From contig OX597816.1 of NCBI GenBank assembly GCA_951406725.2, positions 168,888,001-168,952,000 on the forward strand: a stretch of DNA of 64,000 nucleotides, given 5' to 3'. The translations under genes and the position numbers were made by a program. Under the pieces are notes generated by a model, which ran no database searches, was not told the origin of the DNA, and saw nothing but the letters and a program-made list of their open reading frames with translations. Shown piece after piece: positions 1 to 64,000 of the stretch; the stretch's first letter is position 1; the number at the start of each line of letters is the position of its first letter. This DNA comes from Octopus vulgaris (Eukaryota).

Positions 1-3000
1 CTCAGTATGAATACACATACATATGTATATATATATACATATGTATATGCATACATATGTACATAGATACATATGTACATTCATACATATGTACATAGAT
101 ACATATGTACATACATACATATGTACATACATACATATGTACATACATATGTACATACATATGTATATACATACATATGTACATACATATGTATATACAT
201 ACATATGTACATACATATGTATATACATACATATGTATATACATACATACATATGTACATACATATGTATATACATACATATGTACATACATACATATAT
301 ACATACATATGTATATACATACATATGTACATACATATGTATATACATACATATGTACATACATATACATACATACATATGTACATACATATAATACATA
401 TGTATATACATACATATGTACATACATACATATGTACATACATACATATGTACATACATATGTACATACATACATATGTACATACATATGTACATACATA
501 CATATGTACATACATACATACATATGTACATACATATGTACATACATACATATGTACATACATACATATGTACATACATACATATGTACATACATACATA
601 TGTACATACATACATATGTACATACATACATATGTACATACATACATATGTACATACATATGTACATACATACATATGTATGTACATACATATGTATATA
701 CATACATATGTACATACATACATATGTACATACATATGTATATACATACATATGTATATACATTGTATACATATGTATATACATACATATGTACATACAT
801 ATGTATACATATGTACATACATATGTATGTACATACATATGTACATACATATGTATGTACATACATATGTATATACATACATATGTATATACATACATAT
901 GTATATACATACATATGTACATTACATACATATGTATATACATATATGTACATATATATACCTATGTATATACACATATATGTACATATGTATATACAAA
1001 TATATATATATACCTATGTATATAAAAATATATATATACGCATGTATATACATATATATACATATGTATATACAACATCATCAGTGTCGTTTAACGTCTG
1101 CTTTCTATGCTAACATGGGTTACATATATACATATGTGGTTACATATATATATATATGTACATATATATATACACATATGTATATACATATATATATATG
1201 CATGCATATACATATATATATATATATATGTATATACATACATATATATATATATGTATATTACATATATATATATATATGCATGCATATACATGTATGT
1301 ATATATATATATACATGTATATACATATATATATACATGTATATACATATATATATATACACATACACATGTATATATATACATGTATATACATATGTAT
1401 ATACATGTATATACATATATATATATACACATACACATGTATATACATATACACATGTATATACATATACACATGTATATATATATACACATGTATATAC
1501 ATATATACACATTTTTTTCTCTTTTTTTTTCTTTTTACTTGTTTCAGTCATTTTGACTGTGGCCATGCTGGAGCACCGCCTTTAATCGAGCAACTCGACC
1601 CCAGGACTTATTCTTTGTAAGCCCAGTACTTATTCTATCGGTCACTTTTGCCGAACCGCTAAGTGAAGGGGACATAAACACACCAGCATCGGTTGTCAAG
1701 CAATGCTAAGGGGACAAACACAGACACACAAACATATATATATATATATATATACGATGGGCTTCTTTCAGTTTCCGTCTACCATATCCACTCACAAGGC
1801 CTTGGTCGGCCCGAGGCTATAGTAGAAGACACTTGCCCAAGGTGCCACGCAGTGGGACTGAACCCGGAACCATGTGGTTGGTAAACAAGCTACTTACCAC
1901 ACAGCCACATATATATACATGTATATATACATATATACACACATATATATATGCATATATATACATATATATATACACATATATACACACATATATATAC
2001 ACATATATACACACATATATATACACATATATATACACATATATATACACATATATACACATGTATATACACATATATATACACATGTATATACATATAT
2101 ATACACATGTATATACATATATATATACACATGTATATACATATATATACACATGTATATACATATATATACACATGTATATACATATATATATATATAT
2201 ACATATGTATATACATATATATATATATGCATATATATACATATGTGTATGCATGTATATACATATATAATCTATATACACATATGTATATACATATATA
2301 TACACACATATATACATACATACATATACAGATATACATACATACATATACAGATATACATACATATATATATACATAAAATAGATATATATATATATAT
2401 ACATACATACACAAATATATATATACATACATATATATATACACATACATATTTACATATACGTATATACCTATATAGGTATATACTTATACATACATAT
2501 ACGTATATACATATATGTGTATACATATACGTATAAATATACATATATACATATACGTATAAATATACATATATACATATGCGTATAAATATACATATAT
2601 ACATATGCGTATAAATATACATATATTCATATGCGTATAAATATACATATACGTATAAATATACATATATACATATGCGTATAAATATACATATAAATAT
2701 ATATATACATATATACGTATATATATTTATACACACATATCCATATATATATATATATATACATATTTATACACACATCCATATACATATTTATATACAC
2801 ACATCCATATATATATTTATATACATATACATATTTATACACACATCCATATATATTTATATACATATACATATTTATATACACATCCATATTGTGACAT
2901 ATTTATACACACATCCATATATATATTTATATACATATATACATATTTATATACATATTTATACACATATCCATATATATATATTTATATACATATATAC

Positions 3001-3305
3001 ATATTTATATACACATCCATATATATATATATTTATATACATATACATATTTATATACACACATTCATATATATATTTATGTACATATGCATATTTACAT
3101 ACACACCTCCATATATACATATTTATATACATATTTATACACACATCCATATATATATATTTATATACACACATCCATATATATATTTATATACATATAT
3201 ACATATTTATACACACATCCATATATATATATATATATTTATATACATATTTATACACACATCCATATATATATTTATATACATATATACATATTTATAC
3301 ATATA
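1..3305. repeat. Compound low-complexity microsatellite field (ATAC/ATGT/TA-rich, several sub-blocks), interrupted by a SINE at about 1531-1908
   Basis: Near-continuous alternating purine/pyrimidine repeats (tacatacatatg, tatatacaca, catatttatacacacatc). The long Y/I/H/M/C/V/T ORFs are translation artefacts of this repeat. Confidence 0.97.
1531..1908 (-). mobile_element. SINE family A copy (tRNA-derived head, internal (TA)n/(TG)n tract, AAAAGAGT-type tail)
   Basis: About 400-450 bp unit repeated many times in the window. Head ggagtggctgtgtggtaag...gggttcagtccc has A/B-box-like motifs; tail is gactgaaacaagtaaaag. Confidence 0.9.
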
Positions 3306-4259
3306 TTTGATTTGATATACACAGAGATGTATTTATGCGAAATAATCGAACAAAGATAGCGGAAAGAGAAATCTAAATAACATGTCTAATTACAATGCAG
3401 TCTTTTGGCAGAATGGTGACAGACAGAAAAAATAATATTTTTCTCCAGTTGACGCCCAGAGAATGCAAACAGCAGGAGCAAAATAGCTTCTCCTAAACAT
3501 ATATAAATAAAGAGAATTAGATATTGCTCGGTAAAACGATTAAATAGGGCCCAGGAAATGATTTAAAACGAGAGAGAGAGAGTGCTCGCCATATTGGAAA
3601 GAAGGTGAAACATTTCTCTAGATTTTTAAAGGGCAACGGATAGATGAAAGGAGGCATCTTTTTACCTGGACATTATGATGTTTGGATTCAATCTCTAGCT
3701 CCGTGTGTATGTTTGACATCTGATCCGACGGCTGGTTTATTCAACTGGTCTTGTTTTGCTCTCCTTCATGTAAATCCAGCGAGAAACAAACGATAGTATC
3801 CTTCCCGGAAACTAGATACAGCCTCCATTGCACAACATCTCGCAAACTTTCGTAAGCTTTCACGTAAGTTCTCGTTCTTCAATTCTTCAATTTCAACATT
3901 GGAGATCCGTATTTTTTCTACAGGCTTTATAAACCCTTTACAAGGCTTTATTAAGATTCAATAGGGGTTCATTAATTTTTTAATAAAAAATAAACTTCAA
4001 AGTAAGAGATGTAGCAAGACGGGATTCAATTATATTTCAAGTAGCACCTGCTAAATTCACTAATTCACTAATTTTGTGTGTTTTGACAATTCTACACACT
4101 TCCCTGAGTATAAATGTTAATAGAGATAACGAGGGAACCTCCACTCCAGTCGCTCTCAATTAGTGCACCGCGATTCGCTTCTACATTATAAAGGGTATTT
4201 ACGTGAAGTGGGGAATTAAAAAAAAATATATAGTTTTGGGTATATTAAAATATATGCTA

Positions 4260-4671
4260 GGATGTTTTCGGTTTGAACGGCAGTTTTTAACATAATTTCT
4301 AGGTAACTAAAAAATTTTAAACTTCGTATACTGGTAGAATGTGTTTATAAAACATCTTTTTCTCTTGGCTTTATTTAGAAATTTCTATAGTTTGTAAGAT
4401 ATTTGTTGTTTTTTTTCTTCAATTTCTGCAATTTCAACCAATCACTGACGTCTATTGAGGTAAAAAAAACATTCTGTGCCGTATGAATATGTCCCTCGTT
4501 CTGTTTATTTACATTTGTGAAGAAAAAAAGATAGCCTTCCCCCCACCCTTAATCCTAACCCTAACCCTAAAACAGATTGAAATGCAATAGATCGATACTA
4601 GGGTCATAATTATGGGTGACAATTTCATATGACACCGCTAGAAAAAACTGCCGTTCAAACCGAAAAGATCC
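4260..4671. mobile_element. MITE family M1 (TIR GGATCTTTTCGGTTTGAACGGCAGTTTT), internal (CCCTAA)n
   Basis: About 28-bp terminal inverted repeats, non-coding about 410 bp body, at least 7 copies in the window. Confidence 0.9.
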
Positions 4672-5316
4672 AAAAAATATAGTTTGGGGTATATCAAAAT
4701 ATATGCTATTCATAAGTTCAGTTATTTGAAACTCCGGAATCAATAATTTTCAGTTATTTAAAAAAAATTTTTCATCCGAATACATCTTTTGAAGCTTTCC
4801 CCGTCGAGTAAATGAGTAAATTTTTCATTTGAAGTCCTTTGTAGCACGACGTCAAAAACATTAATAACTAGTTCCACATTATAGCATACAAATTTCTTAA
4901 AAAAAAAATTAACGCAACAATCATTCAAGATAAACGAATAGACGGGGTGTCCATGGTTGGAATACCTTCGATAATACGTTTGGTCATTCAGGTTTCTAAC
5001 ATGTGGCTGAATAACAGCCTGGTGTTATTTTAAACCTATACCGTGTCCCAAGGACCAAATGCAACTCGTTAGCTTGGCATGATTCCTTTAAGCAAACGAC
5101 TAGCTGGGTGTGTCTGTGTTTGAATTGTTCGTGTCTGTGTGATACATTGTTCGAGATAGCAGCTCTTATAGACGTATAGGGCTAGAAAAAAAACACACAG
5201 AAACATGTTAGTAGCAGACGAAAATTGTCCCACGGCGGTGGTAGCATTGCTAAATATATATTTCTGCGTCGTATCTACTGGCATCCGCATGCTAAGACAA
5301 AATCCCAAGTGTGATA

Positions 5317-5528
5317 CACTCTTTACTCTTTTACTTGTTTCAGTCATATGACTGCGGCCATGCTGGAGCACCGCCTTTAATCGAGCAAACTCGACCCCGG
5401 GACTTATTCTTTTGTAAGCCCAGTACTTATTCCTATCGGTCTATCTTTTGCCGAACCGCTAAGTAACGGGGACATAAACACACCAGCATCGGTTGTCAAG
5501 CAATGCTAGGGGGACAAACACACACACA

Positions 5529-5588
<60 letters not shown>

Positions 5589-5753
5589 CGACGGGCTTCT
5601 TTCAGTTTCCGTCTACCAAATCCACTCACAAGGCTTTGGTCTGCCCGAGGCTCTAGTAGAAGACACTTGCCCGAGGTGCCACGCAGTGGGACTGAACCCG
5701 GAACCGTGTGGTTGGTAAACAAGCTACTTACCACACAGCCAGTCCTGCGCCTA
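5317..5753 (-). mobile_element. SINE family A, full-length copy
   Basis: Same sequence as the other family A copies. Confidence 0.9.
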
Positions 5754-6129
5754 TTTGCTATTTTGAACTAATGCTGTTTCTGTCCACTCCTCACGAACTT
5801 TAATTCAGCCTACAGGTTAACAACAACGGTGGTTTTTTAATCACTGTTGTATCTGTATGGGCTGATTTTGTCTAAGTATGTGGTTGCCAATGGAAACAAA
5901 CTACTTTCGATTTCTAAAGTGGCAAAAATACGTATTTAAGCAATGCTACTTCTGCTGCTAGACGCTTTTTGTCTGTTACTGGTATAATTTCTGTGTTAAC
6001 ACTGTACATCTACAAGAAACTTATCAGGCTTTCAAGAATATAAGTACTTTAAGTATAATACACATATTGCTATTTTTAACTAATACTGGTTTTATCACTC
6101 ACCATTAATCCCGACGGGTTTTTTTGGGG

Positions 6130-6543
6130 GGAATCTTTTCGGTTTGAATGGCAGTTTTTAACATAATTTCTAGGTAACTAAAAAATTTTAAACTTCCTAT
6201 ACTGGTAGAATGTGTTTATAAAACATCTTTTTCTCTTGGCTTTATTTAGAAAATTCTATAGTTTGTTAGATATTTGTTTTTTTTTTTCTTCAATTTCAAC
6301 CAATCAATGACGTCTATTGAGGTAAAAAAACAACCATTCTGTGCCATATGAATATGTCCCTCGTTTAAGAAACAGATTGGATTTATTTACATTTGTGAAG
6401 AAAAAAAAGATACCCTTCTCCCACCCCTAACCATAACCCTAAAACAGATTGAAATGCAATAGATCGATACTAGGGTTATAATTATGGGTGACAATTTCAT
6501 ATGACACCACTAGAAAAAACTGCCGTTCAAACCGAAAAGATCC
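6130..6543. mobile_element. MITE family M1
   Basis: TIRs gaatcttttcggtttgaatggcag / ctgccgttcaaaccgaaaagatcc; body matches 4260-4671. Confidence 0.9.
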
Positions 6544-6694
6544 TTTTTTTTTCTCTTCAGTTTTTTTTTCCTCAATCTTTCAGTTGAAGAATGTAGGCTC
6601 AAAGATTTTTCCAGTTTTCCGAAATGTCAAATTAATATGCCTTACTTGTTGTTCTTTCACCTATCTCAGTCTTTCGAATTTTTTTTTGTACATT

Positions 6695-7650
6695 TGATCA
6701 ATAAGTATCCGGACTGTTGCCATAGTAACAAAGCTAAAAAACATAGAATGAAGTTGTTTGGCACAGACTGACTTTGAACTTTGTTGTGCATGCACACTAA
6801 GTTTTAACATTCTAGCTCACTTCTGCCATTTACAGCAGTGCTTGGAAGGAAGGTGTGTAGTGTGTGATCATCACATTGACTATGGCAGAGAACGTTGTCA
6901 TGGTGGGTGATACCTGCTCAGAGGCCTGCAGAAAGTATATGAACCGCATGCATGTAGACGAGTGGTTCAGACGTTTCCGAGATGGCTGAAAAATGTTGAT
7001 ATTGATGAAATGTTCTCGGTGACCCACAACCAGCGGAACTGAGACAAAATGGTCTGTCAGAGCTGGTGGAGTGTGAGGGAAACATAAACAGAAAGGTGGA
7101 CTTAGCGTAAAATTGCAGAAAATCTTGGGACCCTGCTTTCAGCTATTTCAGAGTAATTGTGCAATGCACCAGAGAGGGGAAGGAGTCCACATCAGCTTGC
7201 AAAAAGGACTCCTTCCAATCTTCTCCAGAGATGAAATGATTAAATAATGCTGTCTATTTATGGAAGATGGGGCTCCTTGTCACAGAGCTTAAAAGATTGG
7301 TTGGAAGAGAATGGCATTAAAAGGCTTCCGTGACCAAGCCAGTTACTAGATACGAACCCTATTGAACACCTCTATGACATAATGGGCAGGAAACTTTTAT
7401 GAAAAGAACAAGAAAGCATCTTCATCTTTTGAGATTTTTGCATGAAACTTAACAAGAAATTCCTCATGAGAATATTCGTCATCTGATCAGTAGCATGCCC
7501 AATAGGGTCCTTGCATTAAAAAATGCAATGAGTATGTCTACTAAATATTAGCTATTCACATTATAATAATTAATAAATAACTTGAATGCATAATTTCAGA
7601 TTTAAATAAATTCTAATGATGTGTCTTTTTACTTCTGTCATGCCTGTGTA
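6695..7650 (+). mobile_element. Degenerate mariner 5' fragment followed by a Tc1-type 3' fragment
   Basis: Remnants of V.EWFRRFRDG (mariner HTH), NPIEHL and SMPNRV.ALKNA motifs. Ends in TIR-like tctttttacttctgtcatgcctgtgta, also seen at about 19505-19533. Confidence 0.6.
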
Positions 7651-7737
7651 CATCGCCTGTACAGCTTTCCCCAGCCACTTGTCCTCAGAACTCATCATAT
7701 CACACAGTGGGTACTCTATCAAATGCTTTCTCTAGAC

Positions 7738-7938
7738 CAGTGCTTTTCAAACTTTTTGCTGGAGCAGAACCCCAAGGAAACATTCCACTGACTCGAGGAA
7801 CCCCTGTGCAATAATTTAATAGTCTTATGCACACATATCTGCACAGGAGAATTAAAAATTACAGCTGATTTTAGCAGTTTTGTAACTTCTTGCGGAACCC
7901 CTGGACTGTACTGGCGGAACCCTGGTTGAAAACTACTG
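7738..7938. mobile_element. hAT-type MITE with perfect 8-bp TSD CTCTAGAC
   Basis: Termini cagtgcttttcaa / ttgaaaactactg; TSD at 7730-7737 and 7939-7946. Confidence 0.88.
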
Positions 7939-8250
7939 CTCTAGACCAACAAATGCCAGGTATAATGGTTTGTTCTTAGTTAAGCACTTCTTTTGGTTTA
8001 TTCTTAGTTAAGTATTTCTCTCGGCTTGTAAATATATATGTATATAAGTTCCACAAGATTAGAAAGTTGACTAAAGGAGGAGTTACAGTAAAAATTATAA
8101 AGACAAGGAAAGAGATGAGGAAGAAGAATGATGGAATAGCTAAAGGAGAGTAATTTATTATGAGATGTTCGTTAACGGTACAAGAAAAAAATTGGCTATA
8201 AAACTAAGTTACAAAAATGTGTATGGAAGCTAGATTGAAAGAAGCAATAA

Positions 8251-8634
8251 TTCCCTTTTGTATCACCCCATAAAATTTTTTGAAAAATATTAGATATGGT
8301 GGAAAATCGATTTCCTACTGTGTCTTATAATAATAATGATGAGGGAGTCATAAAAATTTGGAATTTCTATGAAAAATAAATTAATTTCTGTATTATGTAT
8401 TATTCATGTCCCAATTTGCCTAACGTTAAGGCCTGAATTGCCTAACTATATGAAATTTGCCAAACCTTGGTAGGTGAATATACGTAATACAGAAATTAAG
8501 TTTTTTTAATTAAAATTCTTAAATTTCATGACTTTCTCATCATTATTATTATTATAAGATATGGTAGGAAATCAATTTTCTACCATGTCTAATTAAAAAA
8601 AAAAATTTTATGGGGGTTGGAGGTACAAAAGGAA
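8251..8634. mobile_element. AT-rich foldback/MITE-like imperfect inverted repeat (about 150-bp arms)
   Basis: ttcccttttgtatcaccccataaaattttt...ttctgtattatgtatt is mirrored by tacgtaatacagaaatt...aaaattttatgggggttggaggtacaaaaggaa. Confidence 0.7.
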
Positions 8635-8775
8635 GTCTTTCCCGAAAGAAGCCCAGTATATAACAAAACAAAAAAATTAAGAGTAAGAGAGATATGGTCA
8701 GGCCATTTGATTTCGGAGATACTAAGCAGACCAACGATGTTCATTATTTATTGAATAAAATATTTGGGGAACTTG

Positions 8776-9146
8776 GATCTTTTCGGTTTGAACGGCAGTT
8801 TTTTCTAGCAGTGTCATATGAAATTGTCACCCATAATTATGACCCTAGTATTGATCTATTGCATTTCAATCTGTTTTAGGGTTAGGGTTTGGGGGAAGGG
8901 TATCTTTTTTTCTTCACAAATGTAAATAAACCCAATCTGTTTCTTAAACGAGGGACATATTCATACGGCACAGAATGTTTTTTACCTCAATAGACGTCAC
9001 TGATTGGTTGAAATTGCAGAAATTGAAGAAAAAAGTCCCACTGCGTGGCATCTTGGGCAAGTGTCTTCTGCTATAGCCCCGGGCCGACCAATGCCTTGTG
9101 AGTGGATTTGGTAGACGGAAACTGAAAGAAGCCTGTCGTATATATG

Positions 9147-9177
<31 letters not shown>

Positions 9178-9531
9178 GTTTGTGTGTCTGTGTTTGTCCC
9201 CCTAGCATTGCTTGACAACCGATGCTTGTGTGTTTACGTCCCCGTCACTTAGCGGTTCGGCAAAATAGACCGATAGAATAAGTACTGGGCTTACAAAGAA
9301 TAAGTTCCGGGGTCGATTTGCTCGACTAAAGGCGGTGCTCCAGCATGGCCGCAGTCAAATGACTGAAACAAGTAAAAGAGAAAGAGAAATATCTTACAAA
9401 CTATAGAATTTTCTCAATAAAGCCAAGAGAAAAAAATGTTCTATAAACACATTCTACCAGTATACGAAGTTTAAAGTTTTTTAGTTACCTACAAATTATT
9501 TTAAAAACTGCCGTTCTAACCGAAAAGATCC
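8776..9531. mobile_element. MITE M1 (opposite orientation) with a 5'-truncated SINE A inserted at about 9035-9387
   Basis: Both TIRs present; body split by the SINE A sequence; imperfect 8-bp TSD gggaactt/tagaactt. Confidence 0.88.
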
Positions 9532-9666
9532 TAGAACTTCCACTAAAACTGTTAGAATTGCTATCTGTGACCTTTTTCTTTTTTTTTTTTAAACTGTCCT
9601 TGACATTGAAAATCTGCTGAAATGAATAATTTTCCAACCACAGTAATCTCCCTTTATGGCTGAAAC

Positions 9667-9791
9667 ATGGCCGTGACTCCAGCTCACATCACGAAACAAG
9701 TAATTAAACGGTTATCTAAAGTAAACCTACGTCCCGTGAAAAGGATTGCATTCACTTTTAATCCATTCGTCGGCGATGTCATTTCGCTGAG
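9667..9791 (+). CDS. MRPL53: Mitochondrial large-subunit ribosomal protein L53, exon 1 (MAVTPAHITKQVIKRLSKVNLRPVKRIAFTFNPFVGDVISLR)
   Basis: ATG at 9667, donor AG|GTACGT, phase 2. LRPVKRIAFTFNPF matches the mL53 motif (human LRPVKQVRVQFCPF, recalled from memory). Confidence 0.9.
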
Positions 9792-9876
9792 GTACGTATA
9801 GCTTTTACAGCCTTAACCGAAACTATAACTGAAATAATGTTGGTGTTTGCTATGTGTTCATTATATATTCTTCAAA

Positions 9877-10308
9877 AGGCGTCGAGCTGGCAGAGTGGTT
9901 AGCGCGCCGGGCGAAGTGCGTAGCCGTATTTCGTCTGCCGTTACGTTCTGGGTTCAAATACCGCCGAGGTCGACTTTGCCTTTCATCTTTGCACTTTCAT
10001 CCTTTCGGGGTCGATAAATTAAGTACCAGTTACGCACTGGGGTCATATAATCGACTTAATCCGTTTGTCCTTGTTTGTCCTCTCTGTGTTTAGCCCCTTG
10101 TGGTTAGTAAAAAAATAGAAATAGGTATTTCGTCTGTCTTTATGTTCTGAGTTCAAATTCCGCCGAGGTTGACTTTGCTTTTCATCCTCCCGGGGTCGAT
10201 TAAATTAGTACCAGTTACGCACTGGCGTCAATATAATCGATTTAATCCGTTTGTCTGTCCTTGTCTGTCCTCTCTGTGTTTAATCCCTTGTGGGTAGTAA
10301 AGAAATAA
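9877..10308 (+). mobile_element. SINE family B, full copy plus a tandem 5'-truncated second copy
   Basis: Head gagctggcagagtggttagc...gttcaaat(t)cc; central gaggtcgactttgcctttcatcctttcggggtcgataaattaagtacc; A-rich tail. Confidence 0.88.
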
Positions 10309-11099
10309 GAAACTTTATCAAAATTCGAAACTCAAAATGTTGATTTTTTTTTTTTTTATCTAAGGAAGACAGTCACACCAGTTTTATATTCGAAGCGATC
10401 CTTCGTATTACTTTCATCAACCCGCAAAGACGGGAAAAACAGAAATCTATAATAAACATGAACACCAACAAATTTCGGCCAATATAAAGACCCTCACCCG
10501 GAAATCAAATAAATAAATAAATAACTAGCCTGGTGGGTGTTAACAAGTATGTTGAAAACGAATATGAAAAAAAAAAAAAAAATGCTCGCTGACGACCCTG
10601 GCGGAGGGAGGAGGGGACTTTCGGAAAATTCACAAGATCCGATTTTTCCGTCATAACCTCCGGTAAAATGGATATATATTGATTTTTTTTTTAACGGAAT
10701 CCCGCGCTTTTTGGTTATGGAGGATCCGATTCTGAAAAAAACATTTTCAAAAATCGCATTTTCGAAATTTCATTGAGTTATCGCAGTTTTGTGAGATTTG
10801 GCTGTTATTTCTAGCATGTAGATAGCCGGTTTCAAGGCCTGAGGGTATTTATTTATTTATTATTATTATTATTTTTCTTGTTGAAAAATTGAAATTTTAC
10901 AAACAAATTTTCTTCAGAATCATAATCTTCGTATTTTTTTACGTATTTTGCCCCCACCCCCAAATTCATGGCACCACCATAATCGTTCGTGCATTTCTAC
11001 TGCTTTTAGTTTGTTTTTTTTTGTCTGTTTTTCAGCTACTATTTTCAGAAAGACTTTTTGCCCTCCCTCCCCCTCCAATTTCTTCATTTTTCACTTTTT

Positions 11100-11435
11100 T
11101 CCGTAACCCTAACCCTAAAACCCTAAAGCTAAAACCAGTACAAACGCATGAATGATGTCATAAATAACAGTGACAAACGAAATATATGCCGCCGAGGGTT
11201 GTTGCTGACAAACAACGGCAGTAATTTTATTCAGCTGAATACACGTCATTGATTGGTTGAAATTACTGAAATACGTCAACTTTAACAAGAAATAACTTTG
11301 AAAATATAAACATTTCTCAACAACACTAAGAGTAAACGATGTTTTATATGACACATTCTGCCAGTGTCCGCAGTTTGAAACTGTTCAGTTACAAAAAATT
11401 AATTTCTCGATCTGCCGTTCAAAAGGAACAGATCC
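11100..11435. mobile_element. Diverged relative of MITE M1 (one TIR end, telomere-like taaccc repeats)
   Basis: Ends in ctgccgttcaaaaggaacagatcc; contains aaccctaaccctaaaaccctaaa and the gattggttgaaatt motif shared with M1. Confidence 0.6.
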
Positions 11436-11959
11436 CCATTTTCCTCCCTAGTATTTGATTTTTTTTTTAATCTTTGAATCTGTCAGCGATGAATCTTATT
11501 ACAGCTGATCACCTAACTTACTAGTTGAGATTTTTATTGTTGTTAATGCAATGAAGTGATGAGAAATGATCTTTAGGTGTTGAGCTTCGCAGAGGAGGTG
11601 ACTAGGGACCAAGGTATCTAGCAATTCCCTGTGCTTGAGAAGACATGTCAAGCTAAGTGGAATTGTAGCCCTACATGCATGTAATTTAAGGCCATGCCCT
11701 TCCACACACACACACAACTGGTACTTGTGTTTTATTGGCAGTATGGTGACCCTCCCAAAGTACAACAATATATGAATGCATGTACTTTTTTTTTTTTACA
11801 TACATTCACACATCCAGTATTAGGAGCTGTTAGAAATAGATAATGTTGATGAGGTGACTAGATGCCCCCCCCCCCCAGAAGGTGAATTGGAGAATCGGCT
11901 TGCAAGATTGTATGGGAAGGAGAATGAGGGGATGAGGGAATGAAGTGGGAGGCATGTTG

Positions 11960-13530
11960 GAGAACAGGGAGAGTGATCGACCAGTTCAAAGCCACAGTCA
12001 TGCACAGCATCCATTAAACCGAAGAATTTGTGTGTTGGAGTATTGTCCTGATGAAACAGAACCCTTTTCATCAGTTTTCCTGGGTATTTGGTCTTGATAG
12101 CTTTTCATAACTACCTCATAAGTTGGCATAGTACACTCCATTGATGGTGTGGCTCTTTTGAAGATAGTCAATAAACACAATACTTTTTGCATCCCCAAAA
12201 ATCGAAGCCATCACCTTCCATGCAGATGAAACAACTTTGGCCTTCTTTGGAGCAGGTGAGGGTGAGTGTTTCCATTGCATGAATTGTTTCTTTGCCTCTG
12301 ATTCACTGTTGAACTCAACACTTATCCTGGGTGACTAAATGTTCAAGGGGACCACCTGGATCATCTGCCTCAAACAATGTCAGATTTTCCATGTGATGTG
12401 ATAGCTTGGTGTGCCAAGACTGAATATATAAACAAGTGCCTGTCCAACAGTGATTGCATCATCCATACTCTCAACAATGCGCCCTTAAATATGGCTTCTG
12501 ATTACAAATATCTTGGGTCATACATATCATCATCTGGAAAAGATTTTCTAACTAGAAAGGGTATGGCCTGGTCAGCCTGTAATGACATGTATAAGATCTG
12601 GTCATCAAATCTAAGTAGAGACTTCAAACTTGAAATCTTCAAAGCCACAGTCGAACCAATTCTACTATATGGCTCAGAAACCTGGACGTTATCAAAGAAG
12701 CTTGAGAGGCGGTTGGATGGAACTTACACTCGCCTCCTTATGAGAACTCAAAATCTCTCGTGGAAGCGCCATCCAACCAAAATGCAAATATATGGGAAAC
12801 TACCACCTGTGTCATCTCTTGTGAAAGGTAGGAGAGTCCAGTTTGCTGGACATTGTTGTAGAGCTGTAAACGAGGCAATTTCTACTCTTCTTCTCTGGAA
12901 GCCATCTACTCGCAATACCAGAGGGCGCACACTCTCCTACCCTGATGTAATCTCCTGGGATACAGGCATCCAGCAACAGGATCTCCGTAATGCCATGATG
13001 GACCTTGAAGTCTGGCGTAGCATGGTAAATTCCATTGTCTCGACCACGGTCGAACAATGATGATGATTACTAGTGTGCTTTTGATCAGGTGTCGGAAGAT
13101 ATAATACCCACTGAGCGGAAACATTCACCATGCCAAGCTCATTGTGCAAAATGTTCTCAACTCTCTCACAGGATATGCTAATAGCATTAGCTCTTTGATC
13201 TATAATCAATTGCCTGTTATCCATCACCATGTGGTGAACACGATCAGTTTTCCTCAGTGATGGTAGTTGGGTCATCTTCAAGATTTTCAGTACTCCTCCT
13301 AAATTCAGCTTCCCACTTTTGCACTGTTGGTAAATCTGGAGTATCATCCCTTAATGTAGCAACCATACCAGCATGAATATCCTCTGGGGCTAAACCCTTA
13401 TTCTGCAGGTATTGATTGCACCATGATGCTAAATTTTGTTCATTTTCAAGAGAAGCCACTACTAGTTACTTAAGAAGTCTTCTTTGAACAGCCAGATGTC
13501 AGTTTACCTGGAAAGAAATAATGCAGACTT
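11960..13530 (-). mobile_element. Degenerate mariner (Mos1/SETMAR-type) transposase, interrupted by an RTE LINE
   Basis: Fragments QYLQNKGLAPEDIHAGMVATL...TVQKWEAEFRR, NILHNELGMVNVSAQWV and LFHQDNTPTHK...VDHSPCSP; frameshifts and stops. Confidence 0.85.
12415..13069 (+). mobile_element. 5'-truncated RTE-clade LINE (ORF2 C-terminus ending directly in a (TGA)n tail)
   Basis: YKYLGS, ILLYGSETWTL and QFAGHC.R motifs; a second copy lies at about 40593-40892; imperfect duplication tggtgtgc/tagtgtgc. Confidence 0.9.
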
Positions 13531-13828
13531 AACTTCACCTCTGTATAATGAATTGAGCATTATTTTTTGTATTTAATTATAAATATTCAGTTTTGACAGG
13601 CACTGTTTGGTTTGCTTATCCATAGGACACATTATTTTGGTTAAAACTAAAAAATTATTCCAACAGTTCTTCCGTTCCTGGTTTAGATAACCTCAGACTA
13701 GAAAACATGCATTTCATGAAGCATCATTTTAAAAATAGAAATTTTCTGTTTCTTAAACACAAATATAACTTTACACTGAAGAACTTGTAAGTTCATTATT
13801 TTATCACGGTATTCTCTTTCTATTCCAG

Positions 13829-13941
13829 GGAATGTTTGTTTCACTTGAACAGTAGAAAAATTCTTGGTACAAATCCCAAGGTTACCATGAAGGTTGATGT
13901 GAAATCTAATTTGTGTGATCCAGTCATGGAAGTAAACTACA
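13829..13941 (+). CDS. MRPL53: MRPL53 exon 2 (ECLFHLNSRKILGTNPKVTMKVDVKSNLCDPVMEVNY)
   Basis: Acceptor ttctattccag, donor A|GTAAGT. Phases 2 and 1 fit exons 1 and 3, and the spacing TN...DV...P is mL53-like. Confidence 0.9.
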
Positions 13942-14211
13942 GTAAGTTGGAAGTATATATACAGACACACATATATGAGAGAGAGAGAAGGTGATACAAT
14001 GTACATGCACACACCCTGAGTAAGACTTGAAAGCTTCAAAAGTTATGGAAGTACTTGCTTGTTAAATTCAGATACATGAAAATCTGTTGAAGTTTTTCCC
14101 ACTATGTGTGTGTATTTCATACCAGTAGACATACCAGTCTACTGGTACGAAATAAGAGGTCAACATGTAATCTTTTAATGTATATCTTTTTCCCTGATGA
14201 TATTTTGCTCA

Positions 14212-14518
14212 TCTTTATATATAAAATTGAAGTTGTGTGTGTGAGACTCTGTCTCCTCCGATTTAGATTCCTAACTACTCCCACATTTTGCGGTGCAGTT
14301 TAACCAAAAGCGGGTATCTTATAGTCGTCATTCATATCGAGCCCTTCTGGGTATTAACGCGCGTCTATGATGAATCTACGATTTAAAAAAAAATTTACCA
14401 TCATTTTTCCGCATTTTTAATGATTTTTGCTCAGGTTATATAAGGGAAGTAATTCTCTAAAAATGCTTATATAGTTATTTCCCTTACAAACCCGAGCAAT
14501 GCCGGGCGATACTGCTAG
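14212..14518 (+). mobile_element. Non-autonomous Helitron-like element
   Basis: A|TC start; 3' cccgagcaatgccgggcgatactgCTAG|T with a subterminal hairpin; same 3' end as the copies at 31627, 37288 and 41211. Confidence 0.8.
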
Positions 14519-14707
14519 TATTGTATAAATGCAAATTTAAAACATAACTTTGTAATTTATTTAATGGCATAAATGGAAACAGCTGTAGGAAGTAAGAGTG
14601 ATCAATTTATTGATAAATAATTATTAACTTTCAACTCACCATTTTCTTTTCTTCTATTAATTGAATACTGATTATATGTTGTGCCTCTCTGGTATTAAAA
14701 GAACTTT

Positions 14708-14940
14708 GGCGGGGGAGCTGGCAGAGTGGTTAGCACGCCGGGCGAAATGCTTTGCGGTATTTTGTCTGCCACTACGTTCCGAGTTCAAATTCTGCCGAGG
14801 TCGACTTTGCCTTTCATCCTTTTGGGCGTCGATAAATTAAGTACCAGTTACGCACTGGGGTCAATATAATCGACTTAATCCGTTTGTCTGTCCTTGTTTG
14901 TCCTCTCTGTGTTTAGCCCCCTGTGGGTAGTAAAGAAACA
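14708..14940 (+). mobile_element. SINE family B with 15-bp TSD ggtattaaaagaact
   Basis: TSD at 14691-14705 and 14941-14955. Confidence 0.92.
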
Positions 14941-15189
14941 GGTATTAAAAGAACTGACATATTTCTGTGTTTGTGCTGTGGTGCTAGTGGTGTTACAGTT
15001 GCTGTTGCTACTTTCATATATTCTATGTATTGAATTCTTATTTTCCCCTCATTCAAAAATTCAAATGGCCCTGTATGACATATATATAGTGTTTTCATTT
15101 TGACACTAATTTTACCATGCTTGCTTGAGGCAGATGGAAATTAAGGTTGATTTTTTTATGATCAGATGCTGTCACTTAATTTGGAAGCA

Positions 15190-15800
15190 AAGTCAGACAT
15201 TTTTTTTCATAGAAGGCTGCAAATAAAGAACAGTGATGCAATATCAAAACAAGGGGACACACACATATTTTTACAAAACAGGCTTCTTTTCCAGGAACCA
15301 TCTACTGAATTCACTCAGGAGCCTTTGATAGCCAGGAACTATAAGTGGAAGACATTTGACAGCCAGTTTGACTGAGGTTCAAACCGTTTGGTTGCAAAAT
15401 GAACTTCTTAACCACACAGCCATACCAGTGGCTATGTGGTAAGAAGCTTGTTTCCCAACCACATGGCTCTGGGTTCAGTCCCACTGCATGGCACCTTGGG
15501 CAAGTGTCTTGTACTATAGCCCTGGGTTGACTAAAGGCTTGTGAGTGGATTTGGTAGACGGAAACAGAAAGAAGCCTGTCATATATATATGTATATATAT
15601 CTGAGCATGGGTATCACCAATTGACAACAGTTGTTAGTGTGTTTACATCCCCATAACTTAACAGTTCAGCAAAAGAGACCAATAGAATAAGTACCTAGCT
15701 TAAAAGGTAGGTACCCGGGTTGATTCATTTGATTAAAAATTCAAGGTGGTGCCCCAGGATGGCCACAGTCTAATGACTGAAACAAGTAAAAGAAAAGAAA
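15190..15800. mobile_element. Two diverged SINE A copies, head-to-head
   Basis: Minus-strand remnant to about 15425, then a plus-strand copy gtggctatgtggtaagaagc...gactgaaacaagtaaaag. Confidence 0.75.
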
Positions 15801-16031
15801 AATAAGATAAAAAAGATATATAAAAATAAATGCGCCTTTTCAAAGCCTAGTCTTATTTAAAATAAGCCATTACCTTTGCACCAACCTGATATTTTTCATG
15901 ATTTTACTGTAATAATTTTTTTTACTAACTTAATCTGATTTAATCTCAATTTTTCAATTTAGGATGGCATGAAAAAATATCAACATTTTCTTTCCTTTTC
16001 CGCTATATTTTTGGTGTATTTTTTTTTCCAG

Positions 16032-16171
16032 ATGATGATACTACTACACTTTACAAGACTAAGAATTTGACTTCACTTGAAATTATTGATAATTTCCTAC
16101 AAAATTTGGACTCTAAAGCCGTTGTGGAAGAAAGCCCTATTCTCACAAAAAAATCAAAGAAACGGCATTGA
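16032..16171 (+). CDS. MRPL53: MRPL53 exon 3 (NDDTTTLYKTKNLTSLEIIDNFLQNLDSKAVVEESPILTKKSKKRH*)
   Basis: Acceptor tttttttccag; NLTSLEI matches mL53 HLTALEM; TGA at 16169-16171; spliced CDS is 378 nt = 125 aa. Confidence 0.9.
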
Positions 16172-16772
16172 TGTATTGAACAGTAGGTTATTTTTGTGAA
16201 ATACAGTGTTGCTAGATCAGCTTCTGGATTATGGAACTAATCCTTAATCTAATCTACAACCAACAGTGATAATGTTATTGGTGAAGACACTGGAATATAC
16301 TAAAACTTCATCTTAGAATTAATTTACAACAAATACAAGTAATGTTTTACAGCATTAAAACAATTAAAAAACATATTTTGATGCTTTTGCTTTTGTCTTG
16401 TTTTTCATTTTACAAAATATAACACTAAAAGTATTATAGCATACACTATATATTTTTATTGTTAGAGACAGTCCTTTTTTACTACTTGAAATGTGTTTAT
16501 TGATTGCCTCTGGAAAGTTATCCAGTTTCACTAAGAGTGAAGAATCAGTGGAAACCGGAAGTGAAACGTTTCTAGATTGTTACAGTAAATGACATAAGGT
16601 GGGCTATGCGAGTATATCTTTTCTCTACCCCAAAGCAATTTATAAGTTATTTCCAGGAGGTTGACATCAATAACAAATCTCTTACATTTATGAATGAGGG
16701 TAACAATTACCCAGTAGGAAAAAAAAGATACAGGGGTACTACTTAATTTTTCAATACCAATATAATACTGCA

Positions 16773-17040
16773 ATCATCATCATCATCATCGTTTAGCATG
16801 GGTTGGACAGTTCAACTGGGATCTGGGAAGCCAGAAGGCTGCATCAGGCCCAGTCTGATTTGGCAATGTTTCTACGGCTGGATGCCCTTCCTAACGCCAA
16901 CCACTCCGAGAGTGTAGTGGGTGCTTTTTACGTGCCAGGTGAGGCTGGCAACAGCCACGATCGGATGGTTCTCTTACATGCCACCGGCACTGGTATCACA
17001 GTTACAATTTCCATTGATGTTGATCGATTTCGATTTTGAT
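16773..17040 (-). mobile_element. Truncated 3'-UTR copy of an RTE LINE (family R, (GAT)n tail)
   Basis: ggttggcgttaggaagggcatccagccgtag...gatgatg is shared with 41930-42726. Confidence 0.8.
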
Positions 17041-17399
17041 TAATGACTTTTAACTATGTTTTGATGTTTTGGGGTTTTAGTCTTCAGTTCTGTTGTGTAT
17101 TGAACTCCTAATCAATATACAACCAAATACTCTACATTTGTTTAAATAATTAAGAATTGCCAATCACATGGTATGCATGAACTTGTCTGTTTTTTTTTTC
17201 TTTTCTATGTATTGCAATTAAAATAAACAGACACACACAGTTGATTCCATCGCTACAGAATTACAGTTGATGTTGTTACTCCTTCTAATACGTTCTGCTG
17301 TTGGTTGTGCTTCCGCTACAGTGAAATAGAAATTCGCAGTTTACAGCTATTTGATCCTTGTTCCTAAACCTGTGCTTATGAAATAAGGAAATAACAAAA

Positions 17400-17900
17400 C
17401 TTGACAATGGTGTCGCTGATAGAGCAAGGAAAATCCCTTGGTAACAGTTGATTGAAGATGTCTCAACCTGGCTCATGGCATTCCAAGCAAAAGCTTATGT
17501 GGACAAATTAAAAGATAACCTACAAGATAATGACCAAAATCCCATGGCTATGAAATCCATTTCTTTGAAGCATTAAAAATTATCCTGAAGAATATTATGA
17601 AAATGACTTACAATGATCTAAAAAAATTTGATTCTAAATCATTTTGCTCCTTCAAAGAAACTGATATTAGCCGAAAGAGCAAAATTCTTCTCCATTTTTC
17701 AAAAACCCAATAAGTCAATTTCTCAATTTATTTCAAATTTGGGACATGCCAGTGAATACTGCAATTTTGAAAAGTCTGAAAATGTCTAAAACGTCAGTGA
17801 CTGAACTCACTGACATTTTAGACTCATACTGTCTCAGTTGGTTGCCAGTCTAAGAAGCAGTGAGGAAAGAAAGAAAGTTCTTCAAGTGAATGAAGTTAAC
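17400..17900 (+). mobile_element. Degenerate Ty3/gypsy gag fragment with PBS-like TGGTGTC
   Basis: acttgaca-a-tggtgtc junction; translated remnants DVSTWLMAFQAK and FAPSKKLILAERAKFFSIFQKPN..SQFISNLGHASEYCNF. Confidence 0.65.
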
Positions 17901-18039
17901 AAACTCAGTTTAGAAGCTACAGTGCAATTTTTACAACATTCTTCGCAAATGTCTGAATTTTGCAATGACAATTCAAAAACGTGAGTCTGCTTATTCCAAA
18001 ATGACTGCACAAGATAAAAGAAAAAATTTGAGCGACAGT

Positions 18040-19533
18040 AAATACAGTAAATCTAGACTCATTGGAGAATATGACAGTCTCCCAAAATGCTAATGGCCTC
18101 TCCACCATCTCACTGGCCCAGTCTTCTCTCTGCTTGATATTGACTGGTCAAAGAAGTGGCTTCCTTCTTGCTGCTCTGCCATAGTAACCAAGTTTGTGGA
18201 CATACCTGACAGATACAGTTTTATATTTAAGAGATGAATTATGTATATCATTTTCATTACTTACATTTGACGGATATTTGTCCTCATTTTGTTTGTAGTT
18301 AACACAATGCTTTGGCTGATATACTCTCCAGCCTTCATCAGGTGTCTTGGGGAAATTTCGAACCTTGGTTCTCATTCCTGGGCATATGGCGAAGTGGTTA
18401 AGAGCATGGGCTACTAGCCCCAAGATTCTGAGTTCGATTCCAGGCAGTGACCTGAATAATAATGATAATAATAATAATATTGAAAAATACCTTAGGAATG
18501 AGAACCCAGGTTAGAAATTTCCCCAAGACACCCGATGAAGGCTGGAGGGTATATCAGCTGAAAGGTTGTGTTAACAACAAACAAGATGAGGACAAATATC
18601 CTTCAAATGTAAATAATGTATACCTGACAGATGTTCTGGGACTGACACCATGTTCTGGTATGTCGAAGTCTTGCAACGAGGATTATCCCCCACACTTCTC
18701 TTAACAAAGACAAGGGTCCTGTCAGAAGGACCTGATCAACATGGGTGAGGTGATGTGGACTCCTTTCCCTCTCTAGTGAATTGCATAATCAGTCTGTTGA
18801 TTGTAGAAAGCAGGATCCCAAGGTTTTCTGTGGTTTTATGCTATTTCAACCTTCATAATATGGCCTTGTAGCGGTAGTTGGAATTATGTTGATGTGGCTG
18901 CATGTATGTTATCCCAAAAGTCCATACAGAGATGAAAGAATAAATACAAGATCTATACATTTACTACATAAAAATATATTTTATTCTTCTTTCGATGATA
19001 ATACATGAAATCAAATTGTAGAAAGCTAGTTGAAGTAATCTTATGCAAGAGAGTTCAGAGATAGGAAATGTAGAACAACAGTGCAGTGGCTATAGGGCGT
19101 AGAGAAATAGACATAAATAGCAATGACATGAATGGCTCCAAGTCTAATCGACTAAGAAGTGAAGAGCAGAGTTAACAAGCTGTTTTTAATAATGGTACGC
19201 TAGACATTCTAGAAACTTCCAAGAGAAACGCCAAGCTTGAATAATTAAGAATCACGTTTTGTGATAATGATGCTTCAAGAAACTCAGAAAAGGGAGGTTA
19301 CTCTATGATCTTTAGTGTAAGGGAGATCATTCAACTATCTACCTGCCCATATACCCTCCTTGAAATTCAGACAGTTCCAAGGCTTCTTTTGTACATGGTA
19401 TGATGAAATCGTCACATATAGAATCTGAGACATAAAAATGTCAATTAATAAAAAAAATATACAGCATTAGAAGTTAGAATAAACAGAAAACGATGTTTTA
19501 TGGGGTATCTTTTTACTTCTGTCATGTCTGTGT
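18040..19533 (-). mobile_element. Degenerate Tc1-type element hosting later insertions
   Basis: YYGRAARRKPLL and WETVIFSNESRF remnants; TIR at about 19505-19533 matches the one at about 7622-7650. Confidence 0.7.
18215..18619. mobile_element. Penelope-type inverted-pLTR insertion enclosing a tRNA-like Pol III head; degenerate hammerhead motif in each arm
   Basis: 13-bp TSD atacctgacagat; inverted arms of about 130 bp; one-sided extension of about 30 nt; A-box 18387-18397, B-box 18432-18440. Confidence 0.8.
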
Positions 19534-19956
19534 ATATCGATGCTGTGTACATAGAGAGATGTTGTTGACGACATTAAGATGAAGGCAACGAAGAAGGAGA
19601 TTGCCATATGCTGTTGATCGAGTGTTGATGCGTCTCCATGTGGCTGCTCTTGTGTTGTTGCTGGAACTGGCTGTGTCCTGTGGTCAGTGGCTGGATCGTA
19701 AGAGGTCTGGAACCGAAAGACTTCGAGACGGTGTTGAAGCTAGCATTTTATACTGTATTATCGGCTCACCGCAAGTTTAGAAGAGACTGTCTCATGTGAC
19801 CTTGTCAGAAGGCTGCGATTGGTTGAGTTGCACATTGGCACGTAATAGAGCAAGAGACAAACTGCGCCAATACCAACCAATCAGAGTAGTGGACGCAACA
19901 GGGTCAAAAATGGCAGCTGAAGGCTAGCTGTTATCTACTTCATCCATACTTATATA

Positions 19957-20360
19957 TACGAGGGGTGTTCAATAAGTAATGCCCCTGACCCATTTGCAGT
20001 TGTTTGATCTATAGATTAAGTGGCAAATTACAGCTCTGAACTAATTGTGGTTTCTGATTTACAGGTATTTGAACTGAGTCAAGTGTGAAATGGAGCCTGT
20101 TGAGTGTCGAGCAGTGATCCAGTTTTTGTATTTGAAAGGACGCACACCACGAGAGACTTTTGATGAAATGAAAGTAACTTATGATGATGATGCCCTATCA
20201 TATGACCTTGTAAAACGCTGGCATCGTGAATTCAAACATGGTTGGAACTCTGTGGAAACAGCTCCCAGATCTGGTCGCCGCCCTTCTGCCATTGATGAGG
20301 CATCTGTCTGTCAAGTTGAGGCTGCCATTTTGGAAGATCGACACATAACTATTCGCCTCA
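19957..20360 (+). mobile_element. Mariner element 5' portion (TIR plus transposase N-terminal HTH)
   Basis: ta|cgaggggtgttcaataagtaatg terminus; MEPVECRAVIQFLYLKGRTPRETFDEMK...VKRWHREFKHG...RSGR; truncated. Confidence 0.85.
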
Positions 20361-20524
20361 CACTCAGACGGCACATCTTCTATTCCCTCTGTGCTATTTG
20401 TATTCCCCTCCCCACTGTTCCCAGTGGGTAAGTCCTCTCTATCACTCTGCCTCTAGCTTTCTCTCACTCTCTCCTACCTTGATTGACTTCCTTGCCCTAC
20501 TTGGATATTCCAAGTATCTCCTCT

Positions 20525-20755
20525 CTTATTTCGTTACTGCCCACAAGGGGCTAAACATAGAGGGGACAAACAAGGACAGACAAAGGGATTAAGTCGATTA
20601 CATCGACCCCAGTGCGCGACTGGTACTTAATTTATCGACCCCGAAAGGATGAAAGGCAAAGTCAACCTCGGCGGAATTTGAACTCAGAATGTAACGGCAG
20701 AAGAAATATCGCTAAGCATTTTGCCTGGCGTGTTAACGTTTCTGCCAGCTCACCA
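20525..20755 (-). mobile_element. SINE family B
   Basis: Reverse complement of the family B consensus. Confidence 0.88.
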
Positions 20756-20899
20756 CCTATTCCTCTCTTCTATCATACTCCAACCACTTGCCTTGCACAT
20801 AGCCACTTCTTCCAGTTTCCCTACCTCTCTCAGCTGGCTTGCAAGCCACTTGGTGACCCCATGAGTGCTGGTGCCATATGAAATGCACCTGTGCCAGCA

Positions 20900-22050
20900 C
20901 TATGGTGGAATTATTCATCTCAGCAAGTATCCATTTTGTCCGATAAAATTACTTCATTTTCTGAGTTATTTTCAACCATATTAGAAAATCCAGAGACTTG
21001 GAAGGCTTCAGAATTAGCAGAAGCAAGGGGATTCATTGCAATCCAAGAAGATTTTCATAAAAAATTTTTATTAGTAGTTTTTGAAACTATATCGAGTGGT
21101 TCAGAGATTCTGTATTCAATACTTCAAAAACGTTCACTTGGTATTTCAAGATGTATTTGTGAAGTTGAGAACTACAAAAAAAAAAAAAAAAAAAATTGAT
21201 TCATTTCAAAGACAAATTTGAAAAATTTTACTCCTGGGTTTTGGATGGTGTCACTGATCCACCAGAGAAGTGAAGTCGTCACGAAGAACCAGAAATTTTA
21301 AGAACTTTGTTTCACAACATTTTAGATGAAATTATTGTTCATGTTGAGCAAAGATTTAAAATGATGGAAAAGTTCAAATTTGTTGAATTGTTGAATCCAG
21401 AGCTTTTTTCACATTTATGAAAAATAATTTTCAATGGAAGCATTTTCATCTCAGAATTTCTACAAAAATATATTGGAATTGGATGGACTGAAATGTGAGC
21501 TCAGATCAGTTTATGCTGCAGATTCTGCAAAGCAAGCATCAAGCATCCAAGAAGTAGCAGATATAATACAGGAACTTGAACTAAACTAAGCTCTGCTAGA
21601 AGTAACAAAATTACTACGTCTGATTCTGACCATATCTACCACATCTGCATCCTGTGAGAGAGTGTTTTCTTCTTTAAAGCAAGTCAATAATTAACCCTTT
21701 AGTGTTCGGATTACTTTGTCAAATGTAATACTTATTTATTCTCATTGTTTTGAATTAATTGTGCCTTGTCTCATAGCTTCAAGATTTTGATGATGTGATT
21801 ATTTATTTTTAGAATGACATTGTAGGGTAGGTATGAGAGGCTGAATATTCATAAGTTTGAACATAAAAGAAGGATAATATTCTGGCCAGATGTGGCCGGT
21901 TTAAACACTAAAGGGTTAAATGAGATGTATGAATTACAGTGAAGAGAGAATGAATAATTTGGTTTTCATTTTGAAGAAGATGAGGGCAGAGCGTGGTGCT
22001 GATGCATTTTATAGCAAAGTGACCGAAGAATTTGCCAAAAAGCAAAGAAG
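20900..22050 (+). mobile_element. Degenerate hAT transposase C-terminal half
   Basis: WNYSS, ILQK and dimerisation-domain LILTISTTSASCERVFSSLK...EERMNNL motifs, with stops and frameshifts. Confidence 0.8.
21695..21915. mobile_element. TTAA-specific MITE (piggyBac-like, family P1)
   Basis: TTAA|CCCTTTTAGTGTT...AACACTAAAGGG|TTAA; interrupts the hAT reading frame. Confidence 0.85.
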
Positions 22051-22069
22051 AATTAAAATCATTAATGAA

Positions 22070-23040
22070 GTCAGATGCTCCACCAACACAAATGTCAGAA
22101 GTGAAATTGAAAATGCCTTGAAGCTTATGAAGGCAGATAAAACTCCACGGAAAAATGGCATAACAACAGAGGTGTTAAGTAGGAGAGGAGAAGAGCTGTG
22201 GAAAATACTTGTTCTATGCTTCAATCACCACCTGAAGGAGAATCAAATACTGTTACCATGGGAAGAGTTACACAGAATCTTATTTCACAAGAAGGGTGAT
22301 AAAAGAAGATCTAAGAAACTATAATCCCAAGGTGGCGAGCTGGCAGAAACGTTAGCACGTCGGGCGAAATGTGTAGCTGTATTTCGTCTGTCGATACGTT
22401 CCGAGTTCAAATTCCGCCGAGGTCGACTTTGCCTTTCATCCTTTCGGGGTCGATAAATGAAGTACCAGTTATGCACTGGGGTCGATATAATCGACTTAAT
22501 CCGTTTCTCTGTCTTTGTTTGTCCCCTCTGTGTTTAGCTCCTTGTGGGCAATAAAGAAATATATAATCCCAAGCTGTTTACAAGGGTCTTAGTCTCAAGA
22601 TTATTGAAATATCTCACTGACCAGCAGCCAACTGAGCAAGCAGGTTTCTGTAAGAATTACAGTGTGATAGAGGTCATATATTCACTTTAACATAGCTTAT
22701 AGTATCAGCGAAAGAATACAAGCTGCCTCTGAGCATCACTTCCATCAACTATGAAAAGGCCTTCAATAGCACTGAGATGAACATGTGTTGAAATCTCAGA
22801 AAATTCAAGGAGTTGAGGCGCAATACATCAAACTGTTCAAGTATGCAAACACCACTGATATAGCTCTGCTAGCGGGGTCACCAGTAAGAGATCCAATTGG
22901 GAAAAGCATCAAACAAGGTGATACTGTCTCTTCAAAGCCTTTCTCCACATTCTAGAAATGGTCATCAGAAACATTGGCTGGACAGGAGGCACGAACACCA
23001 ACAGTGAGCTACTAGCACATCTCCAATTCACAGATGACAG
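22070..23040 (+). mobile_element. Degenerate RTE-type reverse transcriptase fragment with a SINE B inserted at about 22330-22561
   Basis: EIENALKLMKADKTPRKNGITTE, FHKKGD, EQAGF, INYEKAFNS and IKQGDTVS motifs; SINE TSD tataatcccaag. Confidence 0.82.
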
Positions 23041-23061
23041 TAAATTTTCATTCCCCTGCTC

Positions 23062-23463
23062 GGATCTTTTCGGTTTGAACGGCAGTTTTTTCTAGCGGTG
23101 TCATATGAAATTGTCACCCATAATTATGACCCTAGTATCGATCTATTGCATTTCAATCTATTTTAGGGTTAGGGGTGGGGTGTTTTTTTCTTCACAAATG
23201 TAAATAAACCCAATCTGTTTCTTAAACGAGGGACATATTCATACGGCACAGAATGTTTTTTAACTCAATGGACGTCAGTGATTGGTTGAAATTGCAGAAA
23301 TTGAAGAAAAAAAACAACAAATATCTTATAAACTATAGAATTTTCTCCATAAAGCCAAGAGAAAAAGATGTCTTATAAACACATTCTACCAGTATACGAA
23401 GTATAAAATTTTTTAGTTACCAAGAAATTATGTTAAAAACTGCTGTTCAAACCGAAAAGATCC
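23062..23463. mobile_element. MITE M1
   Basis: Both TIRs; near-perfect 8-bp TSD ccctgctc/ccctggtc. Confidence 0.92.
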
Positions 23464-23574
23464 CCCTGGTCTATCAACATTTTGATTTGAACTTTGCAGT
23501 ATTTCACATGGTGGTGGTGGTGGGAAGCATCATTCCTCAGTAAGATCGGGGCTGTGAGGATAAAAAAAAAAATG

Positions 23575-23709
23575 GACGTAGGAGTGGTTGTGTGGTAAGT
23601 AGCTTGCTTACCAACAACATGGTTCCGGGTTCAGTTCCCACTGGGCAAGTGTCTTCTACTATAGCCTTGTGAGTGGATTTGGTAGATGGAAACTGAAAGA
23701 AGCCCGTCG

Positions 23710-23744
<35 letters not shown>

Positions 23745-23953
23745 ATACGTTTGTGTGTCTGTGCTTGTCCCCCCAACATCGCTTGACAACTGATGTTGGT
23801 GTGTTTACGTCTACGCAACTTAACGGTTCGGCAAAAGAGACCGATAGAATAAGTACTAGGCTTACAAAGAATAAGTCCTGGGGTCGATTTGCTCGACTAA
23901 AGGCGGTGCTCCTGCATGGCCACAGTCAAATGACTGAAACAAGTAAAAGAGTA
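23575..23953 (+). mobile_element. SINE family A
   Basis: Family A head, microsatellite core and tail. Confidence 0.9.
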
Positions 23954-24044
23954 AATTGCTATGACCACTATATTAAATTGATTTTAAACTTCTAAAACTT
24001 GTCCAACCTGTGACAAAGAAAGAATTTGGAGACCCAGTACAAGC

Positions 24045-24657
24045 GGCACTGTCATGCTCTTAGCTGTCAGAAGTGAAAGTAGTCAACTTCGTGTATTTAC
24101 GTCAGGTTTATACCTTCGTTTATTTACGTCCCACCACGCTGTTAGGTTTATAAAACAATTGAAGTTCAGTTTAAAGTTTATAAATAAATGGGCGATGTTT
24201 CGCTTGTCGTAGCACACGTTTCCGTCGATTTCCGTAAAAAATGTAAACACTGAATCGGCCATACATACATACACACACACACATACATAGATACATACAC
24301 ACACACATACATGCAGACATACATATACACATACACCGAGTAAAAAATTTCAGTTATCTCTCTCTTTCACACATTACTCTGTCTCTTCACATACACTAAC
24401 AGAAGCACTTCACTTACACAACATACTGTCTGTCTCCCACACCCCATCAAACACACACATGGGGACTTCAACGAGAAATTTCCTCGTCATAAAATCGCTT
24501 CCTCTTAGTCTCTTTCGCTCTCATTACTTATGTAAAAAATAAAAGTTTTTTACGGAAATCGACGGAAACTTGTGCTACGACAAGCGAAACATCGCCTTCA
24601 TGTGTTATGTATACACATGTATATATCACTTCTGACAGCTAAAAGCATGACAGTGCC
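24045..24657. mobile_element. MITE family M2: 32-bp TIRs starting GG, perfect 8-bp TSD GTACAAGC, plus an inner about 50-bp inverted repeat
   Basis: ggcactgtcatgctcttagctgtcagaagtga / tcacttctgacagctaaaagcatgacagtgcc; TSD at 24037-24044 and 24658-24665. Confidence 0.92.
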
Positions 24658-25051
24658 GTACAAGCATACCTTGCCTTAAATCGTTTTCGTTTACACGTCG
24701 GTTTTCAAAAATAATATAGGGAAAAAAAAATCAAGTGAAGTTATTTTACTCAACTTTACGCCTGTCAGCCAAGATCGCCAAAAGCATATAAAATCATATC
24801 AAAATACATACAGTAAATATTAAGATAACATCATAAACTAGCGAACAGTGGTCCCGATGCGCGCACGTACACACACACACTAAAGTTCTGAAAAGGAAAA
24901 AACAATTTAGAATCAATTGTAATCTTCAATGTTTACCGAAGTAATTGTCGAAAAAAAATGTAAGATAAGTAAATAAAACGCCACAGAGTTGAGGCATGTT
25001 CCCAAACTCTACCAAATACTCTGAGTTTTCAATAGAAATGAAATGTTGAAT

Positions 25052-25460
25052 ACTCTTTACTCCCTTTTACTTGTTTCAGTCATTTGACTGCGGCCATGCT
25101 GGAGCACCGCCTTTAGTCGAGCAAATCGACCCCAGGACTTATTCTTTGTAAGCCTAGTACTTATTCTATCGGTCACTTTTACCGAACGGCTAAGTGACGG
25201 AGACGTAAACACACCAGCATCGGTCGTCAAGCGATGTTGGGGGGTATAAACACAGACACTCAAACATATACACACAAATACATACATATATCTATATACA
25301 TATATACGACAGGCTTCTTTCAGTTTCCGCCTACCAAATCCACTCACAAGGCTTTGGTCGGCCCGAGGTTACAGTAGAAGACGCTTGCCCAAGGTGCCAC
25401 GCAGTAGGAGTGAACCCTGAACCATGTGGTTGGTAAGCGAGCTACTTACCACACAGACAC
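25052..25460 (-). mobile_element. SINE family A
   Basis: Reverse complement of family A. Confidence 0.9.
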
Positions 25461-25859
25461 TATTAGTTTGTTTTTCTACAACTTTATAATGTGACGTAAA
25501 GTAGAGGTATTCGGGTATCTAATGTCGGGATACGAAACAGCTCCTTTGAGTGATTTGTGTGTACAAATGCAATTAGGTATCACTTTTCAACAGTTAAGGG
25601 GGGAACCATAATCGGCTTCTTTAGATCTATTTATACCTGAGTCCATTTAAGGAAAACAGTTCAACAGAATATTTTACCAGTATATATAATTTACTAACCG
25701 TTCGTATTTAAGGAAACATTTTAAATCAAGAGATAATTGCATTAATGTTCAGAGTTGGAATTTATTTTTGATCCTATCTAGTATAATTTACCCTTAAAAT
25801 CTCAATCCTGTATAAAATGTAATAGAAATTAGTGCAGAACTTCGTTGCATGGTTTTTCA

Positions 25860-25912
25860 TTCTACTTCCGGTAATTAATCAGTTTCCAACTAGTTTCCTC
25901 GTGTCTTTGATC
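25860..25912 (+). promoter_or_regulatory. Probable unc-45 core promoter/5' UTR with ETS-type ACTTCCGG motif
   Basis: ACTTCCGGT at 25864-25872, about 45 nt upstream of the candidate ATG. Function is inferred only. Confidence 0.35.
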
Positions 25913-25927
25913 ATGCCGCAAATTACG
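25913..25927 (+). CDS. unc-45: UNC-45 myosin chaperone, probable coding exon 1 (MPQIT)
   Basis: ATCATGC context, donor ACG|GTCAGT; phase 0 joins EISEATALKEKGN. Short, so less certain. Confidence 0.6.
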
Positions 25928-27344
25928 GTCAGTGCTCCCTACTTTGTTTATCGTTTATACTTTTCTCGTCAACATTATGATTATTTTTTTCTTGTTTTTG
26001 TGATTTTTAATGACAATGAAAAAAAAAACTCTTACTGATACTGCATAAATGTAAACACGCAAATACAAATTTCTGTATTGTTCATATAGAAATTTTACGG
26101 AGTCTACCAAATCTAGAACTTTCTCCCGTGTCCCTTTTTTTTGTTTTGGGGGTATATTTCTCGTATTATTTTTCTGTTTTTAATCGCAGTAGTATTTTCG
26201 AGGTTATATTTTCAGTAAAAAAAAAACCAAACAAAAAAAACGACCGCTAATTAACTTAATAAACGTTTGATTAAATGGTAATATTAATGGTAAAGTTGTG
26301 TTCTAAGTTATGTACTATAGGTGCTGGTGGGGGCAAACAGACACAAATAATTATATTTGACAGGCATCTATGCAGTTTTCTTCCACCAAATTCACATTGT
26401 GTTTGTCTGCTCGGGACTGTAATGGAAGACACAGGTGTAACGCGGAAGGACTGAACCTGAAATCAAGTGGTCTGCAAAGCAAGTTTTTTAATCACACCAC
26501 CATGCGTGCACCTGTTACTGCATAACTTGCTGAAATTTTGCACAGATATGTTTTCTAGAGTGTATAATACGATGTTGTTGACAATATAGCCCACCCTTAG
26601 TCTTTTCTTTCACAACTCTTTTTAAAATGGTATTTTGCGGAAATGTTTTTTCGAGATCGTAGATTACTTAATGCCGATATTTCAAGCATATTAATCAGAA
26701 ATTGGTGATAATTAAAGTCGAGGTGTAATTTACATCCTCGAAAAAATTTTCGAGGCGTAGTTTACATCCTTGAAAAAATATCTACAAAATGTTATGAATT
26801 CGAAGCGAGTTATGAGAAAATAAAGACGCAAATGGGCAGAATGATGCAAGACTATTTCCTAATATTTTTTTATAGTATTATCAAATTAATCGTAATCGTC
26901 ACCCTCGTAAATTTCTTAAAAAATATGCATTTCAGAAAGTTACGGAGGAAAAAAAATTCTGTTGGGTCGGAATACGCCAATGTGATTGATGGCCATGCTC
27001 TTACGGACAGCAGGAATTTTCTTCTGCCTTAGAAAATGCTCAGACTTTTACCCAAATTGACTTAGTAATAGCAGATTGATAAGACCAGACTAGTGTCGAG
27101 CTGGAAGCTGTTAGCAAAACAGATGTTGCAACACCCTTCCTTCAGTTTCAATGTCTTTGTATACCTTTTGGTCTCGAACATTCCAGTATTTCTTAGACAC
27201 TATCCTATGGGATCTACCCTATGAGTTTACTTATATTGACATTTTATGAGTGGCAAGTTCCATGGAAGACAAACATGAACAACACCTCAAAATTTTGTTT
27301 GAATGTTCATGAGACTATGGGATTGTTACTAACTCTCATATGTA

Positions 27345-27650
27345 TCATCATCATCGTTTAACGTCCGCTTTCCATGCTAGCATGGGTTGGACGGTTCAAC
27401 TGGGGTCTGGGAAGCCAGAAGGCTGCACCAGGCCAGTCAGATCTGGCAGTGTTTCTACGGCTGGATGCCCTTCCTAACGCCAACCACTCCGTGAGTGTAG
27501 TGGGTGCTTTTTACGTGCCACCGGCACAGGTGCCAGACGGCCACGATCGAATGGTGCTTTTTAAGGTGCCACCAGCACAGGGGCCAGGCGAGGCTGGCAA
27601 CGGCCACGATCGGATGGTGCTTTTTACGTGCCACCGGCACGGAGGCCAGT
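27345..27650 (-). mobile_element. RTE family R 3'-UTR copy
   Basis: (CAT)n tail plus internal gtgccaccggcac units. Confidence 0.85.
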
Positions 27651-28205
27651 TCCTAATTTCATCACTTCCCTCCTTGGGATATACTATTGACAAGGAAGGA
27701 ATTTATCTACTCTGTGGAACAAAATCAATCCTTGAATTTCCTACTGCATATTCACTACACATTTGTGTTGGTATTTTATTCCCCATTATGTCAAGGTAAT
27801 TCAATTCTTCATGCATTTTCTCATAAAAAAAAAAGGAACCTCAAAGTAAACAACCTGCAACAGTTATGATGAGGATATATCTAAAATCTGGGAGGCATTT
27901 TCAATAGCCTAAAATATGTATACATTTTCAAGATTTTAACATACACATATGCACACAAAAAAAAATTAAAAGATTCTATCTTTTATCTTCACTTATGCAC
28001 TCAAGCATGTTTTTAATAACACTTTTGACACTTGGCAATGGCTAACTGCCATGTGGAAAAGTATTGTAGCAGCTGTTTTCAGGGTTGTTGCAATCATATG
28101 ACATTTTAACTTTATGAATAATCAGATTTGGACATGATGGGGAGTAAATCACATCATCTGTGTTGTTTGAGAGGAAGATTTTTTTGTTTTTACTATAGGG
28201 ATAAT

Positions 28206-28637
28206 AAATCTCTGAACGAGGTATAAACAGTAACTGCACGACAATCTGAGGTATATTTGCCATCTCAATATGTCTAACCACTAAGGGTGGGTGTTACTGT
28301 AGCTTGTAGCCCCAGGAGAACATCTCCAGCTGGCTTTAGGCACACTTTCTGTGCACTTAAGGTATTTCAAAGGGAGGTCATCCTTCCCTCGTCAACCTAA
28401 GTGATACGCCCGGACTGCATCGAAAACCGGTGATTGTCGTACGCTGATGACAGGTCAATACCTAGAAACTGCAGTCCGTGCGTATCACTTAGGTTGACGA
28501 GGGAGGGATGACCTCCCTTTGCAAATACCTTTGCAAATGCCTAAAGCCAGCTGGAGACGATGTTCTCCTAGGGCTACAAGCTACAGTAACACCCACCCTT
28601 AGTGGTTAGCCATATTGAGATGGCAAATATACCTCAC
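28206..28637. mobile_element. Penelope-type asymmetric hairpin insertion (about 170-bp inverted arms, about 41-nt extension, 14-bp TSD)
   Basis: TSD actatagggataat at 28192-28205 and 28638-28651; arms tgaggtatatttgccatctcaatatg... / ...catattgagatggcaaatatacctca. Confidence 0.85.
28438..28482 (+). ncRNA. Minimal type I hammerhead ribozyme motif
   Basis: Stem I cgtacg/cgtgcg; core CTGATGA (28444-28450); stem II agg-tcaata-cct with a C.A base mismatch; GAAA (28465-28468); stem III ac-tgca-gt (palindromic); GTC cleavage site after 28476. Confidence 0.75.
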
Positions 28638-29538
28638 ACTATAGGGATAATTCTATGAAAAATACGTCTCTTGGCCCTCTATTCTATAGTTTGACATCTG
28701 ATTAATGTGTCTCAGTTTTCCTCATTCTCTGAAATAAAGCTTTAATATATGCTAGGAAACTCACACTCCCTCTTGTCCAGATATCAATATTATTTTAATA
28801 ACATGAAAACACTCATATTTTTAACGACAAATATTGGTCTTGAAATTCTACTATCAACTACTTATGATATCACCATGGGCTCTTTGGACTGGGCCCTAGT
28901 CACCAACCTGGTGGGCCCATTCCTCCTATTTCAGATTAACGAACACTTCTCTGGGCTTAATGGGTCTCTATATAGATGTGATACTCTCTTCATATCTGCT
29001 GGGAGCTTGAAGTTAGGCATTGAGCATACATGCATGCTCTCTTGTCACAACAAGGCCAGATCCAAGAGGGGGATTAGTACAAACAACTAAACAAATTGCT
29101 AGATTATATGTTTCTTTTGTGACAGCTGATTAATGATGATAACAATAACTAATTTTGAGACTTTTGAAAGTAAAGTTGTTGAAAAAATTATGTAATTCAT
29201 AAAATTCATCGTCATTCCCTCTCTCTTTCGGAGAAGCACAAGCACCTACACGCACATATACACACATGGCAGTAACTTCCGCCTGCCGAATTCAATCACA
29301 AAGCTCCGGTCGGCTTGGGGCTATAGCGGAAGACACCTACCCAAAGTGCCACGCAGTGGGACTGAACCCGAAACCATGTAGTTAGGAAGCAAGCTCTCTA
29401 ACCACACAGCCATGCCCGCGCCCAGAAATTTATTTCTTATACTATTTGGTTAACTGGAATTTTGTTTTGGACTTTAGTTTCTGTAAATTGTGAAGCAACC
29501 ATCTCTATAATCCATTGTCATTATCACTGTTTTTTCAG

Positions 29539-29743
29539 GAGATTAGTGAAGCTACTGCTTTGAAAGAGAAAGGTAACACTTTATTTAAGAATGGCCAGTA
29601 TGAAGAAGCTGTCAGTGCCTACACAGAAGCTTTGAATATCAGCGATGTTCCTACTGAAGAGAAAATAGCCTGCCTTAAAAACCGAAGTGCTTGTTATCTT
29701 AAAACAAAACAGTATCTGTTTGCTGTTTCAGATGCTACTGAAG
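29539..29743 (+). CDS. unc-45: UNC-45 exon 2 (TPR1-2: EISEATALKEKGNTLFKNGQYEEAVSAYTEAL...NRSACYLK)
   Basis: tttttcag acceptor, G|GTTAGT donor; Hsp90-binding TPR clamp motif K..GN..F, NR.AC. Confidence 0.95.
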
Positions 29744-29754
29744 GTTAGTAAATA

Positions 29755-30143
29755 TACTCTTTACTCTTTTACTTGTTTCAGTCATTTGACTGCGGCCATG
29801 CTGGAGCACCGCTTTTAGTCGAGCAAATCGACCCCGGGACTTATTCTTTGTAAGCCCAGTACTTATTCTATCGGTCTCTTTTGCCGAACCGCTAAGTGAC
29901 GGGGACGTAAACACACCAGCATCGGTTGTCAAGCAATGCTAGGGGGACAAACACAAATACACAAACACACACACACACACGACAGGCTTCTTTCAGTTTC
30001 CGTCTACCAAATCCACTCACAAGGCATTGGTCGGCCCGGGGCTATAGCAGAAGACACTTGCCTAAGATGCCATGCAGTGGGACTGAACCCGGAACCATGT
30101 GGTTGGTTAGCAAGCTACTTACCACACAGCCACTCCTGCGCCT
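29755..30143 (-). mobile_element. SINE family A, about 11 nt downstream of the exon 2 donor
   Basis: Reverse complement of family A. Confidence 0.9.
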
Positions 30144-30360
30144 ATGTCTAGTATTTACTAATAATAGGTTTACTTGTTGAATGTTTAGTTTTTCTTGTTT
30201 GATTTTATGATTAATATTTCCTCATTGAGAAGCATGAATAACTCCAAAAATATTTGTTTGTGTATCATTTAAAAATCATCCATATTAGATGTTAACAATT
30301 CTCTACATTATAAACCGGATGATAATAAATGAATTTAGATTTTGATATAACTCCAGTTTA

Positions 30361-30487
30361 CATTATTTACATTCGATGGATATTTGTCCTCATCTTGTTT
30401 GTTGTTAACAAACAAAACAAGATGAGGACAAATATCTGTCGAATGTAAATAATGTACATAATTCCTCATCTCTTAAATATAGAACTG
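30361..30487. mobile_element. Minimal Penelope-type hairpin (same pLTR end as 18215-18619), 13-bp TSD
   Basis: TSD taactccagttta at 30348-30360 and 30488-30500; arms cattatttacattcga...catcttgttt / aaacaagatg...tcgaatgtaaataatg; extension cataattcctcatctcttaaatatagaactg. Confidence 0.82.
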
Positions 30488-31039
30488 TAACTCCAGTTTA
30501 GTTTATTCCGTTTAGTACTTGAGCAAAAATTTGGGAGTGACTCATAGATTCTTTACACTGGTCATGTAATGCTTTTATTTTATCTAGTTTAGTGAATCAG
30601 ATAGGTGCTACTCTTGTTTGTTTTTGACAAAATGAGGAAAATGTTAATTCGTGTTAGATATCAAGCATGAAATCATGTTCTACTTGAGAAAGTTAAAACA
30701 AAAAAAAAAAAAGCAGTCTCTTTAACTACTTTGTTAGTTGACACTAGGTAAATCTTTGTAACAGCTTTATGTAGTAACTTTTGTGAGCGTATTAGCCATT
30801 TGTATGATTACTGACCATGTGTCAGTAACTTTGAAAATTTTTTTTGTTTGTAATTCATAGATGGCAGTACCCCAGCATGGCCACAGCTCGTGAGCTGAAA
30901 CTAGATAAAAAAAAAAAATAGACCTTATCATTCATAAGCTTTTCTATTTTTATATAAATTTCAGCTTCCTGATAAATATAAATAGGTTGTAGTGAGAGTT
31001 TGATTCAAGACCTCACATGTTCAGTTTTCAGTTAAAACC

Positions 31040-31275
31040 ACATTCAGGTCAGGTGATGTTCTTTGATTACCAATCAATCAGTTTGAAGAAACATCATGCC
31101 CTATCAAGCTGCCAGACGAGATGGTGAAGATGCCGACGACCGCTTTGTTCAAAGCCTCCCTTTACTTCAAGTGGCCTGAACTCTTTACATGAACACCACC
31201 CTGTACTTAACTCCATGTCCCCCTACATGGCCTTGCTATTTGCTTTTGAGCCAAATTAACTAACTAACTAACTAA
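31040..31275 (+). mobile_element. Old CR1-type LINE 3' end
   Basis: KLPDEMVKMPTTALFKASL..KWPELF, (TAAC)n tail; homologous to 54808-55190. Confidence 0.7.
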
Positions 31276-31626
31276 CATGTTCTATGATCTTTTCCTGTGC
31301 AAAAGAGGTTATAAAAGCAAAATTGCACCAAGATCAACTGCAGAGGTTGAGAGTTACTGGAGAACATACATCCTCACCAGTTACCAAAAGCCAATATCAG
31401 AGCAAGCTACAGCAGAAGCTGTCAAGTTTTCCTTTGAATTTTAATCTGGGTATAAAGGACTTCCTAAACAATGACAGACCAACCTTTTCCTGCCTCTCAA
31501 GCAACACTGATCTTTTCTGTTCATGATTTAAGTACATCTAAGTCCTTTTTCTAATAACCTACATAACACTATTGGCAACTATTAGAAAATCATTCATATG
31601 CAATGTAAATATTCTAATTTCCTAAA

Positions 31627-32018
31627 TCTCTCTATATATAAAGCTGAAGTTGTCTGTGTATGGCAGGTTTGGTAACCTTCAACTAACACTATCTCCTCTG
31701 AGACCCTGTGGCGCAAGTTGACCAAAATTGAGAGTATGATAGAAGAAGGCTTGCTCTTCCTTCCGTAGAAGAAAAAATTCAAAGCGGACCATGTTATCGC
31801 CAAAAATTATTTACATCAAAAAGGTGCTTTTTTTCTATGAAAATCCATATTTTTTACAATTTTATGACTGCTGTGTCATCATTTTTCGGTGTATTTCAAC
31901 CAGAAAAATATTCACTTAAAGAGAATAACAAGCTACATAATGCAAAATTTTTACTTTTCAAAAATTGCAGTTCTAAAGGGTCGAAACAAACCCGACCAAC
32001 GCCGAGTGATACTGCTAG
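31627..32018 (+). mobile_element. Non-autonomous Helitron-like element
   Basis: A|TC ... gatactgCTAG|T. Confidence 0.78.
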
Positions 32019-32194
32019 TAACAAATTAACTTCAAATATTTACTCATTGAGGTTTGTTATTGGAACAACATGTGACTGCTTCACCCCAACTCAACAACCC
32101 ATACACCAACAACACCTAGAGTGTGATTATTTTGACTATATAATTGATATTTTAGGTATTCGGCTATGTTATATTTTAGTTATTTTAACACTGT

Positions 32195-32560
32195 GCCTGT
32201 GGCACGTAAGCTAACCATCCGAACGTGGCCGTTGCCAGCGCTACCCCCGACGGGCCTCCGTGCTGGTGGCACATAAAAAGCACCATCTGATCGTGGCCGT
32301 TGCCAACCTCGCCTGGCCTCCGTGCCGGTGGCATGTAAAAGGCACCATCCGATCGTGGCCGTTTGCCAGCCTCATCTGGCACCTGTGCTGGTGGCACGTA
32401 AAAAGCACCCACTACACTCACAGAGTGGTTGGCGTTAGGAAGGACATCCAGCCGTAGAAGCACTGCCAGATCAGACTGGAGCCTGGTGCAGCCTTCTGGC
32501 TTCCCAGACCCCAGTTGAACCGTCCAGCTCATGCTAGCATGGAAAGCGGATGCTAAACAA
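32195..32560 (+). mobile_element. RTE family R 3'-UTR copy with about 3 internal tandem units
   Basis: Repeated gtggcacgtaaaaagcaccatccgatcgtggccgttgccagcc units. Confidence 0.85.
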
Positions 32561-32663
32561 TGTCTTTCTTGATGATAGACATCCTCTTGTCTAAATCATT
32601 CCTTACACTACACAAATGTTTGTTTGGTTTTATATTAATATTTTTCATTTTGTTTTCTTGTAG

Positions 32664-32839
32664 CTCTCAAAGAAAATCCTCATGATACAAAAGCTTTGTA
32701 TCGGCGTTGCCAAGGATACCAAGAGTTGGGACAAATTGAAGATGCTTACAAAGATGCTACACAATTAATTAAAATAGATCCAAAAAATCAGGCTGTCCAG
32801 ATAATTATGCAAAAACTTGTGTCTCCAATGCAGGAAAAA
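32664..32839 (+). CDS. unc-45: UNC-45 exon 3 (TPR3: ALKENPHDTKALYRRCQGYQELG...DPKNQAV)
   Basis: ttcttgtag acceptor, AAA|GTTAGT donor; KALYRRCQ motif; phase 1 to 0. Confidence 0.95.
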
Positions 32840-33039
32840 GTTAGTTTTGTTTTTATTAATTTTTATCAAGCTAATGAGGTGTTTTTGATGTGCTCCTGTT
32901 TCTATGCCTACATGGAATAGATATTTACATCACCAGTTACTTTTTATGTCATATTTTTCTTGATAATTTCTTTTGACATAAGTGTTTCTGCTTGGGTAAT
33001 CTTTTAGAAGTGAAAGGGTATAATATATATAAAATAATG

Positions 33040-33270
33040 TTCCTTCTCGAGCTATGCCGTTTTCCCGGTTTCAGTGGCGTTGAAATTCCCCACCTGGATG
33101 GGACGCCGGTCTGTCGCAGGATTACTCATTTTTGCCAGCTGAGTGAACTGGAGTAACGTGAAATGAAGTGTTTTGCTCAAGAACACGACGCATCGCCCAG
33201 TCCAGGAATCGAAACCACAACCTTATGATCATGAGTCCAACACCCTAACAACTAAGCCACGCACCTCCAC
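33040..33270 (-). mobile_element. SINE family C (tRNA-derived)
   Basis: Minus strand tggcttagttgttagg (A-box-like), gtttcgattcc (B-box-like), gtgttcttgagcaaaacactt core. Confidence 0.75.
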
Positions 33271-33293
33271 CGAGATGAAAGGGTAGCTATGTA

Positions 33294-33514
33294 TACTCTT
33301 TACTCTCTCTTTTACTTGTTTCAGACATTTGACTGCAGCCATGCTGGAGCACCACCTTTAGTTGAGCAAATCGACCCCGGGACTTATTCTTTGTAAGCCC
33401 AGTACTTATTCTATCGGTCTCTTTTGCCGAACCGCTAAGTGACGGGGACGTAAACACACCAGCATCGGTTGTCAAGCAATGCTAGGGGGACAAACACAGA
33501 CACACAAACATATC

Positions 33515-33572
<58 letters not shown>

Positions 33573-33756
33573 CATACATACATACATATATACGACAGGC
33601 TTCTTTCAGTTTCCGTCTACCAAATCCACTCACAAGGCATTGGTCGGCCCGGGGCTATAGCAGAAGCCACTTGCCCAAGATGCCACGCAGTGGGACTGAA
33701 CCCGGAACCATGTAGTTGGTTAGCAAGCTACTTACCATACAGCCACTCCTGCGCCT
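33294..33756 (-). mobile_element. SINE family A
   Basis: Full-length copy. Confidence 0.9.
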
Positions 33757-34075
33757 ATTATGATGTATAATAGAAAACATCTTGTCCACAGTAAAAGTTG
33801 TCACTTATTCAGAAGATTATAGAAACCAACCAGATTTAAGTGCTGTGGATTTCTGTTTCATGCAGTGATTTATTTTTAACTTTTGATTAATCTTTTGCAA
33901 ATTTCACACAATTGTTTGTCTGTCATAGGATAATAATGTGTTTTTTTTTAAAAAAAACCAAACATTCTCCAAATATGAATTTGTTTTACAAGATACCTGA
34001 TGTGAAATCATGTGTAGAAACAGATATTGTTATATTTGGAGATGGTCATATTTTTGTCAATAAAACTTACTATAT

Positions 34076-34239
34076 AGGCGTAGGAGTAGCTGTGTGGTAA
34101 GTAGCTTGCTTATGAACCACATAGCTCCAGGTTCAGTCCCACTGTGTGGTACCTTGCGCAAGTGTCTTCTACTATAGCCTCGGGCCGACCAAAGCCTTGT
34201 GAGTGGATTTGGTAGACAGAAACTGAAAAGAAGCCCGTC

Positions 34240-34303
<64 letters not shown>

Positions 34304-34517
34304 GTGTGTGTATATGTTTGTGTGTCTGTGTTTGTCCCCCAACATCGCTTGACAACCGATGCTGGTGTGTTTATGCCACCGTAACTTAGCAGTTCGGCAA
34401 AAGAGACCGATAGAATAAGTACCAGGCTTCCAAAGAATAAGTCCTGGGGTCGATTTGCTCGACTAAAGGCGGTGCTCCAGCATGGCCATAGTCACATGAC
34501 TGAAACAAGTAAAAGAG
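34076..34517 (+). mobile_element. SINE family A
   Basis: Full-length copy, inverted relative to 33294-33756. Confidence 0.9.
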
Positions 34518-35099
34518 TATATACTTGGTCTTCACTTCAGCTTTATTATTATTATTTAGTGTCCTTTGTCTAAGCTCTTTGGTCACACATCCTGTGACCT
34601 CTTCAATGATTCTTTATCCCATGTGTCTCATCTTGTTCTCTTTAGTCCAATAATAATAAAAACTGAAATGAAGACCAAGTATGTAGTGTGTTTTATTGGC
34701 AAAAATAAGACCATCCCCAAATATAACAATATTCTCCAAATATTTTTCTGCTTAGGAGGTGACTGAAACTGTTAAGCAGAGATTGATTCTCTGAATTCTA
34801 GCATTACAACTCATGTGGCTAACTCATCTCTTCCTTCTTCCAAGGTTGATAAACTAAGTTTTACACTGGTCTTTAGTTATGTAGTGTAGGTATTAGGGTT
34901 GTTAAATAACTACTGATGAATATCAACATATGATGGACTGTGTATTACATTCATAATAACCACACTAATAGTTTCATGTAATATCATAGGTCACTCTTTC
35001 TGGGAATTCAGAATCTCAGATTTTTTTAATGCTCCATGGAATTTCTAGAAAGTTTGACCTGACTATTTGGTAGGAAGATTCCAGCTCACTTGCTCACAA

Positions 35100-35545
35100 A
35101 CATGCTGATTTGACTCTCTTCTTGTCTTGAGACAGCATTTACCCGGGGTGGGTTGAGCTGGCTTCATTCATCCTCAATGCTGCATCTCTCACAAACGCCG
35201 TGCAGGCCTGGCGATTTGAGGCTAAACGACCGCGTGATATCCAACCACTCCCTATTCCAGCGGCGAATGCTGTAGACATGGGGGCCTAGGTTGGGTTCCA
35301 GATCAGCCTTGACTGTCATCAGCCAGGTTTTTCGTTGTCCACCATATCGCTTTCGCCAACCCTGAAGGGGAGCTGGGGCAATTGCTTCGTAGATGAATTC
35401 TCCTGGTTGATGACGGAGGGCATGACCCAGCCAACGCAGACGTCTTGTTAGTATGACTTGTCGGAGAGAGGTGATTCTGCAGTGGTGTTGCACCGAATTG
35501 TTGGACACAAAGTGATTCCATCGGACATGAAGGACATGATTTGAC
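35100..35545 (-). mobile_element. RTE-type LINE 3' fragment
   Basis: RRLRWLGHALRH...GGQRKTWLMTVKADL motifs. Confidence 0.8.
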
Positions 35546-35776
35546 TGGCTGAGCTGTGTTTGCATTGGTGCTAATGCCTTTTATGGCAACATTTAGTTTT
35601 TCATAATGGGTCTTGCTTTTATGAGTGTGGTAGGCTCTGTCCTGCACACAAGGGTACAAAACTCAGGAACAGTCACACTGCAAGTTCAGTCAGCTTCGTC
35701 CATTCCATGAAATAATTTGGTCGTGCTGGTCAAAATGCTTAAAAATTCACTCTGTCAAAACTATTGTAATTTTCAG

Positions 35777-35872
35777 GTTAAAGAACGTACAAGTATGGAT
35801 GGTAAAGTTGCTCAGATGTTCAGTTTGGCATTCCAGGATAATCCAGATGTGACAAGAGAAACAAAACTAACG
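35777..35872 (+). CDS. unc-45: UNC-45 exon 4 (VKERTSMDGKVAQMFSLAFQDNPDVTRETKLT)
   Basis: attttcag / GTAAGT; 96 nt, phase 0-0; KV.QMF motif. Confidence 0.93.
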
Positions 35873-36261
35873 GTAAGTTTGACAATGTGAAATAATTGTT
35901 ACAACTGGTAATTGGTTTTATGTAGCTAATTGATGCTGGAAATATATTTTGTTATATCATTTAAATGAAATTGTTTGAGCTTGGTTAATAGATAAATGAA
36001 AACTAATTACGTTACTAACGAGCTCCTGTAAGTACTGAGGAGAAAGCTATGTTAAGCTTTTACAGTTCAACATAGTTACTTCGATAATCTTGTGTTTAAA
36101 TTATTATTTAGATTTTTTGAGTAACTGTTAAATTTTTACAATTTAGCTAAATTATTCAGACTTGTGTATTTTCATTGACATCTTTGCCAAAGTGTAGTAT
36201 GAGAAAATGATCAAAATACAAGAAACTTGAAATGGAAATAAGATGTGGAGAATGTAAATAC

Positions 36262-36492
36262 TTATTTCTTTATCACCCACAAGGGGCTAAACATAGAGGG
36301 GACAAACAAGGACTGACATAGGTATTAAGTCGATTACATCGACCCCAGTGCGTAACTGGTTCTTAATTTATCGACACCGAAAGGATGAAAGGCAAAGTCG
36401 ACCTTGGCGGAATTTGAACTCAGAACGTAACGGCAGACGAAATACCGCAAAGCATTTCGCCCGGCGTGCTAACGCTTCTGCCAGCTCGCCGC
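36262..36492 (-). mobile_element. SINE family B with 14-bp TSD agaatgtaaatact
   Basis: TSD on both flanks. Confidence 0.9.
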
Positions 36493-37287
36493 AGAATGTA
36501 AATACTGGCATCTTGGTAGTGTTTCTGAAAATGTTTGATGTGTTGAGAAGCAGAATTATGCATCTGAGATGTGATCACCAGTGTATCAACTGTAGAGATG
36601 GTCGTGGTTTTGTGTGAGACTATGATGACGGTAGAATTGACCAGAAAGAGAAAGTTCTCAGAGACATATTGGCACTGACATCTTGTACAATGTTATGTAA
36701 TTCATGTCATAATATGTGAAAATATGTAACGATTCTACAGTCTATTTGCTTCCTTGGATGTCATGAGGATATATGCTTGTGTATGTGCATACACTTGTGT
36801 GTGTGTGTGTAAATATGTATGCCTTTGTTTATATGTACTTATTTGTGCATACGTATATATCTATATTTACTACATGTCTGTGTATCTTAACATGTAACTT
36901 TGAAGAAAGTATGTATGCTGATGTAAATTTAAGATAGTGTGTATTTATGTATGTTGGTAAGGGCGTGTGTGTGTATGAGCGTGAGTATATGTATTTGTGT
37001 GTCCGTGGGCATCTGTGTGCTTTATATGAATATCTGTGCATGTATCTCTTTACATATAATATGTATGGTATGTATATGAACTGGCAGAAATGTTAGCATG
37101 CTGGGCAGAATGCTTAGTGGTATTTCGTCTGCCGCTACGAACCGTCCAACCCATGCTAGCATGGAAAACGGACGTTAAACGATGATGATGATGATGGTTA
37201 TTTTATTAAACACTGCTACCATTATTAGTTGCATCACCTCTGTCATCATCATCTTTGCAGGGTTTAGATTCTTTGATTCTGTCATTA

Positions 37288-37658
37288 TCTCTCTCTATAT
37301 AAACGGCAGTTTGTCTGTGCGTGTTTCTGTGTGTCTGTTTGCTTGTACCCTCACCCTGACCACGGCTTTCAACCGATTCTGATGAAACTTGACACACACA
37401 TAGCCCAATGTCATAATTCAAAACTAACGCAGCGAAAATTTTGAAAAGTTCCCCCAGTTCTGAAAAAAATCGATAAATTCGACATGGGGTCGAGAATCAG
37501 AAACACGAACCACGAACTGTGTAGGGGACGCAACTCCACCTTTTTAACTATCAAAAAAAAATTTACCATTTTTTTGCTGTTTTTTGGCTATAACTCTCTA
37601 AAAATGCTTTATAGTTATTTCCCTTACAAACCAGAGCAACGCCGGGCGATACTGCTAG
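37288..37658 (+). mobile_element. Non-autonomous Helitron-like element
   Basis: A|TC...gcaacgccgggcgatactgCTAG|T; near-identical to 41211-41594. Confidence 0.85.
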
Positions 37659-37756
37659 TTAGTGCTAAAAGCAGTATGTTAGCTAATTACACATGACTAA
37701 TTAAAAGCAATTATTTCATTTCTGATTCATCAAATTTATTGATTATATTTTGTCAG

Positions 37757-37927
37757 GCAACCAACAACATTATAGTTCTTGCTCGTGAGGAATCCGGAGC
37801 TCAGAAAATAATCAGAGAAAATGGTATTTTTTTCCTTCACAAAATGGCACTAATGAAAGAGGATTCTGAACTTCAGCAGGCTTCTTACCGTGCATTGGCT
37901 AACCTTGCAGAAAATAGCCGAATTCGA
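37757..37927 (+). CDS. unc-45: UNC-45 exon 5 (ATNNIIVLAREESGAQKI...RIR)
   Basis: ttttgtcag / GTAAGT; the A.NN.IVLARE..GA..I motif is typical of UNC-45. Confidence 0.95.
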
Positions 37928-38157
37928 GTAAGTGACAATCATCAATGATTATTCTTTTATTGGTATTTTTTTTATACTTCATCAGTTGAAATGTTTTTTG
38001 GAAGTTAATACCTTAGAATAGTTTGTTTTACTTTTTTGCAGATTAATAGTAAAGTTTTGATGTATTTAAAATGCTAATTACTCATAGCTGTTATGAGGTG
38101 CTGTTTATTAATTAGTGTGGCTTGGACAGATGTTTAGATTTAAACATATTTTACCTG

Positions 38158-38549
38158 GGTGTAGGAGTGGCTATGTGGTAAGTAGCTTGCTTACTAACCA
38201 CATGGTTCCGGATTCAGTCCCACTACGTGGCACCTTGGGCAAGTGTCTTCTACTATAGCCTCGGGCCAACCAAAGCCTTGTGAGTGGAATTGGTAGACGG
38301 AAACTGAAAGAAGCCCGTCGTATGTGTGTATGTGTGTGTGTATATGTTTGTGTGTCTGTGTTTGTCCCCACAACATCGCTTGACAACTGATGCTGGTGTG
38401 TTTACGTCCCTGTAACTTAGCGGTTCGGCAAAAGTGACTGATAGAATAAGTACTAGGCTTACAAAGAATAAGTCCTGGGGTTGATTTGCTCGACTAAAGG
38501 CGGTGCTCCAGCATGGCCACAGTCACATGACTGAAACAAGTTAAAAGAG
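38158..38549 (+). mobile_element. SINE family A
   Basis: Family A copy. Confidence 0.9.
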
Positions 38550-39086
38550 TATGTTCTTAAAGTTTTACCGAGGGTCCTTAACTTTATTAGAGAAGGGATG
38601 TAAAAGGAGCAGGTTATTTGACTGACGCAAATAATTGTCCAAAAACTGTTGAGAATTTTGGAAATTATATAATGGTGGAAAGAATATTTCAAATTTAAAC
38701 AGGTCGGTGTAATTATTTGTGCACATTTGTATTAATTTTACAGATTTTTAAGTGGCAATGAAAGCAGGTATTTTTGGAACTCCATTGATGGAAAATTACT
38801 AGTTTGAAATTGTCAGTTTTCAAAAAGGCTGAATCTGCTATGAAGACTATTATTTGTTTAAAGTATATGTACATTTTGGTAATAGGATCTGTGCCCCACC
38901 CAAAAAAAAAAACTTCTCATAGAAAGTTACTTCTCTCTGAGTTTCATATTTTCAACAAGATATCTAATACCATTAATATTACAGAAGATAAATGTTTGTT
39001 TTTGTCTATATCTTTATCTACATATATCTGAAAATGCTGTAATATCTATGAAGTGATTTTATAATGTTGTTTACTTGTTTTTACAG

Positions 39087-39294
39087 GCAGAAAAAATTCT
39101 AAAAGAAATAAGTCTTCCAGTGGTATTGGAAACATTGAATACTTCTAATGAGAAACTATGTGTGACAGCTTCTCAACTGATATCCGGTATAATCAATGCT
39201 ATTACAGATGTTGATGCATTCAAAGCACTTGTCAAAGAACAGACTGCTATGAAAAGAAGAGGAGAACGAGTAAAGCCTGCAAAATTTACAATAG
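39087..39294 (+). CDS. unc-45: UNC-45 exon 6 (AEKILKEISLPVVLE...KFTI)
   Basis: ttttacag / G|GTAATT; 208 nt, phase 0 to 1, fits neighbours. Confidence 0.9.
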
Positions 39295-39509
39295 GTAATT
39301 CTATGAAACTATTCTGGGGATAATACTTTTCCTGTCAAATTTTCTATTTCGTTCTTTAGCTTTGCATACGATAAAAAAAACCCATTTCCTATTGCTGTAA
39401 TTACATATATATTATAAGATGTTCAAAAGACACCCACTGTAACTGACCTTGCAACACAAGCTCTCCTATATTGGGTAATTTATCAGTTATAGATAATACA
39501 TGAAGGCAT

Positions 39510-40368
39510 GTAAGAGAACCATCCGAACGTGGCCCCGACTGGCCTCGTGCTGGTGGCACGTAAAAAGCACCATCCGTTCGTGGCCGTTGCCAGCCTCGCC
39601 TGGCCCCCGTGCCGGTGGCACGTAAAATGCACCATCTGATCGTGGCCGTCCAATCATATGGCACAGAATGTTTTTTTTTTACCTCAATGGACATCAGTGA
39701 TTAGTTGAAATTGCAGAAATTGAAGAAAAAAACAAATATCTAACAAACTATAGAATTTTCTCAATAAAGCCAAGAGAAAAAGGTGTTTTATAAACACATT
39801 CTACCAGTATACGAAGTTTAACATTTTTTAGTTACCTAGAAATTATGTATCAGCAAACAAATTCTCTTGTGCCAGTGGAATGATAAACTACACAAAACCT
39901 GTACTGTAAAGTAGTTGATGAGAAGAGCAGCATCCAGTTATGAAAACCACATTGAAACGCATGACTGCATGCTGGTGGCACGTAAAAAGCACTATCCGAA
40001 TCGTGGCCGATGCCAGCGTCGCCTTGACTAGCTTCTGTGCCGGTGGCACGTAAAAAGCACCATCTGAATCGTGGCTGATTCCAGTGCCGCCTCGACTGGC
40101 TTCCGTGCCGGTGGCACGTAAAATGCACTAATCCGATCGTGGCCGTTGCCAACCTCGCCTGGCACCTGTGCAGGTGGCACGTAAAAAGCACCCACTACAC
40201 TCACGGAGTGGTTGGCGTTAGGAAGGGCATCCAGCTGTAGGGACACTGCCAGATCAGACTGGAGCCTGGTGCAGCCTTCTGGCTTCCCAGATCCCCGGTC
40301 GAACTGTCCAACCCATGCTAGCATGGAGAACGGACGTTAAACGATGATGGTGATGATGATGATGATGA
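39510..40368 (+). mobile_element. Two RTE family R 3'-UTR pieces with an internal M1 MITE fragment (about 39655-39848) between them
   Basis: Tandem gtggcacgtaaaa units, (GAT)n tail at about 40345-40368. Confidence 0.8.
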
Positions 40369-40592
40369 CATATACAGCAACAAAGATTTTCTGTGTTGTG
40401 TGTAACATAACAAAGGACAGTAACCAAAGGCAAAATTATGTTAGACTTACTTTACCCATGCAGCTACAGAAACACCCTAAAATTATGATGATGGCACCAC
40501 CATTGGTGTTATTGTCATTATCTTTTTATGTTAATTGTTTTCCATACTTGCATGGGTTTGATAAGTCTAATAGCACTTCACCTCTGTTACTG

Positions 40593-40892
40593 TCATCCAA
40601 CCAAAATGCAAATATATGGGAAACTACCACCTGTGTCATCTCTCGTGAAAGGTGGGAGAGTCCAGTTTGCTGGACATTGTTGTAGAGCTGAAAATGAGGC
40701 AATTTCTACTCTCCTCCTCTGGAAGCCATTTACTCGCAATACCAGAGGGCGCACACTCTCCTACCCTGATGTAATCTCCAGGGATACAGGCATCCAGCAA
40801 CAGGACCTCCGTAATGCTATGATGGACCATGAAGTCTGGCGTAGCATGGTAAATTCCATTGTCTCAACCACGGTCGAACAATGATGATGATG
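40593..40892 (+). mobile_element. Short 5'-truncated copy of the RTE LINE seen at 12415-13069
   Basis: HPTKMQIYGKLPPVSS...STTVEQ-tgatgatg. Confidence 0.9.
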
Positions 40893-41210
40893 TTATTGTG
40901 TATGGCGTTGATGAATTTTTAATGTAATTTGCAGTTTTTTGTAAAAGAACAATTTGGTACAATCACAAGCAAATTATAACAGCTCCAAAAATTAATTACA
41001 AATGTACCTTTCATTAATTTCTAGAAAATTATCCATGTAGTGTTTGAAAACAATCTATCGCGTACGAGTGACAATATAAGCATGTGCAATAAATAAATGA
41101 AAATAGCCATATCCATATGTATTTAGTCTCACTGTGAATTTAGGCCTGCAAAAAGCTTCTTAGTAACTTAAGTATAAAACTGAACAATCCCATTGTTATT
41201 TGGCAATTCA

Positions 41211-41594
41211 TCTCTCTCTATATATAAACGGCAGTTTGTCTGTGCGTGTTTCTGTGTGTCTGTCAGGTTGTACCCTCACCCTGACCACGGCTTTCAACCG
41301 ATTCTGATGAAACTTGACACACACATAGCCCAATGTCATAATTCAAAACTAACGCAGCGAAAATTTTGAAAAGTTCCCCCAGTTCTGAAAAAAATCGATA
41401 AATTCGACATGGGGTCGACAATGAGAAACACAAACCACAAACTGTCTAGGGAACGCAACTCCACCTTTTTTAAATCTCAAAAAATTTACCATCATTTTTT
41501 TCCATTTTTTTGCTATTTTTTGGCTATAACTCTCTAAAAATGCTTTATAGTTATTTCCCTTACAAACCTGAGCAACGCCGGGCGATACTGCTAG
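41211..41594 (+). mobile_element. Non-autonomous Helitron-like element
   Basis: A|TC...CTAG|T with a 3' hairpin. Confidence 0.85.
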
Positions 41595-41929
41595 TACAAA
41601 ATAAAGAAGTGGAAGGCTACTTAGCAAAAATGTTAACAAAACTGCCTAATGCACAACTCATTTGCATAGTGCTTCTTGGTTGACAACCCGACACTAATTA
41701 CTAGAGTACAAATACAAAATGGGTTGTGAGTAATTAAGTATACAGACATATTTAGTATCATTGTAAAATTAACCCAATGAAGGTCTTTTTGACAGTTTAA
41801 GATGAAAAAGTTTAAGATGCATTTAGTTTAGTCCAGTACTTGCCATGAAGGGGCTTTTCTTGCCATCGTTTTATCATGGTTCGTTGCTGTTCTAGTTTTA
41901 GTTTTGATTTCATTTGCTTTATAGCTATA

Positions 41930-42726
41930 TATGGGACGAGGTGGTGAAGCACGACCTTCGGACGTTAGGTCTCACCATGGAAATGACTAGAGACCGAGAC
42001 CTATGGAAGTATGCTGTGCGTGAGAAGACCCGGCAAGACTAGTGAAGCCATACTCCGTGGCCCCTACCTGGGACGTAGTCAGTCCACCTGTGCATACCTT
42101 CCTTCTTGTGACACTTGTGAAGACCTGTTGAGGCAAGTGAGAATCGAATCGTATCAAATCAAATCGAACCAAATCAAAATAGATGAACATCAATGGAATT
42201 TGTATCCTTGTGGTACCAGTGCCGGTGGCACATAAGAAAACCATCCGAACGTGACCGTAGCCAGTACCGCAATGACTGGCCTCCGTGCTGAGGGCACGTA
42301 ACAAACACCATCCGAGCGTGGCCGTCCGCCAGCCTCGTCTAGCACCTGTGTCGGTGACACATAAGAAAACACCATCCGAGCGTGGCCGTCTGCCAGCCTC
42401 GTCTGGCACCTGTGTCGGTGGCACATAAAAAACACCATCCGAGCGTGGCCGTCTGCCAGCCTCGTCTGGCACCTGTGTCGGTGGCACATAAAAAACACCA
42501 TCCGAGCGTGGCCGTCTGCCAGCCTCGTCTGGCACCTGTGTCGGTGGCACATAAAATCACCCACTACACTCTCGGAGTGGTTGGCGTTAGGAAGGGCATC
42601 CAGCTGTAGAAACACTGCCACATCTGACTGGCCTGGTGCAGCCTTCGGGCTTCCCAGACCCCAGTTGAACCGTCCAACCCATGCTAGCATGGAAAGCGGA
42701 CGTTAAACGATGATGATGATGATGAT
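41930..42726 (+). mobile_element. RTE LINE 3' end (family R): ORF2 C-terminus, long 3' UTR with about 61-bp tandem units, and (GAT)n tail
   Basis: WDEVVKHDLRTLGLTMEMTRDRDLWKYAVREKTRQD* followed by the sequence found in all family R copies. Confidence 0.85.
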
Positions 42727-42814
42727 GTATTTGTGATATTGTAGATACCAACCAACCTACTATGAATGAACAATATGTTCAAGTGATGGAAAAGAGGAAT
42801 AGGTTATAATGTTG

Positions 42815-43444
42815 GGATCTTTTCGGTTTGAACGGTAGTTTTTAGCATAATTTCTAGGTAACTAAAAAATGTTAAACTTCGTATACTGGTGGAATGTGTT
42901 TATAAAACACCTTTTTCTCTTGGCTTTATTGAGAAAGTTCTATAGTTTGTTAGATATTTGTTTTGGTTGAAAATGCAAAAATTGAAGAAAAAAAACAAAT
43001 ATCTAACAAACTAACTAACTATAGGGTTAGGGTTAGGGGTGGGGGGAAGGGTATTTTTTTTCTTCACAAATGTAAATAAACCCAATCTGTTTCTTAAACG
43101 AGGGACATATTCATACGGCACAGAATGTTTTTTTTACCTCAATACATGTCAGTGATTGGTTGAAATTGCAGAAATTGAAGAAAAAAAAACAACAAATATC
43201 TTATAAAATCAGTGACGTCTATTGAGTTAAAAAACATTCTGTGCCGTATGAATATGTCCCTTGTTTAAGAAACAGATTGGGTTTATTTACATTTGCGAAG
43301 AAAAAAAAGATACCCTTCCCCCCACCCCTAACCCTAACCCTAAAATAGATTGAAATGCAATAGATCGATACTAGGGTCATAATTATGGGTGACAATTTCA
43401 TATGACACCGCTAGAAAAGACTGCCGTTCAAACCGAAAAGATCC
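42815..43444. mobile_element. MITE M1, internally rearranged, perfect 8-bp TSD TAATGTTG
   Basis: TSD at 42807-42814 and 43445-43452; internal inverted duplication. Confidence 0.9.
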
Positions 43445-43667
43445 TAATGTTGTTATGAAACTTTCTCATGTCTACTTGCTCTGCCAAGTAGATGCAGAAT
43501 ATTGTATGGCAACGATGTAAAGCAATTGACCATATTTTGGAAAAATTTTCAATTGTTTTATTTGCTTTTACAATTCAATTAATACCAGTTTGCGTTTTTG
43601 TGTGAGGAATATTTCTTGAGTTGTATCTTTCTGGGGAAAATAAAATTTTTATTCAATTTGTTTTTAG

Positions 43668-43835
43668 ATGAAGCAGCTCAAGAATTTGTTGATGAAATCT
43701 TCAGTTCATTGACTAAAATGTTACCCAGTCGCAAGCTAGCAGCTAGAGGTCGAGATGCCATCATAGAGATCTTCATTAAATACATTACAGGAGTGAGCGG
43801 TGTTGGGTGGAGCAAAAAATTTATGGAAAGTGAAG
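43668..43835 (+). CDS. unc-45: UNC-45 exon 7 (DEAAQEFVDEIFSSLTKMLPSRKLAARGRDAIIEIFIKYI...)
   Basis: gtttttag / G|GTGAGT; GRD motif; phase 1-1. Confidence 0.95.
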
Positions 43836-43901
43836 GTGAGTTTATAACTGCTTTTGATGAAATTTCAAATGTGTTTCACTGAGATCTTGAAAATATGTAT
43901 T

Positions 43902-44301
43902 ACTCTTTACTCTTTTTTTACTCTTTTACTTGTTTCAGTCATTTGACTGCGGCCATGCTGGAGCACCACCTTTAGTTGAGCAAATAAGCCCAGTACTTAT
44001 TCTATCGGTCTCTTTTGCCGAACCGCTAAGTGACGGGGACGTAAACACACCAGCATCGGTTGTTAAGCAATGCTAGGGGGACAAACACAGACACACAAAC
44101 ATGCACACACACACACATATATATATATACATATATACGACGGGCTTCTTTCAGTTTCCGTCTACCAAATCCACTCACAATGCTTTGGTTGGCCCGAGGC
44201 TATAGTAGAAGACACTTGCCCGAGGTGCCACGTAGTGGGACTGAACCCGGAACCATGTGGTTGGTAAGCATGCTACTTACCACACAGCCACTCCTGCGCC
44301 T
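43902..44301 (-). mobile_element. SINE family A
   Basis: Family A copy with a small internal deletion. Confidence 0.9.
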
Positions 44302-44925
44302 ATTATTGTATTATTGTGGTTAAGTTATGGGCTTGCTAGTCTTAAAGTGATGGATCCAAAAGTCATAAGTTATGGTTTGAAATTATACCCTAATAACGAT
44401 GCTATGTATTTAAATAAGTATTTTTTCCTTCATTCTATTTGACTGGTTATCTAATAGATTTGTTGTATCAAGAAATTAGCTAAAAATTTGTATGGGCTAC
44501 TCTCTTTACATCTGAGTTATCTGGTTGGAATTTTTTTTTATTCAATATTTGTTTAAAGTCACCAAACATAAGAGGTGTAACTTTGGAATGTTCTTGGTAA
44601 TTTATTTTTTTATATTTTGATAACTTTTCCTCTGTTTGTCTTTTAATCACTTAATATTGAAACTGCTATCATAAAGACACTTATTTGTTTATACCAGTCA
44701 AATAGTTTTCATCAATTTATCTAAATGAGCATTTATAACTGAAACTAGTTAAATCCAGCCACCATACACACAGTTTCACGGCAACCATACCTTACTTTGG
44801 CAGCAGAAAAAACCCCAAAAAACTCCACCAAATCTTACAACAGTTGTCATCATTTAGATACTAAATAGTTGAAGTGAACAGTTAACTTTACAGCTTTTAA
44901 TCTAGTGACTTTAAGTTAACATTAA

Positions 44926-45354
44926 CCCTTTCGTTACTGTATTTATTTTGAGATACTCTGTTTTTTTTTTAATTACCTTAACCCTTTAGCATTTAAAACG
45001 GCCATATCCGGCCAAAAGTATTCTGCCTGTTTTATGTTCAAACTGGCCAGATCTGGTCTCTCACACCAACCCTACAATATCGTTTGAAAAATTAACAGCT
45101 ACCTCATCAAAATCTCATAGCTACAAGATTAGTTCAAAACAATGTGGATAAAAAAGGATTAATTTTGGCAGAATAATGCGAACACTAAAGGGTTAAATAT
45201 AACAAAGAATTTAGTAAAATAACTTGGTTATCATTCAGCTAGTGTTAGGAACATAAATTGTGTCTAAGGTTTGGTGGAAGATTTTAATTCAGAACTTATG
45301 GAAACAAGACATTTGTACTCAGAGCCAGATTCAGCCGGGTTTGTAACGAAAGGG
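44926..45354. mobile_element. TTAA MITE family P2 with a P1 MITE (44982-45192) nested at an internal TTAA
   Basis: TTAA|CCCTTTCGTTAC...GTAACGAAAGGG|TTAA outer; TTAA|CCCTTTAG...CTAAAGGG|TTAA inner. Confidence 0.9.
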
Positions 45355-45460
45355 TTAATCATTGATTTTTATCATTTTTTTCTTTGTTGCTTTGTAATTA
45401 AAAGAAAACCTTTCTTTCATAATGTACAGTTGTTTTTTTTTTTATAATTTAATTTTCTAG

Positions 45461-45632
45461 GCCTTTATAGTTTATTAACCATTGCTGGCATCCATTGTAA
45501 AGTTGAATCAGTGATCAAAGTGACTGTGCATTCAAGAATGCATTCAGCATTACTACTAACGAGGATCTATGATGATATGATTGGTGATAAACAAAGAGAT
45601 CATTTTAAAGAACGTTGTCATGACTACTTCAA
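45461..45632 (+). CDS. unc-45: UNC-45 exon 8 (GLYSLLTIAG...SRMHSALLLTRIYDDMIGDKQRDHFKERCHDYFK)
   Basis: ttttctag / AA|GTAAAC; YDD...D..R..F motif; phase 1 to 2. Confidence 0.95.
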
Positions 45633-45859
45633 GTAAACATTTTTCTTCATTTACTATTTTTTTCCTTTGCAAAGCATTTATTTTCAGTTCATAAAACTAT
45701 TTCTACAATCATCATGAATGATGATTGTGATGTTATACTTAGTTCATATATTGAATAACACAGAATAATGTCTCTTGTAAAACTTACTACCTATTATAGA
45801 ATTCAGTAGGGTTGGAATGTTATTAGTTTGTGTGTGTTTAGTAGTAGAGAGAAAAAGTC

Positions 45860-46282
45860 GGATCTTTTCCGTTTGAACGGCAGTTTTTTAAAATAATTTC
45901 CACGTAACTAAACACTTTTAAACTTCATATACTGGTAGAATGTGTTTATAAAACATCTTTTTCTCTTGGCTTTATTGAGAAAATTCTATAGTTTGTAAGA
46001 TATTTGTTGTTGTTTTTTCTTCAATTTCTGCAATTTCAACCAATCAATGACATTTATTGAGGTGAAAACATTCTGTGCCATATGAATATGTCCCTCGTTT
46101 AAGAAACAGATTGGGTTTATTTACATTTGTGAAGAAAAAAAAGATACCCTTCCCCCTAACCCTAACTAGCCCTAACCCTAAAACAAATTGAAATGCAATA
46201 GATCGATACTAGGGTCATAATTATGGGTGACAATTTCATATGGCACCTCTAGAAAATACTGCTGTTCAAACCGAAAAGATCC
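45860..46282. mobile_element. MITE M1
   Basis: Both TIRs present. Confidence 0.9.
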
Positions 46283-47052
46283 GAAAAATCTTCCTCTGGA
46301 TAAAACAGTCTTTTGTAAGTAGCTTTTCTCATGTGAGGAATTGAACTCAGAATGGGCAGATAGTGAATAACTTGTCAACTTTACAGTGCAGCCACAACTT
46401 TTAGCTTATAGGTCTTCAAGCATAATGGAAGTGTCTACAATTATCTTGTTAGTGATAGCATGAAAGAAATATGTATGGTAAATGCCGTAATTATTGTTTA
46501 CAAAGCATTTATTTTCAGTTTGTAAAACAATTTCTACATTATTAATGGTGATAAATGCTTATGATTCAAGTATTGTTTAGCACCCACTACACTCACGGAG
46601 TGGTTGGCGTTAGGAAGGGCATCCAGCCGTAGAAACATTGCCAGATCAGACTGGACCTGGTGCAGCCTTCTGGCTTCCCAGACTCCTGTTGAACCGTCCA
46701 ACCCATGCTAGCATGGAAAGCGGACACTAAATGATGATGATGATGATGATGAATTTCACTTTGAATATATTTGAGTAACTATTACAATAATTTATCATGA
46801 CTAAGGCACTTTATCTTTTATCACATGGCAGAGTGTGTGGTCATTGGGTACTAAAATGATGTTATAAACTACTGGTTAGAGACTACTTCTAACTTTTGAA
46901 TTAGGCATGTCTGAGTAATGTTTTGGAAAAAATGTAATTTACAATTCTTAATGAAGATATAAGAAATGTTTCTTCATGTTTTTAATGTTTTTGAGACATA
47001 AAAATAAATCTAAATTTATTTTTAAAGTCATCTATTTTAACAATTTTCCCAG

Positions 47053-47122
47053 AGATACATTTGGTGAAGGAGACATTGATTCTACGGTGGAGGCTGTTAG
47101 AGCAATTACCACCTTATTACAG
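47053..47122 (+). CDS. unc-45: UNC-45 exon 9 (DTFGEGDIDSTVEAVRAITTLLQ)
   Basis: ttttcccag / CAG|GTATGT; phase 2 to 0; LLQ|GP junction typical of the family. Confidence 0.93.
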
Positions 47123-47192
47123 GTATGTAATGTTGCTTTGTGATTTTTGAAATTCTTTCAAGAAGCTTTATTGATTTTGTTATTGTTTAGTA

Positions 47193-47550
47193 TCTCTTTT
47201 GCTCTTTTACTTGTTTCAGTCATTTTGACTGCGGCCATGCTGGAGCACCGCCTTAAATCGAGCAACTCGACCCCGGGACTTATTCTTTTGTAAGCCCAGT
47301 ACTTATTCTATCGGTCTCTTTTGCCGAACCGCTAAGTTTAGTCTTTTACTTGTTTCAGTCATTTGACTGCGGCCATGCTGGAGCACCGCCTTAAATCGAG
47401 CAACTCGACCCCGGGACTTATTCTTTTGTAAGCCCAGTGCTTATTCTATCGGTCTCTTTTGCCGAACCGCTAAGTGACAGGGACGTAAACACACCAGCAT
47501 CGGTTGTCAAGCAATGCTAGGGGGACAAACACAGACACACAAACACACAC

Positions 47551-47595
<45 letters not shown>

Positions 47596-47970
47596 TACGA
47601 CAGGCTTCTTTCAGTTTCCGTCTACCAAATCCACTCACAAATTTTCCAGTAGCATCTTCATAATTTGCTTTTTGTGGGTCTCACTTTATATGATGATTTG
47701 GATTAAGAATTTGTTTAAATGGAAATGATGTCACCGAACCAATCTCAATTCTTCACTATTGATGTGATTACTCTTTTACTCGTTTCAGTCATTTGACTGT
47801 GGCCATGCCGGAGCACTGCCTTTAGTCGAGCAAATCGACCCCGGGACTTATTCTTTGTAAGCCCAGTACTTATTCTATCGGTCTCCTTTTGCCGAACCGC
47901 TAAGTGACGGGGACGTAAACATACCAGCATTGGTTGTCAAGCAATGCTAGGGGGACAAACACACACACAT

Positions 47971-48025
<55 letters not shown>

Positions 48026-48193
48026 CATACATATACGACAGGCTTCTTTCAGTTTCCGTCTACCAAATCCACTCACAAGGCATTGGTCGGCCCGGGGCTA
48101 TAGCAGAAGACACTTGCCCAAGATGCGACGCAGTGGGACTGAACCCGGAACCATGTGGTTGGTTAGCAAACTACTTACCACACAGCCACTCCT
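47193..48193 (-). mobile_element. SINE A cluster: one copy with a tandemly duplicated 3' about 140 bp, then a second full copy
   Basis: Tail segment repeated at about 47200 and 47343; second SINE at about 47769-48193. Confidence 0.88.
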
Positions 48194-48921
48194 ATCTCTT
48201 GTCAAAGAGTTCTACAGATGACTGGTTGACAGTTTATATCCTGCCACTGGCTTGTAACATTTCTATTCTCTAGTTGTAATATCATTCTACAATATAGGGA
48301 CAACTCACCATATAAAGTAGCTGGAGTAATAATGTTGAAGGCTGTTTCATTAGCTCACTGTTAAATTCCTCTTGTAGGTATAGATTAGAGATGAATGGCT
48401 TCCACTGAACCAACTTGTCTGAGATGCTAAGAAATTGTCTTTAGAGAGGCTGAGTCAGCTCTTCTCAAGTAGCGTCTGGATATTGGTTTAGAACTCTGAA
48501 GGTTTGAGAGTTATTTTTCAGTTTATCCAGAAATGTTGAGTGGGTAGGTCTGGTCAACTCTATTCATCATCATCATCGTTAGCACGGGTTAGACGGTTTG
48601 ACCGGGGTCTGGGAAGCCAGGGGCCGCACCAGGATCTTGTCTGATCTGGCAGTGTTTCTACAGCTGGATGCCCTTCCTAACGCCAACCACTCCGCGAGTG
48701 TAGTGGGTGCTTTTTACATGCCACCGGCACAGGTGCCAGGGGAGTCTGGCATCGGCCATGATTGGTTGGTGCTTTTATTGTGCCACTGGCACGGAATGTT
48801 TGGAATTGACTTTAGCTGCACTTTCCATACATCAGCTTAGCCTGCAGCCATGCTGCATGCTTCATCATGTCTAGTAGAGGTGATGATGGATGTGATGACC
48901 TAGGTTTATCAATGGGTAACT

Positions 48922-48953
<32 letters not shown>

Positions 48954-48979
48954 TACATAAATAGATGTGTGTATTTTTC

Positions 48980-50790
48980 CTTTGTTAACAACTAACATGG
49001 AAAAAATAGATAAATAGTTACCAGGGTGGTAAAAAATCACACAAGTAAAAAGGTTGTAACTCCTTGTTTTTAAAGGTAGAAACTCCAGGTTTACATAAAA
49101 TATTTTGTATAATATATATAAATAAATAAATGGAGTTAAACGCAGGTGTTATTCAAATTCTTTTACTTCCGACACATGTTTTGAAGATATCACTGGTATT
49201 ATTCCAAAGGAATAAAATGGTTTAAAACAATGCAATCTCATCTTCGGGGAAGTGAAGACATGAAACTCATCAATAAGACATTATAATAGAAAATGATGGA
49301 TATGTATAGTGACTAACTGAACGCTATTAAGATTGTTTCAAAAAGGTAGCCTATAGAAAGAGGAGGGATAAAGTAAAGAAAAGCTAAATAAATGAGAAGT
49401 ATATGACTATATGTATATTAAATAAAACCATATAGACGAGGAAAATATATATCTAGTGAATATGGAATGTAAGAAGAAAATTAATGTTTAAATTATATAT
49501 AATGATAGAAATCACTTATATGAACTAAAGGTGTGTTTCTGCCAATGTTTACATCTGTATGCATGCTCTATAACCGTGTTTACAAGGGGATTTTTAGAAA
49601 AAAGAATAAAATATAGTTCAGAATTACAGAGAAGACAGAATTCCTTGCCTTTATCATAAGGTATCGAAATTGAGAGAATCAACCAATCTAAATTAAATTG
49701 TTTATTGTGGTCTTTTAGATAACAAATTAATTTACTAAGCCCTGTACTGTTACGTTTTTCCTATCTCTAAGTGAAGAGTAATGATTAGAAATTCTTTTAG
49801 ATAACTGAGAAGATGAGCTGCCTATATAGAAAAATACTTCATTACCAGAAGTAATTTTACACTGGTAAATAGAATCTTCAATATTAGAGTTACTTGACGT
49901 AAACTTGATTCTGTTGTAATTGACTTCAGATACAATAACCTTGTTATTAATATTTCTAGGGGGGTGGATAGTATTAGCTAAATTAATGTTAGTATTAGTA
50001 AATTAAATGTATCTATTTACCAGGTAAAAATTATGTGAGGAGATAATTTGTAAATGATCTTTTGTGTCGGAAAAAACAATCCTAACCGTGAGTAAGTTGA
50101 TAATAGAGTAATACCTAGAATTCTTTGAAAAATTCCAAATAATAGCTTCACGAAACTGCAAAGGAAGATTTGATTTAATTTGACTCCCATAAGGAATAAT
50201 CAACGAAATAGTTTTGCTACTAGTTGCCTTATTTTTAGTGTAACTATCTTTGAAAGACATAGATTTACCTTTAGAACGAAAATAGGGGTTTAAATAAGGG
50301 TTATCTCCCTTCCTCTGTTTAGTGTTGGCATATGAATTAAAATTGATATCGTTTATATCCTTACAACTAGATTTCATGTCTCCATTAGTAAAGGTAGAAT
50401 GAGATTGAATGGAATTAATGTAGGTAACTATCTCTGTATAACCTGCTCTAAGTAAGGCAGAGTTATAAAATTTGGCCTTATCATTGAAAATGTCAACATT
50501 AGCAGATAACTTCGACAATCTAAATGAAATATTCTTAACTAAGTTCCTAGTAATTGCCCTTGAATGATTACTGAATTTACTTATATAGTTAAGATTGGTT
50601 GATGGCTTGTGGTATGAGAAGTACGAAGTATTGTGTAAGCCAAGTGTAATATCTAAAAAGTTGGCCTTCATTACATCATCATCAAAAACAATGCTTAAGC
50701 CCATTCTACAGAAAAACTTAACTAAACTATTCTTAACTTTTTGTACTTTTTGGTCGGAAACATTTTGAAGGGATATATATATCAAAGCAA
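48980..50790 (-). mobile_element. 5'-truncated Penelope-like retroelement (RT C-terminus, GIY-YIG endonuclease, pLTR)
   Basis: ORF 50003-50785 contains NFLDITL...YHKP...YISKFSNH; downstream SIYQCKITSGNEVFFYIGSSS (GIY-YIG) and C..C; degenerate hammerhead at about 49163-49256. Confidence 0.85.
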
Positions 50791-51950
50791 AATAGCTAGT
50801 TGTAAAATCTCAAGAAGAAATAGAGTAGTAACTATACTAACAAGTACACTTAATTGCCACCTCAAAATGGCTGTTCCATGTTACTATTAGTTTCACCCCA
50901 AGCAGATCTGTCGACTAGTTATCGTTGCAGCAGTGCATCCTAGGAGGGAGAGTGGACCCCTAACATCCTCTAGCAGACAATGGGATTGCGAGACTGACTT
51001 AGTTTCAAGCTGGCTGGTTCATCCTCAGTCATGAGTATCTTGTGACCAAAGCGATAGCCAGGGCCTGCTCCAGCCAGCAATATATTGTAAGCAAAGTGAC
51101 CTTCGGTCACTGATTTGCAACAAGCAAAATAGCTAGTTTGTAAAATCTCGAGTAGAGATCAGAGTAGTAGTACTATACAGGTTTTTGTGCTGGTGGTGGT
51201 GGTGGTGTGTAGAGGTTTTCAGTATAAGAGATTTCTGGTATAGTTGATGGGGATGGGAATGGGTTGGCGGGTCGTGGACAATTAAAAGGCCAACTTCATT
51301 GCAAGAAATAGTAGCAAAGACAGATAGAAACATGAACGAGAGAGAGAGAGGAACTTGAAAAAACTTGAGACATCATTGCAAAATATGGAATGGCTGGACG
51401 TCTTTCTATTTCCTTTAGCAACAAGATTAAGTTTCTATATTTATACAAAACCTTTTGTCTTAGTGTTCTCTTTTTTCTGTTTTCTCTTTTTTTTTTTGTT
51501 TTAACTTGTTAGAAACAAACAAAACCTGATGATGTCTTTTTGTCTAGGAAGGAACACAAGATAATCGAGTTGAAAATTTGAAGTCTTGTATTTTTCATTT
51601 TTTATTTTGAATCTGAAGTAGTTCAATCTTTATTTTATTATATGTATTGTATTGTGCTCTTTTGGTGGATTACTATTATCATTATTGTTGTTGTTAACTG
51701 GCAGAACCATTAGTGTGTCAGACAAAATGCTTCATGACATTTTTGCTGACTCTTTTATGTTCTGGGTTCAAATACCACCAAGGTCAACTTTACCTTTCAT
51801 CCTTTCTGAGCTGATAAAATAAAGTACCAGTGAATTACTGGGGTAGGTGGGTGTAATTGATCGATCCCCTTACCCCTAAATTTTCCGGCCTTGTGCCAAA
51901 TTTGAAACATTATTTTGATTACAATGTATTTAAAAAAAAAATTTTTTTAG

Positions 51951-52043
51951 GGTCCATATGATGTTGGAAGTATGTTAATAAGCATGGAAGGTGTACTTGG
52001 AATTCTACTTTCAATGTCCAAAAGTGAAAAGAAGCTCCATCAG
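51951..52043 (+). CDS. unc-45: UNC-45 exon 10 (GPYDVGSMLISMEGVLGILLSMSKSEKKLHQ)
   Basis: tttttttag / CAG|GTCAGT; GP.D.G motif. Confidence 0.95.
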
Positions 52044-52435
52044 GTCAGTGCAAGTTATTCGATCTTATTCAGTATATAAAAGTTTCTTCTGATGATAGAT
52101 TAGTTTAATTGCTGATTTGTCAGCTCTTTCATAGGCTATCATTGTTTGCAGTTTAGATTAACCAGATTGCAAGCTGAGTTAACTAATACATTAACTAAGC
52201 ATTACAATAAGTACAACCCACCATTGCAAGAGGCAGGAACACTTTTCCTATGAATACTGTTTTGTAGGAATTGGCTCCATCAATCTGATTGGCTCGAGCT
52301 ATACTAGAAAAATATCAAATTTTCCAGTAGCATCTTCATAATTTACTTTTTACTTTTATATGATTTGGATTAAAAACTTGTTTAAATGGAAATGATTTCA
52401 CAGAACCAATCTCAATTCTTCACTATTGATGTGAT

Positions 52436-52637
52436 TACTCTTTTACTCGTTTCAGTCATTTGACTGTGGCCATGCTGGAGCACCGCCTTTAGTCGAGCAA
52501 ATCGACCCCGGGACTTATTCTTTGTAAGCCCAGTACTTATTCTATCGGTCTCCTTTTGCTGAACCGCTAAGTGACGGGGACGTAAACACACCAGCATCGG
52601 TTGACAAGCAATGCTAGGGGGACAAACACACACACAT

Positions 52638-52698
<61 letters not shown>

Positions 52699-52856
52699 TA
52701 CGACAGGCTTCTTTCAGTTTCCGTCTACCAAATCCACTCACAAGGCATTGGTCGGCCCGGGGCTATAGCAGAAGACACTTGCCCAAGATGCCACGCAGTG
52801 GGACTGAACCCGGAACCATGTGGTTGGTTAGCAAGCTACTTGCCACTCCTGCGCCT
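52436..52856 (-). mobile_element. SINE family A
   Basis: Shares diagnostic variants and 3' flank with the 47769-48193 copy. Confidence 0.9.
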
Positions 52857-53044
52857 GGGAAGGATTGTGTTATGAAAATAACTGTGATGGAATACATGAG
52901 GCAAACATTGGGATAACTTTTATAAGATTAAAGATCTCAACAAAACAGTGATGTTCTTATACTTATTGTACATCTAACGGATACTTCGCATTACATTCCT
53001 TTCCATGTTAATATATAACTATTAATCTGAGAACTCTTTTGCAG

Positions 53045-53179
53045 ATGGTAGCTGTTGAGGCTTTAGTTTGTTCAGCATCAAAAAAAGATAAATGTGTTGG
53101 AATTTTGAAAGATGCTATTCCTGTCTTAGATTCTTTGTATGACTCTTCAGATCCTGAAATCCGAGTGCGTGCGCTTGTG
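53045..53179 (+). CDS. unc-45: UNC-45 exon 11 (MVAVEALVCSASKKDKC...EIRVRALV)
   Basis: ctttgcag / GTG|GTAAGT; VAVEAL and IRVRALV|GLCK motifs. Confidence 0.96.
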
Positions 53180-53258
53180 GTAAGTTTATTTGCATAGAAA
53201 AATGTTCAATTTTAATTTCAAATTTTTTTTTTTGCACTTCAAAATGTTACCTCTTTAA

Positions 53259-53479
53259 CCCTTTAGCATTTAAACCGGCCATATCTGGCCAAAAGTATTC
53301 TGACTGTTTTGTGGTCAAACTGGCCAGATTTGGTCTCTCACACGAACCCTACAATATCATTTTAGAAATTAACAGCCACCTCATCAAAATCTCATAGCTA
53401 CAAGATAATGCATGATTAGTTCAAAACAATTTGGATAAAAAAGCATTAATTTTGGCAGAATAATGTGAACACTAAAGGG
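53259..53479. mobile_element. TTAA MITE family P1
   Basis: TTAA flanks and CCCTTTAG TIRs; near-identical to 44982-45192. Confidence 0.9.
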
Positions 53480-54008
53480 TTAAGTAACTATTTTAATGGC
53501 ATGAATGGTGCCAAAAACTACGTATGTATGAAATTTTTACCTGTGATGAAGATATGACTATTAAATGTTGCTTTGAATTTGGTGCTGCAACCTCCTAAAA
53601 CCTCCTAATTTTAACTTGTAGGTAATGACAAATGAATATTCAATAGTTGAGCACTTAAGAGAAAAGAACTTGCTACTTGTATTTATCGTGATAGGTTTAC
53701 TTAAGGAGCAGACATATGCAACTCAGATAATGCTAGAATATATGGTGAATATAAATTATGAATTTAGAGAAAAGAAATAATGTAGGGTACATTAGTCAAG
53801 TTGTATTATTATGAAAACTTGATATAAGAATTGTACATGACACGAATGCTTGAAATCAATGGCTTCAACCAACCATTGGACAGTGTCAATGAATGTAAGA
53901 ATTCAACTAATCGATTCAATTCATGACATTTGCATGAGATAATTATTGATTGATTTGTCCATTGAAATTTATTTTTCTATTCATATTGATGATGTGCTTT
54001 AATTTAAG

Positions 54009-54103
54009 GGCTTGTGTAAAATGGCTTCCTTCAAAGGAACAGACTACAGTATCAAAACCCTTGAAGATGGTGAGAATATTATTTTAGCTGAAGATTGTCT
54101 GAA
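54009..54103 (+). CDS. unc-45: UNC-45 exon 12 (GLCKMASFKGTDYSIKTLEDGENIILAEDCLK)
   Basis: tttaag / AA|GTAAGT; GLCK...GTD motif; phase 0 to 2. Confidence 0.95.
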
Positions 54104-54214
54104 GTAAGTATTGATACATAATGTTAGTTTTCTTTTTTTGTTATTAATATTGGTAAAATTTACTTTTGACATAAATTGTTACAATGTAAATACGCTGGTC
54201 ATATTTTTCATTAG

Positions 54215-54353
54215 ATTCCTAACCAATCCTGATGACAAAGAATTGTGGAAATGGGCAACAGAAGGCTTGGCTTACTTATCTTTGGATGCTGATATCAAGG
54301 AACTCATCATGCTAAATGTTCCTGCCCTTCATTCCTTGATTGAAGTTGCAAAG
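54215..54353 (+). CDS. unc-45: UNC-45 exon 13 (FLTNPDDKELWKWATEGLAYLSLDADIKE...)
   Basis: ttcattag / AAG|GTAAAA; UCS-domain WA.EGLAYL.LDAD.KE signature. Confidence 0.97.
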
Positions 54354-54621
54354 GTAAAATGTTTTATAAAATTGTTAGATATGGAAATAAGCGAAAAGAA
54401 AAAACTTTTAAATTAATATTGTCTGAACATAACGAGTACTCACTTTTAGAAGTAATATCTTAAAAGTCTTTCATATAACCATCATGTATGTCTTCATTCT
54501 TTGTTCTGAAATATTCTCTATTCAGTCTTAGATTAGACTTCAAACTGAAATTGTACAAAATTTTTATTATATTTTATCTTTCAAAAGATCAATTGTCTGT
54601 AATTGTCTTGTTTCTTCATAG

Positions 54622-54765
54622 CATGCTAATGATAAGATCACAACTTATGCTGCAATTACTGTATTTGTGAATCTGACCAATTCTTATGATAAACAAGATG
54701 TACCAGAAGAGATTAAAGAATTAGCAAAATTTGCCAAGCATCATGTACCTGAAGACCATCCAAAG
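54622..54765 (+). CDS. unc-45: UNC-45 exon 14 (...VNLTNSYDKQDVPEEIKELAKFAKHHVPEDHPK)
   Basis: cttcatag / AAG|GTAACT; UCS loop LAKFAKHHVPE.HPK signature. Confidence 0.97.
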
Positions 54766-54807
54766 GTAACTGGAACCTTTTCTTATTTCTATTTTTTTTT
54801 TTTTTTT

Positions 54808-55190
54808 CAATTCAATTCAATTTTTATTGGCTCAAAAAGCAAAAGCAAGGCCAGGTAGAGGGACAGGGAGTTATGTACATGGAGGGTGTTCATACAAAGA
54901 GTTCAGGCCATTTCTGGTCAAGAGAGACTTTGAACCGAGCGGTCGTTGGCATCTTCGCTATCTCGTCCGGCAGCTTATTCCACGGATCCACAACTCGGAC
55001 GGAGAAAGCCCCTCTCCTTCGATTGAGTTGAAATCGTCGTAGATAGAGCTTTTCAGAGTGACCCCGCAGCCCACGCTCTGGAGCAGGAGTGAAGAACAGC
55101 TCTTTCGAGCGGTTACACTTTCTGCTTATGATGTTGTGTGTGAGAATTAGATCACCATGGCGTCGTCGTTTTTAAGCACTGTACAAATCA
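54808..55190 (-). mobile_element. CR1-type LINE 3' end
   Basis: RRRHGDLI...LRGHSEKL...FSVRVVDPWNKLP...FKVSLD; (TTGAA)n/A tail. Confidence 0.85.
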
Positions 55191-55675
55191 ATGCTATTGG
55201 GCCATACCAATTATCAAATTATTTAATCCTCTCATTGTGTCAATCAGAAATAGGAACGACATATTTTAAGTACTGAATCTTAGAATGTCTGTCAAATAGT
55301 TCTTAGATTAACTTCTTCCATGCCTCAGAGCTTCTCACAGCTGACTAGATCTCACTCAACAATTCTTGTAGCTATGACTGAATAGTTTTGAATCGTTATT
55401 TGGTGTGCTACTTTAAGCTTCTATTACTTTAATATTGAAATAAATATTCTTTGATGATCTGAATATCGAGCAATTATCTTTAAGAATTCAAACCTAAGGT
55501 ATTTGTACCTATAATTAATCTAAAATTATTAAAACCGAGAAAACTGTAGTCATATTGAATGTTTATTGTTGGTATGCTTAAGTATTGAATTCTCTGCAGG
55601 TTGTACATAGTATATTGTGATAAAAGAAGGCAGTGCAAGGGAAATAACTATGTTTAAAAACAAGTAGCTTTTACA

Positions 55676-56673
55676 GGATCTTTTCGGTTTGAATGGCAGT
55701 TTTTTCTAACGGTGTCATATGAAATTGTTTGAACGGCAGTTTTTTCTAACGGTGTCATATGAAATTGTTTGAACGGCAGTTTTTTCTAACGGTGTCATAT
55801 GAAATTGTTTGAACGGCAGTTTTTTCTAACGGTGTCATATGAAATTGTTTGAACGGCAGTTTTTTCTAACGGTGTCATATGAAATTGTTTGAACGGCAGT
55901 TTTTTCTAACGGTGTCATATGAAATTGTTTGAACGGCAGTTTTTTCTCACGGTGTCATATGAAATTGTTTGAATGGCAGTTTTTTCTAACGGTGTCATAT
56001 GAAATTGTTTGAACGGCAGTTTTTTCTAACGGTGTTGAAATTGTTTGAATGGCAGTTTTTTCTAACGGTGTCATATGAAATTGTTTGAATGGCAGTTTTT
56101 TCTAACGGTGTCATATGAAATTGTTTGAACGGCAGTTTTTTCTAACGGTGTCATATGAAATTGTTTGAACGGCAGTTTTTTCTAACGGTGTCATATGAAA
56201 TTGTTTGAACGGCTAACGGTGTCATATGAAATTGTTTGAACGGCAGTTTTTTCTAACGGTGTCATATGAAATTGTTTGAACGGCAGTTTTTAATATAATT
56301 TCTAGGTAACTAAAAAATTTTAAACTTCGTATACTGGTAGAATGTGTTTATAAAACATCTTTTTCTCTTGGCTTTATTGAGAAAATTCTATAGTTTGTAA
56401 GATATTTGTTGTTTTTTTACTTCGATTTCTGCAATTTCAACCAATCACTGACGTCCATTGAGGTAAACAACATTCTGTGCCATATGAATATGTCCCTCGT
56501 TTAAGAAGCAGATTGGGTTTATTTACATTTGTGAAGAAAAAAGATACCCTTCACCCCTAACCCTAACTAACCCTAACCCTAAAATAGATTGAAATGCAAT
56601 AGATCGATACTAGGGTCATAATTACGGGTGACAATTTCATATGACACCGCTAGAAAAAACTGTCGTTCAAACC
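55676..56673. mobile_element. MITE M1 derivative with a terminal tandem array
   Basis: Starts ggatcttttcggtttg; the M1 body follows the array; distal TIR truncated at ...ttcaaaccg. Confidence 0.88.
55687..56273. repeat. Minisatellite: 15 units of 40 bp GTTTGAACGGCAGTTTTTTCTAACGGTGTCATATGAAATT
   Basis: Counted by eye: 13 full units, one of 36 bp and one of 31 bp; no spacers. Confidence 0.95.
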
Positions 56674-57385
56674 GATTATTCGTATTTGTTAACATCAAAG
56701 GATTCCACAAAAGCAACAGGCATTTGATAGGATTCTACTCTAGTCTGTTAATTGATACTGTCTGGTGTTAAGGTTTTACTTTCTAGTGCTCTGGTTCTGA
56801 TTGTGTTTGAACATATTCCTTGTGCAAAAAGAATCCCTTATAAATGATCATTATTTTCTTTAGGTATCATAATTTAAAATTGCTATCATGAGCTAATACC
56901 CTTAAGTTCTGTAGAAATAATGTAATAGACTCTTGTATCTGTTTTAAAGCATTATCAAAAGTTGAATATTATAGTAAAATGTTTAATGCATTAGCCCCAA
57001 TAAATAGAAACAAAAGCTCTAGATTGTTAAAATTAAGATCAAGATTGATAGTTGTTTTAAAATACAAGAAACCTCTTATTCATAACTTAGAAATATTACC
57101 ACATTGTGGAGTTGTTGATACATCAGATTTGTTTGGTCTACCTGTCTTATCCATTTTGATTGAAAACCTTATCATAAGAATAATAGCATTTATCATGATG
57201 TAGCTAATCTATATTTTTACACTGTTTACATAATTCAGTGTTGCTCACATTTTATAAATGATATTCTAAATTTGAAAGCAAAAAGAAATATTTAAGCATT
57301 CGTTGATAACTATAATCAATGATTATAGTTAAAAAATTTATAATTATAAAATTTATGATTATTTTATATAAATTTTTGATTATAG

Positions 57386-57501
57386 GACAGCTTAGAATAT
57401 TCAAAAGCACGAACCAGAAAACTTGCTGAAGAAGGTATGGTGTCAGCTTTAGTTGAATTGTCAAAGACTGAAAGTGAAAATAGCCGGGAGCAAATCTGTA
57501 G
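57386..57501 (+). CDS. unc-45: UNC-45 exon 15 (DSLEYSKARTRKLAEEGMVSALVELSKTESENSREQICR); gene continues beyond the window
   Basis: attatag / AG|GTAATC; G.VSALV.L..T.S..SRE.I.R motif. No further exon recognised before 64000. Confidence 0.95.
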
Positions 57502-58049
57502 GTAATCAGTGACTTCTTCAGAATATTTCTATTTAACTTTTTTATATTTTGTTTTTAATCAGTTTTTATAATACACACACACACACACACACGCATACAC
57601 GTGCACATTCATTTAGTCCTTCCTGTGAAGGTTGGTTGCACAGAACCTTTAAACGCATACATGCAATGCACTCTACATGCAATACACTCTACATGCTTCT
57701 AAAATAATATGTAATTATGCACTATTATGTGTATATATTTATAAAACAGTGAATTAGTGGAAATCTTGGTATTTTGTGAAACGTGTTTCAAGTCTTTATG
57801 TAGTATTTATTGTATGTGATTATATTTCCATATACTTTACATTGAATTTTTCTGGTTTCTATGGAATATCTGAAACTGATTTGTGATTTAATTTTGTGAC
57901 TTAAGAAAATAGTATATGTATATATGTTTTAGAACAGAAATGTATTTATTCAGTTAGGACTCAAAGGTAGGCGACAGTTCTTTTGTAACTTAGTGCTTCG
58001 ATGAAGCTCTAAGGTGTCTGCTTGATCTAACATGTGGAGTTGACCATGT

Positions 58050-59950
58050 GAGAAATATGAATTTCTCAGATCAACACCATAATAATAATTTGATGGTCAT
58101 GGAAAGAAATAGCTTTGCTGCAAACTGAAGGTGTTTGAATTGAAATAACATATGTGATGAAATAGGGGAATGTATGGAATAAAAGCATCTTCTTTGACAC
58201 AAACTCTTAAATGCAACTCCAAACACATGATGCTTGGAGTCCTACTCTCAACCTAACAGCAAGTGTACCATTTGGGTTAGCTTTCAGATTTTTGCCTAAA
58301 ATCACCAGGCAACAAAAGTGTGACTCCACCCATAATGCTATTGTTATTTGTGTAAAATTGTGGCTTCATCTCATCCTTTCATCTTGGCTTACTGACAGTA
58401 GAGCAATGTCTCTCTGGTTGCCACACTTTATTTTGACTTTATTTCCTTTATAGAGAAGAAGGATAATTGCATCCTTCCAGTCTCTGGGAACAACACCATA
58501 AGCTTGTGAAGATTTTATGTGATACAACCGCTACCAAAGTGCAAAACTTCAGTGACAATTCTGTCTTTACCAGGTGCTTTACTAAGCTGCAACTTACTTA
58601 TTGCCATTACTACCTCATCTATTAAGGATGGAGAGTCCTAGAAGCTGACGACAAGTCTTTGTTGAACAGTGTCAATTACTGCTTCATCTACGTCAGACTC
58701 TTAGTATAGAAGTTCAGAAAAATGTTCATTTTGGTGACCTGTGCTTTATGTTGATTTAATAAGTAGGGTAAAGCCCTTGGAAAGCAAAGGAGTTGATGCA
58801 GAACTCTTAGGCCCATAAACATGCTTTATAAAATGGTGACAGCTTGAATATCATGAACAAGACCTTCCTAACATCCTGAGAGATTGCTGCAGTAGGGATT
58901 TTGTACTCTTGTAATGGGTAAGTGTTAGATTCGGTTGCACAACTCGTTTCTCGTTCTCGTTTCTCGTTCTCGTTTCTCGTTTACTTGTTTCAGTCATTTG
59001 ACTGCGGCCATGCTGGAGCATCACCTTTAATCGAGCAACTCGACCCCGAGACTTATTCTTTGTAAGCCCAGTACTTATTCTATTGATCCCTTTTTGCTGA
59101 ACCGCTAAGTGACGGGGACATAAACACACCAGCATCGGTTGTCAAGCAATGCTAGGAGGACAAACGCAGACACACATATATATATATATATATATACGAT
59201 GGGCTTCTTTCCGTTTCTGTCTACCAAATCCACTCACAAGGCATTGGTCGGCCCGAGGCTATAGCAGAAGACACTTGCCCAAGATGCCACGCAGTGGGAC
59301 TGAACCCGGAACCATGTGGTTGGTTAGCAAGCTACTTACCACACAGCCACTCCTGATAACCTTCTGTGTAGTTATACACCATGAGCTTTACACTTTGCAG
59401 TTAGGAGTTTCGGAAACTCAGCATCATTTTCATCAAACCAGTCCCTATAACTGGCTGTAACATATCCCAGTATTTCAGTATTTGCATTGAAAAACCTGGT
59501 CTCAAAATTCCTCTCAAGCTGTGATATTTTCAATATTGGATTGATGTCTCTGAAGCTTTTATGTTGATTTAATAAGTAGGGTAAAGCCCTTGGAAAGCAA
59601 AGGAGTTGATGTAGAACTCTTAGGCCCATAAACATGCTTTATAAAATGGTGACAGCTTGAATATCATGAGCAAGACCTTCCTAACATCCTGAGAGATTGC
59701 TGCAGTAGGGATTTTGTACTCTGAAGAATCCAATCTGGCTCTCTTTTTTCTTTCCCTCCAATTACCATTTGGGACTTTGTTTGCACTAAGCAGTGGTCTA
59801 TCCAACAATCTGATCCATGAAAGACTTTGACATTACAGATATCATAGACAACATGTTTGTGAATAATAACATTACCCAGTAGGTGCCAAACCTTAGACCT
59901 TGGGTGCATCCATTTTGTTGTGTGATCATTTTGTGTATAAAGTGAGTGCA
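58050..59950 (-). mobile_element. Degenerate RTE (BovB-like) LINE, endonuclease and RT remnants, with a SINE A at about 58980-59355
   Basis: WMHPRSKVWHLL, DCWIDHCLV, DWFDENDAE and GVVPRDWKDAII.LYK motifs. Confidence 0.8.
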
Positions 59951-60320
59951 ATCATCATCATCATCATATTCATTTAGCATCCGCTTTCCATGCTAGCATG
60001 GGTTGGACAGTTCAACTGGGGTCTGGGAAGCCAGAAGGCTGCACCAGGCCCAGTCTGATCTGGCAATGTTTCTACGGCTGGATGCCCTTCCTAACACCAA
60101 CCACTCCGTGAGTGTAGTGGGTGCTTTTTATGTGCTAGATGGGGCTGGCAAACGGCCACGGTTGGATGGTGCTTTTTATGTGCCACTGGCACGGGGGCCA
60201 GGCAAGGCTGGCAAACGGCCACGGTCGGATGGTGCTTTTTATGTGCCACTGGCACAGGGGCGAAGCGAGGCTGGCAAATGGCCATGGTCGGATGGTGCTT
60301 TTTACGTGCCACCGGCACAG
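59951..60320 (-). mobile_element. RTE family R 3'-UTR copy with about 3 tandem units
   Basis: (CAT)n tail and repeated ggtgctttttatgtgccactggcac units. Confidence 0.85.
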
Positions 60321-60876
60321 AACCATATTCATCGCGGAGCTTCATAAGTGCAAGTCCGTTGCTGTTCATCTTCCCTATACAGAAATGCCCAAGAGAGTTT
60401 CATGTTTACCAATCCATTCCAATTTTAGCATTAAAATCCTCCAGCAGAATGATTTTGCCTGATTTGGGGCTTTTCCTGAGTACGGCTCTCTGCTGGGCAT
60501 TCAAAGTAGTTTTATCTTCATCAAGACTGGTCAGAATAGGGACATAGGCATTTACCAAAGTAGCAAATTGCCTATCTCTCAAGTGCAGACACTGAGCCGT
60601 TAAATGATTATTTAGAAGATTGAAAACTCCTCCAACTTCTTGAGGATTTTTAGATTGAACTGCAAAACCAATGTCAGCCTCTCTGCACTCCTCCGTTGAT
60701 TTCCTTTTCCAGGAAAAGGTGTAACCGCCTCCAACTTCCTCAAGCTAACCATCACCATCGAAACAAGTCTCTGAAAGAGCAGATATATCTATGTTATATC
60801 AATTCAGTTCTCAAACAACTCCACCAAGATTTATATTGGAGCTACTGTTAATTTTAAACAAAGATACGCAGCAGAT

Positions 60877-61288
60877 AGGTGCAGGAGTGGCTGTGTGGTA
60901 AGTAGCTTGTTTACCAACCACATGGTTCCGGGTTCAGTCCCACTGCGTGGCATCTTGGGCAAGTGTCTTCTACTATAGCCTCGGGCTGACCAAAGCCTTG
61001 TGAGTGAATTTGGTAGACGGAAACTGAAAGAAGCCTGTTGTATATATGTATATATATATATATATGCATGTGTGTGTTTGTGTGTCTGTGTTTGTCCCCC
61101 TAGCATTGCTTAACAACTGATGCTGGTGTGTTTATGTCCCTGTTACTTAGTGGTTCGGCAAAAGAGATCGATAGAATAAGTATTGCACTTACAAAAGGAA
61201 TAAGTCCCGGGGTCGAGTTGCTTGATTAAAGGCGGTGCTCCAGCATGGCCGCAGTCAAATGACTGAAACAAGTAAAAGAGAAAGAGAG
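60877..61288 (+). mobile_element. SINE family A
   Basis: Full-length copy. Confidence 0.9.
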
Positions 61289-62399
61289 CACATTTAAGCT
61301 TGTTTAGACACAAAAAAACATAGTAATTTGACTTCTCGGGCTGAACACATACACTACTTTAGGAAAAAAAAAAACCTACCACATGATATAACCTGGTCCA
61401 TCATTGACTCTGGTCTTCCATACAAGGGCTAAAATACTTTTAGTTATGTTTGAAGGAATCTATACATATTCTGTCCATTAACTCTGCACAACTGTTAAAT
61501 AAGCATCATGAGGCGTTCTCCCATTGTCTTCGCAAATTCTTAAAAACTTTCAAATTTTTTCACAAATCGAGATGCAATAGGATAACTACCCCTATATAGC
61601 CACCTACCAATTTATTTTCTCTGATGTAGACTTCAGATATGGCATGGCTCACTTAATTAATTGGTTTATTAACCTATCATCATATTTGTCTATTCTACTT
61701 TATTTATATATTTATTCATAGATCCTTTCTCTACCCTTCATTAATTTGTACTTTTACACCTCACCTGGCTTATAGCTTGTGTAATATCTACTCAGTTGTA
61801 GCACAATTATTAAATAGTTAACTTCAAGCATTTCTTGGTTTATAATTTACTTAACACCTATTGTAATAAAACACTAGTTAAACTAAATTTATATACTTGT
61901 CTTACTAAATTTCTTTACTCAACATTTTTATTTATTTTATCGTTTATTATTATTACTTTATTCATTTCATCCTTATGTTATGATTCACTCAACTCTAACC
62001 TGATGAAAAGTTATATGTTATTTATTCCCAATAAACTTACACATTTAGTAATAATAATATCACAGTCTTCTACAGCTATTGCTTCTGTAACCAGTTGAAG
62101 TTTAACTCTTCCCCCACTGTCCTCCATATCAAATTTATTGTACTGATGTGTTGTAGTTTTTAAAATCCATTTATCTTATTTTATCCTATGTACAACACTC
62201 TAACATTATCCCTTCACGCCCACTCTTCAGGTCATCCAGTAAACCTAGCCCACACGCGTGCCAACTATACACTTTGGTCCTTGAATTGCATCGTCTGGCC
62301 TTCATCACTCTTTATCAATGGAGTTGCCTGCTTACTTTTTTCCTTTGTTTTATGACTGTGTGAGTGTGTGTGTGTGTGTGTGTGTGTTGAGGGGTGACA

Positions 62400-62625
62400 A
62401 CACTAAGCAATGATATGTATAAATACAAACTTGTTGCCAGTTCAAATATGCTTGAGGCATATTGCTTGTTCCTCGTCTCCCAAACAATATTCTCGTTCTT
62501 ATCCCAATATAGACTTTTGGTTCTTTATTGTTTGTTTCTGCTTTAAGACTATACACTATCAATTTTGCCAGCAAGCAATCACCACCTAGTGGACAATTCT
62601 CTTGAATACTGCTGTTGGTCAGATG
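62400..62625 (-). mobile_element. Penelope GIY-YIG endonuclease relic
   Basis: NCPLGGDCL...IVYSLKAETNNKEPKVYIG matches the PLE CPL.G.C...VY...YIG pattern. Confidence 0.7.
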
Positions 62626-62805
62626 TTTGTCTGTTTCATTCTCTCTCTCACTTATATGCATGCACATGTGCAGAGAGAAAGAGAGAGAGAGAGAGAGTAC
62701 ATACTATGAGTACACTGGAAATAGACTCTCTTGAATGCCTGGATGGTACACTTGAAGTAGTTGACAGCTTTTGTTGTAATTAGCAAGTTAGGTAGTTTCT
62801 CTTAA

Positions 62806-63026
62806 CCCTTTTGTTACCAACCTGGCTGAAACCGGCTCTGGTTCTGTAGTACAAATGTCTTCTTTTCATAAGTTTTGAATTAAGATATTCCACCAAGCCT
62901 TAGTCACAATTTATGTTCCTAACACTAGCTGAATGATAACTAAGTTATTTTACTAAATTCTTTGTTATATTTAAAATAATTGAAAGAAACACAGAGCATC
63001 TCAAAATAAATACGGTAACGAAAGGG
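62806..63026. mobile_element. TTAA MITE family P2 (uninterrupted, opposite orientation)
   Basis: TTAA|CCCTTTTGTTAC...GTAACGAAAGGG|TTAA. Confidence 0.9.
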
Positions 63027-63039
63027 TTAAAGTGGTGTA

Positions 63040-63530
63040 GTCAAAGTAAGAACAGATTGGAGAAAGTTCAAGGAGCTACCACTGCTGTTGGCAACAAAGT
63101 TTGTTTCCCTCAGAATGAAGAGTGGATTGTATGATCCTTATGTTAAAACTGTAATACTGCATGGCAGTAAGACAGTTTGACTTGAGAAGACAGGAAATAA
63201 ATGAAGTGAACAATGTTCTGTTGAATGTATAACGTAACTGTACATGAATGACTGAGTGAAAATGTGAAAAACTGGGTATAAAAGGATCCAGATGTATTGT
63301 ATAAGAAAGAAAACTGCACTGGTGTGGATGTGTGATGTGTATGGGTGAAGACGGCTGTGTAAAGGAATGCTAATCACTAATTATGGATGGTGCTTGGTGG
63401 AAGAAAGAAATCCATGAAGACGTAGGATGAACTACTAAAAGCTGATCTCAAGACCTTGAGCTTCACCGAGGAGATGATAAAGGACTGGGAGGACTGGCTA
63501 TATGCAGTTCCCGAGAAGACCCTCTACCTC
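63040..63530 (+). mobile_element. Old RTE LINE ORF2 3' remnant
   Basis: VILHGSKTV and KT.DELLKADLKTLS.TEEM.KD..DW.YAVPEKT, resembling the family R C-terminus. Confidence 0.65.
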
Positions 63531-64000
63531 AGCGAAACTGAGTTTTGGAGTTCTGTGTGTGTATGTGTGTACATACATATTCACAACTGGGTCTTGACCT
63601 AATTTCCTTCCTCCTCAAGACACCCTCACCATCCATCATCTCTGTCTGACTGCAACTTTTCCTTGATGCCACTTTTCTTACTGTCTGGGACCCTTTTGCT
63701 TATTATCCATCCTTCATTTATTAATACTGTTCTTTCCATCCACACTTTATGTCGATTGTCCTCTCCTCCTACCAAATTATCTCTCTTATATCACACATCT
63801 CACTCCTCATGCACTTCATCTACCTCATTCTCCACTCCCATCTCCTCCAACCTACCCAACCACCTGTCATCTCTCTCTTGTCCTTTTCCTTGTCTACTGT
63901 CTCCTCATTAATATCCTAACATTATACCCTGCTTTCTCCTGCACTCTCTTACTTCCCACAACTCATGCATCATTAGTCATCTGTATCTCCTTATCCATCA

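Follow-up and report, generated by a model that had tools for sequence, protein, structure and literature searches.

The 432-nt insertion in the first coding intron of the Octopus vulgaris unc-45 gene (positions 28192-28651 with its flanking duplications, numbered in the window, by which we mean the whole 64,000-nt stretch of contig OX597816.1 analysed here) consists, judged by its sequence, of two truncated copies, joined head to head, of a dispersed, non-coding hammerhead retrozyme with a unit of about 353 nt. We consider it probable that this pair was inserted by the reverse transcriptase (RT) and endonuclease of a Penelope-like element (PLE), and that the copy itself is inactive, as predicted folding suggests. 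More tentatively, and with rather more doubt than confidence, we propose that an active lineage of the family has swapped U3-A8 and G10.1-C11.1 for C3-G8 and C10.1.A11.1 within a circle-forming retrozyme. This retrozyme would have a U-snRNA-type promoter of its own, would be copied into DNA by Penelope proteins that prime on both target strands at two fixed RNA sites, and would be parasitised at its start site by Tx1 LINEs.

The general anatomy described in an earlier note on this DNA holds up well. The two copies of a 14-nt target-site duplication (TSD; 28192-28205 and 28638-28651) are 100% identical and enclose 432 nt, with the last 5 nt of the left copy also matching the long end of the element. 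Between them lie inverted arms that pair in three pieces (28247-28419 with 28470-28636; 97%, 86% and 95% complementary), together with a one-sided extension of 41 nt (28206-28246, minus strand) that belongs to the left arm only. The left arm (28206-28419, minus strand) corresponds to retrozyme unit positions 1-222 in antisense, matches the family at 95%, lacks the catalytic core and begins in the palindrome of stem III, 7 nt before the cleavage site. The right arm (28420-28637, plus strand) runs from about unit position 302/304 to 353 and then from 1 to 177/178, where it stops at the short 3' end; it carries a small private rearrangement near 28528-28539 and has no upstream promoter motif. The arms meet head to head at 28418-28419, a 2-nt overlap common to both, and base 28419 falls on unit position 303, which is both a LINE target and the predicted transcription start. 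The extension spans unit positions ~179-222 and is the stretch that separates the family's two fixed 3' ends, the short and the long one. The element as a whole has a predicted fold of -314.2 kcal/mol (z -27.9).

A type I hammerhead core occupies 28444-28476 of the right arm (plus strand), with cleavage predicted after C28476. The claimed core and GUC at 28474-28476 are indeed present, with a stem I of 6 bp (one G-U), a stem II of 3 bp and a palindromic stem III: C3-A9 lie at 28444-28450, C10.1.A11.1 at 28451/28464 at the base of the 3-bp stem II with its 6-nt loop, G12-A14 at 28465-28467 and the stem III palindrome at 28468-28475. Stem I extends over 28420-28500, where 28438-28443 pair with 28477-28482 and 28420-28434 with 28484-28500. 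The layout follows the type I consensus (C3-U4-G5-A6-N7-G8-A9, G12-A13-A14, A15.1-U16.1 and H17, in three helices with helix I open-ended) and departs from it at the quasi-conserved G10.1-C11.1 closing pair, which is C.A in the main lineage. A descriptor search of the kind that the earlier note had called for found 1 type I site in the window, against 1 in total in 150 shuffled windows. An Rfam scan of the window gave no hammerhead match for this copy at E up to 10, and none was found in five of six further loci; the sixth, from a distant sister lineage, matched HH9 at 28.9 bits (E 0.0012), so that no match exceeded the 52-bit cut-off.

The family from which the two arms derive is large. A 22-mer from the body of the unit has 1,390 exact genomic matches (reversed control 0), and the core pattern has 170 strict and 240 relaxed matches (reversed controls 0), while a search of the genome with the right arm returned 2,941 first-look candidates, of which the best 40 were scored. 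At several loci the units are arranged in tandem with periods of 352-356 nt, longer copies reading through tail, spacer and next core, and at C11:67969241/67969595 two cores lie 354 nt apart. The longest stop-free frame in the unit is 62 codons, and the longest arm among the sampled copies is 543 nt. As a circle, the unit is predicted to be structured (z -5.3) with stem I formed; in the free unit, stems II and III have predicted pair probabilities below 0.1. We therefore find the features of a non-LTR retrozyme, namely tandem non-coding units, within the 150-450 nt range of such elements, that each contain a single type I hammerhead, are dispersed in many copies with TSDs and apparently have no LTR/PBS/PPT architecture. 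A literature search, to which the supplements of PMC7229834, PMC4209133 and 10.64898/2026.07.22.740005 were external, yielded no account of this family or of any cephalopod retrozyme, nor of a natural C10.1.A11.1 lineage, a two-ended retrozyme footprint or a Tx1 LINE targeting a hammerhead repeat.

The host gene is identified by an exon at 54622-54765, whose PDB matches are solely UNC-45 chains (5/5, E 7e-10 to 1e-9). Contig joints define a first coding exon of 5 codons followed by a GT donor (25913-25927, plus strand) and a first coding intron of 3,611 nt that contains the element (25928-29538, plus strand), and, with a TPR match, exon 2, which encodes a TPR domain (29539-29742, plus strand). 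The joint from 25926 to 29538, with GT..AG ends, was found in contigs of two runs from different studies, which we guess to be RNA, and was absent from two DNA-type runs. Because these contigs skip 3,611 nt with GT..AG ends, the element can be placed in the first coding intron of unc-45, on the sense strand, as previously proposed, and the intron is spliced. Contigs of both presumed RNA runs cover the element and are uninformative on strand, ends and level. The left edge of the insertion was found in two DNA-type runs labelled as other organisms, and an empty target site was not seen among the 15 joints listed of about 3,000.

Within this intron the copy is most likely inert, and is predicted to be silent. 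The suggestion that pairing of the long arms competes with the ribozyme agrees with the predicted folding, in which the upstream arm pairs over the cleavage site: the left arm, transcribed first, is predicted to engage stem III, the GUC and the 3' strand of stem I. In nearest-neighbour energies, which ignore tertiary contacts, forcing the hammerhead fold is predicted to cost 7.3 kcal/mol in the free unit versus 16.7-26.5 in the window copy (16.7 once stem I is complete, 26.5 in the full element). The copy has a single core and no -58 motif, and its arms are 93.6% alike against a family mean of 95.4%, a divergence in keeping with the age of the family. Its cleavage site would be masked by the upstream arm in unc-45 pre-mRNA and, lacking a second core or a promoter, the copy would be a passenger. 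That the ribozyme is instead active or co-opted, modulating unc-45 pre-mRNA, seems to us scarcely credible: its core is identical to the family consensus, it lies in the sense orientation and its left edge recurs in the two runs labelled as other organisms, but its cleavage site is predicted to pair immediately upon transcription, it has no second core in cis, its arms have diverged like those of other copies, and an equally perfect core is present at 170 loci. The hairpin is a by-product of insertion, seen at 95 of 178 loci, with no sign of a role for unc-45. The intronic copy is ordinary and unlikely to matter for the gene; it is the family that makes a good substrate for work on retrozyme mobilisation and core tolerance.

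The element was originally filed as the solo inverted pLTR of an autonomous PLE, whose ORF-bearing master would then reside in the genome. Inverted arms, a tail and a TSD are PLE hallmarks, according to excerpts of PMC3846280 and PMC8557442, and homology to pLTRs is described for the retrozymes of Xenopus (10.64898/2026.07.22.740005). The octopus genome contains RT-GIY-YIG elements whose 781-aa frames are open; an ORF combining RT and GIY-YIG was found neither in the unit nor contiguous with it. A GIY-YIG family search scored 150 of 6,136 candidates, and among the 54 of 148 listed loci that were examined by blastn and nhmmer the unit was the terminal repeat of none; one weak match to it lay on the opposite strand. 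With two PLE proteins, tblastn matched 8 of 223 loci, and the three of these that were read (L271, L058 and L264), as well as L287, proved to be separate insertions, one with its own 12-nt TSD and the others split from the unit by simple repeats. Candidates for a pLTR-ORF-pLTR arrangement, with matches 3-6 kb apart, resolved into a LINE inside the unit (L128) and, in the other cases, separate insertions. Copies that reach far upstream of the core always enter a previous unit through its tail. The pLTR filing is thus not borne out, and we regard such a master element as quite unlikely, although a rare one could have been missed because the searches score the best candidates only. What the data describe is a tandem, non-coding retrozyme unit.

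Several RT-GIY-YIG families are found in this genome. One young family (L121-L124), in which many 781-aa frames are open, has an upstream ORF and a CX4CX2C linker and is unlike the unit; this linker type is linked to microsatellite targeting in excerpts of PMC8557442, and families that carry it are therefore candidates only. Another (L287:981-3410, L288, L296, L282, L064) has a minimal hammerhead-like motif in its 3' repeat, which also displays two different 3' ends. In the window itself, positions 49727-50809 (minus strand) contain broken ORF pieces of 268 and 91 aa, which we take to resemble an RT thumb and a GIY-YIG-like motif.

It is the manner in which copies end and join that points to insertion by PLE proteins. 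Head-to-head pairs make up 95 of 178 loci, with no tail-to-tail pair. A short and a long 3' end, ~44 nt apart, are combined in 70 of the 74 classifiable pairs (22 of 96 pairs were unclassifiable), and the same was seen in 16 of 17 pairs from a fresh set of 57 loci, as well as in 35 of the 38 classifiable pairs among 44 head-to-head pairs at 63 loci that follow one another on a single contig and were picked with the body 22-mer. The short arm extends further 5' in 48 of the 70 pairs and the long arm in 17, the two lengths being uncorrelated (rho 0.02), and 39 of the 70 joints overlap by at least 2 nt. The longest flanking repeats centre on 11-14 nt, many targets being (TA)n, where the TSD is ambiguous. 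The insertions are thus inverted, 5'-truncated copies with a one-sided tail and a TSD, as expected if PLE proteins mobilise them: PLEs have an inverted pLTR with an optional tail of 30-40 nt (excerpts of PMC3846280 and PMC8557442), and purified PAc cuts and extends both strands, has two RT start sites that bound the tail, and inserts without ribozyme cleavage (PMC11167929). As for the template, 49 of 116 arms continue across the cleavage site, at which 5' ends show no clustering (2 of 116 in unit positions 1-10), and 18 are longer than one unit. A cleaved linear monomer was rejected as template since arms cross its ends, and arms of this kind, some longer than one unit, imply that the templates are uncut multimers or circles.

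For the head-to-head joints and tails of PLEs, self-priming by fold-back of a single cDNA, with the tail left by endonuclease trimming of the intermediate, has been proposed (excerpts of PMC3846280 and PMC8557442). Such a course would be compatible with 22 of the 70 pairs, and the two arms of an insertion resemble each other more closely than unrelated copies do (95.4% versus 91.1%), with 59 of 371 rare variants in common versus 1.1%. This similarity, however, would be explained equally well by one template or by one active subfamily, and is compatible with one as with two RNA templates. In 48 of the 70 pairs, moreover, each arm has sequence that is absent from the other; these include the window copy, whose short-end arm extends further 5' and whose long-end arm alone is tailed. 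Since neither arm of these pairs can be a fold-back of the other, both were likely primed on RNA, one event per strand, and we hold fold-back to be very improbable as the origin of the hairpin.

Instead, we favour priming on both strands. Tandem source loci would be transcribed from unit position 303, under a U-snRNA-type promoter in the preceding unit; two hammerheads, paired through the palindromes of their stems III, would then release unit-length RNA by cleavage, and this RNA may form circles like those of mussel and axolotl. A Penelope protein would nick both strands of AT-rich or (TA)n target DNA about 12-14 nt apart, from each nick an uncut multimer or circle would be reverse-transcribed, starting at one of the two sites, and the two cDNAs, after stopping at random, would be joined by a few complementary bases to give the hairpin, the one-sided tail and the TSD. 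Two minor features of the joints were also recorded. At five loci (L009, L033, L052, L058, L153) arms end 5' at unit positions 176-180, which is the short start site, yielding tail-unit or tail-unit-tail copies (a post hoc observation), and three independent insertions (L092, L094, L167) have an identical joint, unit position 75 with 344, the short and long ends being swapped in one of them.

Like the non-LTR retrozymes of coral, mussel (350-390 bp) and axolotl (330/350 bp) described in excerpts of PMC7229834 and in 10.64898/2026.07.22.740005, the family has a tandem unit (~353 nt) that is non-coding and contains one type I hammerhead, a 2-bp stem III with a tetraloop, a structured predicted circle, TSDs of more than 4 bp and PLEs in the same genome. 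It differs from them in that the sampled copies are short and mostly head-to-head with two fixed 3' ends, an arrangement not described in those sources (the word 'inverted' has 0 occurrences in the excerpted text of PMC7229834), and in the C10.1.A11.1 of its main lineage. With the EN+ PLEs, including PAc from Anolis (excerpts of PMC3846280 and PMC8557442; PMC11167929), it has in common an inverted 5'-truncated copy, a tail at one end, a TSD of about 9-14 bp, AT-rich or microsatellite targets and two 3' ends downstream of the hammerhead; unlike them it has no ORF, and both arms consist of non-coding unit sequence. By these traits the family would behave as a non-LTR retrozyme of the metazoan kind that is moved by a PLE.

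The hammerhead itself had been taken for a minimal one of the PLE type in the earlier note. The minimal hammerheads described in excerpts of PMC4209133 have a long helix II, an unpaired base after A9, a short helix I, little or no helix III, and G10.1-C11.1. In contrast, the motif studied here has a 3-bp stem II with a 6-nt loop and a symmetric C.A, a long extended stem I, and a 2-bp stem III with a tetraloop, and thus the canonical layout of a retrozyme. It resembles the PLE type in its palindromic 15.2-16.2/loop 3 region, its expected activity as a dimer and its U3-A8 variant.

Conservation of the core among genomic copies was strong. In 109-122 arms, G5, A6, A9, G12, A13, A14, A15.1, U16.1 and C17 are conserved at 97-100%, as against 58% at position 7, the position that is left free in hammerheads; 60 of the loci were chosen by similarity or core, a choice that inflates conservation but would fix position 7 too. 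A covariation alignment was made from 92 of 112 extracted cores plus the window copy, 20 being left out for indels, cut flanks or greater distance, and in it 9 of 26 pairs change on both sides versus 4.1 +/- 1.2 in shuffles, which relatedness alone can beat. The 92 distinct rows have C3-G8 in 77 versus U3-A8 in 9 and, at 10.2-11.2, A-U in 64 versus G-C in 25, a compensatory change, with 10.1-11.1 unpaired in 81; stem I is 96% and stem III 99% paired. Conservation and covariation of the core among copies, which the earlier note had named as a test, were thus both found. Stem III has one and the same palindrome in 128 of 148 cores and three other palindromes in 9, the 11 non-palindromic cores being scattered and none occurring more than twice, which lends support to the idea of cleavage as dimers. 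As for the mismatch, which had been proposed for checking against the family consensus, C.A is present at 10.1-11.1 in 91 of the 100 matches listed, of 240. The mismatch is therefore a trait of the lineage rather than decay, and measured against its own family the core, 'near-intact' in the earlier note, is intact.

The variants fall into lineages. G10.1-C11.1 was found in 13 of 164 arms, 12 of those with U3-A8, while 45 of the 164 combine C.A with an adjacent G-C, and a C4 core variant has likewise been amplified (13/164 arms). In a tree built without the core columns the lineage labels cluster (20 changes versus 61 when shuffled), the C.A/G-C group being mostly one clade (35 in a clade of 38, support 0.76) and the G-C group not a single clade in this body tree (largest pure clade 5/13). 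The covariation would thus reflect a few lineage events rather than many independent ones. Since more distant lineages have U3-A8/G-C, C.A is probably derived, a polarity that is weak, the tree being unrooted.

Because G10.1-C11.1 is described as highly conserved (excerpts of PMC4209133), its replacement by C.A may lower or abolish activity, and the ribozyme could have died at that step, the family spreading thereafter only via Penelope proteins that recognise a 3' structure. In keeping with this, PAc needs no ribozyme activity for insertion in vitro (PMC11167929), arms freely cross the cleavage site and the C4 core variant was amplified too; in Xenopus, 8 of 9 predicted retrozymes gave no cleavage in vitro (10.64898/2026.07.22.740005). 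We nevertheless consider the loss of the ribozyme unlikely, since within the C.A lineage the next pair went from A-U to G-C on both sides (45/164 arms), only position 7 is free, C3-G8 is canonical, and the axolotl HHR_Amex2 cleaves despite a U.U mismatch at the base of helix II (excerpts of PMC7229834).

The putative promoter was recognised from U2 genes. The motif ATYAGT lies at -57 to -61 in 18 of 20 U2 loci, the other two having a sister LINE 3' end at U2 +1, and it occurs once in the retrozyme unit, at -58 from position 303. The U2 genes (L201-L220) form three unrelated upstream classes that have only this short motif at -57 to -61 in common. An ungapped PWM of the U2 upstream regions did not pick the -58 site of the unit, which the short motif alone does pick. 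The window's right arm begins at unit position 302-304; 5' ends at the predicted start numbered 12 versus 4.8 expected over three sets, an excess not established by the test set alone (4 versus 2.0, P 0.14). Newt satellite 2, likewise a hammerhead repeat with an internal promoter, is reported to use one of snRNA type (excerpts of PMC2220036), whereas the promoter proposed here is predicted from a 6-nt motif at U2 distance and from a common LINE target.

That target emerged from two pairs of loci with common sequence upstream of unit position ~300. One such pair is a LINE with APE, RT and zf-RVT domains and a 14-nt duplication, inserted at unit position ~303 (L128:7420-2085, minus strand; L168-L197). 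Directly after its 3' end, all 30 loci examined (the query's included) have the same 4 nt that begin the target, or these with one base changed; 20 of them align to the unit, and most of the others are sister or unrelated hammerhead repeats, one being the 5' end of another LINE. We call the LINE Tx1-like from its domains and excerpts of PMC4494074 rather than from a tree. Like Tx1L in Tx1D, Keno in U2 and Tx1-Mar (excerpts of the same paper), it is an APE-RT LINE at a fixed site of another repeat; the site here differs in being the predicted start of hammerhead retrozymes, and being targeted is a trait of the family, not of the window copy. A second LINE family occupies the same unit position (L140, L157, L198, L199), and a near-identical LINE 3' end lies directly before +1 of two U2 genes (L206, L213). 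Two loci 1 Mb apart (L260 and L261) have common sequence upstream of unit position 313, owing either to a third inserted element or to a segmental duplication. Further hammerhead lineages are targeted by the same LINE (L172, L182, L187, L188, L197; L176, L179; L175, L191), among them U3-A8 cores that have G10.1-C11.1 and different stem III palindromes, and a family in which position 4 is C and U.U lies at the foot of stem II.

The return of retrozymes to the genome, and the origin of the Penelope tail and inverted repeat, have so far been proposals. For these the family provides a quantitative footprint, with one short and one long end per insertion and arms that are not fold-backs, as well as a substrate of 353 nt, with two predicted start sites, for direct use in a PAc-type assay; in its lineages the hammerhead core comes in matched natural variants. 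If the broader reading is true, the thousand-odd copies would amount to a natural mutagenesis of that core, along with a genomic read-out of a two-site Penelope mechanism.

The window holds a second head-to-head element, at 18203-18635, with a TSD of ~13 nt and a one-sided tail. The earlier note had assigned it to a different family, and we find no similarity between the two elements, the second being unlike the 353-nt unit. Its hammerhead-like motif, in which stem II is longer and A9 is followed by an extra base (as in the minimal type), is damaged in both arms, and a relative of this element is present in locus L290.
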